Source: an uncultured Acidobacteriota bacterium
GTDB taxonomy: Bacteria > Acidobacteriota > Vicinamibacteria > Fen-336
Length of the DNA stretch: 64,000 bases
Assembly (NCBI GenBank): GCA_963744315.1
Contig: CAVUTB010000008.1
Location: 65,349-129,348 of the forward strand
Direction of reading: 5' to 3'
The position numbers and the translations under genes were made by a program. The notes beneath the pieces were generated by a model. The model saw only the letters and a program-made list of their open reading frames with translations. It searched no databases and had not been told where the DNA came from. Below are positions 1 to 64,000 of this stretch, piece after piece. Numbering within the stretch: position 1 is the stretch's first letter; every line of letters starts with the position of its first letter.

Positions 1-820
1 AGGCTGCTCAACAGCTACCTGGGATCGATGGCGGACGTGGTGCTCGCGCACCAGGGCACCGTCGACGAGTTCGTGGGCGACGCCATTCTCGCGATCTTCG
101 GCGCCCCGGTCGCGCGCCCCGACGACGCGCGCCGCGCGGTGGCGTGCGCGGTCGCGATGCAGGAGGCGCTCGCCGCGCTCAACCGCGTCAACGAGGCGGA
201 AGGGCTGCCGCGCCTGGAGATGGGGATCGCCGTCCACACGGGCGAGGTGATCGTCGGGAACATCGGCTCCGAGCGCCGCACCAAGTACGGCGTCGTGGGC
301 AGCGCGGTCAACCACGCGGGCCGCATCGAGTCCTTCACGGTGGGCGGCCAGGTGCTGATCTCCGACGCCACGCTGCGCGAGGCGGGCGACGGCGCCCAGG
401 TGGGCGAGCGGCTCGCGGTCGACGCCAAGGGCACGCGCGAGCCGATCGTGGTCTACGACCTGCGCGGCTTCGGCGACGCGCACGTGCCGGGCGCTCCCGA
501 GGCGATGATGGCGCTCGCGCCGCCGCTCAACGTGCTGTGCCACGTCGTGGTCGGCAAGCGGGTGCAGTCCGAGGCGTTCGGCGGCCGGCTCACCGAGCTG
601 TCGGTGCGCAGCGGCGCGCTGCTGACGCCGCGGCGCCTGCGCGCGCTCTCCAACGTCAAGCTCGAGCTGCGGCCGCCGGACGGCGCGCCGCTCGAGATCT
701 ACGCCAAGGTCGTCCACGTCGCGGGCGACGGCCAGGTACGCGCTGCGCTTCACGCCGCTCAGGCCGGACACGCAGGCCTGGGTGGAGGAGCTGCTGGCCC
801 GGGCGGGCGCCGGAAAGTAG
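1..820 (+). CDS. Class III adenylate/guanylate cyclase with C-terminal PilZ-like domain (5' partial, frameshift near 740)
   Basis: Motifs TVDEFVGDAILAIFGAP, HTGEVIVGNIGSERRTKYGVVGSAVNHAGRIES; C-terminal beta-rich domain (GRLTELSVRSG...EIYAKVVHV); corrected frame stops at TAG 818-820. Confidence 0.9.
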
Positions 821-2899
<2,079 letters not shown>

Positions 2900-2906
2900 T
2901 AGAACC

Positions 2907-3533
2907 TCAGGACCGCGCCGCTCGTCCCTTGACCTCGACCTCGACCTCGGCCTCGCCGATGCGGATCACGCGGACGCCGTCGAAGCTGTCGCCCTCGCGA
3001 CGAGCCGGTCGTTGAGGAGGGCCACGGGCTGGCCGTCGCGCGGGCTGATCGCGTTGAGCCGGAGGTCCCGGGCGGTCGGGGAGGGAGCCGCGGCGGGCGC
3101 CGCGGCGGGAGCCGGCGCGCGACTTCGGGCGCCGGCTCGCGGGGCTGTCGGCGCGCGGATCGGGAGCGGGCGACGGCCGTTCGACGGCGGAGGATGGCTG
3201 AGGCGGAGCGGCGGCGCAGGCGGGGCTCGCTGCTCGCTGCGCGGAGCGGTGGGCGACGGCGTCGCGGGCACGGGAGTCGGTGCGACGCTGGCCGCGGCCG
3301 GTGTCGGCGAGACAGCGGCGGCGGGACGAGCCGCGTCCGGCGGCGTCGGAGTGCTGCGCATCAGCCAGCCCGCGAGCCGGCGAGCGCCAGCACCAGCCCG
3401 GCGCCCGCCGCAGCAGCAGCCGGCGCGTCCGCGCGCGCTCGCCCCACGGCACCCGAGCCCACCACGACCACGCCGCGCTCGGGCGCCTCCTTCTCGCGCT
3501 CCAGCTTCTCAGGGCCTCGAGGATCAGGCTCAC
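2907..3533 (-). CDS. gspB: General secretion pathway protein B (ExeB/GspB-like), frameshifted
   Basis: Starts MSLILEAL(RKLERE), TM segment, Pro/Ala-rich linker, C-terminal LRLNAIS.RDGQPVALLNDRLV.EGDSFDGVRVIRI; overlaps exeA stop. Confidence 0.75.
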   Translation of the reverse strand: MSLILEALRSWSARRRRPSAAWSWWARVPWGERARTRRLLLRRAPGWCWRSPARGLADAQHSDAAGRGSSRRRCLADTGRGQRRTDSRARDAVAHRSAQRAASPACAAAPPQPSSAVERPSPAPDPRADSPASRRPKSRAGSRRGARRGSLPDRPGPPAQRDQPARRPARGPPQRPARREGDSFDGVRVIRIGEAEVEVEVKGRAARS

Positions 3534-5080
3534 GAGGACCCTCCGGGCATGAGGCGCGGGCGCTCGCCGGGTCGACCGCGGCTGTAGAGCGTCATGAGCG
3601 TGCGCGGCCCCACGACGCCGTCGGCCACGAGGCTCGTCGCGCTGGAAGCTGCGCGACGGCCGCGACCAGGCTCGGGCTCGCCGTAGCCCAGGCCGGCGAG
3701 CGCCTCGCGCGTCCAGGCCTCCCGCCGGCGGTCGCGGCCGAGGCCTGCGCGTCGGGCCACAGGAAGATCGCCTCCTGCGTCCAGAGCCGTCGAGCTGGGC
3801 GAGCGGCACCTCGAGCGGAGGCTCGTCGCCGATCGCGACGATGCGCCGCGTCCCGTCGAGGCGCACGAGGGCGAGGAAGCAGGTGTCGCTCCGCGCCGGG
3901 TGGAACATCTCGAGCACCGCCGGCAGGTCGAACGCGCGCACCTGCTCGAGGTGGGTGCGGAGGGCGTGCGCTGCACGAGCGGCGTGCGTCCCCCAGAGTC
4001 CCTGCACGCGGGCGCGGCGCCGCAGCGAACGAGGCGTCGCGAGGCAGCTCGCGCACGAGGGCGTCGAGCCTCTGGCGCTGGGCGGGAGCGGGCGTGGGGG
4101 TCGGGTGCGGGCGCGCGGCGTGGCGGAGCGTCCGGGACGTCGGTCGCCGGCGTCGGCGCCTGCGCGCGCGCGGGGCAGGGCCAGCGCGAGAGCGCCAGCG
4201 CCGCCAGGCAGCAGCGATGAGGGCCGCTGCGCCGAGGCCTGGTGCCAGCGCACGGGTCCGCGCGGTCCTCGCCCTGCACCTCCGTCGCGGCCTGGCGCGA
4301 CCATCTCGGCGGTGATCGTCCGCGCTGCCGGCGACGTAGCCGGCGAGCAGCGAGCGGTCGCAGATCAGGTTGACGAGGCGCGGGATGCCCGCCGGAGAGC
4401 TCGTGCACGGCGACGAGCGCGGCGTGGTCGAAGCGCACCTTGCCCTCGCCGCCGGCCACCTGCAGGCGGTGGCGGATGTAGTCCTCCGTCTCCGTCGCGC
4501 GAGAGGCCGTCGAGGTGGTAGCGCGCGGTCACGCGCTGGGCGAGCTGCCGCAGCTCGCGGCGCGCCAGCAGGTCGCGCAGCTCCGACTGGCCCATGAGCA
4601 CGATCTGGATCAGCTTCTCGGTGTCGGTCTCGAGGTTCGAGATGAGGCGGACCTGCTCGAGCACCTCCGGCGAGAGGTCCTGGGCCTCGTCGATCAGCAG
4701 GACCACGTTGCGCCCTGGCCGCGCGCGCCTCGAGCAGGAAGCGGTGGAGCGCGTCGACCAGGTCCTTGAGGGAGTTGCCCTCCGCGGGTGACGTGCAGGT
4801 CGTCGAGGATCGAGCGCAGCAGCTCCGCGGCGGTGAGCGCGGGGTAGAGCACGACGCGCGGTGGCGGTGTCGCGGGCCGAGCTTGCCCAGGAAGTAGCGG
4901 GCGAGCGTCGTCTTGCCCGTCCCCACCTCGCCGGTGATCAGGATGAAGCCGCCGCGCTCGCGCTGCCCGAACTCGAGGTGGGCGAAGGCCTCGGCGTGCC
5001 GCCGCGAGAGGTAGAGGTACTTCGGGTCGGGAGTGAGGTTGAACGGCTTCTCGGCGAAGGCCGTACCAGGCGCTGTACAC
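3530..5080 (-). CDS. gspA: ExeA/GspA-like AAA ATPase with TM helix and C-terminal peptidoglycan-binding domain, frameshifted
   Basis: MYSAWYGLREKPFNLTPDPKYLYL, GEVGTGKTT, VLLIDEAQDL, RELRQLAQRVTARYHL, C-terminal LVADGVVGPRTLMTL. Confidence 0.88.
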
Positions 5081-5084
5081 GTGG

Positions 5085-6302
<1,218 letters not shown>

Positions 6303-6357
6303 GGACTGGTGTCCCGCGCGAGTCTAGCTCAGAAGATCAGGTCCTCCGGCTCCGCAC

Positions 6358-8975
6358 TCACCGGAACGGCGACGTCAGGTACAGGTCGTTGACCTGACGG
6401 GTGTAGCTGTAGGCGTAGGACTCGCCGTCCGGAGTCACCAGGATGCGGTACTGGCCCTGCAGGCCCGAGGGGGCCGCGCGGCCGAGCCGGTTCCAGGGCC
6501 GGGTTCGTCCGCTCGTGACGTCGACGTACTCGACTCGGGGCGGGGTCTTTTCGTAGCGCGCCACCAGCAGCTCGCGGCCGTTCGGGGTCCAGCAGATCGG
6601 GACGTCGGTTTCAACCAGGCTCGGGACGGCCTGGGGATTTCCACCGGCCAGGGGATAGAGAGCGGGGAGGCCGTCTGCACCCAGGGCCACGACTCGCCGT
6701 CCGTCCGGAGAGACCGGCCGGCCGATCCGGGGGAGACTGACGTCGTCCGACGTGACCGCCCGGGGCGGGCCCGCGTCGAGGTCCTGCACGAACACGCGCT
6801 CCGCGTCGTGGTCGTCGATCCCCGAGAACACGACCTTGCGGCCGCTCGGGTCGAAGACGGCTCGCGTGTAACGAACGACCGGCCCAGGCTCGAGCGTGCG
6901 TGCCTCGCCGGCGCCCGTCGGAACGACGATGAGCTGCTGCGGCGTCGTGTGAATCAGCACCGCCAGCACGGAGCGGCCGTCCGGGGAGATGGCTTGCCCG
7001 TCCCCTCTCCCAGCCACACGGGAGGAGAACCGTCCGTCTTCTGGAGGTAGAAGGCATAGCGCGGCCCCCCGCCCTGGCCGGTGTCCGTGCCGAGGATCTG
7101 CGTCCCGTCGTCGGAGAGGTCGGCGAGGAACGAGAGGTCGGCGGCAGGCAGCTCCGGCTTCCTCCCCGGCGCCGCGGGCACGCGCCCGGATCTCGGTCCA
7201 AACGGTCCACTGAGCGCCAAGGATCTGGCCGCGCCTCGACACGTCGAATAGCTGGAAGGCGCCCGCTCCTTCAGCGAGCAGGCGCTCACGACCCGACAGC
7301 GACACGGCATGGACCTGGCGCGGCGCTCCACTCGACCGGGTTGCGGTGAACCAGATCTCGTTTCCGTTCGGGGACCAGCCCAGCCCGTTGAGGCCGGTGA
7401 ACCCGGAGGCGAGGGCGCGCCGCTGTCCGTCGAGGCCGACGACCGAGACTCCGCCTCTCCATCGGCGGCGACGCGGGTGCTCGATGAAGCCCACCTGTTT
7501 CCCGCTCGGGGAGACACGGAGGTCGCTCATCCAGATCGGAGGGCTGGGCTCGTAGAGGACGTGGCCGATCGGATACTCGAGCCGGCAACGATCACCCACG
7601 TTGTGAATCACCGCGAGATCCTTGCCGTCGGGCGACCAGTCGGCGTCCAGCACGCCCTCGAGGACCTCGCGCGGTGTTCCCCCCGCCATCGGTGCGCGAG
7701 CCAGGGTGCCTTCGAACACGACCAGGTAGCGACCTGCGGCCGCATGAGCAGCGCGAGCTCTTCACGGGAAGAGATCGCGAGCGTCAAGGCGTTCTCGAGT
7801 CCCAGGGGCCGCGTCCCCCCTGGTGGTCGCCCGAGTGGAGAACAGCTCCATCGGGCTCTCACCGCCCGGGTGGGCGCTGTAGAGGATCGTGTCCCCATCC
7901 GGTGCGAAGTGTGCCGACTCGATACGACCGAGGCGGAACGTCAGGCGCTCGTAGGCTGCCGGCGTCGGAGCAGGCACCGTTGCGCGACCCAACCAGAGGC
8001 CGAGGCCGGCTGCGACGCCGGCCAGCGCCAGCGCCGCGGCCACGGATTTCCAAACCCTCGAGCTCCGCCCAGCTGGCCGAGGCTCGCCGGCCACGATCCT
8101 GACTTCCGCGGTCGCCCCTTCGAGTGCGAAGGCCAGGTCGCGCGCGGACTGGAAGCGATCCTCGGGAGCTTTCTCGAGGCAGCGGCGCACGACGCGTAGC
8201 AGGGCGGCCGCAAGCGCCGGCTTCGTGCCGACCGCTTCGGTCGGGTCTTCTCGCAGGATCGCGCTCAGGGTGTCGGCGACGGTCGTGCCCTTGAAGGCCC
8301 GCTTGCCGGTCAGCATCTCGTAGAGCACGGTCCCAAAGGAGAAGATGTCCGAGCGGTGGTCCGTCGCGCAGCCCCGGACTTGCTCGGGCGACATGTAGCC
8401 GACCGTGCCGATCATCGTGCCGGGGCTCGTGCCGGTGTGGGAGAGGGTCTCGACGTCGGTACCGGCCGTTTCTTCGCCCGGCCGCCCGAGCTTCGCGATG
8501 CCGAAGTCGAGGATCTTGACGAGCCCGTCCCGGGTCAGGAACAGGTTCTCGGGCTTGAGGTCGCGGTGAACGATGCCCCTCTCGTGTGCCGCCGCGAGGC
8601 CGCGCGCGATCTGGACCGCGTAGTCGACGGCCTGCGCACGCCGAGCGCGCCCGTCGCCATGCGGTCGCGGAGCGTCTCGCCCTGCAGCAGCTCCGAGACG
8701 ATGTAGGGCGAGCCGTCGTGCTGTCCGGTGTCGTAGACGGCGACGATGTTGGGGTGGTTGAGCGTGCCGGCGGCCTTGGCCTCGTGCTCGAAGCGTCGCA
8801 GCCGCTCGACGTCCTGCGCGAGGTCGGCGTGCACCACCTTGAGCGCCACCTCGCGCGACAGCCGCTCGTCCCGCGCGCGGTAGACCTGCCCCATGCCGCC
8901 CTCGCCGAGGAGCGCCAGCGACCTCGTACGGCCCGACGCGAGCGCCCGGGCCGAGGCTCGGCGCGCTCCCTCACG
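6358..8975 (-). CDS. Ser/Thr protein kinase with TM helix and TolB/WD40-like beta-propellers, frameshifted
   Basis: Kinase subdomain motifs at 8200-8900; repeated WSPDG/SPSGK/FDPSG/SPDGR motifs in the C-terminal half. Confidence 0.9.
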
Positions 8976-9615
8976 CCACGGTTCCCGTCTCGGTCGTGCT
9001 GTTGCCGGCCGACGTCCGAAACACGAGCACGGCCGGTCCGATGCAGATCTCGTCGCCGTCCGCGAGCTCCGCGGCCATGGTCACCGGCTGGCCGCGCAAG
9101 AAGGTTCCGTTCTTGCTGCCCAGATCCTCGAGGATGGCTCTCGCCCCTTCGACCACCACGCGGGCGTGGTGCCGCGACACGCGCGCGAGGTCGATCACGA
9201 TGCGGGCGTCCGAGGCGCGGCCGAGCAGATTTTCGCCTTCGACGAGCGGGATGTGGCGCTCGGCCCACACGAGGCGGCACCGGGCCGGCGCTCCGCTGGC
9301 CGCGGCGTCGGCGACCGCTTCCCCGCAGAAGGCGTAGCCGAAGCGGTGGATCGTCCGCAGCAGGAGGGGGGCTTTCGCGTCGTCACCCATCGCGGACCGG
9401 ACTTCGGCCGCCAGCCGGGCCAGGCTCGAATCTTCGACGAAGCTGTCGGGCCAGAGCCGCTCGTGAATCTCCTGCTTGGTGAGGGCACGCGGCCGCTCCG
9501 ACAGCAGCAACTCGAGGAATTGGAAGGCCTTCGGAGAGAGGGCCTGCAAGGCGCCGTCCCGTCGGAGCTCCCTCGAGTCGCCGTCGAACAGGCACCGACC
9601 GAAGCGCACGCGCAC
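8971..9615 (-). CDS. Winged-helix (OmpR/CadC-type) DNA-binding domain plus FHA domain regulator (EmbR-like architecture)
   Basis: LSPKAFQFLELL...IHERLWPDSFVEDSSL...LRTIHRFGYAF; FHA motifs GR, VSRHHA, DLGSKNGT, LADGDEI. Confidence 0.92.
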   Translation of the reverse strand: MRVRFGRCLFDGDSRELRRDGALQALSPKAFQFLELLLSERPRALTKQEIHERLWPDSFVEDSSLARLAAEVRSAMGDDAKAPLLLRTIHRFGYAFCGEAVADAAASGAPARCRLVWAERHIPLVEGENLLGRASDARIVIDLARVSRHHARVVVEGARAILEDLGSKNGTFLRGQPVTMAAELADGDEICIGPAVLVFRTSAGNSTTETGTVA

Positions 9616-9772
9616 GGCCGAACCTCCGCGGGAAATCAGAGTTGCCGAAGAACTCGCGAATGACTTGGACGGCCGCCGGTGGGATTATGCACCCACTGCA
9701 ACCGGCCACAGGGAATCGAGCAGGCCGTTCTCGCGTGGTTCTGGCGCGGCGGATCGACAAACGGAGGGTGCG

Positions 9773-10304
9773 ATGAAGAACCTGATGCTCGCGGCAGGCT
9801 TCGCGGCGGCCGCACTGGCGATGGGCGGGGACACCTTCGCCTGCGGCGACAAGCTCGTGATCGTGGGTCGCGGCATGCGCCCCAAGCGCGTCAAGGGCAG
9901 CGTGCCCGCATCGATCCTGGTCTTCGCGGACCCGAAGGGCTCGATGCCGGCAGCCCTCGAGGAGGGAAACCTGCGCAAGGACCTCGAGAAGGCCGGGCAC
10001 CGCGTACGCAGCGTCGGCGTCCCGCGAGGAGCTCGACAGGGCCCTCGACACCGGCAGCTACGACCTCGTCTTCACCGACATCAAGACGGCGCCGGCGATC
10101 GAGACTGAAGCGAAGGCCGCATCTTCGAAGCCCACGGTCCTGCCGACGCTCTTCAATCCCACGGACGCCGACCTGGCCGCCGCGACGAAGGAGTACCACT
10201 GCGTGGTGAAGGCGCCTGGAAGCCAGAAGGACTACCTGGCCGTGGTCAACGAGGCCTTGGCGATCCGGGCCAAGGAGCAGAAAGCCGAGAAGAAGAAGCA
10301 GTAA
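9773..10304 (+). CDS. Secreted hypothetical protein with a receiver (CheY)-like fold, one frameshift near 10020
   Basis: Signal peptide MKNLMLAAGFAAAALAMGGDTFA-CGDK; reconstructed ILVFAD...LEKAGHRVRSVGSREELDRALDTGSYDLVFTDI...CVVKAP; SD GGAGG; TAA 10302-10304. Confidence 0.7.
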
Positions 10305-10319
10305 CGAAGGGAGGCCGTC

Positions 10320-11267
10320 ATGCGCGTGTCAAGGGCCAGCGTCTTCGGAGCGTTCCTCTTCGCGCTGCTGATGCTCGCCGCAGCTGGGACGGTTTCGGCC
10401 CAGGCCTGGCTGCCGCCGAAGGGGGAGGCCGCGTTCAGCCTCGGCTGGAGCCGCACCTGGGCCGACCACCACATCGACTACACCGGAGCCAACGTCGCCC
10501 CCGGCGACATGGATCTGGCACAACGCCGTGTCGGACCTGAGCTACGGGATCACCGACCGCTTCGCCGCGCGCGTCAACATCCCGTTCGTGACGTCCAAGT
10601 ACGTCGGGACCCGTCCCCATCCGGCCCGGCCCGGCTACCCGCCGATCGACACCGGATCGTGGAACTCCGCGTTCACGGACTTCCGGGCCGAGGTGCGTTT
10701 CAGGGCCACGACCGGCGCGCTCGCGGTGACGCCCCTGGTGGCGCTCGTCGTCCCCAGCCACTGGTACGAGTCGCATGGGGCACAGCTCGTTTGGCAACAA
10801 CTCGGTGGAGGGCCAGTTCGGGGTGAACGTGGGGCGCGTGCTCGACCCGCTGCTGCCGGACGCGTACCTGCAGGCGCGCTACGTCTATGCGGTTCCCGAG
10901 GCGTGGGCGGGCGTCCGGCCCACCCGGAGCAACGTGGTTTTCGACGTAGGCTACTTCGTCACGGGCTCGCTCACGGTGAGTGTTCTCGGGGCCTGGTACG
11001 AAGACGCATGCCGGGTGGCGCGCCACCGTCGACTTCCCGCCCCCCACGAACCCCGACTTCTAGAATCACGACCGGCTCACGAAGAACGACTACTTCCGCT
11101 TCGGGGGCGGCGCGAGCTACGCGCTCACCGGCTCGATCGACGTAGGCGTGAACTACTACACGACACTCTGGGCCCGCAGCGACATCAACATGTCCGGGAT
11201 CGCGCTGGGCGTGACCTACGGCTTTTCCCCCGCCCAGGTGATCAAGAGGAACAAGGGCGCCCAGTGA
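10320..11267 (+). CDS. Putative outer-membrane beta-barrel protein, frameshifted
   Basis: Signal peptide; AQAWLPPKGEAAFSL; alternating amphipathic strands (LSYGITDRFAARV, GQFGVNVG, DVGYFVT, GGGASYAL, GIALGVTYGF). Confidence 0.6.
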
Positions 11268-11842
11268 TCTCGCGTGGCCGACCGCTGCTGGCCCTTGCGG
11301 CCAGCCTTCTCGTGGCGGGCCCGCCGGGAGCCGTGGCGGGACCGCCCGCTGAAATCGGGCAGCCGCTGCCGCCCTTCGAGGCGAAGGCGCTTTCCGGCGA
11401 GCCCTTCTCGCTCGAGTCCGCGACGCGGGAGCACAAGGCCGTCGTGGTGCTCTTCACCTCGACGGTGTGCCCGTATGCCAACTACTTCGCCGCCCACGTG
11501 CGCGAGCTGTCCGAGAGCTACGGACCGCGCGGCGTGCTGTTCGTGGGCGTGAACAGCAACAACTGGGAGTCGCGCGAGGAGATCGCCGATCACGCTCGCG
11601 AGCGCGGCTTCGCTTTTCCGATCATCAAGGACGAGGGGCACGTGATCGCCGACCGGCTCGGGGCCGACCGCACGCCGGAGGCATTCCTCGTGGATGCGAC
11701 GGGACGGCTGCGCTACCGGGGCTGGGTGAAGTCGAAGCAGGAGTCGCCGGACCTGCAACGAGCGCTCGACGCCGTGCTCGAGGGCCGGCCGGTGCGCCGG
11801 CCGTCCACGAAGGCGTTCGGCTGCGCCGTCGATCGCCACTGA
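11264..11842 (+). CDS. Exported redoxin/AhpC-TSA (thioredoxin-fold) protein
   Basis: Signal peptide; VVVLFTSTVCPY, FVGVNSN, FPIIKDEGHVIADRLGADRTPEAFLVD, KAFGCAV; GTGA overlap with previous gene. Confidence 0.85.
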   Translation: MISRGRPLLALAASLLVAGPPGAVAGPPAEIGQPLPPFEAKALSGEPFSLESATREHKAVVVLFTSTVCPYANYFAAHVRELSESYGPRGVLFVGVNSNNWESREEIADHARERGFAFPIIKDEGHVIADRLGADRTPEAFLVDATGRLRYRGWVKSKQESPDLQRALDAVLEGRPVRRPSTKAFGCAVDRH

Positions 11843-11866
11843 GGTTCGAGTCCCCCGGGCTGCTCG

Positions 11867-12514
11867 ATGCGCGAGCTGAGCCTGCCGGGAGCCGCGGCGA
11901 CGGCCTCGCTTCACGGTGAGGGCCAGACGATCGTCGTGCTGGGTCACGGCGCCGGCGGTAACCGCAAGAACGCGATGCTGGTGGGCCTCGCCGACGCGCT
12001 CGCCGAGTCGGGTCGTGCCGCGCTGCTCTACAACTTCCCGTACGCCGAAGCGCGCGCGCGGCGGCCGGATCCGCCCGCGGTGCTGGAGGCGGCCACCCGC
12101 GCCGCCGCGGCGCTCGCACGCGAGGCGAGCGGAGCGCGGCGCGTCGTTCACGGCGGGCGCTCGATGGGCGGACGCATCGCCTCGCAGGTCGTCGCGCAGG
12201 GGGAGCCCGCGGACGGGCTCGTCTTCCTCGGCTATCCGCTCCACCCGCCAGGCCAGTTCGAGAAGCGGCGCGAGGCGCACCTGCCGCAGATCGCGGCCCC
12301 GATGCTCTTCCTGCAGGGAACGCGCGACGCCTTCGCGCGCGCGGACCTGCTCGACGCGCTCATGGCTCGCCTCGGCGCCACGGGCGAGCTGCACCGAGTC
12401 GAGCACGCCGATCATTCCTTCGGCGTGCTGAAGCGCTCGGGCCGCACCCCCGCGGACGTGCTCGAGGAGGTTCGCTCGGCGCTGCTCGGCTGGCTCGAGC
12501 GTCACGGGCTCTAG
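11867..12514 (+). CDS. Alpha/beta hydrolase family protein
   Basis: VVLGHGAG, GGRSMGGR nucleophile elbow, LGYPLHPPG, LQGTRDAF, ADHSF. Confidence 0.9.
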   Translation: MRELSLPGAAATASLHGEGQTIVVLGHGAGGNRKNAMLVGLADALAESGRAALLYNFPYAEARARRPDPPAVLEAATRAAAALAREASGARRVVHGGRSMGGRIASQVVAQGEPADGLVFLGYPLHPPGQFEKRREAHLPQIAAPMLFLQGTRDAFARADLLDALMARLGATGELHRVEHADHSFGVLKRSGRTPADVLEEVRSALLGWLERHGL

Positions 12515-12536
12515 CGGATCGCGCGCTGGAGGCGCC

Positions 12537-13406
12537 TCACACGTCGCAGAGCGCGATCGCCTCGCGGAGCGAGGTGAGCGGATCGCGTGTCGGCACGAAC
12601 TCGTGGGCCACGTACCCCTTGAAGCCGGTGTCGGCGATGGTGCGCGCCACGGTCCGCCAGTTGAGCTCCTGGGTGTCGTCGAGCTCGTGGCGGCCGGGCA
12701 CGCCGCCCGTGTGGTAGTGGGCGATCCACTGGTGGTTGTCGCGGATGGTGCGGATCACGTCGCCCTCCATGATCTGCATGTGGTAGATGTCGTAGAGCAG
12801 CCGGACGCGCGGCGACTCCACCTGCCGCACGACCTCGACGCCGAACGGCGTGCGGTCGCCCTGGTAGTCCTTGTGGTCGACCTTGCTGTTGAGCAGCTCC
12901 ACGCACACGGTGATGCCGCTGTCCTCGGCGGCTTTCTTGACGCGCTGCAGGCCCGCCACGCAGTTCTTGATCGCGTCGGCGTCGGACATCCCCTTGCGGT
13001 TGCCGAAGAAGGCGATCAGGTTCGGCACAGCGGCCTTCTGCGCGCGGGGCATGGCGTCGATCAGGCCCTTCACGATCGCGTCGTGGTTGCGCGGGTCGTT
13101 CAGGCCGTCGGGGATGCCGCCGGGGCTCGTCTTCCAGCCCATGGAGCAGACGAGCCCGTGCTCGGCGAGGATCGGCCAGTCGCCCTCGTCGACGAGGTCG
13201 AGCGCCAGAAGGCCCATCTCCGCGGCGGCCTTGGCGAGCGCCGGCAGCGGAATCTCGCGGTAGCACCAGCGGCAGGCCGACTGCTTGAGCCGGCCCCTGC
13301 TCACGACGCGCGGTTGGGGAGTCTGTTCGGCAGCGGAGAGAGCCGGGGCGAAAGCGGCGAGCGCGCCGGCCATGGCGATCCAGTCTCGGCGGCTGATCTC
13401 GGGCAT
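12537..13406 (-). CDS. Hydroxypyruvate isomerase-family TIM-barrel protein with Tat signal
   Basis: SRRDWI twin-Arg; CVELLNSKVDHKDYQGD, LLYDIYHMQIMEGD, HYHTGGVPGRHE, HEFVP. Confidence 0.88.
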   Translation of the reverse strand: MPEISRRDWIAMAGALAAFAPALSAAEQTPQPRVVSRGRLKQSACRWCYREIPLPALAKAAAEMGLLALDLVDEGDWPILAEHGLVCSMGWKTSPGGIPDGLNDPRNHDAIVKGLIDAMPRAQKAAVPNLIAFFGNRKGMSDADAIKNCVAGLQRVKKAAEDSGITVCVELLNSKVDHKDYQGDRTPFGVEVVRQVESPRVRLLYDIYHMQIMEGDVIRTIRDNHQWIAHYHTGGVPGRHELDDTQELNWRTVARTIADTGFKGYVAHEFVPTRDPLTSLREAIALCDV

Positions 13407-13420
13407 GGCCGATATCCTAC

Positions 13421-13457
13421 AAAACGAAGACGGGGGCGGCACGAGCCGCCCCCCGTC
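13421..13457 (-). terminator. Rho-independent terminator after the metalloprotease gene
   Basis: GACGGGGGCGGC-acga-GCCGCCCCCCGTC hairpin followed on the minus strand by TTCGTTTT. Confidence 0.75.
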
Positions 13458-13476
13458 GGTTACGCGACGCCTGTCG

Positions 13477-16130
13477 TCAGATCGGCAGGAACAGCAGATC
13501 CACGAACGACAGGTCGCCGGGGTCGGGGAACAGGAACTGCTCGTAGAGCGTCCCGCGTCCGGAGAGGATCGGGAAGCCGTCGGAGAGGTCCTGCTCTCCG
13601 GGATCGGTCGCGCCGTTGCCCTGGGTGACGCCGACGATGGCGTCGCTGCGCGCCGTCGCTCCGTAGTCGAGCGCGAACAGGCCGAGCGGCAGCAGGTGGA
13701 CCGAGAAGTAGTTGGGCGAGTCGGAGAAGAACTCCGGCACGCTCACGTAGTGGACGCTCGTCACCCCGTGGTCCGAGCTCGCGATCACGACGCCCGTCGT
13801 GGCGTCGAGGTCGTCCCAGAGCGGGGCGATGCGCGGGGGTCCGGCGAGCAGCTCCGGCACGGTCTCGCTGAAGTCGGTGCTCGCCGCGCCGAACGTCAGG
13901 TTGCCGTTGGAGTTGACGAAGACACTCGACCAGTTCTGCCCCTGGTAGCGGAACGGCGTCGCCAGGGCAAGCGGAGTCGAGGTGTCGTCCCCTGCGGCGA
14001 GCACGCTGCCGCGGTACGACCGGATCGACAGCACGTACCGGCCTCCGCCGTCTCCGGCGCCCGTGAAGCCGAAGTCGGGGAACGTGGTGACGGCGACCGC
14101 GAGGTTCAGATCGACGTTGGTCTGGAGCAGCAGCCGCGACAGCAGGCCCGCCCCGCCGTCGTCGTTGAGAGTCAGCAGCTGGCCGCTGTCGGCATCGAAC
14201 ACTCCGACGAGCGCGTCGAAGGTGCCGCGCACGACCTCGATCGCGAAGATGTCGCCCGCGCGCACGGAGAAGCGGTAGTAGTCGACGTCGGCTCCTGCGG
14301 GCGCGATCGTGGAGTGGCGCGAGACGGTCTCGGTGCTGAACGGCAGCTGCACGTTGCGCGCTCGCGCGAGCGAGTTGTTGGGCTCGAACACGTCGCCGAA
14401 GCCCTGCTTCATGTTGCTGAAGAGCAGCTCGTAGTCGGACAGGTCGTTGTCGGCCTCGGTGAAGATCTCGAAGGCGGCGGTCTCGCCGTTCATGTTGATC
14501 GTCCGCCGGCGTGCCCTTGCCGCGGAGGTTCTGCTCGTTTTCGAAACCAGACGCGACGGCGCCGCCGCAGCTGACGCCCGCCAGGCCGTCCGTCGCCGAC
14601 AGCGCGCCGTACTCGATCTCCGCCTGGTTCGAGCCGCGCTTGAGCGTGATCGAGAAGCTGTTGGCGCCCGCGTCGAAGTACTCGGGGACGTCGGTCCAGC
14701 TGGACGGTCAGCGTGGCATGGGTGCGATCGAACGTGACGACACCGCCCGCGCTCGGGTTGAGGTCGTCAAAGAGGCCGGCGATCCGCGGCGGGCCGGCCA
14801 GCAAGCTCGGGCACCGTCTCGGTGAAGACAGTGCTCGCGACGCCGAAGGTGAGGCTGCCGTTCGCGTTCACGTAGACGGACGAATAGGTCTGGCCGCAGA
14901 GCGAGAAAGGGAATCCGATCGAGAGCAGGACGGCGCCGTCGTCTCCGACCGGAAGGTGATCGCCGGGCCTGAACTCGTTGAAGACGACGTCGGTTCCCGA
15001 CCGAACGCCGCCCGCCGCCGCGCTCACGGCGACGAACACTGACGGATCGTCCGTGGTCGAGTCGTTCGACTCCAGCGGCGCCGTTGTAGAACTCCTCCGG
15101 CCCGGGCAGGCTGATCGGCGCGGTGCTGAAGCCGCCGGCCAGCACCTGGTCGACGAAGACCGCGTAGCTCGCGCCGGGCGTGAGGCCGCTCAGGCGATAC
15201 GTGCCCGCCACGGGGTCCGACTGGTCGCTCGTGAAGGCGAAGTCGCCGGAGATCGCCGAGGACGCGTCCAGGAAGGGGTTGGCCACGTTCCGGGCCACGA
15301 CGTTGACGCCGGAGAGGCGCGTCGTCCCGTCGGTGGCGAGGATCTGTCCGGCTGATCGCCGCCGTGGTTGCGCGCGAAGCTGGCCTCCGGGTAGAAGCGC
15401 CGAGACGGTGCGAGTGTCGTCGGCCTGCGAGGCTCGCGGTTCCCGAGCCCGGCCCGAAGTAGAACGGGTACATCGTCTCGATGAGCGTGATCGACGCCGG
15501 GGTTCCGAAGGTGTTGTTGGGCGTCGGTCCGCTCTCGTCGCCGGCGAGGAAGGCCTGGCCGTTGACGACGGTGTGGGCGAGGCCGCTGTAGTGGCCGAAC
15601 TCGTGGACCATGACGTCCTGCGCGGCCACGGCGTCGTCGAAGGACGGGCCGTTCAGGAACGGCGAGCCCTTCGAGGATGGTGCAAGTCGACGGGTTGATC
15701 CACTCCGGTCCGGCGAAGCCGAGGACGCCCGAGCCTGGCCCGAAGAGCAGGTCGAAGATCTCGCCGGTGTCGTCGAACACGATCGCCGATAAGCCGTCGG
15801 GCGCCGCCGCGATTCAGGTAGGGCCGAAGTTGGTGATGTCGACGTCCACGGGCAGAGGGCCGGCGTTGAGTGTAGGTCGCGGTCGAGGTAGGGACCGCCG
15901 CCCACGCCGCGAAGGCCGACTGCGTGGCGGCCACGGCTTGGGCGTTGGTGAGCGGCCCGAGCGGGCCCTGGTCCGGATTGAACGGGATGTTGGCGCCGCC
16001 GGCGGGCCAGACGAAGGCTCTGCCCGCTCTCGCAGACCGCGAGCGGGCCGCCGGCGAAGGCGGGCGCCGCGGCGAGCAGGCCGAAGGCAGCTGCAACGAG
16101 CAGGCGAGCGGACGAGAAATTCGTCTTCAT
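13477..16130 (-). CDS. Large secreted metzincin (matrixin-like) Zn metalloprotease with carboxypeptidase-regulatory-like, PPC-like and two nidogen-like domains, multiply frameshifted
   Basis: Signal peptide; [11 protein letters not shown] zinc motif, Met-turn ETMYP; duplicated GDD...[18 protein letters not shown]...[19 protein letters not shown] units; [13 protein letters not shown]. Confidence 0.8.
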
Positions 16131-16140
16131 GGTCTCCCCC

Positions 16141-16740
16141 TCACTCGCTCAGCACGCTGCGAATGGCGCTCGCCAGCTGGGGATAGGAGATCGGGCCGCT
16201 CTCCGGCAGCGACGGCGCCGCCGAGCGCGCGAGCCCTCGCCTCAGGCCGACGTTGTTGAATGCGTTCACGGCCTCCTCGTTCTTGCCGGTGTCGACGATG
16301 CGGAAGGCTCCCTGGCCGAGGCCGACCGTCGTCGAGAGCCCCACCGAGCTCGGGCGCGTGGTGAAGAGCACGTACTCGCCGTTCATCTCCAGGCGCGGGA
16401 CCTCGCGGAAGGCGGAGAAGTGGCGCTGCCCTTCCGGCGTGGTGCTGTCGCTCTTGGCGCCGACCATGCGGATCTCGACGTAGCTCGTGTCGCCCTTCGT
16501 GACCGCGTACGCGCCCTTGAAGCTCTCGTCCACCTTCAGGCGATAGGTGATCGAGGGAAGCTCGCCGCCTCCCGCGTGCACGGTGCCGGTTTCCACCGCG
16601 ACGACGCGGCCTCGGAAGACGCGGTCGGCGCGGGTGGCGAGCTCCTTCAGATTGAACTGCGTCAACATCGTGGCCTGGACGGAAGAGGCCAGTGTCAGGA
16701 CGAAGACGGCCACGCCGGGCCGCAAGGCGCGAGCAAACAT
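16141..16740 (-). CDS. Secreted hypothetical protein co-transcribed with the metalloprotease
   Basis: Intact ORF, signal peptide, [18 protein letters not shown]...[11 protein letters not shown]; 10-nt gap to protease start. Confidence 0.75.
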
Positions 16741-16837
16741 GGGACTTCCTTCTCCTTTTCTAGGGGGCCGGCCCACCGGGCCGGGGAGGGACCCTGATCT
16801 TGGCTTGGTCTATGAGGGCCGCGCGAGAAGTGCGCGG

Positions 16838-16866
16838 ATCCTATCCAGAAGGCAGACACGCGTCAA
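16838..16866 (-). promoter_or_regulatory. Sigma70-type promoter of the partner/metalloprotease operon
   Basis: TTGACG-N17-TAGGAT on the minus strand. Confidence 0.6.
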
Positions 16867-16911
16867 GAAAAATGCGACGCGGATCGAAGACGAGGATCGG
16901 AGAGCGCGTGT

Positions 16912-19031
16912 CTAGCGGCGGGCGGTCGGCGTCACGGCGGCCAGCTGCTGCGACTTCTCGTCGTACTCGGCCTGCAGCGCTTCCCACTGCGCCATCAGGT
17001 CGCCCGCCTGCCACATGGCCTTCTGGTGCTCCTCGGCGGCCTGCGCCGCGCGCGCGCGGTCGTCGTAGAAGCCGGGCTCGGCCATCTGCGCTTCGAGCGC
17101 CTTCACCGCCTGCTCGGCCTCGGCGACGCGGGTCTCGAGCTCGGCGAGGCGCGTCTTCATGCGCTTGACCTCGCGCTCGAGCACCTGGCGCTCCGGCAGA
17201 GCACCCGACTGGCGCAGGCGCGGCGCGGAGGTCGGAGAACCGAGAGGAGCCTTTGACGCCGGTGCCGCGACGGCCGTGCGGCTTGGCGGGCCCTCGGCAG
17301 ATTGGCGGGCTTGGGAAGGACCTGGACGAGGACGGCCTGCGCCGCCGTTGCGACCGAGGCGGCGCCATCGTCCAGATCCTCGCGCTTCCGCGTCTGGACT
17401 GGCGGAAGCGCTAGGGGCCCGGCCTCCTGCTGTTTCTTCCAGTAGAGGAAGTCCTCGTAGCCGCCCGGGTAGACGAGCGCTTCGCCGCCGCCGACTTCGA
17501 TCACCTTCGTCGCGAGCTTGTCGACGAAGTAGCGGTCGTGCGAGACGAACACGAGCGTGCCGCCGTAGTCGGCGAGCGCGTCGAGCAGCACTTCCTTCGA
17601 GTCGAGGTCGAGATGGTTCGTGGGCTCGTCGAGCAGCAGCACGTTCGACGACGTGAGCAGCATCTTGGCGAGCGCCAGCCGGTTGCGCTCGCCGCCGGAG
17701 AGCACCGCCACCTTCTTGTAGACGTCGTCGCCCTCGAAGAGGAAGCCGCCGAGGATGCTGCGGATCATCGGAGCCATCGTGAGCGAGCTGGCGGCCGACA
17801 TCTCCTCGACCACGGTGCGCGCGGGGTTGAGCACCGCCGCCTGGTCCTGCGCGAAGTAGTCGAGCACGACCTTGTGGCCTTCGAGCCTCACGCCTTCGTC
17901 GGGACGGTCGATGCCGGCGAGCAGCCGCATCAGCGTCGACTTGCCGGCGCCGTTCGGGCCCACGAGTGCTATGCGGTCGCCGCGCTCGACCATCAGGTCG
18001 AGCTGGCGCAGCACCACGTTGTCGCCGTAGGCCTTGCGCAGGCCCTTGGTCTCGAGCACGACGCGGCCCGGCCGCGGCGCCTCCGGGAAGGTGAAGCGGA
18101 TCTTCTTGCGCGCCGGCGGGATCTCGATGCGCTCGACCTTGTCGAGCTGCTTGATCCGGCTCTGCACCTGCTTCGCCTTGGTCGCCTGGTAGCGGAAGCG
18201 GTTGATGAAGACCTCGGCCTTCTCGATCTCCTCGCTCTGGCGGCGGTGCGCCTCGCGCAGGCGGTCCATGCGCGCCGCGTGCTCGACGACGTAGTGCGAG
18301 TAGTTGCCGTGGTAGTCGGTGAGCGTCTTGAGGCCCACCTCGGTGATGCGCTTCACGGTCGCGTCGAGGAAGTAGCGGTCGTGGGACACCAGCACCACCG
18401 AGCCGGGGTAGTCGGCCAGGTACTCCTCGAGCCAGTTGCGCGCGGGCAGGTCGAGGTGGTTGGTGGGCTCGTCCATCAGCAGCAGGTTGGGCCGCGCCAG
18501 CAGCAGCTTGGCGAGCGCGATGCGCATCTGCCAGCCGCCCGAGAACTCCTCGGTCTTCCTCTGCTGGTCGGCGAGCGAGAAGCCCAGGCCCTTCAGGACG
18601 TCGGCGACGCGCGCGTCGATCTCCCAGCCGCCGAGCTGCTTGAAGCGCTCGGTGACCTCGGCGTAGCGCTCGAGCAGCTTCTCGTGGCCCGCGCCGTCCT
18701 CGGTGGCGTGCGCGAGCGTGTCCTCGATCTCGTGCTGCTCGGCCTTGAGCGCGAGCAGCTCCTGGAACGCGAGCACGACCTCGTCGTAGACGGACCTGCC
18801 GTGGTGGACGATCCCGTCCTGCGGCAGGTACCCGATCGTGGTGTCGGAGGCCATCCGGATCGAGCCCGAGTCGGGCTCCTGCAGCCCCGCCAGCATCTTG
18901 AGCAGCGTGGTCTTGCCGGAGCCGTTCGGCCCCGACAGCCCGATGCGGTCGCGCTTCTTGACGTGCCACGACACGTCCTCGAACAGGATGCGCTCGCCGT
19001 AGCGCTTGTTGAGGCCCTCGATGTGGATCAT
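16912..19031 (-). CDS. ABC-F family ribosome-associated ATPase (Uup/YheS-like), frameshift in C-terminal linker
   Basis: Two ABC domains (GPNGSGKTT, FSGGWQMR, LLMDEPTNHLD; GPNGAGKST, LSGGERNRL), no TM segments, C-terminal coiled coil. Confidence 0.93.
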
Positions 19032-19264
19032 GCGGGGAGGTTCAGGAACTCGAGGCAGGCCTTCTGGATCATCTTCCGGTGCTCGGGCTCCATGAAGTTG
19101 AGGCGGTACTCGTTGATCACCTTGATCTCCATCTCCTCCCATTCCTTCCAGCAGGAGGAGCAGATGCTCGCGGCGATCTTCTCTTTGAGCGCGGGGCCGA
19201 ACGGGATGCGCTTCGCCTCGGGAGCCTCGCCGGACTTCTGGCAGCGCGCGCACGACTCAGGCAT
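19028..19264 (-). CDS. yggX: Fe(II)-trafficking/oxidative damage protection protein YggX-like
   Basis: PFGPALKEKIAASICSSCWKEWEEMEIKVINEYRLNFMEPEHRK; ATGA overlap with ABC-F. Confidence 0.82.
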   Translation of the reverse strand: MPESCARCQKSGEAPEAKRIPFGPALKEKIAASICSSCWKEWEEMEIKVINEYRLNFMEPEHRKMIQKACLEFLNLPA

Positions 19265-19286
19265 CGGGCAACCTCACAAACCTCTC

Positions 19287-19339
19287 ATTATACGTGGCTC
19301 AGGCATGACTTGCGACGATGACAGACCGCCGACCATAAT
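19287..19339. promoter_or_regulatory. Divergent overlapping promoters for yggX and the DEAD-box helicase
   Basis: Minus-strand TATAAT at 19287-19292; plus-strand TTGCGA-N18-CATAAT at 19310-19339. Confidence 0.5.
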
Positions 19340-19351
19340 GCCCGCATCTAT

Positions 19352-20780
19352 ATGGACAGCCCAGCCGGCAAGCGCAGCTTCGCCTCGCTCTCTCTCTCGC
19401 AGGCGACGCTCGGGAGCCTCGAGGCGAAGGGGTACGAGTCCCCGACGCCCGTCCAGGAGGAGTCGATCCCGAAGGCGCTCGCCGGCAAGGACCTGGTGGT
19501 CCAGTCGCGCACCGGCACCGGCAAGACCGCAGCCTTCGGGATCCCGATCGTCGAGAAGGTGGACGCGCAGCGCGACGGCGTGCAGGCGGTGGTGCTCGCG
19601 CCGACGCGCGAGCTCGCGATCCAGGTGGCGCAGGAGATCACGGAGCTCGGCCGCGGCCGGGGCGTGAAGGTGCAGTCGGTCTACGGCGGCGACTCGATGG
19701 AGCGGCAGATCGAGGGCATCCGGGCCGGCGCGCACGTGATCGCCGGCACGCCCGGCCGCGTGCTCGACCACCTGCGGCGCGGGACGCTCGACTTCTCGGG
19801 CGTGCACTTCCTCGTGCTCGACGAAGCCGACCGCATGCTCGACATGGGCTTCGCGGTCGAGATGGGCCAGATCATGGAGTTCGTGCCCGCCGGCGCGCCA
19901 GACGATGCTGTTCTCGGCCACGGTGCCGATCGGCATCCGCGGGCTGATCTACCACTACATGGCCGAGCCCGAGTGGGTGCTGCTCTCCGAGGACCAGATC
20001 TACGTCAAGGAGGTCGAGCACGTCTACTGCCTGACGCCCGCGCCTGCACAAGGAGGCGACGCTCTATCGCCTGCTCGAGTACGAGAACCCGACCTCCTCG
20101 ATGATCTTCTGCAACACGCGCGAGGAGACGCGGCTGGTCTCGACCTTCCTGCGCAACAAGGGCATGGCGGTGGCGATGCTGTCCTCCGACCTGCCGCAGA
20201 AGAAGCGCGAGCAGGTGATGGCGGCTTCCGCGAGGGCGAGATCCGCCACCTGGTCACGACCGACGTGGCCTCGCGCGGGATCGACATCGACGACCTGTCG
20301 CACGTCTTCATCTTCTCGACGCCCGACTCGCCCGAGCAGTACATCCACCGCGCGGGCCGCACCGGACGCGTGGGGAAGAGCGGCCGTGCGGTCAGCCTGA
20401 TCTCGGCGATGGACCTGATGAACTTCAACCGGCTGGTCAAGCGCTACCACGTCGAGGTCAAGGAGATCGCGGTGCCGACCGACGAGGAGGTGCAGGAGCG
20501 CAAGGCCTCGCGCATCGTCGACCTGCTCAGCGAGGCCGGCAAGCGGCTGCCGCTCGAGGACTTCCTCGACCTCGGCCCGGCGGCGCGCGCGATCGCGGCG
20601 CACGAGCTTCGCGATAGGATCGTGGCGCTGCTGCTGCGCGGGCACCTGCAGGAGCAGGTCAAGGCGGCGCCCGACGAGGAGGTCGAAGCGCCGGCCGTGT
20701 CGGAGCGAGGCGGGCCTTCGGGCCCGCCGCATCGGCGCGGTCCCGGCGGTGGCGGCCGAAGGCGGGGCAGGCGCCGCTGA
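19352..20780 (+). CDS. DEAD-box RNA helicase (DeaD/CshA-like), frameshifted
   Basis: Q motif PTPVQ, SRTGTGKT, PTRELA, TPGR, LDEAD, FSAT, TDVASRGID, HRAGRTGR. Confidence 0.93.
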
Positions 20781-20797
20781 AGGGGGCCGAGCCAGCG

Positions 20798-21235
20798 ATG
20801 ACACACGGATACACCGAAGACCTGGCGAGCCGGATGGGCGCGTACCAGGACCGGCTGGAAGAGGCAGCGAAGCGGGGGCCCGCGAACCTGGCCGCCGCGT
20901 TCAACGATCCGCCGCCCGGGCTCGCGTGCCACGAGATCGACACCGAGATGAAGGTGCTGCGCGCGAACGACGCCGACCTGCGCCTGCTCGGCTACACGCG
21001 CGCGGAGTTCGTGGGAAGGCGCGTGCTCGACTTCATCGTGATGACGGAGACGGCCCAGCGTGCGATCGGAAGGAAGCTGACGGGGGAGCTGGCGCTCAAG
21101 CCCTTCGTCCGCACCTTCCGGCGCAAGGACGGCACCGCCGTCGCGCTCGTGCTGCTGGACCGCTACCTGAAGGACGCCTCCGGGCAGGTGATCGGCCTGC
21201 GGACCGTGCTCGCGGAGACCGACGGCGCCAGCTGA
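20798..21235 (+). CDS. Stand-alone PAS-domain protein
   Basis: EIDTEMKVLRANDADLRLLGYTRAEFVGRRVLDF...FRRKDGT...LKDASGQVIGLRTV. Confidence 0.8.
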   Translation: MTHGYTEDLASRMGAYQDRLEEAAKRGPANLAAAFNDPPPGLACHEIDTEMKVLRANDADLRLLGYTRAEFVGRRVLDFIVMTETAQRAIGRKLTGELALKPFVRTFRRKDGTAVALVLLDRYLKDASGQVIGLRTVLAETDGAS

Positions 21236-21290
21236 GGCCGCGCGACCGCGGCGAGGAGAACGTCTGGGGGCCTACTGGCGGTCGGGGCTG

Positions 21291-21507
21291 GTGAAGCTGG
21301 GACTGGCTCTTCTCGTCTTCGGTGTCGGCCCGCTCGTCGCGATCGTCGTCCTGGCGGCGGTCGGCCTCTGGCCGGATCCGAACCCGAACCCGGTCGGTCC
21401 CGGCCTGCTCGCCTGCATGACGTTCTGGCCCGGGCTGATCTGCCTGGTCGTGGGAGCGATCCGCGTCGCGAACCAGGACCGCGGCGGCCGGGCCTCCGCG
21501 CGGCTAG
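21291..21507 (+). CDS. Small two-TM membrane protein
   Basis: Two hydrophobic helices around a PDPNPNPVGPG loop; stop inferred at TAG 21505-21507 after a 1-nt shift. Confidence 0.55.
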
Positions 21508-22550
21508 CGCGCCACCGCCGTGACGCGGCGGCGGAGCCAGCGCTCGAAGAACCAGTTGGCGAGGCGGTAGCCCTCGCCGGCGCGCGCCAGGTAGCCGAGC
21601 ATCGAGAGCCCGTAGAGCGGCGCGTCGAGGTCCTCCTCCGGGCGGCCGAGCGTCCGCGCGAGGCCGCTGCGCGTGCCGCTGCCCTCGCGCGCCACCTCGC
21701 TGAGCGCGTCGCGCTCGACCTGCTCGAGCGTGTTGAAGTCGACGGCGAAGTAGTTGGCCACCATCTCGTCGGCCGCGAGCTGGTCGAGCGTCACCGCGAG
21801 GTCGCGGCTCTCGAACAGGCGGCTCGCGATCAGCTGCACCAGGAACGGGTGGCAGGCGGCGCGCTCGAGCATCGTCTCGACGTCGGCCGGCGGGAAGCCG
21901 CCGCGCGCGAGCAGCGCGCGCCCCTCCTCGGGCATGAGCGGCGTCAGGTAGGTGGGAGGGATGAAGCCCTGCAGGAACGGCGAGGTCGGCAGCGTGGACT
22001 GCTCGTCGACGCGAGCGAGCAGCCGCGTGCCGGTGATCACGGTGCGCACCTCGCTGCCGCGCGAGATCACGCGCCTGAGCCTGGCCAGCACCGAGGCGTC
22101 GGTACGGCCCACCACCAGCAGCTCCTCGGCCTCGTCCACGAGCAGCAGCAGCCGCCAGCCGCTGCGGACCGTGCGGCGCACCAGGCTCGCGAGCATGTCC
22201 GCGACCGGCAGGCTCTCCAGGTCCTCGACCAGCACGTCGGTCGCGCGCCGGAAGGGCTCCGAGTCCTCGACGCTCGCGAGCAGCGTCTCCGCCAGCCCGC
22301 GCGCGTCGCCGCTGCCCTGCAGGTCCCAGTAGAGCGGGACGAACGGCGTGTCGCGGCTCTGCTGCACGCGCAGCTCGACTTCCTTCAGCAGGCTGGTCTT
22401 GCCGAGCCGCCTGCCGCCGAGCACCCAGAGCGAGTGGCGCTCGCCCTCGAGCACCTCGCGCACGAGCCCGTCGCGGCCGAAGAAGTCCTCGCCCCTGACC
22501 CAGCTGCCGGCGATGAAAGGATTGCGTCGCGGTGCGGCGGCCTGCGTCAT
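21504..22550 (-). CDS. Soluble STAND/AAA-type P-loop ATPase with C-terminal winged-helix-like region
   Basis: RNPFIAGSWVRGEDFFGRD, Walker A GGRRLGKTS, YWDLQG, Walker B LLLLVDEAEEL, CHPFLVQ; intact ORF. Confidence 0.88.
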   Translation of the reverse strand: MTQAAAPRRNPFIAGSWVRGEDFFGRDGLVREVLEGERHSLWVLGGRRLGKTSLLKEVELRVQQSRDTPFVPLYWDLQGSGDARGLAETLLASVEDSEPFRRATDVLVEDLESLPVADMLASLVRRTVRSGWRLLLLVDEAEELLVVGRTDASVLARLRRVISRGSEVRTVITGTRLLARVDEQSTLPTSPFLQGFIPPTYLTPLMPEEGRALLARGGFPPADVETMLERAACHPFLVQLIASRLFESRDLAVTLDQLAADEMVANYFAVDFNTLEQVERDALSEVAREGSGTRSGLARTLGRPEEDLDAPLYGLSMLGYLARAGEGYRLANWFFERWLRRRVTAVAR

Positions 22551-22556
22551 GACCGC

Positions 22557-24975
22557 CTAGTCTGCCATAGCCGGCCGCTCGAGGGCGGAAGGCTCGGGCT
22601 CGAGCTGCGTGTCCTCCACGGTCAGCGCCGCGTCGCGCGCGGCGTCCACGTCCTCGAGCCGCACGCTGCTGCGGCCCTGCTCGAGCATGCGGTTGAGCGC
22701 GTGCACGCACAGCTTCTGGACCAGGTACGGCCGCAGCTGCGACAGCTCGAGCACGCGCTCGACGGCCTCGTTCCTCCAGCGGAAGATGCCCGCGACGGGC
22801 TCGCGCACGAGCGCCTCCGCCTCCTCGCGCGAGAAGGCCTTGAGCTCCACCTCGTCGAAGAAGTTGTACCAGGGGCTGACCTCGCTCTTCCAGCGCCGCC
22901 TGATGCCGACACCGCTCATCACCGCCACCAGGTTCTCCGAGAAGCTCTTCATGAAGATCCCGCGCAGGCGCTGGTTGACGCTCTCCGAGTACTCGTTGAG
23001 CACGTCCACCTCGTCGATCAGCAGCGCGAGCTTCACCTTGCGCGGCGTGCGGGTCTTGAGCTCGCGATCACGCGCTGCAGGTCGTGGCTGAAGTCGCGCG
23101 CGTCGTAGCCCTTGACGTCGGGCCCGAAGCGGAGCTGCTCGCGCGTCGCGGGCTTGAGCTCGAGGCTGTCGACGGCCTCGGCGATCAGCGCGTGGAAGAA
23201 GCCCTGCTCGGGAACGCCCTGCAGGTCGACGAACACGGGGAAGAAGCGCCACTCGCCGCCGTCGTCGTCCGCGAGCACGCGCTTCAGGTGATGGAGGAAG
23301 GTGGTCTTGCCGATGCGGCGCTCGCCCGTGATCATCAGGCTGTTGCGGTGCAGCGTGCTCAGCATGCGCGCCGTGAGCTTCTCGCGCCCGTAGAACATGT
23401 CGTCGTCGAGCACGGGCGCGCCCGCGATGTAGGGGTTGAAGCGGCGGCGCCGCGCGCGGCTGCGCCTCAGCATCTGCCCCGCGAAGCCGAGCCCGATCAC
23501 GCTCAGGGCCCCGGCCACGCGCCGCCGGGATGAAGTAGCGGCGTCTCGTGGAAGCGCAGCCGCCGCTCGACCTTGAAGGGCACCGAGTACGACAGCCCTC
23601 CGGTGTCGATCGCCGTCACGACGATCGAGTTCTCGCCGGGCTGGAGCGCGAGCTGCTGGGCGAAGTGGACCATGCGCGCGGGCTGGAGCGGGGTGCTCGC
23701 GGGCAGGAACTCCTCGACCGGCTGCTCGCCCACGCGGAACTCGACCTTCTGCACGCCCTGGTCGTCGCTCGCCGCGCCCTGCAGCGACAGCGTGGGGGTG
23801 TCGAGCACGGGCCCGCCCGGGTCGAAGAGCGCGAGGAGCGGCGGCTGGTTGGGCAGCCAGCGCGCGACGATCGCCTCGCCGGTGCGCCGCTCCGCCTCGG
23901 CCAGCTGCTCGCGCGCGTGCGGGTGGTTGGCGTCGAGCTGCAGCAGGGGCTGCAGCGCCACCTGCGCTTCGGGGAAGCGGCCCGCGTTCAGGAGCTCCTG
24001 GGCGCGCGCCGCGCGCCGGTCGATCTCGGCGCGCTGCTCCCGCTGCAGCCGCAGCCGCTCGAGCGCCTGGCGTGCGCGCGCCAGCAGGTCCTTGGCCTCG
24101 AGGTTCGTGGGGTCGGCCGCGGCGTCGCTCAGCGGAGCGAGCGCGGCCTCGTACTGCCCGCCGTCGAAGAGCGCCTTGCCTTCCGCCAGCTTCTGCTGGC
24201 GCGCGGCGCGCGAGGTCGAAGCCAGGATGCGCTCCTCGGCCTGGCGGCGCCCCTCGAGCGCGCGCGTGTTCCTGGGCGAGAGGTCGAGCGCTCCGTCGAA
24301 CGCGAGCTTGGCCTCGTTGTTCTTGCCTTCCTCGAGCAGGCGGTCGCCGTCGGCCAGGCGCTGCTCCAGCCGCTGCGCGCGAGCCGCCTGGTCCTTCGCC
24401 TCGGCCTGCGCCGTGCGCTGGCGCTGCTGCTCCTGCTGGACCGCCCGCAGCGTGTCGGCGTCCAGGCTCTTGGCGAGCGCCTCGGCCTTCGCCAGCTCGG
24501 GCAGCGACTCGTCCCAGGCGCCCTTCTTGCCGAGCTCCTGCGCGCGCTCGAGGAGTCGCATCGCCTCGCCTTTCGCCCGCCGGGCGCGGCTCGCGGCCTC
24601 CGCGGCTTGCGCCGTGCCGCGGCGCTTCACGAGGTCGTCCATCAGCTCCGTCTTGCGGATGGCGCCCCGCTGCTCCTCGAGGTTGAAGGCCTCGGTGGCG
24701 CCGACGTAGTCCTGCTGCTCGAGCAGGCAGACGCCGAGGTAGTAGTGCGGCAGGTACTCCACGAACTGCAGCCCGTAGGTCTGGACGTTCGTGCCCGAGG
24801 CGGGCCGCAGGCGCAGCGCCTCCTTCACGTTCTTGATGCAGTCGGCCCAGCGCTGGTCGGGGATGTCGTGGTCCCGGGCCTGCAGGTAGTAGTCGTACCA
24901 CTCGCGCGCCGCCCAGGCCGTGCCCGCGAGAGCCGCGGCGAACAGCACGAGCGTGATCCGGGAGCCGGCGCGCAC
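22557..24975 (-). CDS. Membrane-spanning protein: signal peptide, TPR repeats, Ig-like domain, TM helix, cytoplasmic STAND/AAA-type ATPase (two frameshifts near 23530 and 23060)
   Basis: N-terminal signal MRAGSRITLVLFAAALAGTAWA; TPR motifs (YLPHYYLGVCLL, AKLAFDGALDLSP); Ig-like GAASDDQGVQKVEF...LQPGENSIVVTAID; TM VAGALSVIGLGFAG then RRRRFNPYIAGAPV, GERRIGKTT, LLIDEVD. Confidence 0.8.
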
Positions 24976-24978
24976 GAG

Positions 24979-26044
24979 CTACTTCTCGAACATCGCGGCG
25001 ATGTAGGCCCCTCGCGCGGTCGCGGTGAACGGGTCGGTGGCCACGCGGACCTCGGCCACCTCGATCGGGAACGGGCGCGCGCGCAAGCGTGCGCTCGAAC
25101 AGCTCCTTGAAGCCCTTCGGCTTGGCGGTGCCGCCCGCCAGCACGATCGGCAGCGGCCGATCGGTCTTGGGCAGCTTCTCGGCGCGCGAGATCGCGCGCC
25201 GCAGCGTGTCGACGAGCGACTCCACGAGGTCCTCGTAGTAGATGTGGATCGCCTTCTCGAGCTTGTCCTTGGGCTGGCGCGAGAGCTCGAAGCCCTCCTC
25301 CTTGATCACCTTCACGCGCGTGGCGTGCTCGCCGACCGCGTCGCCGACCGAGCGGTCGATGAAGTCGCCGGCCTTCGGCAGCGAGACCATGATCGAGGGG
25401 ATCGAGAGGAACGCCAGCGTCGCATTGCACATGCCGCCGCCGCAGGAGATGCCGATGCCCGTGAAGTTGTGCTGCTCGAGCTCGGCGAAGATCACCGCCA
25501 GGCCCTCGTTGATCGCCATCGCCTTGTAGCCGAGCGCGGTGAAGTGCTGGCGCAGGCTCGCCTCGTGGTAGGTGAGCGACGACTCGCGCCCGGGCGCCGC
25601 GGCCGGCACCGAGAACGAGAGCACCTCGTTCGACGAGCGCGGCTTCGGCACCAGGCTCTGCAGGATCGCCTCCAGCACCGGCCAGGCCTGCTTCTCCTTC
25701 GGGTTCAGCAGGCCGTCGGCCATCGGCCGGCGCGCCTCGGCGTTGAACATGTTCGCGAAGCGCTCGGTGGCCGAGCCGAAGATCACGATCTCGTCGCCGT
25801 CGCGGTAGTAGTGGATGTCGCTCTGCTGCTGGATCGTGCGCTCGGTGACGGGCGAGTAGGGGACGGGGATGAAGGCGTTGAGCTGCGCCTGGCAGGCCAC
25901 CTCCTTGCCGCCCCGCTTCGAGACCACGACCTTGCTGGTCCCGACGTCGATCCCGACCGGGTGCGAGCCGCCCTTGACCAGGTCCTCGATCTTGTCCGCG
26001 GACTCCTCCGGTGCCTTCCAGAGGTGGTCCTTGTTCTCCGCCAT
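24979..26044 (-). CDS. Actin-fold ATPase, volactin/MamK-like (frameshift near 25075)
   Basis: Phosphate-1 GIDVGTSK, connect-1 INEGLA, phosphate-2 GISCGGGMCN, adenosine LAGGTA, connect-2 DPFTATARGA; corrected end AAMFEK* at 24979. Confidence 0.85.
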
Positions 26045-26049
26045 TGGCT

Positions 26050-27427
26050 TTATCCTCCGCTTGCGGCGCGCGCGTCCTGCGCCGCTGCTTTCTCGGCTGT
26101 CTCAGCGTCCTTGGTCAGCTCGGCCAGCCATCGATCGTAGGTCCTGACCCGCTCCATGCGCACGGCCTCGACACCTTGTCCCGAAGCCGCGGCCTCGGAG
26201 GCGAGCGCCGCCTGCGCCGCGATCACGCCCGGCCAGGGCTCGCCCAGCACCGACAGGAAGCGCTCGTCGTACGAGAAGCCGAAGAGCTGCACCGCCGGCG
26301 AGGCCACCCGGTACTGGTCGGGCAGCGAGTACGCGGCGAACGGGAAGCCGCGCGCCCAGTCGAGGTGGTGGCCGATCAGGTGCTTCCTCGGGTTCACGCT
26401 CGCGAGCCCGTGGGTCACGCACATCTCGGGCGCGAGCGACCACTTGTGGCGCAGGTAGTCGGTCAGGCTGCGGCCCGCCTCGAGCTGCGCGCGCGTGATC
26501 GGCAGCGCCGCGCCGCCCTCCCAGCGCGTCTCGTACGAGATCCCGATCGTCGCGCCGTTGAGGTTCAGGTAGAGGCGGTCGCCCGCGCCCCAGACCGACA
26601 GCCCGGCGTGGTTCGCCTTGTGCCTTCTCCTCGACCACGCGGTAGACGCGGCCGAAGCGGTCGATCAGGTAGTGGTAGACCTGGTTGCGCCGCAGGTAGC
26701 GCAGCAGGTCCTGGCTCGAGTCGCGCAGCTTCTCGTTGAACGACTCCTCGAGCGGCCAGATGTCGCTCTCCGAGGTGTGGAAGACGATGCCGACCGGCCG
26801 CTCGAGCACCTCGGCGCCCATCCCGCCGTCCTTCGTGAACGCGCGGTAGCGGCGCGCCTCGCCGCGCACGGCCCAGGTGGTGTCGATGCGCAGGCCGTTG
26901 CTGTAGAGCTCGAAAGCGGCGCCCGAGTCGACGAGCCAGATCCGGTCGGGCGTGCCGCCGCGCGGCGCGTCGAGCGCGGCCTGCGCGGTCGGCCGCGGCC
27001 GCGGTGTCGCCGCCGTGGCTGTGGCTTGCTTCGCCTCGGGGCCGTGCACGCGCGGGTAGCTCGCGAGCGCGAGGCCGGCGGCCGCCATCAACAGCATCGC
27101 CGCGACGTTGACGGTCCGCCGGGCGCGCCGCGGCAGCGGAGGACGGCTGCGTCGCGGCGGGTCGAGCGCGCCCCAGGGGTTGCGCGAGAAGAGCGGACGC
27201 GCCTCCTCGACGCCCGTCAGCCGGTACGCCACCCAGCGCAGCGGCGCGCCGGGAAGCGCCTGGAGGCGCTCGTCGAGCGTCTCGAAGCGGTCGAGCGAGC
27301 GCCGGATGTAGCGCAGCTTCTCGACCGGGTCGCGGATCGTCCGCAACTCGGCCTCGAGGGCCGCGAGCGGCCGGCGTCCGAAGCGAGCCACGCGGGCTGG
27401 CTTGGCTTTCGGGGCGTTCCTGGCCAC
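26050..27427 (-). CDS. Membrane-anchored N-acetylmuramoyl-L-alanine amidase (Amidase_2/PGRP-like), frameshift near 26620
   Basis: IVFHTSE, YHYLIDRFGRVYRVVEE..KANHAG.S.W, IGISYE, ITRAQ, VTHG, HLD; single TM helix after an N-terminal helical domain. Confidence 0.78.
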
Positions 27428-27502
27428 CCGGGCCGCGGACGGCCTCGTCGCGACGGCGCTACGCGGTGGTACAGCTCGCGGCAAACCCCTCTCCGAACGG
27501 GA

Positions 27503-27532
27503 ATTATACGGTTCTGCCGGCGGGACCCACAA
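27503..27532 (-). promoter_or_regulatory. Sigma70-type promoter of the amidase-actin-ATPase operon
   Basis: TTGTGG-N18-TATAAT on the minus strand (perfect -10 at 27503-27508 in very GC-rich DNA). Confidence 0.6.
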
Positions 27533-27603
27533 GGCGGCCGCCTGGGGCACCCGTGGGCCGCGGCGTGCGAGGGGGCATCGCCAAAGAATAGAATCCCCTC
27601 GAG

Positions 27604-27990
27604 ATGACTGCGGGAGTCGGGGCGGGATCGGGACGCGAGGGTCGCCGGGGTCAAAGGACGCCGGTCGACCTGACGGCCGTCGTCGGCGGACGTCAGAAGA
27701 AGAGCGCGCGCGCCCTCGACCTGAGCCTGGTCGGCTGCCTGCTGCGGACTCCGGCCGCGCTCGCGCGCGGCGCGGTGCTCGACTTGACGCTCGAGCTTCC
27801 GGACGGACCGCTGCGCACCAAGGGGCGCGTGGCCGAAGCGTCGATCGACGGCGAGGCGCCTCCCGGCCCGCAGAGCTTCCTCGCCGGCGTCGAGTTCTTG
27901 GCACTCGCCGCGAGCGACGAGACGCGCCTGCGGTCCTTCCTGGACGCCGAGATCAAACGGAGGAGGGTTGAGAACTCGCCCCCTGCGTGA
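27604..27990 (+). CDS. PilZ-domain protein (c-di-GMP receptor)
   Basis: RRGQR (RxxxR) and DLSLVG (DxSxxG) motifs; GVEF strand. Confidence 0.85.
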   Translation: MTAGVGAGSGREGRRGQRTPVDLTAVVGGRQKKSARALDLSLVGCLLRTPAALARGAVLDLTLELPDGPLRTKGRVAEASIDGEAPPGPQSFLAGVEFLALAASDETRLRSFLDAEIKRRRVENSPPA

Positions 27991-28925
27991 GGCCGAGCCG
28001 CGCGAGCTGCGGCCGCTGCTCGACGAGGAGGCCGCGCTCTGGCACTCGGAACTCGGCTGGGACTTCGCGGACGTGCGAGCGGCCGTCTCCGGGGGGATCG
28101 AGCGCGGCAGCCTCCCCGGCCGCGTGGTGGCGGAGGGCAGCCGGGCCGTCGCGTACTGCTACTACATGGTGGATCCCGCGCGCGTGATCGTGGGCTCGAT
28201 CTTCGCGACGCGCGCGCTGCGCGGCCGCGGGCCTCGAGGAGGAGCTGGTCGACGCCGTGATCGAGGACGCCCGCGCCGAGCGCGGCAGCGGGCGCGTCGA
28301 GTGCCAGACGCTCTTCTGCACGGCCGAGGGCGCCGACGCGCGTTTCGCGAAGAAGGGCTTCGCCTCGCGCGCGCGCCACTACATGCGCCGCGGGCTCGAG
28401 GCCGCCGTGCCCGGGAACTCCCGGCTGCCCGCTGGGATCTCGCTGCGGCCGCTCAAGCGCGAGGACCTGACGGCCGCGGCCGAGATCATCTACAAGAGCC
28501 ATCGCGAGAGCGTCGACGCCGCCCTCAACATGACCTACGCGACGCCCTCGACCTGCCGCGCCTTCGTGGAGACGCTGGTGGTGCGCTCGGGCTGCGGGCC
28601 GTTCGACGCGCAGGCCTCGCGCCTCGCCGTCGGCCCCTGGGGGCCGCTCGGGGTGCTGATCGCGAGCCGGCTGTCGCGCAGCAACGGCCACGTCTGCCAG
28701 GTCTCGGTGAGCCCCGAGGCGCAGGGCCGTGGGCTGGGCGCGGCGCTCGTCAACCTCGCGCTCGCGTCCTTTCGCGAGCAGGGCCTCTCGAGCGCGACGC
28801 TCTCGGTGACCGCGTCGAACGAGCGGGCGCACCGGCTCTACGAACGGCTCGGGTTCAGCGTGCAGCGCGCCTTCGCCGCGCACGCGTGGGCGCGGCCGCC
28901 CGCGGCGATCGAGCTCACCGCGTGA
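27968..28925 (+). CDS. Tandem GNAT-family acetyltransferase, frameshifted
   Basis: TTG start after AGGAGG; two GNAT units, C-terminal QVSVSPEAQGRGLG...LSVTASNERAHRLYERLGF. Confidence 0.82.
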
Positions 28926-30142
28926 GCCTCGCAGCGATCCTGGTCGCGGCGGCGCTCGGTGCCCAGGGGGGCGTCGTCGTGCTCCCGCCGACCGGTCCGG
29001 GCGGAAGCGCGCCGGGATGGATCGGCGCTGCCGTCGAGGAGACGCTGCCGCGCGCGCTCCAGCGCGCCGGCGTCGGAGCGCTCGCCGCGAGCGACCGGCG
29101 ACGCGTGCTCGAAGCGCTCGGCATCTCGGGGCCGGTCGCGAGCCACGCGACCGGCATCCGCATCGCGGAGGCGGTCGGGGCGCGCCTGCTGGTCTTCGGC
29201 TCCTGGGACCTCGCGGGGACCGAGCTCACGATCACGCTGCGTCCGCTCGACACGGGCACGGCCGCGCTCGGGCCCGAGCGGAAGGCCGGGGGCCCGCTCG
29301 ACAGCGTCGGCCGCATGATCGAGGAGCTCGCCCGCAGCCTCGCGGGCGCCTCCGCGTCTCCGAGTCGCGAGGGAGTGGTGGTCGCCGCGGCAGCCGTGCC
29401 GTTCGCGGCGCTGCGCGCGCTCGGCGAGGCCCTGATCGCCCGCGACGCCGAGACGCGGATCAAGGGCCTGCGCCGCGCGCTCGCCGTTCACCCGCGCTAC
29501 GCGGACGCGACGCTCGTCCTCGCGCGGCTGCTCTACGACACGGGGCGCTACGCGGAAGCACGCGAGGCGCTGGTGGCGCTTGCGCCCGGCCCGCCCTTCG
29601 CGCGCGAGGCGCGCTTTCTCGAGGGCGCGTGCCTGCTGGGGCTCGGGCGCGCCGAGGAGGCGGACGTGCTCTACGCCGAGCTCGCCGCACAGGACGCGAC
29701 GGCCGGCGTCCTCGCCAACCGCGGCGTAGCGCGGCTGCGGCTGATGCCCGCCGCCTCCGGTGCGTCGACGCTCGTGCGCCAGGCGCTCGATCGCTCGCCG
29801 TACGCGGCGGACCTGCCGTTCGACCTCGGCTGGGCGCTGCTGGTGGAGGGCGACCTCGAGGGGGCCGTCACCTGGCTCAGGACCGCCGTGCGGTACGCGC
29901 CGAGCGACGCCAAGGCCCGCATCGCGCTCAGCTGGGCGCTGCGCCGCTCGAATCACGCGGAGGAGGCCGACGAGCAGTGGCGCGCCGCGGCAGCGCTCGA
30001 CCCGTCGCTCGAGGCGCAGAGACTCGGCAGCCCGGCGCAGCGGCTGGAGCGCGTGCTGCCGTCGGAGGCCGCGCTCGTGATCGACAGCGCGCGCGCGCAG
30101 GACGCGCGCGGAGAGGGGCGGCGCGGCAACGGAAGGCGCTGA
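28922..30142 (+). CDS. Exported TPR protein with N-terminal TolB-N/FlgO-like domain
   Basis: Hydrophobic N-terminus, ARLLVFGSWDLAG, multiple TPR motifs (HPRYADA, DLPFDLGWAL, APSDAKA). Confidence 0.7.
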   Translation: MSLAAILVAAALGAQGGVVVLPPTGPGGSAPGWIGAAVEETLPRALQRAGVGALAASDRRRVLEALGISGPVASHATGIRIAEAVGARLLVFGSWDLAGTELTITLRPLDTGTAALGPERKAGGPLDSVGRMIEELARSLAGASASPSREGVVVAAAAVPFAALRALGEALIARDAETRIKGLRRALAVHPRYADATLVLARLLYDTGRYAEAREALVALAPGPPFAREARFLEGACLLGLGRAEEADVLYAELAAQDATAGVLANRGVARLRLMPAASGASTLVRQALDRSPYAADLPFDLGWALLVEGDLEGAVTWLRTAVRYAPSDAKARIALSWALRRSNHAEEADEQWRAAAALDPSLEAQRLGSPAQRLERVLPSEAALVIDSARAQDARGEGRRGNGRR

Positions 30143-30163
30143 GCGCGCTGCTATCATGGGCTC

Positions 30164-30793
30164 ATGAGCCTCGTACCACTCGGGCTCGCCCTCTGGCTCG
30201 TCCAATCGACCGCGCCCACCGCCGCCGCCCGGCCGAAGGCCCCGGAAGGCCTGAGCTGGGAGGACTCCGACCAGGTCGCCGAGACGGTGGCGCGCCTCGA
30301 GCGTCGGCTGAAGGCCGGCAAGCCCGCGTCGCGCGAGCCGATCACGGTGAGCGAGCGCCAGGTGAACTCGTACGTCACGCTCGCGCTCGGCCCGAAGCTG
30401 CCGCCGTCGGTCTCCGGCCTGAGCTTCCGCTTCGAGCCCGAGCGCCTCGCGGCGACCGGCATGCTCGATCTCGACGCGGTACGGGAGAAGCTGCCGAAGA
30501 CCGGCGCGAGCACGCTGCTCTCGTTCCTGAGCGGGACCGTGCCCGTCGCGCTCAAGGGCCGCTTCCAGGGTGCGTCGGGCCAGGGCCAGGTCGTGGTCGA
30601 GGAGGCCGCCGTCGCCGGGATCTCGCTGCCGCCTGCGATGCTGTCCCAGATCGTGGCGCAGGCGACGCGCAGCTCGAAGAAGCCCGCGGGCTTCGATCTC
30701 CTCGCGCCGTTCCCGCTGCCCTGGACGGCTCGCAGCGTACGGCTCGAGGCCGGCCGCGCCGTCGTGGAGTTCGCGCAGGAGCCCGTCCGCTAG
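30164..30793 (+). CDS. Conserved hypothetical exported protein (possible tubular lipid-binding-like fold)
   Basis: Intact ORF, signal peptide, ITVSERQVNSYV...GISLP...FPLP..RSVRLEAGRAVV. Confidence 0.65.
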   Translation: MSLVPLGLALWLVQSTAPTAAARPKAPEGLSWEDSDQVAETVARLERRLKAGKPASREPITVSERQVNSYVTLALGPKLPPSVSGLSFRFEPERLAATGMLDLDAVREKLPKTGASTLLSFLSGTVPVALKGRFQGASGQGQVVVEEAAVAGISLPPAMLSQIVAQATRSSKKPAGFDLLAPFPLPWTARSVRLEAGRAVVEFAQEPVR

Positions 30794-30857
30794 CAAGGCG
30801 CCGGTCCGAGCGGGACGGACCCGGGGGCGCCGCGCGGCGTGGCAAGATCGGCGGCGA

Positions 30858-32948
<2,091 letters not shown>

Positions 32949-32956
32949 CGCCCGGA

Positions 32957-33295
32957 TCAGGCGTTGAACGTGACGGTGTGGGTGTGCTTGCCGCCGCTGC
33001 AGGTCTTCTCGAACCGCGAGCCGGAGCGGATCATCGCGATCTCGCTCGGGGTCAGCGAAAGCATGTGCGCGTGGCTGGAAGTCCCCTGGATGTCGAGGTC
33101 CAGGGCGCCGCCGGCGCCGAGCTGCGCCGCGGTGACCGTCGCGGCGTGCCCGTGGTTCGACGAGATATCGCCCGTCTTGTCCGTGAGCGGCGGGCTGCTC
33201 GCCGCGGGGTTTCCGCCCCCGCAACCGCTTAGAGTGATCGTCGCTCCTCCCAGGAGCAGGAGCGCCGCTTCCGCCGTGAACTCGCGTCGATTCAT
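32957..33295 (-). CDS. Small Tat-type lipoprotein with three HxH motifs (putative metal-binding)
   Basis: MNRREF twin-Arg, lipobox LSGC, SNHGH, SHAH, KHTH. Confidence 0.75.
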   Translation of the reverse strand: MNRREFTAEAALLLLGGATITLSGCGGGNPAASSPPLTDKTGDISSNHGHAATVTAAQLGAGGALDLDIQGTSSHAHMLSLTPSEIAMIRSGSRFEKTCSGGKHTHTVTFNA

Positions 33296-33462
33296 GTCAT
33301 GCCTCCCAAGGCCACACGCCAGCGACTGGAGCAATCGGCGGGCCAACCTCGGGTCGGATATCTTCTTGATAATCAAGCGCGTGCAAATTGTTAGCGGCTG
33401 GTAGCCGCCTGTCCGATCGCCTCGCGACGGCCGCCAACCGGACACTGAGGTATCGTGCGCGG

Positions 33463-34060
33463 GTGTCCCGGATCATCGGCGGAGCGGGCAAGGGACGGCG
33501 CCTGAAGACGGCGGCGGGGCGAGACGACCCGCCCGACCGGCGCGCGCGTGCGGCAGACGCTCTTCGACATCCTCGCGCCGCGCATCGGAGGCTCTCGCTT
33601 CCTGGACGCGTTCGCCGGCAGCGGCGGCGTCGGGCTCGAGGCGCTGTCGCGCGGCGCCGCGCGCGTGGTGCTCGTCGACCGCGACGCGGCGGCCGTGGCG
33701 GCGGCCCGCGAGAACGCCCGCGCGCTCGGGCAGGCGGGCGGCGAGGTGCAGGTCTTCCGGCAGGACGCGACGGGCGCGATGGAGGCGCTCGCGGACGCGG
33801 GCCGCCGCTTCGACGTCGTCTACCTCGACCCTCCGTACGCGAGCGAGCTCTACGAGCCGCTCGCTCGGCTGGTCGGCGAGCGGCTGCTCGCGGAGGGCGG
33901 CGTGCGTGGTGGCCGAACACTTCCACAAGCGGGCGCTTCCGGAGAGAATAGGGCGCTCGCGCGCACGCGGCAGAAGCGGGTCGGCGATCACTGCCTGAGC
34001 TTCTACGCGGCGGTGGCGCAGGGCGCGGGCGATCCCGCGGGAGACAGGGAGCCAGGAGGA
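33463..34060 (+). CDS. rsmD: 16S rRNA m2G966 methyltransferase RsmD, frameshifted
   Basis: MSRIIGGAGKGRRLKT, RPTGARVRQTLFDIL, FLDAFAGSGGVGLEALSRGA, YLDPPY. Confidence 0.92.
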
Positions 34061-34066
34061 AGAGGA

Positions 34067-35820
<1,754 letters not shown>

Positions 35821-35824
<4 letters not shown>

Positions 35825-36156
35825 TCGGAGCGGGCTTCACCCCGGGGGCGCCCGTCCTCGTCTACCTCCACAGCCCGCGCGAGAAGGTCGTGGGGAGTCC
35901 TGCTGTCGATCCTGCCCGCGGGGATCGTCATCCGCGGCATCGAGCTACCGCCTTCGAGGACTACCTGCGGCAGGAGCGGCCCGGCGACGAGACGGGCCTC
36001 GGCCTCGTGACGCTCTTCTATCCGATCAGCCGCGTCGAGCGGATGGAGCTCGACGAGACCGTCGGGCGGCCTCGAGGGCATCGCCGACCGCTTCCGGCGC
36101 GAGACCGGGCGGTCGATCCAGGACGCCGCCGGTCTCGGTGCCCGAAACGTCAGTAG
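35821..36156 (+). CDS. Conserved hypothetical protein, frameshifted
   Basis: VLVYLHSPREK.WG..., FEDYLRQ, GLVTLFYPISRVERMELDE; GTGA overlap with aminotransferase. Confidence 0.6.
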
Positions 36157-36545
36157 CCGAAGAAAGCCCCGCTGATCGGGCCCACCGGCGCCAGGAACGG
36201 GACGGCGAGGAACAGGTCGCCGTTCTCGCCGATCGAGCGGCGATACGGGCGCAGCGGCGCCGGACGGACGGCGCCGTACCCGTTCGTCCAGAACGCCGCC
36301 CACCCGTACGCGGCGCGCGGCGAGCGGTAGAAGTCGGCGATCCCGTAGGCGGGGTCGTTCGGCAGCCCGGCCCAGGGGCCGAGCGGCGACTCGCCCGAGC
36401 GGTAGAAGGACGAGATGTCGTACGGGTGCTTGAGCACGCGGATCGCCGGACGCCGCGTCTCCTGCTGCTGCTGCTCCTCGGTGGCCTCCTGAGCGAAAGC
36501 ACCCGCCGCCGCCAGACTCAATGCGCACGCAATCGCGATCCGCAT
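36150..36545 (-). CDS. Small secreted aromatic-rich protein with three short internal repeats
   Basis: SD GAGGAG, signal peptide MRIAIACALSLAAAGAFA; YDISSFYRS, YGIADFYRS, YGWAAFWTN. Confidence 0.65.
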   Translation of the reverse strand: MRIAIACALSLAAAGAFAQEATEEQQQQETRRPAIRVLKHPYDISSFYRSGESPLGPWAGLPNDPAYGIADFYRSPRAAYGWAAFWTNGYGAVRPAPLRPYRRSIGENGDLFLAVPFLAPVGPISGAFFGY

Positions 36546-36729
36546 CGTCGTTCTCCTCACGCAGTCTAATACGTCCTGCCCGGAATCCATTCCCGTGACG
36601 CGGATTACAACCGTGTGCGCTCAAATCGCCGCGAACGCAAATCGCATGCCCCAGGTCACGCTGCTGTCACAAAGTGCAAACTGCATCAACTGGCTCATTC
36701 CATTGGTGTTGTAGAACCCCTGCCGCCGA

Positions 36730-36764
36730 CTTTCCACAGGGTTTTCCACAGAGTGTGTGGAAAC
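36730..36764. promoter_or_regulatory. Cluster of three DnaA-box-like 9-mers
   Basis: CTTTCCACA (36730-36738), TTTTCCACA (36742-36750), inverted TGTGGAAAC (36756-36764) vs consensus TTWTNCACA, within an AT-richer intergenic region of about 350 bp. Confidence 0.65.
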
Positions 36765-36892
36765 AGAAAAACACCCTGCGGCGGATCGAACGCAGCGATG
36801 AAGGCGCGGGGGGATGTTCGCTCGTCGCAAAGAAGAGATAATCGCCGTTCGTTTTGCACTCCGGACGTCACCGTGAGGGAAAGGAACAGGCG

Positions 36893-38478
36893 TTGAGCGT
36901 GCGCATACTCGTCCTCGAGGGCATCACCGAGCGCGGAGCCGAGATCCTCCGCTCCGAAGGCTGGACGCTGGACATGGAGAAGGCGCTGCCGCCGGCCGAG
37001 CTGGTGAAGAAGGTGGCTCCGTACCAGGCGATCCTGGTCCGCAGCGGCAGCCAGATGACGGCCGAGGTGATCGACGCGGCCAAGAACCTCAAGGTCATCG
37101 GCCGGGCCGGCGTCGGCGTCGACAACGTCGACCTCCAGGCGGCGACGCGCCGCGGAGTGCTCGTGATGAACTCGCCGGGCGGGAACACCATCTCGACCGC
37201 CGAGCTGGCCGTGGCGCTGATGCTGGCGCTGTCGCGCAACCTCGCCGCCCGCCGACGCCTCGATGAAGGCGGGGACCTGGGATCGCAAGACCTTCGCGGG
37301 CGTCGAGCTCTTCGGCAAGCGGCTCGGGGTGGTGGGCTTCGGGCGGATCGGCCGCGAGGTGGCCGCCCGCGGCCGCGCCTTCGGGATGGAGGTCCAGGCT
37401 TTCGACCCCTTCGTCTCGCCCGCACTGGCCGAGAAGCCCCACGTCACCCTCCGGAGCCTGGACGAGCTGCTCCAGACCTCCGACTACATCTCGCTGCACA
37501 CGACGCTCACGGCGGAGACGAAGCACCTGATCGGGAAGGACGCGCTCACCAAGGTCAAGGCCGGCGTGCGGATCGTGAACGCCGCGCGCGGCGAGCTGAT
37601 CGAGGACGAGGCGCTGCTCGGAGCACTCGACAGCGGTCGCGTGGCGGGCGCCGCGCTCGACGTCCACGCGCAGGAGCCTCCCAAGGACTGGCGGCTCGCC
37701 AAGCACCCCAAGGTACTGGCGCTGCCGCACCTCGGCGCTCGACGAAGGAGGCGCAGGAGCGCGTCGGCACCGACATCGCGCAGCAGGTGCGCGACTACCT
37801 GAAGGGCGGCGTGATCCAGTCGGCCGTCAACTTCTACTCGCTCGCCGGCGACCTCTACGACAAGGTGCGCCCGGCGATGGACCTCGCCGAGCGGCTGGGG
37901 CTCTTCGTGGGCCAGGCCTGCAAGGGCTCGCTCGAGCGGCTGGAGCTCGGGGTCTACGGCGACCTGCGCGAGATCGACGTCAAGCCGATCCTGGCGGCCG
38001 CCGTCACCGGCGTGCTGCGTCCGCACATGGCCGAGGGGCTCACGCTCGTGAACGCGCTCGACGTCGCCCGCGAGCGCAAGATCGAGATCCTGGAGTCGAC
38101 CTCCACGGCCGCGGTGAGCTTCGCCAACCTGGTGGTGCTGCGCCTCAAGACGAGCGAGGAGGAGCTGCAGGTCGCGGGGACCGTCTTCGGCGGCGGGCAC
38201 CTTCGGCTCGTCGACGTGGACAGCGTCGAGGTCGACACGATCCCGCAGGGCAACGTGCTCGTGGTGCGAACGACGACACGCCCGGCATCGTCGGAAAGGT
38301 CGGGACCCTGCTCGGCTCGCACGGCGTCAACATCGCCCGCATGGGCCTCGGCCGAAAGCCCGGCAGCGGCCGCGCGATCATGCTGATCGAGGTCGACGGC
38401 GAGGTGCAGGGCGCGGTGATCGACGAGCTCGCGCGCGTGCCCGGGATCCGCGAGGCGCGCTTCCTCCGGCTCGGCTGA
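36893..38478 (+). CDS. serA: D-3-phosphoglycerate dehydrogenase (long form with ACT domain), frameshifted
   Basis: GRAGVGVDNVD, NSPGGNTISTAE, GFGRIG, SLHT, VNAARG, ALDV, PHLG; C-terminal ASB/ACT region. Confidence 0.95.
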
Positions 38479-38522
38479 CGCGAGGCCGTGCCGTTCGCGG
38501 TTATTCTGGGCACGGCTCTCCG

Positions 38523-40283
38523 ATGAAGCTGCTGCTCGCGTACCTGCGCCCGCACTGGAAGCTCGTGCTGCTGGCCCTGCTGCTGGCCACGATCAACCAG
38601 GTCTTCTCGCTGCTCGACCCGCTCATCTTCCAGCGCGTGATCGACCAGTACGCCACGCGCTTCGACCACTACACGACCGCCGAGTTCCTGCGCGGCGTGA
38701 GCCTGCTGCTGCTGGCCGCGGTCGGCGTCGCCTTCGTCTCGCGCGTGGCCAAGAACTTCCAGGACTACTTCCTGAACGTGGTCACGCAGCGGCTCGGCGC
38801 GCGGCTCTACGCCGACGGCATCCGCCACTCGCTCGAGCTGCCCTACCAGCTGTTCGAGGACCAGAGGAGCGGCGAGACGCTCGGCAAGCTGCAGAAGGTC
38901 AGGAGCGACGTCGAGAGGCTGATGGCGGTCTCGATCAACGTCGTGTTCCAGACGCTGGTCGGCGTCGTCTTCGTGGTGATCTACGCCTTCAGCGTGCACT
39001 GGCTGATCGCGCCCGTCTACTTCGCGACCGTGCCGATCCTGGGGTGGCTGTCGTCGGTGCTGTCGCGCCGGATCAAGACGGTCCAGAAGCGGATCGTGGC
39101 CGAGACCACGGCGCTCGCCGGCTCCACCACCGAGTCGCTGCGCAACATCGAGCTCGTGAAGAGCATGGGGCTCGGCGCCCAGGAGATCGCTCGGCTGAAC
39201 GCCACCACCAACCGCATCCTGGGGCTCGAGCTGCAGAAGGTGCGCTACCTCCGCAGCCTCAGCTTCGTCCAGGGCACGGCCGTGAACGCGCTCCGCACCT
39301 CGATCCTGTTCCTGATGCTCTACCTGATCTTCGCGCGGCAGATCAGCGTCGGGCAGTTCTTCGCGCTCTGGATCTACTCCTTCTTCATCTTCGGCCCGCT
39401 GCAGGAGCTCGGGACGGTGATCGGCGTCTACCGGGAGACCGAGGTCTCGCTCGCCAACTTCCAGGAGCTGCTCGACGCGCCGCGCGAGCCGCGGCCCGAG
39501 AATCCCGTGCGGGTGGGGGAGCTCACCCGGCTCGCGTTCGAGAAGGTCTCCTTCACGCACCTGACGGCCACGGCGCCGGCGGTGCAGGACGTGAGCTTCG
39601 AGCTGCGGCGCGGCGAGACGGTGGCGTTCGTCGGACCCTCGGGCTCGGGCAAGACGACGCTCGTCAAGCTGCTGGTCGGCCTCTACCGCCCGCAGGGCGG
39701 CCTCATCCTCTACGACGACACGCCGCACGACCGCGTCGACCTCGAGGGGCTGCGCGAGCGGATCGGCTTCGTGACCCAGGACACGCAGCTCTTCTCGGGC
39801 TCGATCCGCGAGAACCTGCTGTTCGTGCGGCCCGACGCGACGGACGCCGAGTGCCTGGAGGTGCTCCAGCGCGCGGCCTGCCAGCCCCTGCTCGCGCGCG
39901 CCGAGCGCGGGCTCGACACCCTGATCGGCGAGGGCGGGGTCAAGGTGTCGGGCGGCGAGAAGCAGCGGCTGTCGATCGCGCGCGCGCTGCTGCGGCGGCC
40001 GCACCTGCTGGTGTTCGACGAGGCCACCTCGGCGCTCGACTCGCTCACCGAGCAGGAGGTGAGCCGCACGATCCGCGAGGTGGCCACGGACCGCCGCGTG
40101 ATGACCGTGCTGATCGCGCACCGGCTGTCGACCGTGCTCCACGCCGACCGCATCTACGTGCTCGAGCGGGGACACGTCGTCGAAAAGGGGCGCCACGACG
40201 AGCTGCTCGAGCAGAAGGGGCTCTACTACGCGATGTGGCGGCAGCAGGTCGGCGAACGGCGGCTCGAGCCGGTGCCCGCTTGA
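38523..40283 (+). CDS. ABC exporter, fused permease/ATPase (MsbA/ABCB-like)
   Basis: Six TM helices, [36 protein letters not shown]; intact ORF. Confidence 0.95.
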
Positions 40284-40309
40284 GCGATGTCTGAGGAGAT
40301 GAGGACCGC

Positions 40310-40879
40310 ATGACCGTCAACGTGACCGAGCTGTCGCGCGGCGACATCCTGGAGATCGACGGCGACCCCTGGCAGGCGACCGAGCTGCAGTCGCAGACGC
40401 CGTCGGCGCGCGGCGCGAGCCTGCTGGTGAAGGCGAAGCTCAAGAACCTGCGCACCGGCCAGACGCTCGCGAAGACCTGGCGCGGCGGCGAGACCGTCAC
40501 CACGGCCGAGGTCGAGTACCGCCCGGCGCAGTTCCTCTACCGCCAGGGAGACGACTTCGTGTTCATGGATCTCGTGAGCTACGACCAGACGACACTCCAC
40601 GCCGAGCACGTCGGCGACGCGGCCGGCTACCTGCTCGAGAACGTCGAGGTGAAGACGGTGCTCTTCCAGGAGCGCGTCATCTCGCTCAACCTGCCGATGA
40701 CCGTCGACCTCCTGGTGAAGGAGACGACGCCGTCGATGAAGGGCGCCACGGCGCAGGCCCAGCTCAAGCCGGCCACCGTCGAGACGGGGATCTCGGTCCT
40801 GGTCCCGTCCTACATCGAGGAAGGCGAGAGGATCCGCGTCGACACCCGCGACGGCCGCTTCGTCGAGCGCGCGAAGTAG
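40310..40879 (+). CDS. efpL: Elongation factor P-like protein (EfpL/YeiP type)
   Basis: EF-P fold motifs (QFLY, FMDLVSYDQ, KPATVETG, VPSYI.EGE.I.VDT); loop TPSARGA instead of PGKG. Confidence 0.8.
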   Translation: MTVNVTELSRGDILEIDGDPWQATELQSQTPSARGASLLVKAKLKNLRTGQTLAKTWRGGETVTTAEVEYRPAQFLYRQGDDFVFMDLVSYDQTTLHAEHVGDAAGYLLENVEVKTVLFQERVISLNLPMTVDLLVKETTPSMKGATAQAQLKPATVETGISVLVPSYIEEGERIRVDTRDGRFVERAK

Positions 40880-40888
40880 CGGCGTGAT

Positions 40889-42310
40889 CTAGAACTCGAA
40901 CGCGCCGATGTCGATCGGGCCGACGATCACCCGTGGCGCGCTCGACTGGTGCTTCACGTACTCCCGGACCACGGCGTGGTCGGGCAGCACGGCCGGGTTC
41001 AGCGCGACGCCCGAGTCGCGCAGCGCCGAGGTCGACGTGAGCGAATAATCCTGGCCGGCCTCGTCCACGAAGCCGGGTGTTGCGCCGGTGAGCGTGCCGT
41101 TGTTCGTGATCGTGCCCTTCGGCCGGTTCACGGCGAACGGCGACCACGCGGTCTTGAACCAGTTGGCCGTGAGCGTGAGCCGGCCGTAGCTGTCGAGCAC
41201 CTTCAGGTTCGCGCCGGCGGCGGTCACGTACACCACGTTGTTGCGGGCGTCGCAGCTCTCGTCGTTCGTGGAGAGGCGGAACAGCCGCGTCGCGTCCGTG
41301 CGGTCGGAGACGACGGTGTTGTTGTAGAAGTAGAGCGTTCCCTTGCGCCACTTCTGGGCCGAGCCCGTGTCGCCTCCGTAGTGGACGATGTCGTTGTTGC
41401 CGCTGTTCGGGTGCTCGATCACGACGTTGCCGTAGACGTGGGTCGCGCGGTAGCGCGGGTCGGCGCGGATCGCCGCGCTGTCCTCGGCGTTGACGAGGTC
41501 GAGCTGGCGGTTGGCGCCCTCGATCCAGTTGTAGCGCACGACGAGGCCGGCCGAGCGGTCCTTGAGGTTGTTGCCGCCTGCGCCGGGGAAGGTCGGGCCG
41601 AAGTGGTTGTACTGGTAGGTCACGCCGATCGCCGCGACGTAGACGTTGTGCTCGAAGTTGCTCCCGACGTTGCCGTTGTCGTGGATGTAGTTGTTCTCGA
41701 GCAGCAGGTTGCGGGTGACGATCGTGTCGGTGGAGAAGGCGAAGAAGCCGTTGCCGTTGTTGTTGAGGTCGCAGTTGCGCACCGTGATGTTCTCGCCGAA
41801 CTCGAGGTAGATCGAGGAGGCGGGGGCGGTGTAGCTCTCCTGCGTTCCGTCGGGCCCGGTGAAGGTGTTGGGCGGCCGCGCGCCGCGGATCTCCAGGTTC
41901 TCGATCACGAGCCATTGGGGCATCACGGTCGTGCCGTCGGCGAACGGGACGGTCGAGCCGCCGATCTTGATCACACCCCGGCCGCGGCTGTAGTAGTCGA
42001 GCTGTGCGCGGGTCGTGGCGCCGTTGCCGTCGAGCACCGGCCGCTCGCCGTTCGGGCCGAGCACGCCGCGCACCGTGATCGGCGCAGCCTGGGTGCCGAT
42101 GCGGGAGAGGACGAACTTCTCCTTGTACGGCGTCGGCCGGTGGTAGATGAGTACGGTGTCCCCGGCGTTCAACGATTCCCAAGGCACGTCACCCACGCTC
42201 GCCAGGGGCTTGCCGGGGCCGACCTCGTAGGTCACGGCATCGGACGCACAGGGCAGCAGGGTGGCGAGGGCGGCGGTGACGAACGACAGGGTGACGGACC
42301 TGCTGTTCAT
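40889..42310 (-). CDS. Secreted right-handed beta-helix protein (polysaccharide lyase/pectin lyase-like fold)
   Basis: Signal peptide; Asn-ladder repeats (ENITVRNCDLNNNGNG, ENNYIHDNGN, VVRYNWIE, VYGNVVI, FYNNTVV); C-terminal PGFVD..DYSL...DIGAFE. Confidence 0.82.
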   Translation of the reverse strand: MNSRSVTLSFVTAALATLLPCASDAVTYEVGPGKPLASVGDVPWESLNAGDTVLIYHRPTPYKEKFVLSRIGTQAAPITVRGVLGPNGERPVLDGNGATTRAQLDYYSRGRGVIKIGGSTVPFADGTTVMPQWLVIENLEIRGARPPNTFTGPDGTQESYTAPASSIYLEFGENITVRNCDLNNNGNGFFAFSTDTIVTRNLLLENNYIHDNGNVGSNFEHNVYVAAIGVTYQYNHFGPTFPGAGGNNLKDRSAGLVVRYNWIEGANRQLDLVNAEDSAAIRADPRYRATHVYGNVVIEHPNSGNNDIVHYGGDTGSAQKWRKGTLYFYNNTVVSDRTDATRLFRLSTNDESCDARNNVVYVTAAGANLKVLDSYGRLTLTANWFKTAWSPFAVNRPKGTITNNGTLTGATPGFVDEAGQDYSLTSTSALRDSGVALNPAVLPDHAVVREYVKHQSSAPRVIVGPIDIGAFEF

Positions 42311-42612
42311 GGGGGGAACCTCGTTCGGCCAGATCTCGAGCTCGACTCTGCCGACGCATCGGCCAGCCGGAACAGCAAACGACAACAATCGACAGGAAAT
42401 GAAGATCGGCTGAAGCCCAAAATAGGCCTCGATCCACTTCAGTCAAGGACAATCGCTGTCGGGAACTTTCGTTTCCAACCGCCGGCCGGTCGCGGTATCG
42501 TCTCCTCGTGGGCTCCTCATCGGAGGAGGCCCGCCCATCCCGAAAGACCTCGCGCGTGCCGGAGGTCCGATTCGCCTCCACGGCTCAGAGCGAGCGGTCG
42601 AAAGGAGGAACG

Positions 42613-43162
42613 ATGCGAGCGAACCGTCGAAGTGGCTATTGCTGGCGTGCTGCTGGCGTCCGTGCTGGCCTCCGTTGCGGGTGAGGCCGCCCAACCCACG
42701 GCGCCGTTCACTGCCGAGAGGGCGAGCCGGTTGATCGCGGAGCTGGGACCGCAGAAAGCGGCAGAGCAGGTGCTGAACGACTCGCCGACGCTCGAGGCCG
42801 TCGCCGCGGGTGTCGCCGGCGGAAGCCGCGAGTGGCTGGACGTGGGGACCCAGCTCATCGGCGTCGCCGAGTCCTACCTGAAGGACCGGCTCACGCAGTC
42901 GTTCAGCATCGCGCTCCAGCACGACGCGGCCGCCGTGCTCGCGCGAGGGGCTGCGGGCGTGCCGCTCCAGGCGGTGTGCAGCTACGACCCGCTCATGGGG
43001 GCGGAGACCCAGCCGACGCGCCGCCAATTCGAGTCGGCGGTCGCGCTGCGCGAGCGTGCCGTAGGCGCCGTCCAGCGTGCCGACCTCGCCGCCGCGAAGA
43101 GCACCTGCCTGAATGCCGTGTCCGAGCTGCGGGCCACCGGCGGCAAGCAGTACCAGCCCTGA
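42613..43162 (+). CDS. Secreted helical hypothetical protein (frameshift near N-terminus)
   Basis: SD AGGAGG; signal-like IAGVLLASVLASVAGEA; two Cys. Confidence 0.55.
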
Positions 43163-43241
43163 GCGGTCGTCGACCGCCGTGGCGCCATCGGAAACTACAT
43201 TGGCGCGTTTTGCTAATGACCTCGGCCTGCCCGCAGGCTAA

Positions 43242-44288
<1,047 letters not shown>

Positions 44289-44305
44289 ACGTCCGAGGAG
44301 AACTG

Positions 44306-45246
44306 ATGTCCGACTCGTCCGTCCGAGGCAGAGCCATCAACAACCGGTTCGGCGTGACGCGCAGGCAGTTCGTCCGTGACAGTGCTGCGCTACTGGCGGG
44401 GAGCGGCCCTGGCGGCCGAGGCAGAGTCGCTGCTGGCGGCTCCGGCTCCCGCCGCAGCCTGGCCGATCGGCTGCTTCAACCGGCCGTGGACGAAGTGGAG
44501 CTTCGACGAGACGCTGAAGGCCGTCCAGGCCGCGGGCTACTCCACGATCGGACTGCTGACGCGGACGAAAGCCGACCCGTTCATCGCGGCCGACGCGACC
44601 GCCGAGTATCTCGAGGGCCTGAAGCGCACGCTGGCGGCGAGCGGCCTGGCGGTGAACATGGCCGCTCTGCGCAGCCGTTACGACGTCCCGCTCGAAGACG
44701 ACGGTGAAGGGGCTCCAGAAGGAGATCGACAACGCGGCGTTCCTGGGGCTGCAGTACGTGATGACGTTCGGGGTCGACGAGCCGGCGCAGTTCGACCGCT
44801 ACTTCCAGTCGATGGCCGCGGCCGCCGCCCACGGCGCGGAGAAGGGCGTGCAGGTCGTGATGAAGCCGCACGGCGGGAGCAGCGGTGCGTCGGAAGAGAT
44901 CCTCGCGGCGATGAAGAGGGTGGGCCACCCGAACTTCAAGATCTGGTACGACGCGGGCAACATCATCCACTACACCGGCAAGAACCCGGTCGAGGAGCTC
45001 AAGCCGGTCGCGCACCACGTCACGGGGTTCTGCGCGAAGGACTGCGCCGAGCCGAAGGGCGACGTGATGATCCAGTTCGGCGCCGGCAAGGTGGACTTCG
45101 CGGGCGTCTTCAAGGTACTGAAGTCGGCCGGGTTCGACGGTCCGATCATGGTCGAGTGCTGCGCCGTGGGTGAGACGCCGGAGGCGACCGCCGCCAACGC
45201 GCGCGCGAACCGCGAGTTCCTGCAGAAGGTGCTGGCGGCCGTCTAG
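44306..45246 (+). CDS. Sugar phosphate isomerase/epimerase TIM-barrel protein with Tat signal, frameshifted
   Basis: TRRQF twin-Arg; KPHGG, WYDAGN, FCAKD, G.GKVDF, MVEC. Confidence 0.82.
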
Positions 45247-45426
45247 CGTTTCATCTGATCACGCTCGTTCGCCTCGGCGGAAACGCTCCGTCCCGAAGAT
45301 GGTCATTGCACGCACGAACTACGGCTACATCTGCGCGCGCCAGCCGCGAAGCCACGACAAAGACGTGACCACAAAGTTACTTGGTGGTCTAATCTAGGGC
45401 CGTGCAGCCTCACAGATGAGACAGCC

Positions 45427-46707
45427 ATGGAATCGCACACGCTCGTTGCACGAGGCGAGCTGCGGAGCACCGCTGCTGCGGAAGTCCTCCGCAAGGTGAA
45501 CCGGGGTTCGACAGCCGACTGGCCCGTCGTCATCCTGTCCGGAGGCGTGACGGGGCTCGGAGTGCTCCGTGCGTTTTCGCGTCGGGGCGTCCGGGCGTAC
45601 ATCTACCCCGCGATCGGGGACGACGTCACCCGGCGGTCGAGGTGGTTCGCGCCGCTGCCGGGCTGCGGCGTCGTCGACAAGTCGCCCACGCCGAGCGTGG
45701 AGCTGCTCGAGAAGATCCTCGCCGAGTCCGGGCTCGAACGCGCGTACCTCTGCGCCTGCAGCGACGACTGGAACCGGCTGGTCGCGGAATACCTCGAGCG
45801 TGGTGGAGGCCGCTTCGTCGGCGTCGTGCCGCCGCTCGCGGCGCTCGCCACGCTGCAGAACAAGGGGCAGTTCGCGCTCCTGCTCCAGCGGCTCGGCGTG
45901 CCGATGCCGAAGACGCGCCTCATCAGCAGCGCCGCGGACATTCCCGAGCTGCCGCAGACCGACGAGACCTTCTTCTTCCTCAAGCCGACCGATTCCCAGA
46001 GCTTCCTCGAGCGTTTCGGCACCAAGGGCCTGCGCGTGCGCACCGCGGACGATGCCCGGCGGCGCCTCGACGAGGTGACCGCGGCCGGCATGAGCGTGGT
46101 GCTGCAGGAGTACATCCCGGGTCCCTTCTCCGACCACTACTTCATCGACGGCTACGTCGACCAGCGCGGCGCGCTCCAGGCACTGTTTCCGCGCCGCCGT
46201 CTGCGCATCTATCCGCCCGACTTCGGCAACAGCACCTCGATGGTGAGCGTGGCGCTCGCCGACGTCGAGGGCGCCGTCGACACCTTGAAGCAGGTGCTCG
46301 CGGCCGTGAGCTATCGCGGCATCTTCTCCGCCGAGTTCAAGCGCGACGCCCGCGACGGACTCTTCAAGCTGCTCGAGGTCAACGCGCGCCCCTGGTGGTT
46401 CATCGACTTCGCGGTGCGCTGCGGCGTGGACGTGTGCCGCATGGCGTACGACGACGCGCTCGGCCGCCCCGTGCCGCCGCTCGAGCAGTATCGGATCGGC
46501 GCGACGTGCATCTACCCGTACTACGACTTTTTCGCCATGCGGCCGCTCGTCCGCGCCGGGCAGGCCGGCTGGGGCCGCTGGACCTCGGAGCTCGGGCGCG
46601 CGCTGCAGCCGATCGCCTGCTGGGACGACCCGCTACCGGGCATCGTCGGCTTGACCAAGGTCCTTGCCGCCGCGCTCGCGCACCGCGTGACGAGACGGCA
46701 CGCGTGA
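45427..46707 (+). CDS. ATP-grasp carboxylate-amine ligase (D-aspartate ligase-like)
   Basis: LQNKGQF, FLKP, VLQEYIPG, SAEFKRDARDGLFKLLEVNARPW, WDDPLPG; intact ORF. Confidence 0.87.
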   Translation: MESHTLVARGELRSTAAAEVLRKVNRGSTADWPVVILSGGVTGLGVLRAFSRRGVRAYIYPAIGDDVTRRSRWFAPLPGCGVVDKSPTPSVELLEKILAESGLERAYLCACSDDWNRLVAEYLERGGGRFVGVVPPLAALATLQNKGQFALLLQRLGVPMPKTRLISSAADIPELPQTDETFFFLKPTDSQSFLERFGTKGLRVRTADDARRRLDEVTAAGMSVVLQEYIPGPFSDHYFIDGYVDQRGALQALFPRRRLRIYPPDFGNSTSMVSVALADVEGAVDTLKQVLAAVSYRGIFSAEFKRDARDGLFKLLEVNARPWWFIDFAVRCGVDVCRMAYDDALGRPVPPLEQYRIGATCIYPYYDFFAMRPLVRAGQAGWGRWTSELGRALQPIACWDDPLPGIVGLTKVLAAALAHRVTRRHA

Positions 46708-47770
46708 GCTCGGCCGGGTCCGGCGGGCAGGGCGCGGGGGTCACCGCGCGCGAGCTGGTCGCCGCGGACCTTCCTGGCTGGCGTGAGCTGCTGGCGCGCT
46801 CCGAGCAGGGTGGGCCCTACGCGGTGCCCGAGTACCTCGCGGCGCTCTGCGCGGCCACGGGCGGCAGCTACCGCATCGTCGGAGTGTTCCTGAACGGGCA
46901 GCTGGCCGCCGGAGCGGCGCTCTACGAGACCGCGGCCCGCAGGGGGCGCGCGGTGGGCAATCGCACGCTGCTCTACTACAACGGTGTCGTACTCGGCTTG
47001 CCGCCGAAGAAATTCCATTCCGACCGCACCGCGCAGCTTCGTCCGTGCTGGCGGCGCTGGAGCGCCACGTGGCCGGAATGGGGTACGCCCACGTGCTCCT
47101 GCACTGCGACCCGTCGGTGACGGACGTGCGCCCGTTTCTCGCGCAGGGCTGGCTGCCGGGCGTCTCCTACACCTACGTCGTCGCGCTCGACGACCTCGAA
47201 GCGCAGTGGGAGCGCGTCGACCAGAACCTGCGGCGGCTGATCAAGCGCTGCGAGAAGGAGGGCGTCGCGTATCGCGAGGACGCCGACGTCGAGGCGCTCT
47301 TCCGGCTGCACCTGCAGACGCACCAGCGCAAGGGCGCGCCGCTCTACCTGCCGCAGCCGGCGTTCCGGCGCTACTTCGAGCAGGCGCACGCGGCGGGGCT
47401 CGCGCGGCTCGGGCACGCCGTCTTCGACGGCAAGGTGATCGCGTCGCAGCTGATGCTGACCGGCCCGGGGCGAGTCGCGCACACCGTCTGTGCGGGCGCC
47501 GACGAGGACTACCTGCGCATGGGCGCGAGCGCCTTCCTGCGCTGGCGCGCCTTCGAGTCGCTGGCGCAGGCGGGCTATGCCGCGAACGACCTGACCGACG
47601 CCTCGCTCAATCCGGTGACGCGATTCAAGAGCCAGCTGGGCGGCGAGCTGACGGCGACGCTGTCCGTCTCGAAGACGTTCTCGCAGCTCTACGCGCTCGA
47701 AACGGCCCTGCGCGACCTGAAGGCGCGTCTCGCGGCGCGCAGGCGCGCCCCCCGCCCGGAGCCGGAATGA
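46704..47770 (+). CDS. FemAB-like/GNAT family protein, frameshifted
   Basis: TYVVAL, NLRRLIKRCEKEG, HLQTHQRK, GASAFLRW, DLTDA, RFKSQLGG; GTGA overlap with ATP-grasp gene. Confidence 0.8.
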
Positions 47771-49459
47771 ACGGCGCGGATCTCGTCTGCAGCGTGCTGC
47801 GGCGTCTCGACGTGCAGTGCGTCTTCGGGCTGCCGGGCACGCAGAACGTGCGGCTGTACGAGGCGATGCGGCGCCTCCGGCCTGCGGCGCGTCGTCTCGG
47901 CCGACGAGGGCTCGGCCGCGTTCATGGCGGCCGGCTATGCGCGCGCGTCCGGCCGCGTGGGCGTGCTCACCACCATTCCGGGTCCGGGATTCGTCTACGC
48001 GCTGCCGGGCATCGTCGAGGCGCGGCACGACTCGGTGCCGCTCCTGTGGATCACCCTGCGCCAGGCCGACCTCGGCCGCGCGTTCCAGCTGCAGCGCATC
48101 GACCAGGCGGAGATGGCGGCGCCCGCGGTCAAGCAGTGCCTTCACATTGGCCGCGGCGACGCGCTCGTCACGACGCTGGCCGCGGCGCACGAGCTCGCGC
48201 GAGCGGGGGAGCCGGGGCCCGTCCTGGTCGAGATCGACGCGGCGCTCCTGGACACGAACGCCGCGGATTCGACGGTCGCTCGGAGCCGGCCGGCGGCGCC
48301 GAACGTCGAGGCCCTCGCTGCGCGCCTCGCCGAGAGCCGCCATCCCGTGCTCTACGTCGGCCAGGGAGCGCAGGAGCGGAAGCGAAGCGGTCCGCGCCCT
48401 GGCGAGGCGTCTGCGTGCCCCCGTGCTGTGCACGAGCAGCGGCCGGGGAGTGCTGCCGGATACGGACGAGCTCGCATTCACCGAAGGACTTCTCGACAGG
48501 CGTGGGCCTCGTCGTTCCCGACCTGATCGATCGCGCCGATCTCGTCCTGACGCTGGGCTGCAAGTTCACGCACAACGGCAGCGGCGGGGGAGAGCTGTCG
48601 TTGCCCGAGGCGAAGCACGTTCGCGTCGACGCCTCGGCCGAGGTGCTGTCGGCGAACTACCCGGCTTCGCTGGCCGTCGAAGGCCGCGTCGAGGACGTGC
48701 TTTCGGCTCTGGCGAGCGCCTCGCTGCCGGTGTCGCAGTGGCGCGCCGAGGACCTGCGTGCCCTCCGTGCCAAGCTCGCGGCGGAGAGTGCCGTTCCGAT
48801 TCCGCTGGAGCCGACGCTGCCCGACCTGAACGGCGGCTCGGTCCGCACGTTCTTCGAGGCGCTTGCCGAGGCTGCGGGCGAGCGTGGCGTCTACGTTGCC
48901 GACGCGGGACTGCATCAAGCCCTGACGCGGCAGTACGCGCGCGTGCTCCGGCCGCGCGGCCTCTTGTGCCCGAGCGACTTCCAATCGATGGGCTTCGGCC
49001 TGCCGGGGGCGATCGGCGCGGCCATCGCGTCAGCCCCAGGCCCAGGTCGTGGCCTGCATCGGCGACGGCGGTCTCGTGCTGTCGATGGGCGATCTGCTGA
49101 CGGCCGCGCGCGAGGGGTTGAGCCTCGTCGTCGTCGTGTTCAACGACGGGCAGATGAGCCTGATTCGAAGGCAGCAGCTGACCAACTACGGGCACGAGTC
49201 GGGCGTGGCGGTGGCGAACCCGGACTACGCCGCGCTCGCGCAGGCCATAGGCTGCTCGTACTTTCCCGTGGCCGGCGATCCGCTCGAGCTGGCGCGGCAG
49301 GTCTTCGCCGCGGGCGGTCTCCGGCTGGTCGAGCTGCGACTGGCCGATCGACCCTCGCTCGAGTGGCAACGCCTGCGAGCCGTGGTCCGCGAGGGCCTGC
49401 GCGCGCGGCTGCCGGGCGGTGTCGTGCAGAGTCTCAAGCGCCTGCTCGGGCGGCATTGA
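47767..49459 (+). CDS. Thiamine-diphosphate-dependent enzyme (acetolactate synthase-like), frameshifted
   Basis: VFGLPGTQN, E..AAFMAAGYARASG, GPG, DAGLHQ, FQSMGFGLPGAIGA, GDGG-x24-FNDG. Confidence 0.88.
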
Positions 49460-49504
49460 GCTCGGGGGCTCTCGGAGGACGCGGTACCATGGGCGCGAGG
49501 ACGC

Positions 49505-50843
49505 ATGAGAGCCCACCGCGTGGCGGCGATCCGATGGCTGCTCGTCCTGGCGCTCGTCGCGCACGCAGCGGCGGGCGCCGAGGGCGGGGGGACTGGCCCT
49601 GGTGGCGTGGCCCGCTCGGCAACGGGGTCAGCCCCGACGGCGATCCGCCGGTCCGCTGGAGCGAGAAGCAGAACGTCCGCTTCAAGGTGGCGATCGACGG
49701 CGACGGTCTCGCGACACCGGTCGTGTGGGGCGATCGGATCTACGTGCTCTCGGCCCGGTCTCTCGACCCGGAAAAAGTGCCCGGCCCTCCGCCGAAGGGT
49801 CCGTGGTGCCGGTCGGGAAGCAGCGCTACCTGGTGACGGCCTACGACCGCCGCGACGGCTCGGTCGTGTGGCAACGGGTGGCGATCGAGCGCGTCCCCCA
49901 CGAGAGCCGACACCAGGAGTCCGGCTGGGCCACGGCGTCGCCGGTCACGGACGGCGAGCGCCTCTATGCGCACTTCGGCTCCGCCGGCACGTTCGCCTAC
50001 ACGCTCGCGGGTGAGCTGGTCTGGAAGCTCGACCTCGGCGACATGACGACGCGCCTCGGCTACGGCGAGGGAAGCTCTCCCGCGCTCTGGGACGACACGC
50101 TGGTCGTCAACTGGGACCACGAGGGAGACTCCTTCGTCGTCGCCCTCGACAAGCGCAGCGGCGCCGAGCGTTGGCGGAAGCAGCGGCCCGGAGAGCTGAC
50201 GTCCTGGTCGACGCCCCTCATCCGTGAGCACGAGGGTCGGGTGCAGGTGATCGTCGCCGCCGGCGGGCGCACGCGCGCTTACGACCTCCGGAACGGCGAG
50301 ATGCTGTGGAGCCTGTCCGGCCTGGGCATGAACGCGATCCCCACGCCGACCTACGACGCGGGGATCCTCTACCTGGCCAGCGGCAAGCGCGACAGCCCGC
50401 GGATGCTGGCAGTGGACCTGCGTGGCGCCAAGGGCGACCTCGACGGAAGCTCCGCCGTGCTGTGGACCCGGGACCGGGACACGCCCTACGTGTCGACCCC
50501 GCTGCTCTACCGAGGCCAGCTCTACTTCTTCAAGCACGTCCTCAGCCTGCTGACCTCGGTGGACGCCGCGACGGGTGCTCTGCGCTTCAGCGAAAGAGTC
50601 GGCCTCGGCAACGTCTTCGCGTCACCGGTGGCGGCCGCCGGCCGCATCTACCTGCTCGACCGTGACGGGAAGGCGCTGGTGCTCGCGTCGGGGCCGAAGC
50701 TCGAGATCCTCGCGGAGAACCAGCTGGACGACGGCTTCGACGCCAGCCCGGTGGTCGTGGGGCGCGACCTCTACCTCCGAGGCAGGCGCTTCCTCTACGC
50801 TTTGGGCCGCACAGACGACGGTTCGAAGGGAGCACCTCGGTGA
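49505..50843 (+). CDS. PQQ-like beta-propeller protein (BamB-like), frameshifted
   Basis: Signal peptide, WRGPLGNG, PVVWGDRIY, ASPVTDG, GSSPALWD, STPL, ASPVAA, DASPVV. Confidence 0.85.
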
Positions 50844-52151
50844 GCATCCGCGACTCGTCGGCGCTGGTCGTGGCTCTCGTGCTGTCCGGTCTCTCGGCTG
50901 CCGCGCAGCCGCAAGAGCCGGCCAGCTCTCACGGCGGCCGCTATACCCTGGTCGTCGAGGGGTACGACTGGGGAGCCGGCGTGAGCAAGGTCGTCCTCGC
51001 GACGGACGCGCCCGTCTCGTCGGCCGAGCGCCGGCGACTACACGGTGGCCGTGAAGCGACGCACCGACTGCGGCGAGCTGCCGCCGGGGCAGGCCGCAGG
51101 CGAGCGGGTCGTCGCTCGACGCCTACGCGTCGGACTCGAAGGGCGCGCGCGCGTGACGGGGGAGACCACGTCACGCTCGTGCTGGCGGTGGCGCCCGGAT
51201 GGCCTCTGGGCTCACCGCTCGCGTACATGCGCAACGACAAGTGCCGCGGCACCGTCTGGGTGGACTACGCGCTTACGGTCATGGACAAGGCCGGCCACGT
51301 GTGGGACACGCCGGCCGGCCGCGTCAGCCCGATCGTCGATCGCTTCGACCTGTCGGGCAGGTTCACGTACGCGTCCGGCAAGACGCTGACCTACGCCTCG
51401 TTCACGCCGAAGACGAGCCGTCCGAAGTCGCCGCTCCTGATCTGGCTCCATGGCGGAGGCGAGGGCGGGAGCGATCCGACGATCCCGCTCTTGGGCAACC
51501 GCGCCACGAGCTACGCCTCCGACGCGATCCAGGCGATCTTCGAGGGCGCTTACGTGCTCGTGCCCCAGACCCCCGGCGCCTGGATGCACAACGCTGCCGG
51601 CGTCATGACCTCCGGCAAGGAGGACGACGTGTACAACGTCCCGCTGCTGGCCTTGATCCGCGACTACGTCTCGGCGCATCCCGGCATCGACACGAACCGG
51701 ATCTACGTGGGCGGCTGCTCGAACGGCGGCTACATGGCCCTGAAGCTGATGCTGCAGCAGCCGGACTACTTCGCCGCCGGGTTCATCAGCTCACTGGCCT
51801 ATCAGTCCCAGTACCTGAGCGACGCGCAGATCAAGAGCATCGCGCAGCTCCCGATCTGGTTCGTGCACTCCGCGGACGACCAGACGACGCGGCCCGAGCT
51901 GACCGTGCTGCCCGTCTACGAGCGGCTGAAGGCCGCGGGCGCCGGCAACGTCCACCTCTCCTACTACGACCACGTCGTCGACATCAGCGGCTTCTTCGGA
52001 GGAGACGGCTACCGCTACAACGGGCACTGGTCCTGGATCTACCTTCACGCGAACCAGAGCCGGCTGGACCGCGACGGAAGCCCGGTGACGGTCGCCGGCC
52101 GGCCGGTCAGCCGTGATGGAGTGGCTCTCGGCGCAGGTGCGTGGACGCTAG
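50840..52151 (+). CDS. Secreted esterase/predicted peptidase (alpha/beta hydrolase with N-terminal Ig-like domain), frameshifted
   Basis: IWLHGGGEGG, VLVPQ, IDTNRIYVGGCSNGG, WFVHSADD, GHWSW. Confidence 0.82.
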
Positions 52152-52163
52152 ACGCTCCGAGCT

Positions 52164-53470
<1,307 letters not shown>

Positions 53471-53589
53471 TCGAATCAGGCCTCCTCGGCGACCGCCCAT
53501 TCTAGCAGCGCGTGGCGGATGGGATGCTGGATGAGGACGCGCGTCTCCGTTAGAATCCGTCTTCTTCGTCGTCCCTGCGGGAGAGCTTC

Positions 53590-55655
<2,066 letters not shown>

Positions 55656-55778
55656 AGTCGCTCGCTCCGCGGATCGGAGCGTATCTTCGCCTTACACGAA
55701 GCGTCAACAGGGAAGTGTCGATGGCTCTGTCGTTTGACACTTCTCGCGCGCGCGTGGAAGGAGAAGGATCGATCCCGC

Positions 55779-58069
55779 ATGACCGCCCACGATCTCCCCA
55801 AGGTCGCTGAAGTGGTCTCGCACTACCGCGTGCTTGGGACGGCTCGGCGCGGGCGGCATGGGTGAGGTCTATCTCGCCGAAGACCTCACGCTCGGGCGCA
55901 AGGTCGCCTTGAAGTTCCTTCCGCCCAAGACCAAGGCCGACGAGCTGGCGCAGCAGCGGCTCATTGCGGAAGCCCAGGCGTCCGCCGCCCTGGACCACCC
56001 CAACATCTGTGCCATCTACGAGGTGGGGCGTCACGCGGAGCGCAGCTTCATCGTGATGCAGTACGTCGAGGGCGAGCCGCTCTCGCTGCGGATCGCGCGC
56101 GGGCTGGAGCTTATCGAGCGCTCTCTCGATCGCGGTGCAGATGGCGGACGCGCTGGCGGAGGCTCACAGCCGCGGGATCATCCACCGCGACCTCAAGCCC
56201 CAGAACATCATGGTCAACACCCGCGGCCAGGCCAAGCTGCTCGACTTCGGTCTCGCCACGCCGCCGCTGCGCGGCGCTGCCGCCGGCGCTGAGCGAAGCC
56301 GAGACCCAGGAGGTGCCGACGCGGCACGGGGCCGTGCTGGGGACGCCGGCCTACATGTCGCCCGAGCAGGCGCAGGGCCGCGCACAGGACGCCCGGAGCG
56401 ACCTGTTCAGCCTGGGTGTCGTGCTGTACGAGATGGTCACCGGCGCGCGGCCTTTTTCCGGCTCGACGTCGACCGAGACGATGGCGGCCATCATCACCCA
56501 CTTCCCGCCGCCCTTGAGCCGCCCCGGCTTGACGGTCCCTTACGAGCTGCAGCGGATCGTCAGCAAGTCGCTCGCCAAGGATCCGGACGACCGTTACCAG
56601 ACGGCCAGGGACTTGCTGATCGACCTGCGCGCGCTGCGGCAGGACCTGGCGACGGGTACGGGCGACAGCCTGTCGCCGTTGGTGCCGCAGGGGCCGGCGG
56701 TGGCGGTGCTGCCGTTCGCGGACATGAGCCCCGAGAAGGACCAGGAATACCTGTGCGAGGGGATGGCCGACGAGGTCATCACCGCGCTCGCCCAGGTCAA
56801 GGGGCTGCGCGTGGCCTGTCGCCGCTCGGCCTTTCGGTTCAAGGGTGGCGGCCACGATCTGCGCGAGATGGGCGCCAAGCTGAAGGTCACCAGCGTCGTG
56901 GAGGGCAGCGTGCGGCGGTCGGGGAGCCGGCTGCGCATCAGCGCGCAGCTCATCAACGTGGCGGACGGCTTCCACGTCTGGTCGGAGCGCTACGACCGGG
57001 AGATGCAGGACGTCTTCCTGATCCAGGACGAGATCTCGCGGGCGATCGCCCAATCGCTCAAGGTCAAGCTCGCCGACGAGCAGCCGCTCGTCAGGCGCGC
57101 CGCACTCACGACCTCGAGGCCTACCATCTCTATCTGAAGGGGCGCCACCACTGGAACAAGCGGGTTCCGTCGGCGATCCGCACCGCGCTCGAGTACTTTC
57201 AGCAGGCGCTGCGGCGGGACGACAAGTACGCCCTCGCCCACTCCGGCATCGCGGACTGCTACATCGTGCCCGGCTACTACGGCAGCGCGCCCCCGAGCCA
57301 GGTGATGCCGCTCGGCAAACAGGCCGCGCGGAGGGCCCTCGAGCTCGACGAGAACCTGGCGGCGGCCTACGCGCCGCTGGCGATGGTCACGGCGCTCTAC
57401 GAGTTCGACTGGCTCGGCGCGGAGCGCCACTTCCAGCGCGCGCTCGAGCTCGACCCGGCGTTCGCGATCGCCTACACCTGGTATGCGCTCTTCGACCTGG
57501 TTCCCCAGGGCCGGCTGCCCGAGGCGCACGCAGCCGCCCGCAAGGCGCTGCAGATCGACCCGCTCAACTCGACAGTCAACACGGTGCTGGGTGCGACGCT
57601 GTACTATGAGCGCCGCTACGAGGACGCGGTGGACGAGCTGCAGAGGTCGATCGATCTGGACCCCAGCTTTCCCGTGGCGTACTACTACCGCGGGCGCGCC
57701 TTGATGGCGCTCGGCCGGCACGCCGAGGCCGAGGCCGCTCTCGAGAGCGCGGGGCAGATCATGGGCCAGAGCCCCACGGTCCTGGGGGCGCTGGCCCACT
57801 GCCTGGCGGCCAGCGGGCGTCGCGCCGAGGCCCTGGCGATACGCGAGAAGCTCGAGACGCTCGCTGCGAGCGCCTACGCGCCCCCCTACACCATCGCCCA
57901 GGCTCACCTGGGCCTGGGCGATCTGGATCGCGCCTGGGACTGTCTGGAGCAGGCCTATCAGGAGCGATCGGCGCTGCTGGCCTTCGTCAAGATGGACCCG
58001 CTCCTCGACGAGCTCCGCCCTCGGCCCGAGTTCGACGAGCTGCTGCGGAAGATGAATCTCCTCGACTGA
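55779..58069 (+). CDS. Ser/Thr protein kinase with TolB-N-like and TPR domains, frameshifted
   Basis: [35 protein letters not shown]; [25 protein letters not shown]; TPRs. Confidence 0.92.
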
Positions 58070-58095
58070 AATCCGGCCGGCACGTCCGTCGAGAG

Positions 58096-58954
58096 GTGAG
58101 CCGCATGAGCCTTCACGAACCCAGCCGGACCGTTGGCCCGAAGGCGCTGCCGGCCGCTGCGATCCTGCTCGGCGCACCTGCTGCCCCTCACCCTGCCGCT
58201 CACGAGTGTGAGCGGCAGGGACTGGCTGGCGTGCGGCGTCACCTGCGTCGTGATCATCTTCGCAGTCGGAGGCGGACTGCACCGCTACTTCGCGCATCGC
58301 GCCTTCAAGACCAGCCGCGCCTTCCAGCTGTTCCTGGGCGTGCTGGCGGCCTGCTTCTTCGGCGATCCAGTGGGCTTCGCGGGCAAGCACCGGCTGCACC
58401 ACCGGCACGCCGACACCGAGCGGGACGTGCACAGTCCGCGCCAGGGCCTCTGGTACTGCTGGATCGGGCACCTGCTCGAAGAGCGCTCCACGGAGCAGGA
58501 GGTGCTGGCCGCCGCCGCCGACCTGGCGCGCTATCCGGAGCTGATGTGGCTGCACCGCTACTACTTCGTGCCGGGGACACTCGCGGCCGGGTGCATGTTC
58601 CTCGCCGGCGGCTATTCGCTGCTCGTGGCGGGCTACGTGCTCAGCTGGTGCCTGATGGCGATCCATGCCCCGGCGCTCGTGAACTACGTGTGCCATCGCG
58701 CCGGAAGCCGCCGTTTCGAGACGGCGGACGGCTCCACGAACAACGCGCTCGTGGGTCTCCTGCTCTTCGGCGAAGGCTGGCACAACAACCACCATCGCTA
58801 TCCGGGCTCGGCGCGCTCGGGTATCGAATGGTACGAGGTGGATCTCCTGTTCGGCATGCTGAAGGCGCTCGCCTGGCTGGGTCTCGTCTGGGATCTGCGC
58901 GAAGCGCCGCGGACCGGGACGCTGCGGTTCGTCAAGGAGACGCCATGCGCGTAG
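58096..58954 (+). CDS. Membrane fatty acid (acyl-CoA/acyl-lipid delta-9-like) desaturase, frameshift near N-terminus
   Basis: Three His boxes HRYFAH, HRLHH, HNNHH; GEGW; TM segments. Confidence 0.9.
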
Positions 58955-60369
58955 CCGTGATCGTGGTCTGGCGGCCCAAGAACTTTCCCGAGTGGAACGG
59001 ACGCCGGTCGGAGGGCGCGCGCAAGGTGCCGCCGGCGCTCGCGCGCGATGCGGGGGCGGCCCCCTACACGGGCATCCACCTGGCCTCGCTGCTGCCGCGC
59101 GACTGGGAGGTCACGCTGGTCCACGAGATGGTGAGGGACGTGGACCTCGAGATGGACGTCGAGGCGGTGTTCCTCTCCACGATGGACTTCTGCGCGCCCC
59201 ACGCCCGCGAGCTGGCGGCAGGCTTCTCGGCCCGCGGCGTCCGCGTGATCGTGGGCGGCCTGTTCCCGACTCTCAACCCAGGCTACTTCGCGGGCGTGGC
59301 GGACGCGGTGGTGGTGGGGGAGGCGGAGCCGGTGATGCCGCGGCTGCTGGCCGACCTCCAGCGAGGCCGTCTGTCTCCGGTCTACAGCGCCGAAGCGCCG
59401 GCGGATCTGGCGCAGCTGCCCGTTCCGCGCTACGACCTGGTGGAGACGGACTTCAAGATGACGATGCCCTACGAGGCCACGCGCGGGTGTCCCTTCACCT
59501 GCTCCTTCTGCGTGCTCTCGGCGATCCGCCTGCCCTATCGGCGCCGGCCCATCCCCAACGTGCTGCGCGACCTGCGCGCCATTCCTCCGGGCTGGAACTG
59601 GCGACAGCGGAAGTACGTCGTGTTCTGGGACAACAACCTCGGGGCGGATCGCGCCTACTTCCGCGAGCTGTGCGAAGCCATCGCCCCGCTGAAGCGCGTG
59701 TGGGGGACGGAGACCTCGATCGACACGATCACGCGGGACTCGGCGCGCCAGATGGGGCGCGCGGGGTGCCGCTTCCTCTACATCGGCCTCGAGAGCCTGG
59801 CCCAGGAGAGCCTGCGCCGCTCCAACAAGCGCCACAACCAGGTTCGCGAGTACCGACAACGGCTGCGCTACCTCCACGACAACGGCGTGCAGGTGATGAG
59901 CCTGTTCCTGCTCGGCCTTCCGGGAGACGACCGCGAGTATCTGCGCAACCTTCCGGACCTGATCCAGGACATCGGCGTGGACGTGCCCGTGTTCTCGTTC
60001 GCGGCGCCCATCGAGGGGACGCCGTTCCACCAGAGCCTGCGCGACGCGGGAGAGCTGCTGCCCGGCGACATCCTCGGGGGCATGGACGGGATGCACCTCG
60101 TCTACAAGCCGCAGAACGTCGCCCCGGAGGAGCTGGAGCTCGCGCTCTTCGAGTGCATGCGGCGCAGCTACAGCTTCACGAGCGTGACGCGGCGGATCCT
60201 GCGTGGCATGCGCTCGGGGTTCTGGGGCGGCCTGGCCAACGGCAGCGCCAACCTCGCGTACGCGCCCTACCAGCGGGCGCTCGCCCGCTCGGGGCTGGAG
60301 CGGGTCAAGGAGCGCGGCGCGTGGCCCGGCCGCGAGCTGCCTCGGCCGCTTGCGTCCTGTTCCCAATGA
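58945..60369 (+). CDS. Cobalamin-binding radical SAM protein
   Basis: B12-like domain (VTLVHE, VFLSTM, VIVGG), [35 protein letters not shown]. Confidence 0.9.
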
Positions 60370-61080
60370 GGGATGCGGCGTCCGGCCTGCCGGTCCGGCG
60401 CCTGCTGGGCGTCGTGTTCGGGGCGTCGCTCGCCTCCGCCACGGTCGCTGCGGCCGCCACCGTGGCCTCGTCGCTCGCGCTGCCGGGGACGTGGGCGGCC
60501 GCGGCCGCCGTGCTCGGCGCCGTGATCGCCGCCGCGCTCTCGGCCCTGATCGGCAGCTATGCCCTGTCGTGGCGCGCCGCGGCGTTGGGCGTGGCGTGCG
60601 GCTCGTCGCTCGGCGTTCTGCCGCAGCCGGCCTGGACGGCATGGGGCCTGGTGGCGGCATGCTGGGCCTCGGCGGCCGTCGCGTCCGCTGACGATCGCTC
60701 GCGAGCGCCTCCCTGCCGTCCAGCGCGCCACCTCGCCCGCGCTCGTGGCGGCCGTCCACACGCTCCAGCTCCCGCTGATGCTCTTCTCGCTCGGCGTATC
60801 GTTCGTCTCCGTGCGGCCGAGGCCGTTCGTCGTTCTCTTCTCCTGCAGCGCCTTCGCGCTCTGGCGCCTGCTGGGCGGCGAATGCCCGCTGTCGCGCGCG
60901 GAGCTGCAGCTGCGGTCGCTGCGCGGCGAGCACGCGCCGGCGCTCGGTGAGATCGGCTTCATCGGGGACCAGATCCGGCGGACCACCGGCATCGTGGTTC
61001 CCAAGGGAGCCGTGGCCGGACTCGCCTATGCCACGGCGGCGCTGGCCTTCGCCTGGTACGCGGTCCAGGCGCTGCTGTGA
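60366..61080 (+). CDS. Multi-TM membrane protein with DUF2784-like C-terminal region, frameshifted
   Basis: Several hydrophobic helices; [18 protein letters not shown]; ATGA overlap with radical SAM gene. Confidence 0.6.
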
Positions 61081-61101
61081 GGGCTCGCGGCGCGAGCGGG
61101 C

Positions 61102-63756
61102 TCACTCCGGGCTCATCAGCCAGATGTCGGCCTGGGCCTCGTTGCGCAGGAAGACGATGTGCCGGTTGTCGCGCGTGATCCGGAACTGCCGCTGGTTGAC
61201 CGTCATGCTGGGCGGGCCGACCGACAGCACTTCGACCGAGCGCCCGCTCGCGGTGTCCAGGAAACGGAGCGTGCCGTCGTCGTCGTAGACGAGGTGGCGG
61301 CCGTCCGCGAGCATGTTCGGCGTTCGCCCGCCGGTCGCGACCCGCTGGTAGGCGCTGGACGCGATGTCGTACAGGAAGATTCCCGCCGAGGTTCCGTCGG
61401 GTCGCATGCCCATCCCGGCGAGCCGCGCGCTGTCCGCCGACCAGCTCACGGCCTGGAAGGTCGATCCGTCGGGCAGCGCCGGCAGCGCGAGCACCTCCTG
61501 CTCGCCCACCGGCTTCGCGGGGTCGATGCAGGCGCGACGTCGGGATTCCGGCGATCGAGATGCGGCTGCCGTCGGGAGCCCATTCGGGAAACCAGCGGCT
61601 GCCGGCGTTGGTGTTCGTGATCTGAACGAGGTTGCTGCCGTCGGCGTGGACGCTCCAGATCTCGTAGCGGCCCGAGCGATTCGAGTAGAAGCTGATCTGG
61701 CTTCCGTCGCTCGACCAGCTGGGACCGCGGTTTCTGAAATTGTCGTCGGTGAGCTGGCGGTAGCCCGTTCCGTCCATCCGGACCACGAACAGGTTCTCGC
61801 GCAGGCCCGCGCTGGCCCAGGCGATCCACTGTCCGTCCGGCGAGAGCCCGAGGCTGAAGATCGCGCGCGAGCCCCCGAGGACGAGCGTCGGCGTTCCCGC
61901 GCGCCCGCTCGCGGGATCGAAGTCGGCGCGGTAGAGCGCGGAGCGCTCCTCGCGGGCCTCGAACGCGAGCCGGCTGCCGTCGCCCGACAAGGCTGAACGA
62001 GCCGCTCGAGCGGGCCGGAGTGGTGACGGGCTCGGGCGCGCCGGTCGGGCGTCCAGTCGTCGTGTCGATTCGCAGGCGCCAGAGGTTGAGCGTGCCGCCC
62101 CGGCCGCTCGAGAAGTAGAGGTAGCGGCTGTCGGGGGACCAGACGGGGCTCCAGTCGACGTCCTCGTCGTTCGTCACCTCGACGGCCGGACCGCCCGACG
62201 GCGGCGACGGTCCAGATGTCCCGACGACCGGTCCCGCCCGGGCCGCCGCGCAGGTTCCAGAACGCGATGCGACGGCCGTCGGGCGACCACGCGGGCTGCA
62301 TTGCGTCCTGATCGAGCAGGAGCCGCTTGCCCCCGCTCGCGACGTCGATGATCGAGAGCGCGCTCTCCGCGTTCCGCGACAGGGGATTGAGCGTCGGCTC
62401 GCTGGCCACCGCGATGCTGCGTCCGTCGGGCGACCAGGTCGGGTCGTAGCCGAAGTCCGCGACGCGGCGGCGTGACTCGCCCGTGGCGCCCATCACGAAG
62501 AGGCCGCCGCCTTCGCAATCCGAGTGGAAGGCGATCCTTTCGCCGTCGGGCGAGAAGGCCGGCCCGGTGTCGTCCTTGGGGCAGTCTGCCGTGAGGTTGA
62601 TCGGGTTGTGGCCGCCCACGCGCTGCACGTAGACGTCGGCGTGTCCCGTGACGCGGCCCACGAACGCGAGCGTCTTGCCGTCCCTGGAAAGGCTCGGCGA
62701 GGACTCGGCGCCCGGCAGGTCGGTGATCTGGGTGAAGCGGACGGCGTCAGCGGGAGGAGTGCTCGCGAGCCGCCGAGCGCCCGGCCGGCGCGGTAGCCGA
62801 GGCCCAGCAGGAGCAGCCGCGCCAGCGCCGCGCGCGAGCCAGCGTCCAGCGGCCCACTGCGGCTCGGAGGCGCGGTCGGGGTCGCGGCGGCCGACGATCC
62901 CGACAGGCTCGCGAGGTCGAAAGCCAGGTCGCGCGCCGACTGGAAGCGCTGCTCCTTCTTCTTCTCGAGGCAATGCGACACGATCCGCTCGAGCGCCGGC
63001 GGTATCGCGCGGCCCGTCTCGGCGAGCGACGCCGGGTCCTCGCGCAGGATCGCGGTCATCGTCTCGGCGGCGGTGTCGCGCGCGAAGGCCCGGCGGCCGG
63101 TCAGCATCTCGTGCAGCACGCAGCCCAGGCTGAAGATGTCCGAGCGGTGGTCGACGCCGTCGCCGCGCACCTGCTCGGGGGACATGTAGCCGACCGTGCC
63201 GACCACCGACCCGGGGTCGGTCTCCCGCACGAGCGTGGGCGACTCGGTCTCGCTGCCGCGCGGCCCTGCGGCGGCCGCTCTTCGCGCGCGAGCCCGAAGT
63301 CGAGGATCTTCAGCCGGCCGTCGCGGGTCACGAACAGGTTCTCGGGCTTGAGGTCGCGGTGCACGACGCCCTTGTCGTGCGCCGCCGCGAGGCCCTCGGC
63401 GGCCTGCGCCGCGTACTCGGCGGCCCTGTCGCGGCGGCAGTCGGGCCCTCCCGCAGCTCGTCGCGCAGCGTCGCTCCCTCGAGCAGCTCCATCACGGCGT
63501 ACGCGGTGGCACCTTCCCGGCCGACGTCGTGGATCGCGAGGATGTTGGGGTGGCTGAGCGCGGCGACGACACGCGCCTCGCGCTCGAAGCGCGCGAGCGC
63601 CTGCTCGTTCTCGGCGAGCCGCTCCGGCAGCACCTTGATCGCCACGTCGCGCTGCAGCCGGGTGTCGCGCGCGCGATACACCTCGCCCATCCCGCCGGCG
63701 CCGATCGGCGACAGGATCTCGTAGGGTCCGAGGCGCGTGCCGGCGGAGAGGGGCAT
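61102..63756 (-). CDS. Ser/Thr protein kinase with TM helix and TolB-like beta-propellers, frameshifted
   Basis: [33 protein letters not shown]; repeated FSPDG/WSPDG/WSSDG motifs. Confidence 0.92.
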
Positions 63757-63766
63757 GGGCGTCGCG

Positions 63767-63772
63767 ATTATA
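63767..63772 (-). promoter_or_regulatory. -10 element immediately upstream of the kinase start (near-leaderless)
   Basis: TATAAT on the minus strand 10 nt before the ATG at 63756; no SD visible. Confidence 0.5.
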
Positions 63773-64000
63773 GGTGCGCGAAACGGCTCAGTTGGCGGGC
63801 CGCCCTGCGCGGGCCAGCGGACGCCGCGGCGATCGCGAGGAGGACGCTCGTGGCACGCAACACGACGAAGGCGCGACCCGATCTCGGCAGCATGTCTCCT
63901 CCGATGGAGGCTGTAAGCTATGCGCTCGCGGGCAAGCGGTCAAAACGCACGGCTTCTGGCCGCTCGCGAGTCACGAGAATGGGCGAGAACGACGGCAGCA

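Follow-up and report, generated by a model that had tools for sequence, protein, structure and literature searches.

Bacterial actin homologs such as MreB and FtsA guide cell-wall synthases. To our knowledge, no description exists of an actin family that is devoted to a hydrolase of the wall, and a literature search also found none; the spatial restraint of hydrolases is a long-standing question of bacterial cell biology. In E. coli, the FtsEX-EnvC-AmiA/AmiB system joins an ATPase across the membrane to an elongated helical module, acts together with an amidase, and interfaces with an actin homolog. An actin polymer is combined with a single-pass protein, which has a short conserved cytoplasmic N-terminal segment and a periplasmic wall-directed domain, in the MreB-RodZ and FtsA-FtsN pairs (for FtsA and bitopic FtsN, see PMC7613929). 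In archaea, the volactin of Haloferax volcanii (VolA, HVO_2015) forms dynamic filaments and is connected with cell-shape transitions; its filaments span the cytoplasm and touch the membrane with their tips, and salactin has a role in DNA partitioning (PMC10869688).

The locus analyzed here lies within a stretch of 64,000 nt from a soil Acidobacteriota genome (the window) and consists of four co-oriented genes on the minus strand, which encode an amidase (gene 1, 26050..27484), a Volactin-family actin (gene 2, 24979..26044), a TPR-ATPase (gene 3, 22557..24975), and a soluble paralogous ATPase (gene 4, 21504..22550). The junctions could be read directly from the sequence. The amidase stop codon TAA (26052-26050) is separated by 5 nt from the ATG of the actin gene (26044), the actin stop codon TAG (24981-24979) by 3 nt from the GTG of the TPR-ATPase gene (24975), and the TAG of the latter (22559-22557) by 6 nt from the ATG of the soluble ATPase gene (22550). 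In relatives the gaps within the four-gene block are 0-6 nt. In about 40 loci the TPR-ATPase gene starts 0-3 nt past the actin stop codon and the soluble ATPase gene 6-7 nt beyond the TPR-ATPase gene, which implies co-transcription and makes translational coupling probable. A scan of the window revealed no terminator-like site on the coding strand of the four genes.

Upstream of the amidase gene, a promoter-like element was found at 27503..27532 on the minus strand (TTGTGG at 27532-27527, an 18 nt spacer, and TATAAT at 27508-27503). The TATAAT hexamer occurs three times in both strands of the whole window, one occurrence being this -10 box, and together with the downstream GGAGAGG and TTG start it has been kept in 21 of 37 orthologous loci. 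In the -35 box, just 3 of 6 positions agree with the consensus, and therefore the element was not listed by a promoter scan. The block is bounded upstream by a divergent gene for a PilZ-domain protein (27604..27990, plus strand), which shares a control region of about 120 bp with it. An ortholog of this gene reached 37.6 bits on the PilZ model (cut-off 22.5), and tblastn located it at the same place in most Vicinamibacteria loci. It is a conserved neighbor rather than an established part of the amidase-actin system. Downstream, a convergent small membrane ORF starts at 21291; it is present only in the window and in its closest relative. Thus, the layout that had been proposed in the original prediction, i.e., four co-oriented genes with gaps of about 5, 3, and 6 nt, a TTGTGG-N18-TATAAT promoter, and the two boundary genes, was found at these positions. 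The tight spacing and the co-conservation of the block argue for the single transcription unit that had been postulated, and the four genes probably form one operon.

In the present assembly, gene 4 alone has an uninterrupted reading frame, and the other three genes are broken by five single-base indels, as had been foreseen in the advice to polish the sequence. One extra base each is present at about 26622 (amidase), 25086 (actin), 23542, and 23519 (both TPR-ATPase), and one base is missing at about 23064 (TPR-ATPase). All five are absent from all relatives, and they therefore look like assembly errors. Five frameshifting indels inside 4 kb of coding sequence could also mean that in this genome the block has become a cluster of decaying pseudogenes and that the frameshifts are real. 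This is very improbable, because GC3 is 0.9-1.0 in the correct frame on either side of every shift, and neither in-frame stops nor further lesions were seen. In addition, breaks of this kind also affect essential genes that are unrelated to the block: MreB is in two pieces, and the adjoining DEAD-box helicase gene is spread across three frames. The genome is 66% complete despite consisting of just 20 contigs, and in the nearest relative (L012) the indels are not the same and lie elsewhere. The intact GC3, the broken essential genes, and the differing indels of the relative form a pattern that indicates long-read assembly errors.

The second gene encodes an actin of about 354 aa, the last 35 or so codons of which are shifted by the extra base. 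Its assignment as volactin-like was borne out by the profile scores. The uninterrupted 318-aa piece in the window matched the Pfam Volactin family PF25216 with 229.1 bits (E 1.2e-67, cut-off 35), a six-frame genome search gave 236 bits, and an intact ortholog (L002) reached 267.9 bits. The scores of other actin models were far lower (Salactin 18.7 bits, MreB_Mbl 17.2 bits, and MamK 38.5 bits with a cut-off of 400). Gene 2 as an MreB/Mbl protein was ruled out, since the respective match covered only the C-terminal 50 residues and stayed below the cut-off of 27. The protein is also not an FtsA. All nucleotide-binding motifs of the actin fold have been kept (phosphate 1, connect 1, phosphate 2, adenosine, and connect 2), and the invariant positions in the alignment (A4) are D33/G35/T36, E180/G181, G196-G198-S200-G202-G204, G304/G305, and A343/G345. 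The aspartate of the phosphate-2 motif is replaced by a serine, which is common to the archaeal Volactin members, so that the bacterial actin shares the family PF25216 and all motifs with Haloferax volactin. Nevertheless, it is only 35-37% identical to the archaeal members, and it may likewise form filaments. The neighborhoods differ as well. The sampled archaeal Volactin genes adjoin genes for a DUF7139 membrane protein and a TrmB regulator, whereas the bacterial gene is coupled to a gene for a peptidoglycan amidase, and peptidoglycan is lacking in haloarchaea.

The start codon of the amidase gene (TTG at 27484, following GGAGAGG) was deduced from the conserved SD motif and TTG. In the window protein, the Amidase_2 domain is split by the frameshift, and its two halves score 17.5 and 20.7 bits, while the intact ortholog (L002) reached 49.8 bits on Amidase_2 (PF01510, cut-off 26). 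A PDB profile search with the amidase matched AmiD, AmpDh2/3, and AmpD, and the best Foldseek matches of an AF2 model (pLDDT 75) were AmpD (3e-6) and AmiD (4e-6). A hydrophobic segment at about residues 125-143 (27056..27112, minus strand), preceded by an Arg-rich stretch, is predicted to be a transmembrane helix; the positive-inside rule gives an N-in, C-out topology, and the model of the ortholog shows a helix at 116-139. The scores, the model, and the fold matches are thus in congruence with the bitopic protein that had been proposed, which has a cytoplasmic N-terminal domain and a periplasmic catalytic domain. Profile and fold searches placed the catalytic domain closest to AmiD, AmpDh2, and AmpDh3, but these are lipoproteins or soluble proteins devoid of a cytoplasmic part. 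In comparison, the present family has in addition a cytoplasmic motif, a transmembrane helix, an additional beta-rich segment ahead of the catalytic domain, and, at the C-terminus, a helical extension that is conserved.

The cytoplasmic motif comprises residues 50-61 (IRDPVEKLRYIR; 27302..27337, minus strand). Its consensus, IxDPVx(R/K)L(R/K)(F/Y)LR, was found in 113 of the best 150 representatives of the amidase family, about 27-74 residues ahead of the transmembrane helix, and the representatives among these 150 that lack it are mostly truncated fragments. In the alignment (A3) the motif is invariant or nearly so. We infer that it may be an actin-docking peptide. This arrangement would have the same architecture as MreB-RodZ and FtsA-FtsN, with which it shares no sequence kinship, and the periplasmic domain is a hydrolase here and not a regulator of a synthase.

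Candidate catalytic residues were identified from the invariant columns of the family. H232, E314, H354, H369, and D371 (numbering of the ortholog L002) are invariant in 26 diverse members and reside in the expected motifs; they include the putative zinc ligands and the putative catalytic Glu, and the spacing between the second His and the Asp differs from that in AmpD. Some family members are named "peptidoglycan recognition family protein" in NCBI, and PGRPs are also among the fold matches of the model. This leads to an alternative explanation, namely that the Amidase_2 domain is mainly a non-catalytic, PGRP-like anchor of filament tips, and that the filaments position DNA or organelles or act as a brace, with the winged-helix ATPase as a cargo or DNA adaptor in the manner of ParMRC or salactin. 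The membrane-touching, cytoplasm-spanning filaments of Haloferax volactin and the partitioning role of salactin (PMC10869688) would fit, and the C-terminal winged helix of gene 4 has a weak similarity to Z-alpha/HTH domains. However, the invariance of H232, E314, H354, and D371 is typical of active enzymes, the closest fold and profile matches (AmpD, AmiD, and AmpDh2) are active amidases, and a winged helix is standard in NBD-HD-WHD modules and does not require DNA binding. We therefore regard this explanation as clearly unlikely.

Next, the distribution of the genes was considered. The four-gene order is kept in about 45 Vicinamibacteria loci, down to an actin identity of 63%. As the genes flanking the operon are also syntenic in this class, the order could there partly reflect inheritance instead of selection. 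Among 151 genomes of the class, the actin was found in 66 and the amidase in 66; 64 genomes contain both, two each contain only one of them, and 83 contain neither. Wherever both are present in the class, they are on the same contig and side by side. The pair occurs in both orders, as amidase-actin and as actin-actin-amidase. Outside the class, a Volactin gene adjoins 6 of 7 distinct distant representatives of the amidase, on contigs with a GC content of 52 to 66%; the exception is a distant amidase gene (L074) that has no actin gene beside it. The carriers outside the class include Bryobacterales bacterium F-183 and Desulfobacterales MAGs, and they have the pair without the ATPases. Volactin genes that have no such amidase gene nearby were found in MAGs of Desulfurivibrionaceae and other Deltaproteobacteria (L056-58), in a Bacteriovoracaceae MAG (L062), and in archaea. 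Hence, the co-conservation of four genes that had been proposed holds true within the order, and the deeper conserved unit, which is shared with other phyla, is the amidase-actin pair. The ATPases are an addition specific to one order, and they can be separated from the amidase-actin pair.

The ATPase of gene 3 is predicted to reside behind a signal peptide, a periplasmic TPR region, and a transmembrane helix (about 23468-23518, minus strand, between the TPR region and the ATPase). In 21 relatives one continuous ORF spans the gene, and the ortholog L002 has 805 aa. For this ortholog, two TPR models passed their cut-offs (TPR_1 with 31.1 versus 27.8 bits, TPR_11 with 30.2 versus 26.8 bits), and a PDB profile search found TPR proteins at an E value of 7e-10. 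An Ig-like domain is weakly indicated, with Big_7 at 17.8 bits (cut-off 24.1) and Ig-fold chains at E values of 0.03-0.4. The description as a receptor-like TPR/Ig-TM-ATPase is thus supported for the TPR part and not for the Ig part. The Walker A motif of the cytoplasmic ATPase part is encoded at about 23300-23326 (minus strand), and G555-K556-T557 and D654-E655 of Walker A (GxxxxGK[ST]) and Walker B (hhhhD[DE]) are invariant. The NACHT and AAA_22 models both stayed under their cut-offs in L002, and the ATPase ends after the helical domain, without a winged-helix domain.

Gene 4 encodes 348 aa with NBD, helical, and winged-helix domains. Its P-loop (Walker A) is encoded at about 22392-22418 (minus strand), and G50-K51-T52-S53 and D139-E140 of Walker A and B are invariant. 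The generic model AAA_22 was the sole Pfam model to pass, with 32-35 bits (cut-off 27). None of the curated STAND models (NACHT, NB-ARC, and nSTAND1-6) passed; nSTAND1 reached 23.9 bits (cut-off 27.1), NACHT 20.7 (cut-off 26.7), and nSTAND6 14.7 (cut-off 27.7), and the cut-off of the ATPase_2 model was also not reached. An AF2 model (pLDDT 80) has the predicted fold NBD-HD-WHD. Foldseek retrieved 2qen and 2fna as the best matches, followed by NLR resistosomes, ORC/Cdc6, MalT, and Dark. The PF01637-type archaeal ATPases PABY2304 (2qen, TM 0.64) and SSO1545 (2fna) match the model along its entire length, and next come the NB-ARC modules of STAND proteins (NLRs, MalT, Apaf-1/Dark) and ORC/Cdc6. 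ORC/Cdc6 AAA+ proteins are about as close as STAND proteins, and the fold search did not separate the two. The ATPase of gene 3 and gene 4 are paralogs (29% identity, E 3e-16, hhalign 99%), so that sequence and profile comparison supports the claim of two related ATPases, one of them tethered to the membrane behind a TPR ectodomain. A cytoplasmic sensor-repeat domain fused to the ATPase was found in neither protein; gene 4 has no repeats, and the TPRs of gene 3 are predicted to be across the membrane from the ATPase, unlike in STAND proteins. The STAND label consequently stands at the grade of the fold, but not at that of Pfam STAND models, a winged-helix domain in the membrane paralog, or a fused cytoplasmic sensor.

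Within the order, the ATPase pair was found in 48 of 51 genomes, in single copy and about 3.5 kb from the actin gene. No other lineage with the amidase-actin pair has it, and it is detached from the operon at three loci (L036, L037, and L041). In one lineage (f3) the opposite strand carries it, at a distance of 4-7 kb, while amidase and actin remain together. These observations, together with the possibly inherited linkage in a region with syntenic flanks, would fit the view that amidase and actin are functional alone and that the two ATPase genes, which are joined in some lineages by a gene of 86 aa, are an independent neighboring module. We consider this fairly unlikely, because the short gaps in about 40 loci imply co-transcription, because the detached ATPase pair is still within a few kb of amidase and actin, and because its presence tracks that of the actin within the order (48 of 51 each).

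STAND/NLR-like ATPases are frequent in bacterial immunity. The block could thus be an anti-phage or conflict system, in which STAND-type ATPases respond to invasion or to damage of the envelope by triggering the amidase, which would lyse the cell in an abortive infection, with the actin as a scaffold. The NLR resistosomes among the fold matches of gene 4 and weak, sub-threshold PADLOC matches to the candidate systems PDC-S01 and PDC-S27 point in this direction. However, in a search with the PADLOC-DB v2 defence models, amidase and actin had no matches, and the matches of the ATPases were local to the P-loop, the best with an E value of 9e-4 over about 45 residues, which is not a meaningful level. 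Defence genes are usually patchy and located in variable islands, whereas the locus is single-copy, occupies a fixed syntenic site, is present in 48 of 51 genomes of the order, and is flanked by housekeeping genes (RecG, a GNAT, a DEAD-box helicase, and an ABC-F protein). Furthermore, the amidase-actin pair is widespread without any STAND gene. The housekeeping flanks, the single copy, the vertical inheritance, and the PADLOC result speak against a role in defence, which is highly doubtful.

The genome also encodes a true MreB (380 bits) elsewhere and two Amidase_3 genes, and Amidase_3 is present in 150 of 151 genomes of the class. The amidase-actin module would thus be an accessory add-on. 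We regard it as somewhat probable that the block is an accessory module that connects the cytoskeleton to the cell wall, in which actin filaments position the amidase and the ATPase pair has a regulatory role. The core would be a cytoplasmic, predicted filament-forming Volactin actin and a single-pass amidase with a Zn-dependent periplasmic Amidase_2 domain. The filaments, or their membrane-touching tips, may bind the N-terminal peptide of the amidase and thereby cluster, position, or switch the enzyme, so that stem peptides would be cut from the glycan strands of peptidoglycan only at sites set by the filaments. The outcome would be local wall remodeling, for example a shape change, the separation of cells, or turnover of the wall. 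To this core, the order of the present genome has added a receptor-like TPR-TM-ATPase and a soluble paralog with an additional winged-helix domain. At the membrane, the two ATPases might assemble into a hetero-oligomer in a nucleotide-dependent manner, and this complex could couple the state of the periplasm or the wall to filament assembly or amidase activity. Of the cytoskeleton-guided, sensor-gated peptidoglycan remodeling of the original prediction, the families, the topology, and a co-conserved unit are retained here; the core of this unit is a pair and not a set of four genes, and the sensor gating is hypothetical.

The logic resembles that of FtsEX-EnvC-AmiA/AmiB, as a cytoplasmic ATPase, a periplasmic helical module, an amidase, and an actin are combined, but this is an analogy only. 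The ATPase is of the NBD-HD-WHD or ORC/STAND grade and FtsEX is of the ABC type, the periplasmic module is a TPR domain and EnvC consists of a coiled coil plus LytM, and the amidase belongs to Amidase_2 instead of Amidase_3. A described system with the present combination was not known when the prediction was made, and the literature search found no published description of an actin-amidase(-ATPase) combination.

The amidase-actin pair may be an unstudied cytoskeletal system for cell-wall remodeling, and it offers a compact case, with two genes and a short conserved peptide that can be mutated. It is quite possible, and we suggest it tentatively, that Volactin-type actins are a widespread undescribed bacterial cytoskeleton, in at least Acidobacteriota and Desulfobacterota, that is docked to the wall via the N-terminal peptide of a bitopic amidase and controls a hydrolase, and that one order jointly recruited an ATPase pair as a new NBD-HD-WHD switch that reads the periplasm. 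If so, the cytoskeleton would directly control a peptidoglycan hydrolase instead of a synthase. The family itself is extended from haloarchaea to abundant soil and sediment bacteria, and ORC/STAND-grade ATPases are deployed in an unusual way, as a receptor that crosses the membrane once and has its TPR domain in the periplasm, paired with a soluble paralog. A further cell-wall theme is found in the lineage with the displaced ATPase pair (f3), in which a gene for a PF00144 beta-lactamase/PBP-like protein follows the actin gene. One carrier of the amidase-actin pair, Bryobacterales bacterium F-183, appears to be a cultured isolate, judging from its strain-style name and complete genome.

The operon was delimited from a GC3 frame plot and three-frame translations, and it consists of four minus-strand genes for an amidase (27484-26050), an actin (26044-24979), a TPR–TM–ATPase (24975-22557) and a soluble ATPase (22550-21504). 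Direct sequence reading confirmed co-orientation and the predicted gaps of 5, 3 and 6 nt at all three junctions: the amidase stop TAA is followed after 5 nt by the actin ATG, which has GGAGGA in front, the actin stop TAG after 3 nt by a GTG, and the TAG of the TPR–TM–ATPase gene after 6 nt by an ATG. In most loci, the amidase and actin genes are in different reading frames. The predicted promoter sequence TTGTGG-N18-TATAAT was present 5′ of the amidase gene (27532-27503, minus strand). Counting both strands, the window, which has a GC content of 72%, contains just three copies of TATAAT, and together with the downstream GGAGAGG…TTG start this hexamer is kept in 21 of 37 orthologous loci. A generic promoter scan listed no promoter in the operon region, because just 3 of the 6 bases of the -35 element agree with the consensus, and the same scan gave no terminator-like site on the operon coding strand.

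As assembled, the fourth gene alone has an uninterrupted ORF. Alignment with five relatives revealed five single-base indels that none of the relatives shares, i.e. a base is missing at ~23064, and there is a single extra base at each of ~26622, ~25086, ~23542 and ~23519. That the locus is decayed in this genome is highly unlikely: GC3 is 0.9-1.0 in the correct frame on either side of every shift, and the nearest relative (L012) has other indels, at different sites. Unrelated genes of the same genome are broken likewise, as MreB is split in two (C16:232010-232982, elsewhere in the genome) and the DEAD-box helicase beside the operon (19352-20780, plus strand) is distributed over three reading frames. 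The genome completeness score is 66% despite only 20 contigs. These observations point to long-read assembly errors instead of decay, and the two broken genes and the completeness score suggest that single-base indel errors occur across the entire genome. Intact orthologs were used for protein-level analyses, chiefly those of L002, the locus of a Vicinamibacteria MAG with an actin identity of 92%.

The prediction of a volactin-like actin was clearly verified. Against the Pfam model Volactin (cut-off 35), the piece encoded in the window scored 229 bits and the L002 protein 268 bits, and the scores against the MreB, Salactin and MamK models were far lower; the actin is a Volactin member by Pfam criteria. 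The actin-fold motifs are conserved. The Ser at the phosphate-2 Asp position that had been noted earlier turned out to be a family trait, common to archaeal members too. The published description of volactin covers Haloferax only, where the filaments span the cytoplasm and their tips are in contact with the membrane (PMC10869688).

The amidase of L002 (472 aa) scored 49.8 bits against Pfam Amidase_2 (cut-off 26), and its catalytic domain is an Amidase_2 member by Pfam criteria. Profile searches matched AmiD, AmpDh2/3 and AmpD. In the AF2 model (pLDDT 75), a disordered N-terminus is followed by a small helical domain (36-95), a TM helix (116-139), a linker, a beta-rich segment with the amidase fold (188-400) and C-terminal helices; its Foldseek matches were AmpD, AmiD, AmpDh2, PGRPs and T7 lysozyme. 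An N-in, C-out topology is predicted because an Arg-rich stretch precedes the TM helix, in line with the bitopic zinc amidase originally proposed. H232, E314, H354, H369 and D371 (L002 numbering) are invariant, which is consistent with an active zinc amidase. That the amidase domain would be chiefly a wall anchor, with the filaments serving another purpose, is rather improbable. A search of 1.84 billion representative proteins with the amidase profile yielded 261 clusters at E ≤ 1e-30. In 113 of the best 150 of them, the motif I-x-D-P-V-x-[RK]-L-[RK]-[FY]-L-R was found near residue 26, ~27-74 residues N-terminal to the first TM-like segment, and the other 37 were mostly short fragments without the N-terminus. 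The copy in the window amidase is IRDPVEKLRYIR.

The TPR–TM–ATPase of L002 (805 aa) has a signal-peptide-like N-terminus. The predicted TPR/Ig ectodomain could be verified for the TPRs, which were above the Pfam cut-offs and matched TPR proteins in a PDB profile search (E 7e-10), but the segment after them is only possibly Ig-like, with Big_7 under its cut-off. The C-terminal order is TM, RRRRARRRR and P-loop ATPase. Mean pairwise identity was 44-47% for the ectodomain versus 70% for the ATPase domain; the lower ectodomain conservation is compatible with a sensor role, but is not proof of it. For the soluble ATPase (347 aa in L002), only the generic Pfam model AAA_22 passed, and nSTAND1 reached 23.9 (cut-off 27.1). 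When the ATPases were searched against PDB sequence profiles, no match was significant (2fna reached E 0.04, alongside Z-alpha-like winged helices), and therefore a fold search was used. The AF2 model of the soluble ATPase (pLDDT 80) could be aligned along its whole length with PABY2304 (2qen, E 2e-11, TM 0.64) and SSO1545 (2fna), both archaeal Walker-type ATPases, and the next matches were NLR resistosomes, ORC/Cdc6, MalT, Dark and TnsC. Judged by these fold matches, the modelled protein is an NBD–helical–winged-helix module of ORC/STAND grade. The predicted paralogy of the ATPases was confirmed (hhalign 99%; 29% identity, E 3e-16), and both proteins have invariant Walker A and Walker B motifs. 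Their designation as STAND ATPases was supported at the level of fold grade, and they resemble minimal ORC/STAND modules in their working, but they were not classed as STAND members because no curated STAND model reached its cut-off, the membrane paralog has no winged helix, and no cytoplasmic sensor is fused. No NCBIfam model was over its cut-off for any of the four operon proteins. A conserved 86-aa protein without Pfam match (MIIGVNR…HEGREYHIQCEDLG…) is encoded at L022:12579-12839, in another genome, and at 8 other loci. Its gene, which overlaps the soluble ATPase stop by 4 nt and travels with the ATPase pair in a rearranged lineage, is absent from the window; possibly, the protein belongs to the ATPase module as its third component.

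The actin was searched in species-representative genomes, and the resulting 69 loci were compared by tblastn and ORF clustering. At ~45 Vicinamibacteria loci, with actin identities as low as 63%, the gene order was amidase, actin, TPR-ATPase, soluble ATPase. In a rearranged sublineage (L033-L041), amidase and actin genes are followed by a gene for a PF00144 beta-lactamase/PBP-like serine hydrolase (e.g. L036:9066-10352), which starts 7 nt past the actin stop, at the position of the TPR-ATPase in the window, and the ATPase pair is located 4-7 kb upstream on the opposite strand. 'Marinacidobacterales' and related MAGs (L047-L060; 45-51% identity) have two tandem actins (e.g. L047:6422-7492 and 7989-9011; ~47-51% identical to the window actin), then the amidase, and no ATPases. 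An ECF sigma factor gene is often near these tandem actins. The actin alone was found in three Deltaproteobacteria MAGs (L056-58), one Bacteriovoracaceae MAG (L062) and archaea. Actin and amidase were each present in 66 of 151 class genomes, both in 64, one without the other in two genomes each, and neither in 83; these are raw genome counts, and a few clades within the class carry the signal. Where both occur, they are adjacent on the same contig, and the four exceptions include one contig-end fragment and one stop-containing remnant. The soluble ATPase was found in 48 of the 51 genomes of the taxonomic order to which the window belongs, as a single copy ~3.5 kb from the actin, and class genomes outside that order have only distant (36-41%), longer and unlinked homologs. 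Protein homolog searches, for the actin as well as for the soluble ATPase, listed close Vicinamibacteria relatives only. A contig labelled 'uncultured Hyphomicrobium sp.' (L016) carries the full four-gene operon, with 77% actin identity to Vicinamibacteria, and is probably mis-binned.

Contigs of eight distant amidase representatives, representing seven distinct cases, were also examined. In six of the seven, including Bryobacterales bacterium F-183 (L075) and Desulfobacterales MAGs (L081), a Volactin gene is directly adjacent to the amidase gene, in either order; the exception is a contig of 36% GC (L074), in which the amidase has no neighbouring actin. The ATPases were found at none of the seven loci. 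Therefore, the conserved unit is a two-gene amidase–actin module that crosses phyla, and the ATPase pair was added later and is specific to one taxonomic order. The predicted co-conservation of four genes thus holds for the ~45 Vicinamibacteria loci, but the deeper unit is the pair. Its recurrence across phyla is partly independent support beyond the in-class counts. Near-identical Volactin proteins are encoded on two contigs of archaeal MAGs, under the labels Methanobacteriota and Halobacteriales (L063 and L064, 7992-9002), and at least one label is doubtful; the L063 gene has a DUF7139 membrane protein and a TrmB regulator as neighbours.

We hypothesize that Volactin-type cytoplasmic filaments dock onto the amidase through its conserved N-terminal peptide, and that this binding would position, cluster or switch the enzyme, which would cut stem peptides off peptidoglycan glycan strands in the periplasm. 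This hypothesis is supported because the actin is the sole consistently co-inherited partner of the motif-bearing amidase family, and because RodZ, which reads MreB via its cytoplasmic tail, and FtsN are bitopic wall-directed proteins that likewise use a short, conserved tail in the cytoplasm. FtsN reads FtsA in this way (PMC7613929). Capture of filament tips by a membrane protein would fit the volactin tips at the Haloferax membrane. In the taxonomic order of the window, both ATPases are probably co-translated with the actin, and they likely form a nucleotide-dependent membrane complex that would link the assembly of filaments or the activity of the amidase with the periplasm, a role analogous, not homologous, to the control of amidases by FtsEX–EnvC. 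It is unlikely that the ATPases are an independent neighbouring module. A literature search found no paper on bacterial Volactin-family proteins, their coupling to amidases or the four-gene combination, and nothing relevant on strain F-183. The organisation of wall enzymes by actin homologs is known, but the components, the direct hydrolase coupling, the conserved docking-like peptide and the trans-membrane TPR-ATPase are not; the function is one that we infer.

A replacement of MreB or of the Amidase_3 division amidases by this system was ruled out, as both are present: MreB is kept in the window genome, and Amidase_3 occurs in 150 of 151 class genomes, with two copies in nearly all carriers, including the window genome. 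Therefore, the module is an add-on beside the elongasome and the division amidases. A defence or abortive-infection system is highly unlikely, as the flanking genes encode RecG, a GNAT acetyltransferase, PilZ, a DEAD-box helicase and an ABC-F protein, the operon is single-copy and vertically inherited, and no operon protein had a meaningful match among the PADLOC models. The predicted divergent PilZ gene (27604-27990) is real and conserved, and at most loci from Vicinamibacteria it lies beside the promoter of the amidase gene, in divergent orientation. In the Bacteriovoracaceae MAG, a PilZ–ParA/MinD fusion (L062:8989-10167) lies 3′ of the Volactin-like gene, which is preceded by more actin-like ORFs and an AAA ATPase. 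The recurrence of PilZ beside Volactin-family loci is a hint that this actin family may be connected with c-di-GMP. The small membrane gene described as convergent exists as an ORF in the window, but otherwise only in the nearest relative. Downstream of the operon and on the opposite strand, a 145-aa ORF (20798-21235, plus strand) that is PAS-like by eye lies between the helicase gene and the small membrane ORF.

Follow-up and report, generated by a model that had tools for sequence, protein, structure and literature searches.

A predicted transmembrane receptor with a cytoplasmic Orc1/Cdc6-type AAA+ ATPase and its paralogous partner ATPase: a candidate outside-in signalling module in Acidobacteriota

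Here we analysed a window of 64,000 nucleotides from an uncultured soil bacterium of the Acidobacteriota and propose, with a probability of about 0.55, that two neighbouring genes on its minus strand encode an outside-in signalling module, in which a single-pass membrane receptor carrying a cytoplasmic ATPase would act together with a soluble ATPase paralogous to its own. The soluble sister ATPase invariably adjoins the receptor, and the pair therefore looks like an undescribed route of transmembrane signalling. The two genes close a four-gene operon:

26089..27373, minus strand: first operon gene, membrane-anchored Amidase_2 protein (peptidoglycan amidase), with an apparently spurious +1 at 26622
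24979..26044, minus strand: volactin-family actin homologue, 354 aa, with an apparently spurious +1 at 25085 (PF25216, E 7e-70)
24975..22557, minus strand: receptor gene, GTG start at 24975, TAG stop at 22559-22557, 805 codons
21504..22550, minus strand: partner gene, soluble paralogous ATPase (348 aa) whose C-terminal domain is winged-helix-like

Alignment of the DNA to contig L088, a short-read contig with 96.2% DNA identity to the window in which the receptor gene is intact, showed that the gene as given in the window is interrupted by three 1-nt frame breaks, and not by the two frameshifts counted in a preliminary description of this DNA:

~23541: break of +1, GAGAC-G-CCGC
~23519: break of +1, GGCG-C-GTGG
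~23063: break of -1, ATCGC_GAGCTC, within the ATPase part

The two insertions, separated by 22 nt, displace the first third of the TM helix (RYFIPAA) to the third frame, where it is hidden. The same alignment yielded 10 frame-breaking 1-nt indels in 13.4 kb of the window, affecting six genes (recG, GNAT, amidase, volactin, the receptor with three and a DEAD-box helicase with three), all of which are intact in L088. Because one-base indels run across genes that are all intact in L088, and because the genome of the window (20 contigs) has an estimated completeness of just 66%, sequence comparison identifies the breaks as assembly errors and not as pseudogenisation. The reading in which they are genuine, so that the gene is a decaying pseudogene or encodes a secreted TPR protein and a separate cytoplasmic ATPase, has on its side that the given sequence does show them; it is nonetheless scarcely credible in the face of such one-base indels in the five neighbouring genes within 13 kb, of two insertions that between them restore the frame of a conserved TM helix, and of split matches that, within the bacterium's own family, are confined to other few-contig, low-completeness assemblies. 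The search for homologues returned 744 matches, a great many of them to intact proteins of 801-812 aa (one of them, P0001, has 805 aa and is 95% identical to the window receptor), and the single ORF is therefore real in the relatives. This agrees with the preliminary description, whereas the outcome that it had named as fatal to its proposal, real breaks between separate TPR and ATPase genes, is contradicted by the indel pattern against the intact L088 copy.

Checking of the translation confirmed the coordinates and the domain order given earlier for this protein, which runs from a signal peptide through a TPR-like helical ectodomain, an Ig-like domain, one TM helix and the linker RRSRARRRR to a 290-aa ATPase:

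24910..24975, minus strand: predicted Sec-type signal peptide, aa 1-22, MRAGSRITLVLFAAALAGTAWA, signal-peptide-like in sequence, followed by AREW, with predicted cleavage after AWA
23854..24909, minus strand: extracytoplasmic TPR-like helical-repeat domain, aa 23-374 (AF2, Foldseek)
23551..23853, minus strand: juxtamembrane Ig-like beta-sandwich, aa ~375-475 (AF2, Foldseek, Pfam)
23468..23541, minus strand: TM helix (R)YFIPAAVAGALSVIGLGFAGQML, holding the two apparently spurious inserted bases (~23541, ~23519)
23441..23467, minus strand: basic stop-transfer/juxtamembrane linker RRSRARRRR (charge counts in homologues)
22560..23440, minus strand: cytoplasmic AAA+ ATPase, nucleotide-binding domain and four-helix lid without winged helix (AF2, Foldseek, profiles)
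23420-23440, minus strand: NPYIAG motif (FNPYIAG); this and the following motif coordinates are from the translation
23300-23326, minus strand: Walker A, GERRIGKTT
23216-23233, minus strand: DLQG motif
23004-23030, minus strand: Walker B, LALLIDEVD
22857-22877, minus strand: SPWYNFF motif
22713-22733, minus strand: lid motif RPYLVQK

Several observations support a type I single-pass membrane protein that exposes its sensor outside the cell and its ATPase to the cytoplasm, the topology that had been proposed before. In 41 of the 46 close homologues REWYDYY is preceded by a hydrophobic N-terminal leader, most often with a small-x-small motif at its end; the gene calls of the remaining five begin further downstream. 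Where the TM helix aligns, 36 of these 46 reach the hydropathy cut-off, AF2 places the helix at residues 482-508, and the 15 residues after it hold 6-9 K/R and zero D/E in the homologues scored, as the positive-inside rule would have it. In the wider family, of which 131 cluster representatives were sampled, a TM helix lies 9-23 residues ahead of the invariant NPY in 106 of 118.

The ectodomain was modelled by AF2 as all-helical with long helices (pLDDT ~90), and Foldseek related it to consensus-TPR, P58IPK and OGT TPR structures (probability 1.0, E values as low as 2e-6). The TM-scores to TPR structures are low even for consensus-TPR, matched at probability 1.0, because several of the helices are ~40 residues long, and all Pfam TPR matches of the window protein fall under the cut-off. 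The domain, in which many TPRs had previously been read from the sequence, is best called TPR-like on the basis of these results. Its N-terminal module, WYDYY...YLPHYYLGVC, is conserved and has a beta-hairpin and two invariant cysteines (C47 and C84), a pair found in the ectodomain only. The Ig-like domain was modelled with strands at 381-472 (pLDDT ~85), resembling FnIII-like CbhA modules and SoxYZ in Foldseek; its Big_7 match is weak in the window protein, PF17957 is annotated on homologues, and Y_Y_Y takes its position in Chloroflexota relatives. Foldseek with the full-length model gave generic TPR and Ig matches alone and no hint of a ligand. Mean identity was 0.59-0.65 in the ectodomain, 0.90 in the linker and NPY segment, the most conserved of all, and 0.85 in the nucleotide-binding domain, a distribution of rates that is receptor-like as judged from the sequences.

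In the full-length AF2 model, built with 46 close homologues, the ATPase was poorly modelled (pLDDT 27-80); modelled alone on 107 receptor and partner sequences, it reached a pLDDT of 86 and a pTM of 0.83. The leading Foldseek matches for this model were 2qen, Orc1/Cdc6, ORC1, RuvBL and RFC, with 2qen at the top (E 3e-9, TM ~0.6), and none of the best 50 was an NLR, Apaf-1 or MalT structure. The best PDB profile match was 2fna, with the SP..F and L.PF..EEA motifs of ATPase_2 aligned. The window fragments gave no match to ATPase_2 (PF01637, gathering score 33.2 bits); relatives of the receptor scored 33.9 (P0137), 40.9 (P0237) and 32.5 (P0216), and PF01637 is annotated on many Chloroflexota members. 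The window protein lies under every STAND cut-off of Pfam (nSTAND1 16.0 bits against 27.1, nSTAND6 17.0 against 27.7, NACHT 13.5), with AAA_16 and AAA_22 also sub-threshold, and two relatives come to 28.5 (P0228) and 26.8 (P0176) for nSTAND1 (cut-off 27.1). These profiles and models indicate an Orc1/Cdc6-type AAA+ module on the border between ATPase_2 and nSTAND1. The preliminary description had called it a STAND-type ATPase, and the Cdc6/Orc-related P-loop is indeed present, GERRIGKTT and LLIDE being invariant and the fold matching Orc1/Cdc6. However, the tripartite STAND module of nucleotide-binding, helical and winged-helix domains is lacking, since the receptor model ends in a four-helix lid followed by a disordered tail, and the repeat sensor, which in STAND proteins is C-terminal and in the same compartment, is here N-terminal and across the TM helix from the ATPase. 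Because the domain borders the nSTAND1 model and has no winged helix, the name STAND-type is only loosely right.

The same description had found no effector domain, which is correct for the receptor protein itself but not for its surroundings, for the missing output appears from sequence to sit in the next gene. The partner gene begins 6 nt past the receptor stop, and its product aligns with receptor residues 515-779 (hhalign probability 99.4, E 1e-21) and with 2fna from end to end, and weak matches to MarR/Z-alpha wHTH domains cover 268-325. The pairing is obligate, every locus with room for it having a downstream partner across Vicinamibacteria, Holophagae, Thermoanaerobaculia and Sulfomarinibacteraceae; the partner stands directly 3' of the receptor in 75 loci and 2.4 kb off in one more. 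No enzymatic output domain is recognisable in the window's own partner protein. In six distant loci of Acidobacteriota, where ORFs were called with a GC3-based filter as the raw ORF listing of these high-GC loci was too noisy, the partner is fused to a Pkinase domain with VAIK, HRD, DFG and SPE motifs intact. A partner also follows a Reg_prop-type receptor in Chloroflexota, where the orthologue matches at E 8e-54.

The receptor gene is core in the bacterial family of the window, being carried by 54 of 59 genomes (26/26 of high quality) and 24 of 25 genera, and is rare elsewhere. At 50% identity the wider ATPase family of Acidobacteriota and Chloroflexota falls into hundreds of clusters, and the N-terminal ectodomains of their representatives range from 0 to 1100 aa and are exchangeable: some are Reg_prop/Y_Y_Y, including the beta-propeller/Y_Y_Y ectodomain of the Chloroflexota pair just described. 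Reg_prop/Y_Y_Y proteins are periplasmic sensors of hybrid two-component systems. One soluble relative bears REC and PAS domains, and another relative (P0237) fuses SIR2_2 and nSTAND1 to the receptor-type ATPase.

The four genes of the operon are tightly packed, with gaps of 3-7 nt, in 48 loci. The volactin stop lies 3 nt ahead of the receptor start, and volactin adjoins the receptor in the same orientation in 48 loci; in 7 it is close by but divergent. The amidase, called in L001, L002 and L088, was recognised by tblastn to the amidase of L001 and by PF01510 (E 1.4e-11) on the intact orthologue. A subclade with broken gene order keeps amidase and volactin within 2.3 kb and has gained a PF00144 (beta-lactamase/DD-peptidase-like) gene there. 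Among 201 genomes sampled phylum-wide, two carry the receptor without volactin (G010, G119) and three volactin without the receptor (G016, G050, G198), so that obligate co-occurrence at this scale was rejected and joint presence is limited to the window's own family. As the two do not co-occur outside it, the link with actin and amidase is lineage-specific and may be no more than one of position.

Placing these results into a mechanism, we propose that the signal peptide is cleaved and that the TPR-like and juxtamembrane Ig-like domains are exported to the periplasm, joined by the TM helix and the 9-residue arginine linker to the cytoplasmic AAA+ ATPase. The receptor would be one half of a two-protein module and the soluble paralogous ATPase the other, the latter supplying the winged helix missing from the receptor and, in other lineages, the output domain (a Ser/Thr kinase). 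A periplasmic ligand or a state of the envelope may alter the packing of ectodomain and TM helix or the oligomeric state, a change that the invariant RRFNPYIAGxPV segment could relay to the receptor ATPase, affecting its nucleotide state; the receptor would then hetero-oligomerise in an ATP-dependent manner with the partner ATPase, through which the output would run. Such a mechanism must rest on oligomerisation, because a lone TM helix transmits conformational changes poorly. Since the module shares its operon with volactin and the membrane amidase, its likely output would be the control of a unit of cytoskeleton and cell-wall cleavage.

Information might, however, flow from inside out. The membrane ATPase and its paralogue could spend ATP to position or activate the periplasmic amidase encoded next to them, as in FtsEX-EnvC, or anchor or regulate volactin filaments, as in RodZ-MreB, with the ectodomain serving as a scaffold that touches wall enzymes and senses no ligand. 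The tightness of the operon would fit such an assembly machine, as would the retention of amidase and volactin close together, and the gain of the PF00144 gene, where the order is broken, the long ectodomain helices of the AF2 model, which resemble EnvC-type regulators, and the core status of the gene in its family. The extreme conservation of the cytoplasmic domain is double-edged, an unusually conserved ATPase suiting a structural or assembly role just as well as signalling, to judge by sequence conservation. We nevertheless consider this alternative unlikely, because Holophagae, Thermoanaerobaculia, Sulfomarinibacteraceae and Chloroflexota have the pair but neither volactin nor amidase with it, and because the classical sensor ectodomains (Reg_prop/Y_Y_Y), the REC and PAS domains and the kinase output of relatives point to inward information flow.

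A role in conflict seems more doubtful still. STAND systems made of two paralogous genes are predicted to counter invaders (PMC8195603), and the pair could be a membrane-tethered STAND-like sensor and helper that, by analogy with Avs or two-gene nSTAND systems, would recognise an invader at the envelope and switch on an effector. The weak nSTAND1 and nSTAND6 matches, the SIR2_2 fusion of P0237 and the similarity of the kinase output to generic PADLOC defence kinases would agree with this. In the search of PADLOC-DB 2.0, however, the matches of receptor and partner span the P-loop length only (E ~2e-4), strong ones being confined to the generic kinase domain that the partner carries in the distant clade, and membership in a defence system was rejected on this result. 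Moreover the gene is single-copy and vertically inherited in all 26 good genomes of the family, its synteny is fixed amid housekeeping genes (among them those for RecG, an ABC-F protein and the DEAD-box helicase), the ectodomain shows moderate conservation and no hypervariability, and a toxic effector is absent in its own lineage. Defence is therefore very unlikely, and outside-in signalling by the receptor and partner ATPases is the reading that we follow below.

The closest known relatives, by structure and by PDB sequence match to the receptor ATPase, are the archaeal ATPase_2 proteins (PF01637; 2qen PAB2304 and 2fna SSO1545) and Orc1/Cdc6. Receptor and ATPase_2 have in common an N-terminal F.GRE element, Walker A and B, an SP...F motif that follows strand 4 and a four-helix lid that opens with L.PF..EEA, and the partner resembles 2fna through its winged helix. 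Known ATPase_2/Orc1/Cdc6 proteins are nevertheless soluble and mostly archaeal, with functions unknown or in DNA replication, while the receptor is tethered N-terminally by a TM helix, has a large ectodomain and a paralogous partner, and is without winged helix. With the STAND NTPases (MalT, Apaf-1/NLRs, Avs, PF20703) it shares a Cdc6/Orc-derived P-loop switch, a repeat sensor and borderline nSTAND1 matches (P0228 the highest), and the pair recalls NAIP-NLRC4, the sensor and helper NLRs of plants and the predicted two-gene nSTAND2 systems (PMC8195603); it departs from them in having its sensor N-terminal and on the opposite side of the membrane, and in lacking a winged-helix or MHD-type module and an effector. 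The overall logic is that of the hybrid two-component sensors of Bacteroides (BT4663; Reg_prop and Y_Y_Y) and of receptor histidine or Ser/Thr kinases, namely a signal peptide, a large periplasmic sensor, a juxtamembrane Ig-like domain, a single TM helix and, in the cytoplasm, a nucleotide-using transmitter, and Chloroflexota members of the family bear exactly the ectodomain of the hybrid sensors. The transmitter is here an AAA+ ATPase instead of HisKA/HATPase_c or a kinase domain, and the signal would pass by hetero-oligomerisation with a partner ATPase instead of phosphotransfer. FtsEX-EnvC-amidase and RodZ-MreB likewise tie a cytoplasmic ATPase or actin, via a membrane protein with a helical periplasmic part, to peptidoglycan hydrolysis, and the operon holds an actin homologue and an amidase; yet FtsE is an ABC ATPase and RodZ an HTH protein, unrelated to the receptor in sequence and fold, and the association with actin and amidase is confined to one acidobacterial family. 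A literature search for a transmembrane ATPase_2 or STAND receptor in this orientation found no match; where Kaur et al. 2020/2021 and Doré et al. 2024 mention sensors that are periplasmic or associated with the membrane, they do so for STAND proteins in other settings.

More tentatively, and with less confidence than we place in the module itself, receptor and partner ATPase pairs may form a separate class of modular transmembrane signalling systems, to stand beside histidine kinases, Hanks kinases, chemoreceptors and anti-sigma factors. Its chassis would be the Ig-like domain, TM helix, basic linker and NPY-AAA+ ATPase, with interchangeable ectodomains (TPR, beta-propeller/Y_Y_Y or none) and a hetero-oligomerising partner with swappable outputs (winged helix, kinase or other extensions), linking the state of the envelope to volactin and a wall amidase in the present case. 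If the proposal holds, a widespread and unstudied bacterial route would carry information across the membrane, an Orc/Cdc6-STAND-like ATPase switch would stand in for the kinase of classical receptors, and the NLR-like logic of sensor plus helper would reach extracytoplasmic sensing. The poorly understood ATPase_2 family would gain a context that bears on function, and the lineage studied here would offer a handle on the stimuli to which a bacterial actin of the volactin type and the amidase that partners it respond. With two soluble domains, the module lends itself directly to standard ATPase and oligomerisation assays.

In the window the receptor reading frame is spread over three frames, in these parts:

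frame 1, minus strand: GTG at 24975 to FKVERRLRFHET
frame 2: seven codons, RYFIPAA
frame 0: VAGALSVIGLGFAGQML via RRSRARRRRFNPYIAG...GERRIGKTT to ...DLQRVIA
frame 2, final part: ELKTRTPRKVKLALLIDEVD to the stop codon

Used as a protein query, the joined sequence returned 744 homologues, the best 120 of which are nearly all 790-812 aa long with full-length coverage (P0001, a protein of 805 aa, is 95% identical to it), and the homologues read ...RLRFHETRYFIPAAVAGA(M/L)SVIGLGF... and ...DLQRVIAELKTRT... across the junctions. Base-by-base alignment over 13.4 kb with L088, a JGI short-read contig with 96.2% identity to the window across 15 kb and all genes intact, revealed ten frame-breaking single-base indels: three in the receptor (+1 at ~23541, +1 at ~23519 and -1 at ~23063) and the others in recG (+1), GNAT (+1), the amidase (+1), volactin (+1) and a DEAD-box helicase (-1, +1, +1), a pattern already visible in a protein-level comparison. 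These indels, within window positions 17400-32400, comprise eight insertions and two deletions, mostly adjoining G/C. The genome has 20 contigs, yet its estimated completeness is 66%, and across 59 genomes of its family the receptor is split solely in other few-contig, low-completeness assemblies, being intact in short-read ones. Since the homologues are full-length, L088 is intact, the indels cross many genes and splits occur only in few-contig assemblies, we conclude from these sequence comparisons that the breaks are most probably errors of an unpolished long-read assembly and that the true product is a predicted 805-aa protein. The single reading frame proposed in the preliminary description is thus borne out, with three artefactual frameshifts in place of the two 1-nt shifts counted there. 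Reading this genome at the ORF level calls for frameshift-tolerant methods.

The N-terminus of 41 of 46 close homologues shows a basic n-region followed by a hydrophobic core of 12-15 residues, usually closed by a small-x-small motif right before an invariant REWYDYY; in the remaining five the gene was called from a later start. The single further hydrophobic segment of the receptor (residues 480-503) passes the hydropathy cut-off at the aligned position in 36/46 homologues and is followed in them by 6-9 Lys/Arg and zero acidic residues within 15 residues. AF2 modelling with the 46 sequences was confident for residues 30-475 (pLDDT ~90) and gave a helical-repeat domain with three ~40-residue helices, an Ig-like sandwich (381-472) and a TM helix (482-508). 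In Foldseek searches the helical part resembles consensus-TPR, P58IPK and OGT TPR domains and the sandwich resembles FnIII-like and SoxYZ folds; the Pfam Big_7 and TPR scores of the window protein are all under cut-off, and because of the latter "TPR-like" is the accurate term. The ATPase depends on ATP from the cytoplasm, and two hydrophobic segments stand between it and the N-terminus; in the predicted topology this requires an extracytoplasmic TPR/Ig part. The two invariant cysteines of the ectodomain fit an oxidising compartment. The hydropathy and charge of the homologues and the AF2 model hence support the original proposal of a TPR/Ig part outside, a single TM helix and an ATPase inside. 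Mean pairwise identity within the family is 59-65% in the ectodomain, 90% in the linker and NPY motif and 85% in the nucleotide-binding domain.

The full-length AF2 model was poor over the ATPase domain. A model of that domain built on an alignment of 60 receptor ATPase domains and 47 partner ATPases (pLDDT 86, pTM 0.83) has a P-loop core of five strands, a lid of four helices and a disordered tail, with no winged helix. Its top Foldseek matches are 2qen (PAB2304, ATPase_2 family), archaeal Orc1/Cdc6, eukaryotic ORC1, RuvBL and RFC, and the top 50 include no NLR, Apaf-1, MalT or Avs structure. Among PDB sequences the profile matches 2fna (ATPase_2) best, with the SP...F and L.PF..EEA motifs aligned; in Pfam the window protein hits AAA_16, AAA_22, nSTAND6 and nSTAND1, all sub-threshold, and its relatives fall either side of both the ATPase_2 and nSTAND1 cut-offs. 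The earlier label "STAND-type" is not wrong in spirit, because STAND NTPases descend from the Cdc6/Orc clade (PMC8195603), but the winged helix and C-terminal sensor that define STAND proteins are both absent from the receptor ATPase. The precise statement is that of an ATPase_2-like Orc1/Cdc6-type AAA+ module on the STAND border.

Six-frame translation placed the receptor in a row of four closely packed minus-strand genes, with a small gene divergent from them:

27664-27984, plus strand: small PilZ-domain gene
~27373-26089, minus strand: membrane Amidase_2
26044-24979, minus strand: volactin-family actin (PF25216, E 7e-70)
24975-22557, minus strand: receptor
22550-21504, minus strand: partner ATPase, 348 aa

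The PilZ gene keeps its position opposite the operon in ~30 related loci and may provide a c-di-GMP input at the shared promoter region. Amidase_2 and volactin lie directly 5' of the receptor on the same strand in 48 loci; in seven they are divergent, 2.3 kb away and followed by a PF00144 beta-lactamase/DD-peptidase-like gene, and in 9-10 distant loci they are not found within 6 kb. In the subclade with the pair on the opposite strand (L047:6-1295 (-); related loci L049, L050, L055, L068, L072 and L077) a TPR protein gene stands between the amidase-volactin and receptor units. In the phylum-wide genome sample, strong volactin matches and receptor matches coincide solely in the window's own family. 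Because of this restriction and the varying positions, the actin-amidase and receptor-partner pairs are separate modules, which this family has combined into one operon.

By hhalign (probability 99.4, E 1e-21) the partner and the receptor ATPase are paralogues. The partner aligns to 2fna along its whole length, winged helix included; its residues 268-325 also weakly resemble MarR/Z-alpha wHTH domains, and the STAND protein PH0952 is matched weakly through its helical and winged-helix part. Among 80 receptor loci from species-representative genomes it is directly 3' of the receptor in 75 and 2.4 kb off in one, the contigs of the other four ending too early. Beside the most distant receptors (34-38% identity; Holophagae, Thermoanaerobaculia, Sulfomarinibacteraceae) the partner has ~640 aa and a C-terminal Hanks-type kinase domain (Pkinase E 1e-45 to 2e-52) with intact VAIK, HRD, DFG and SPE motifs. 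The initial remark that no effector domain is evident holds for the receptor itself, but the partner, with its winged helix or, in the distant members, its kinase, would supply the missing output.

Exhaustive HMMER searching yielded 4766 cluster representatives of the wider family (411 at E<1e-30), in which the ~275-aa ATPase is invariably C-terminal and is preceded by between 0 and 1100 aa. In 106 of 118 NPY-bearing representatives a TM helix lies 9-23 residues before NPY, with a Lys/Arg-rich linker between. Long forms, which are numerous in Chloroflexota (Caldilineae, Ca. Amarolinea), combine Reg_prop beta-propellers with a Y_Y_Y domain, the arrangement that serves as periplasmic sensor in Bacteroides hybrid two-component systems, and two such loci have a partner orthologue next or near (that of L090 matches the partner profile through the winged helix, hhalign E 8e-54). 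One soluble variant has REC and PAS domains in place of ectodomain and TM helix. The Ig-like domain, TM helix, basic linker, NPY-AAA+ module and partner therefore form a conserved unit whose inputs and outputs are exchangeable, the hallmark of signal transduction.

Outside-in signalling, judged from architecture and context, is the best-supported reading of the receptor-partner pair. An envelope or periplasmic cue would be received by the ectodomain and passed on, via the TM helix and the invariant juxtamembrane RRFNPYIAGxPV segment, to the receptor ATPase, whose nucleotide state or self-association would change. Receptor and partner would then assemble into an ATP-dependent hetero-oligomer, with the output delivered through the winged helix or kinase of the partner; in the window's family this output probably concerns volactin and the amidase. 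The leading alternative gives the pair an inside-out or scaffolding part in wall cleavage, comparable to FtsEX-EnvC or RodZ-MreB, and this suits the operon with actin and amidase; however, the sensor ectodomains of relatives, the REC/PAS variant, the kinase output of distant-clade partners and the occurrence of the pair independently of volactin elsewhere are at odds with it. A literature search retrieved no paper on this receptor orientation or two-gene module, published STAND-related work covering cytosolic STAND sensors, KAP and YobI-type transmembrane NTPases and two-gene nSTAND2 systems. The receptor is read here as an Orc/Cdc6-STAND-type signalling ATPase in a new transmembrane, two-protein arrangement.

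Within the window's family, 54 of 59 genomes, all 26 high-quality genomes and 24 of 25 genera have the receptor. In a phylum-wide sample just 4 of 201 genomes have it, and other families of the same class contribute none of the four. PADLOC defence models matched neither receptor nor partner, and the operon neighbours are housekeeping genes. This family-core presence, the PADLOC result, the neighbours and the conservation pattern together argue for a lineage-specific core function and against a mobile defence gene.

In P0237 (1173 aa) a single polypeptide unites SIR2_2, a full nSTAND1 module and the family ATPase module; this defence-like fusion shows that the ATPase module serves in conflict-type proteins too. 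Locus L006 (G000:C19:104563-105399 (+)) encodes, on its own among unrelated neighbours, a soluble receptor-ATPase paralogue (~280 aa, 43% identity) that retains KRRFNPYIVG but lacks TM helix and ectodomain. A GFO/IDH/MocA-type sugar oxidoreductase gene repeatedly lies just 5' of receptor genes (L073:2592-3710; L078:2011-3036; L089:4828-5877; L091:1446-2462) in three unrelated lineages, namely Sulfomarinibacteraceae, Chloroflexota (Reg_prop type) and the REC-PAS type; in Chloroflexota it is surrounded by DegT aminotransferase, hexapeptide transferase and glycosyltransferase genes, a neighbourhood that hints at a tie to envelope glycan synthesis. In two Chloroflexota genomes, genes near the Reg_prop-type receptors (L089:2048-4819; L090:1732-4467) encode proteins of 912-923 aa whose C-terminal domain is ILEI (FAM3-like).
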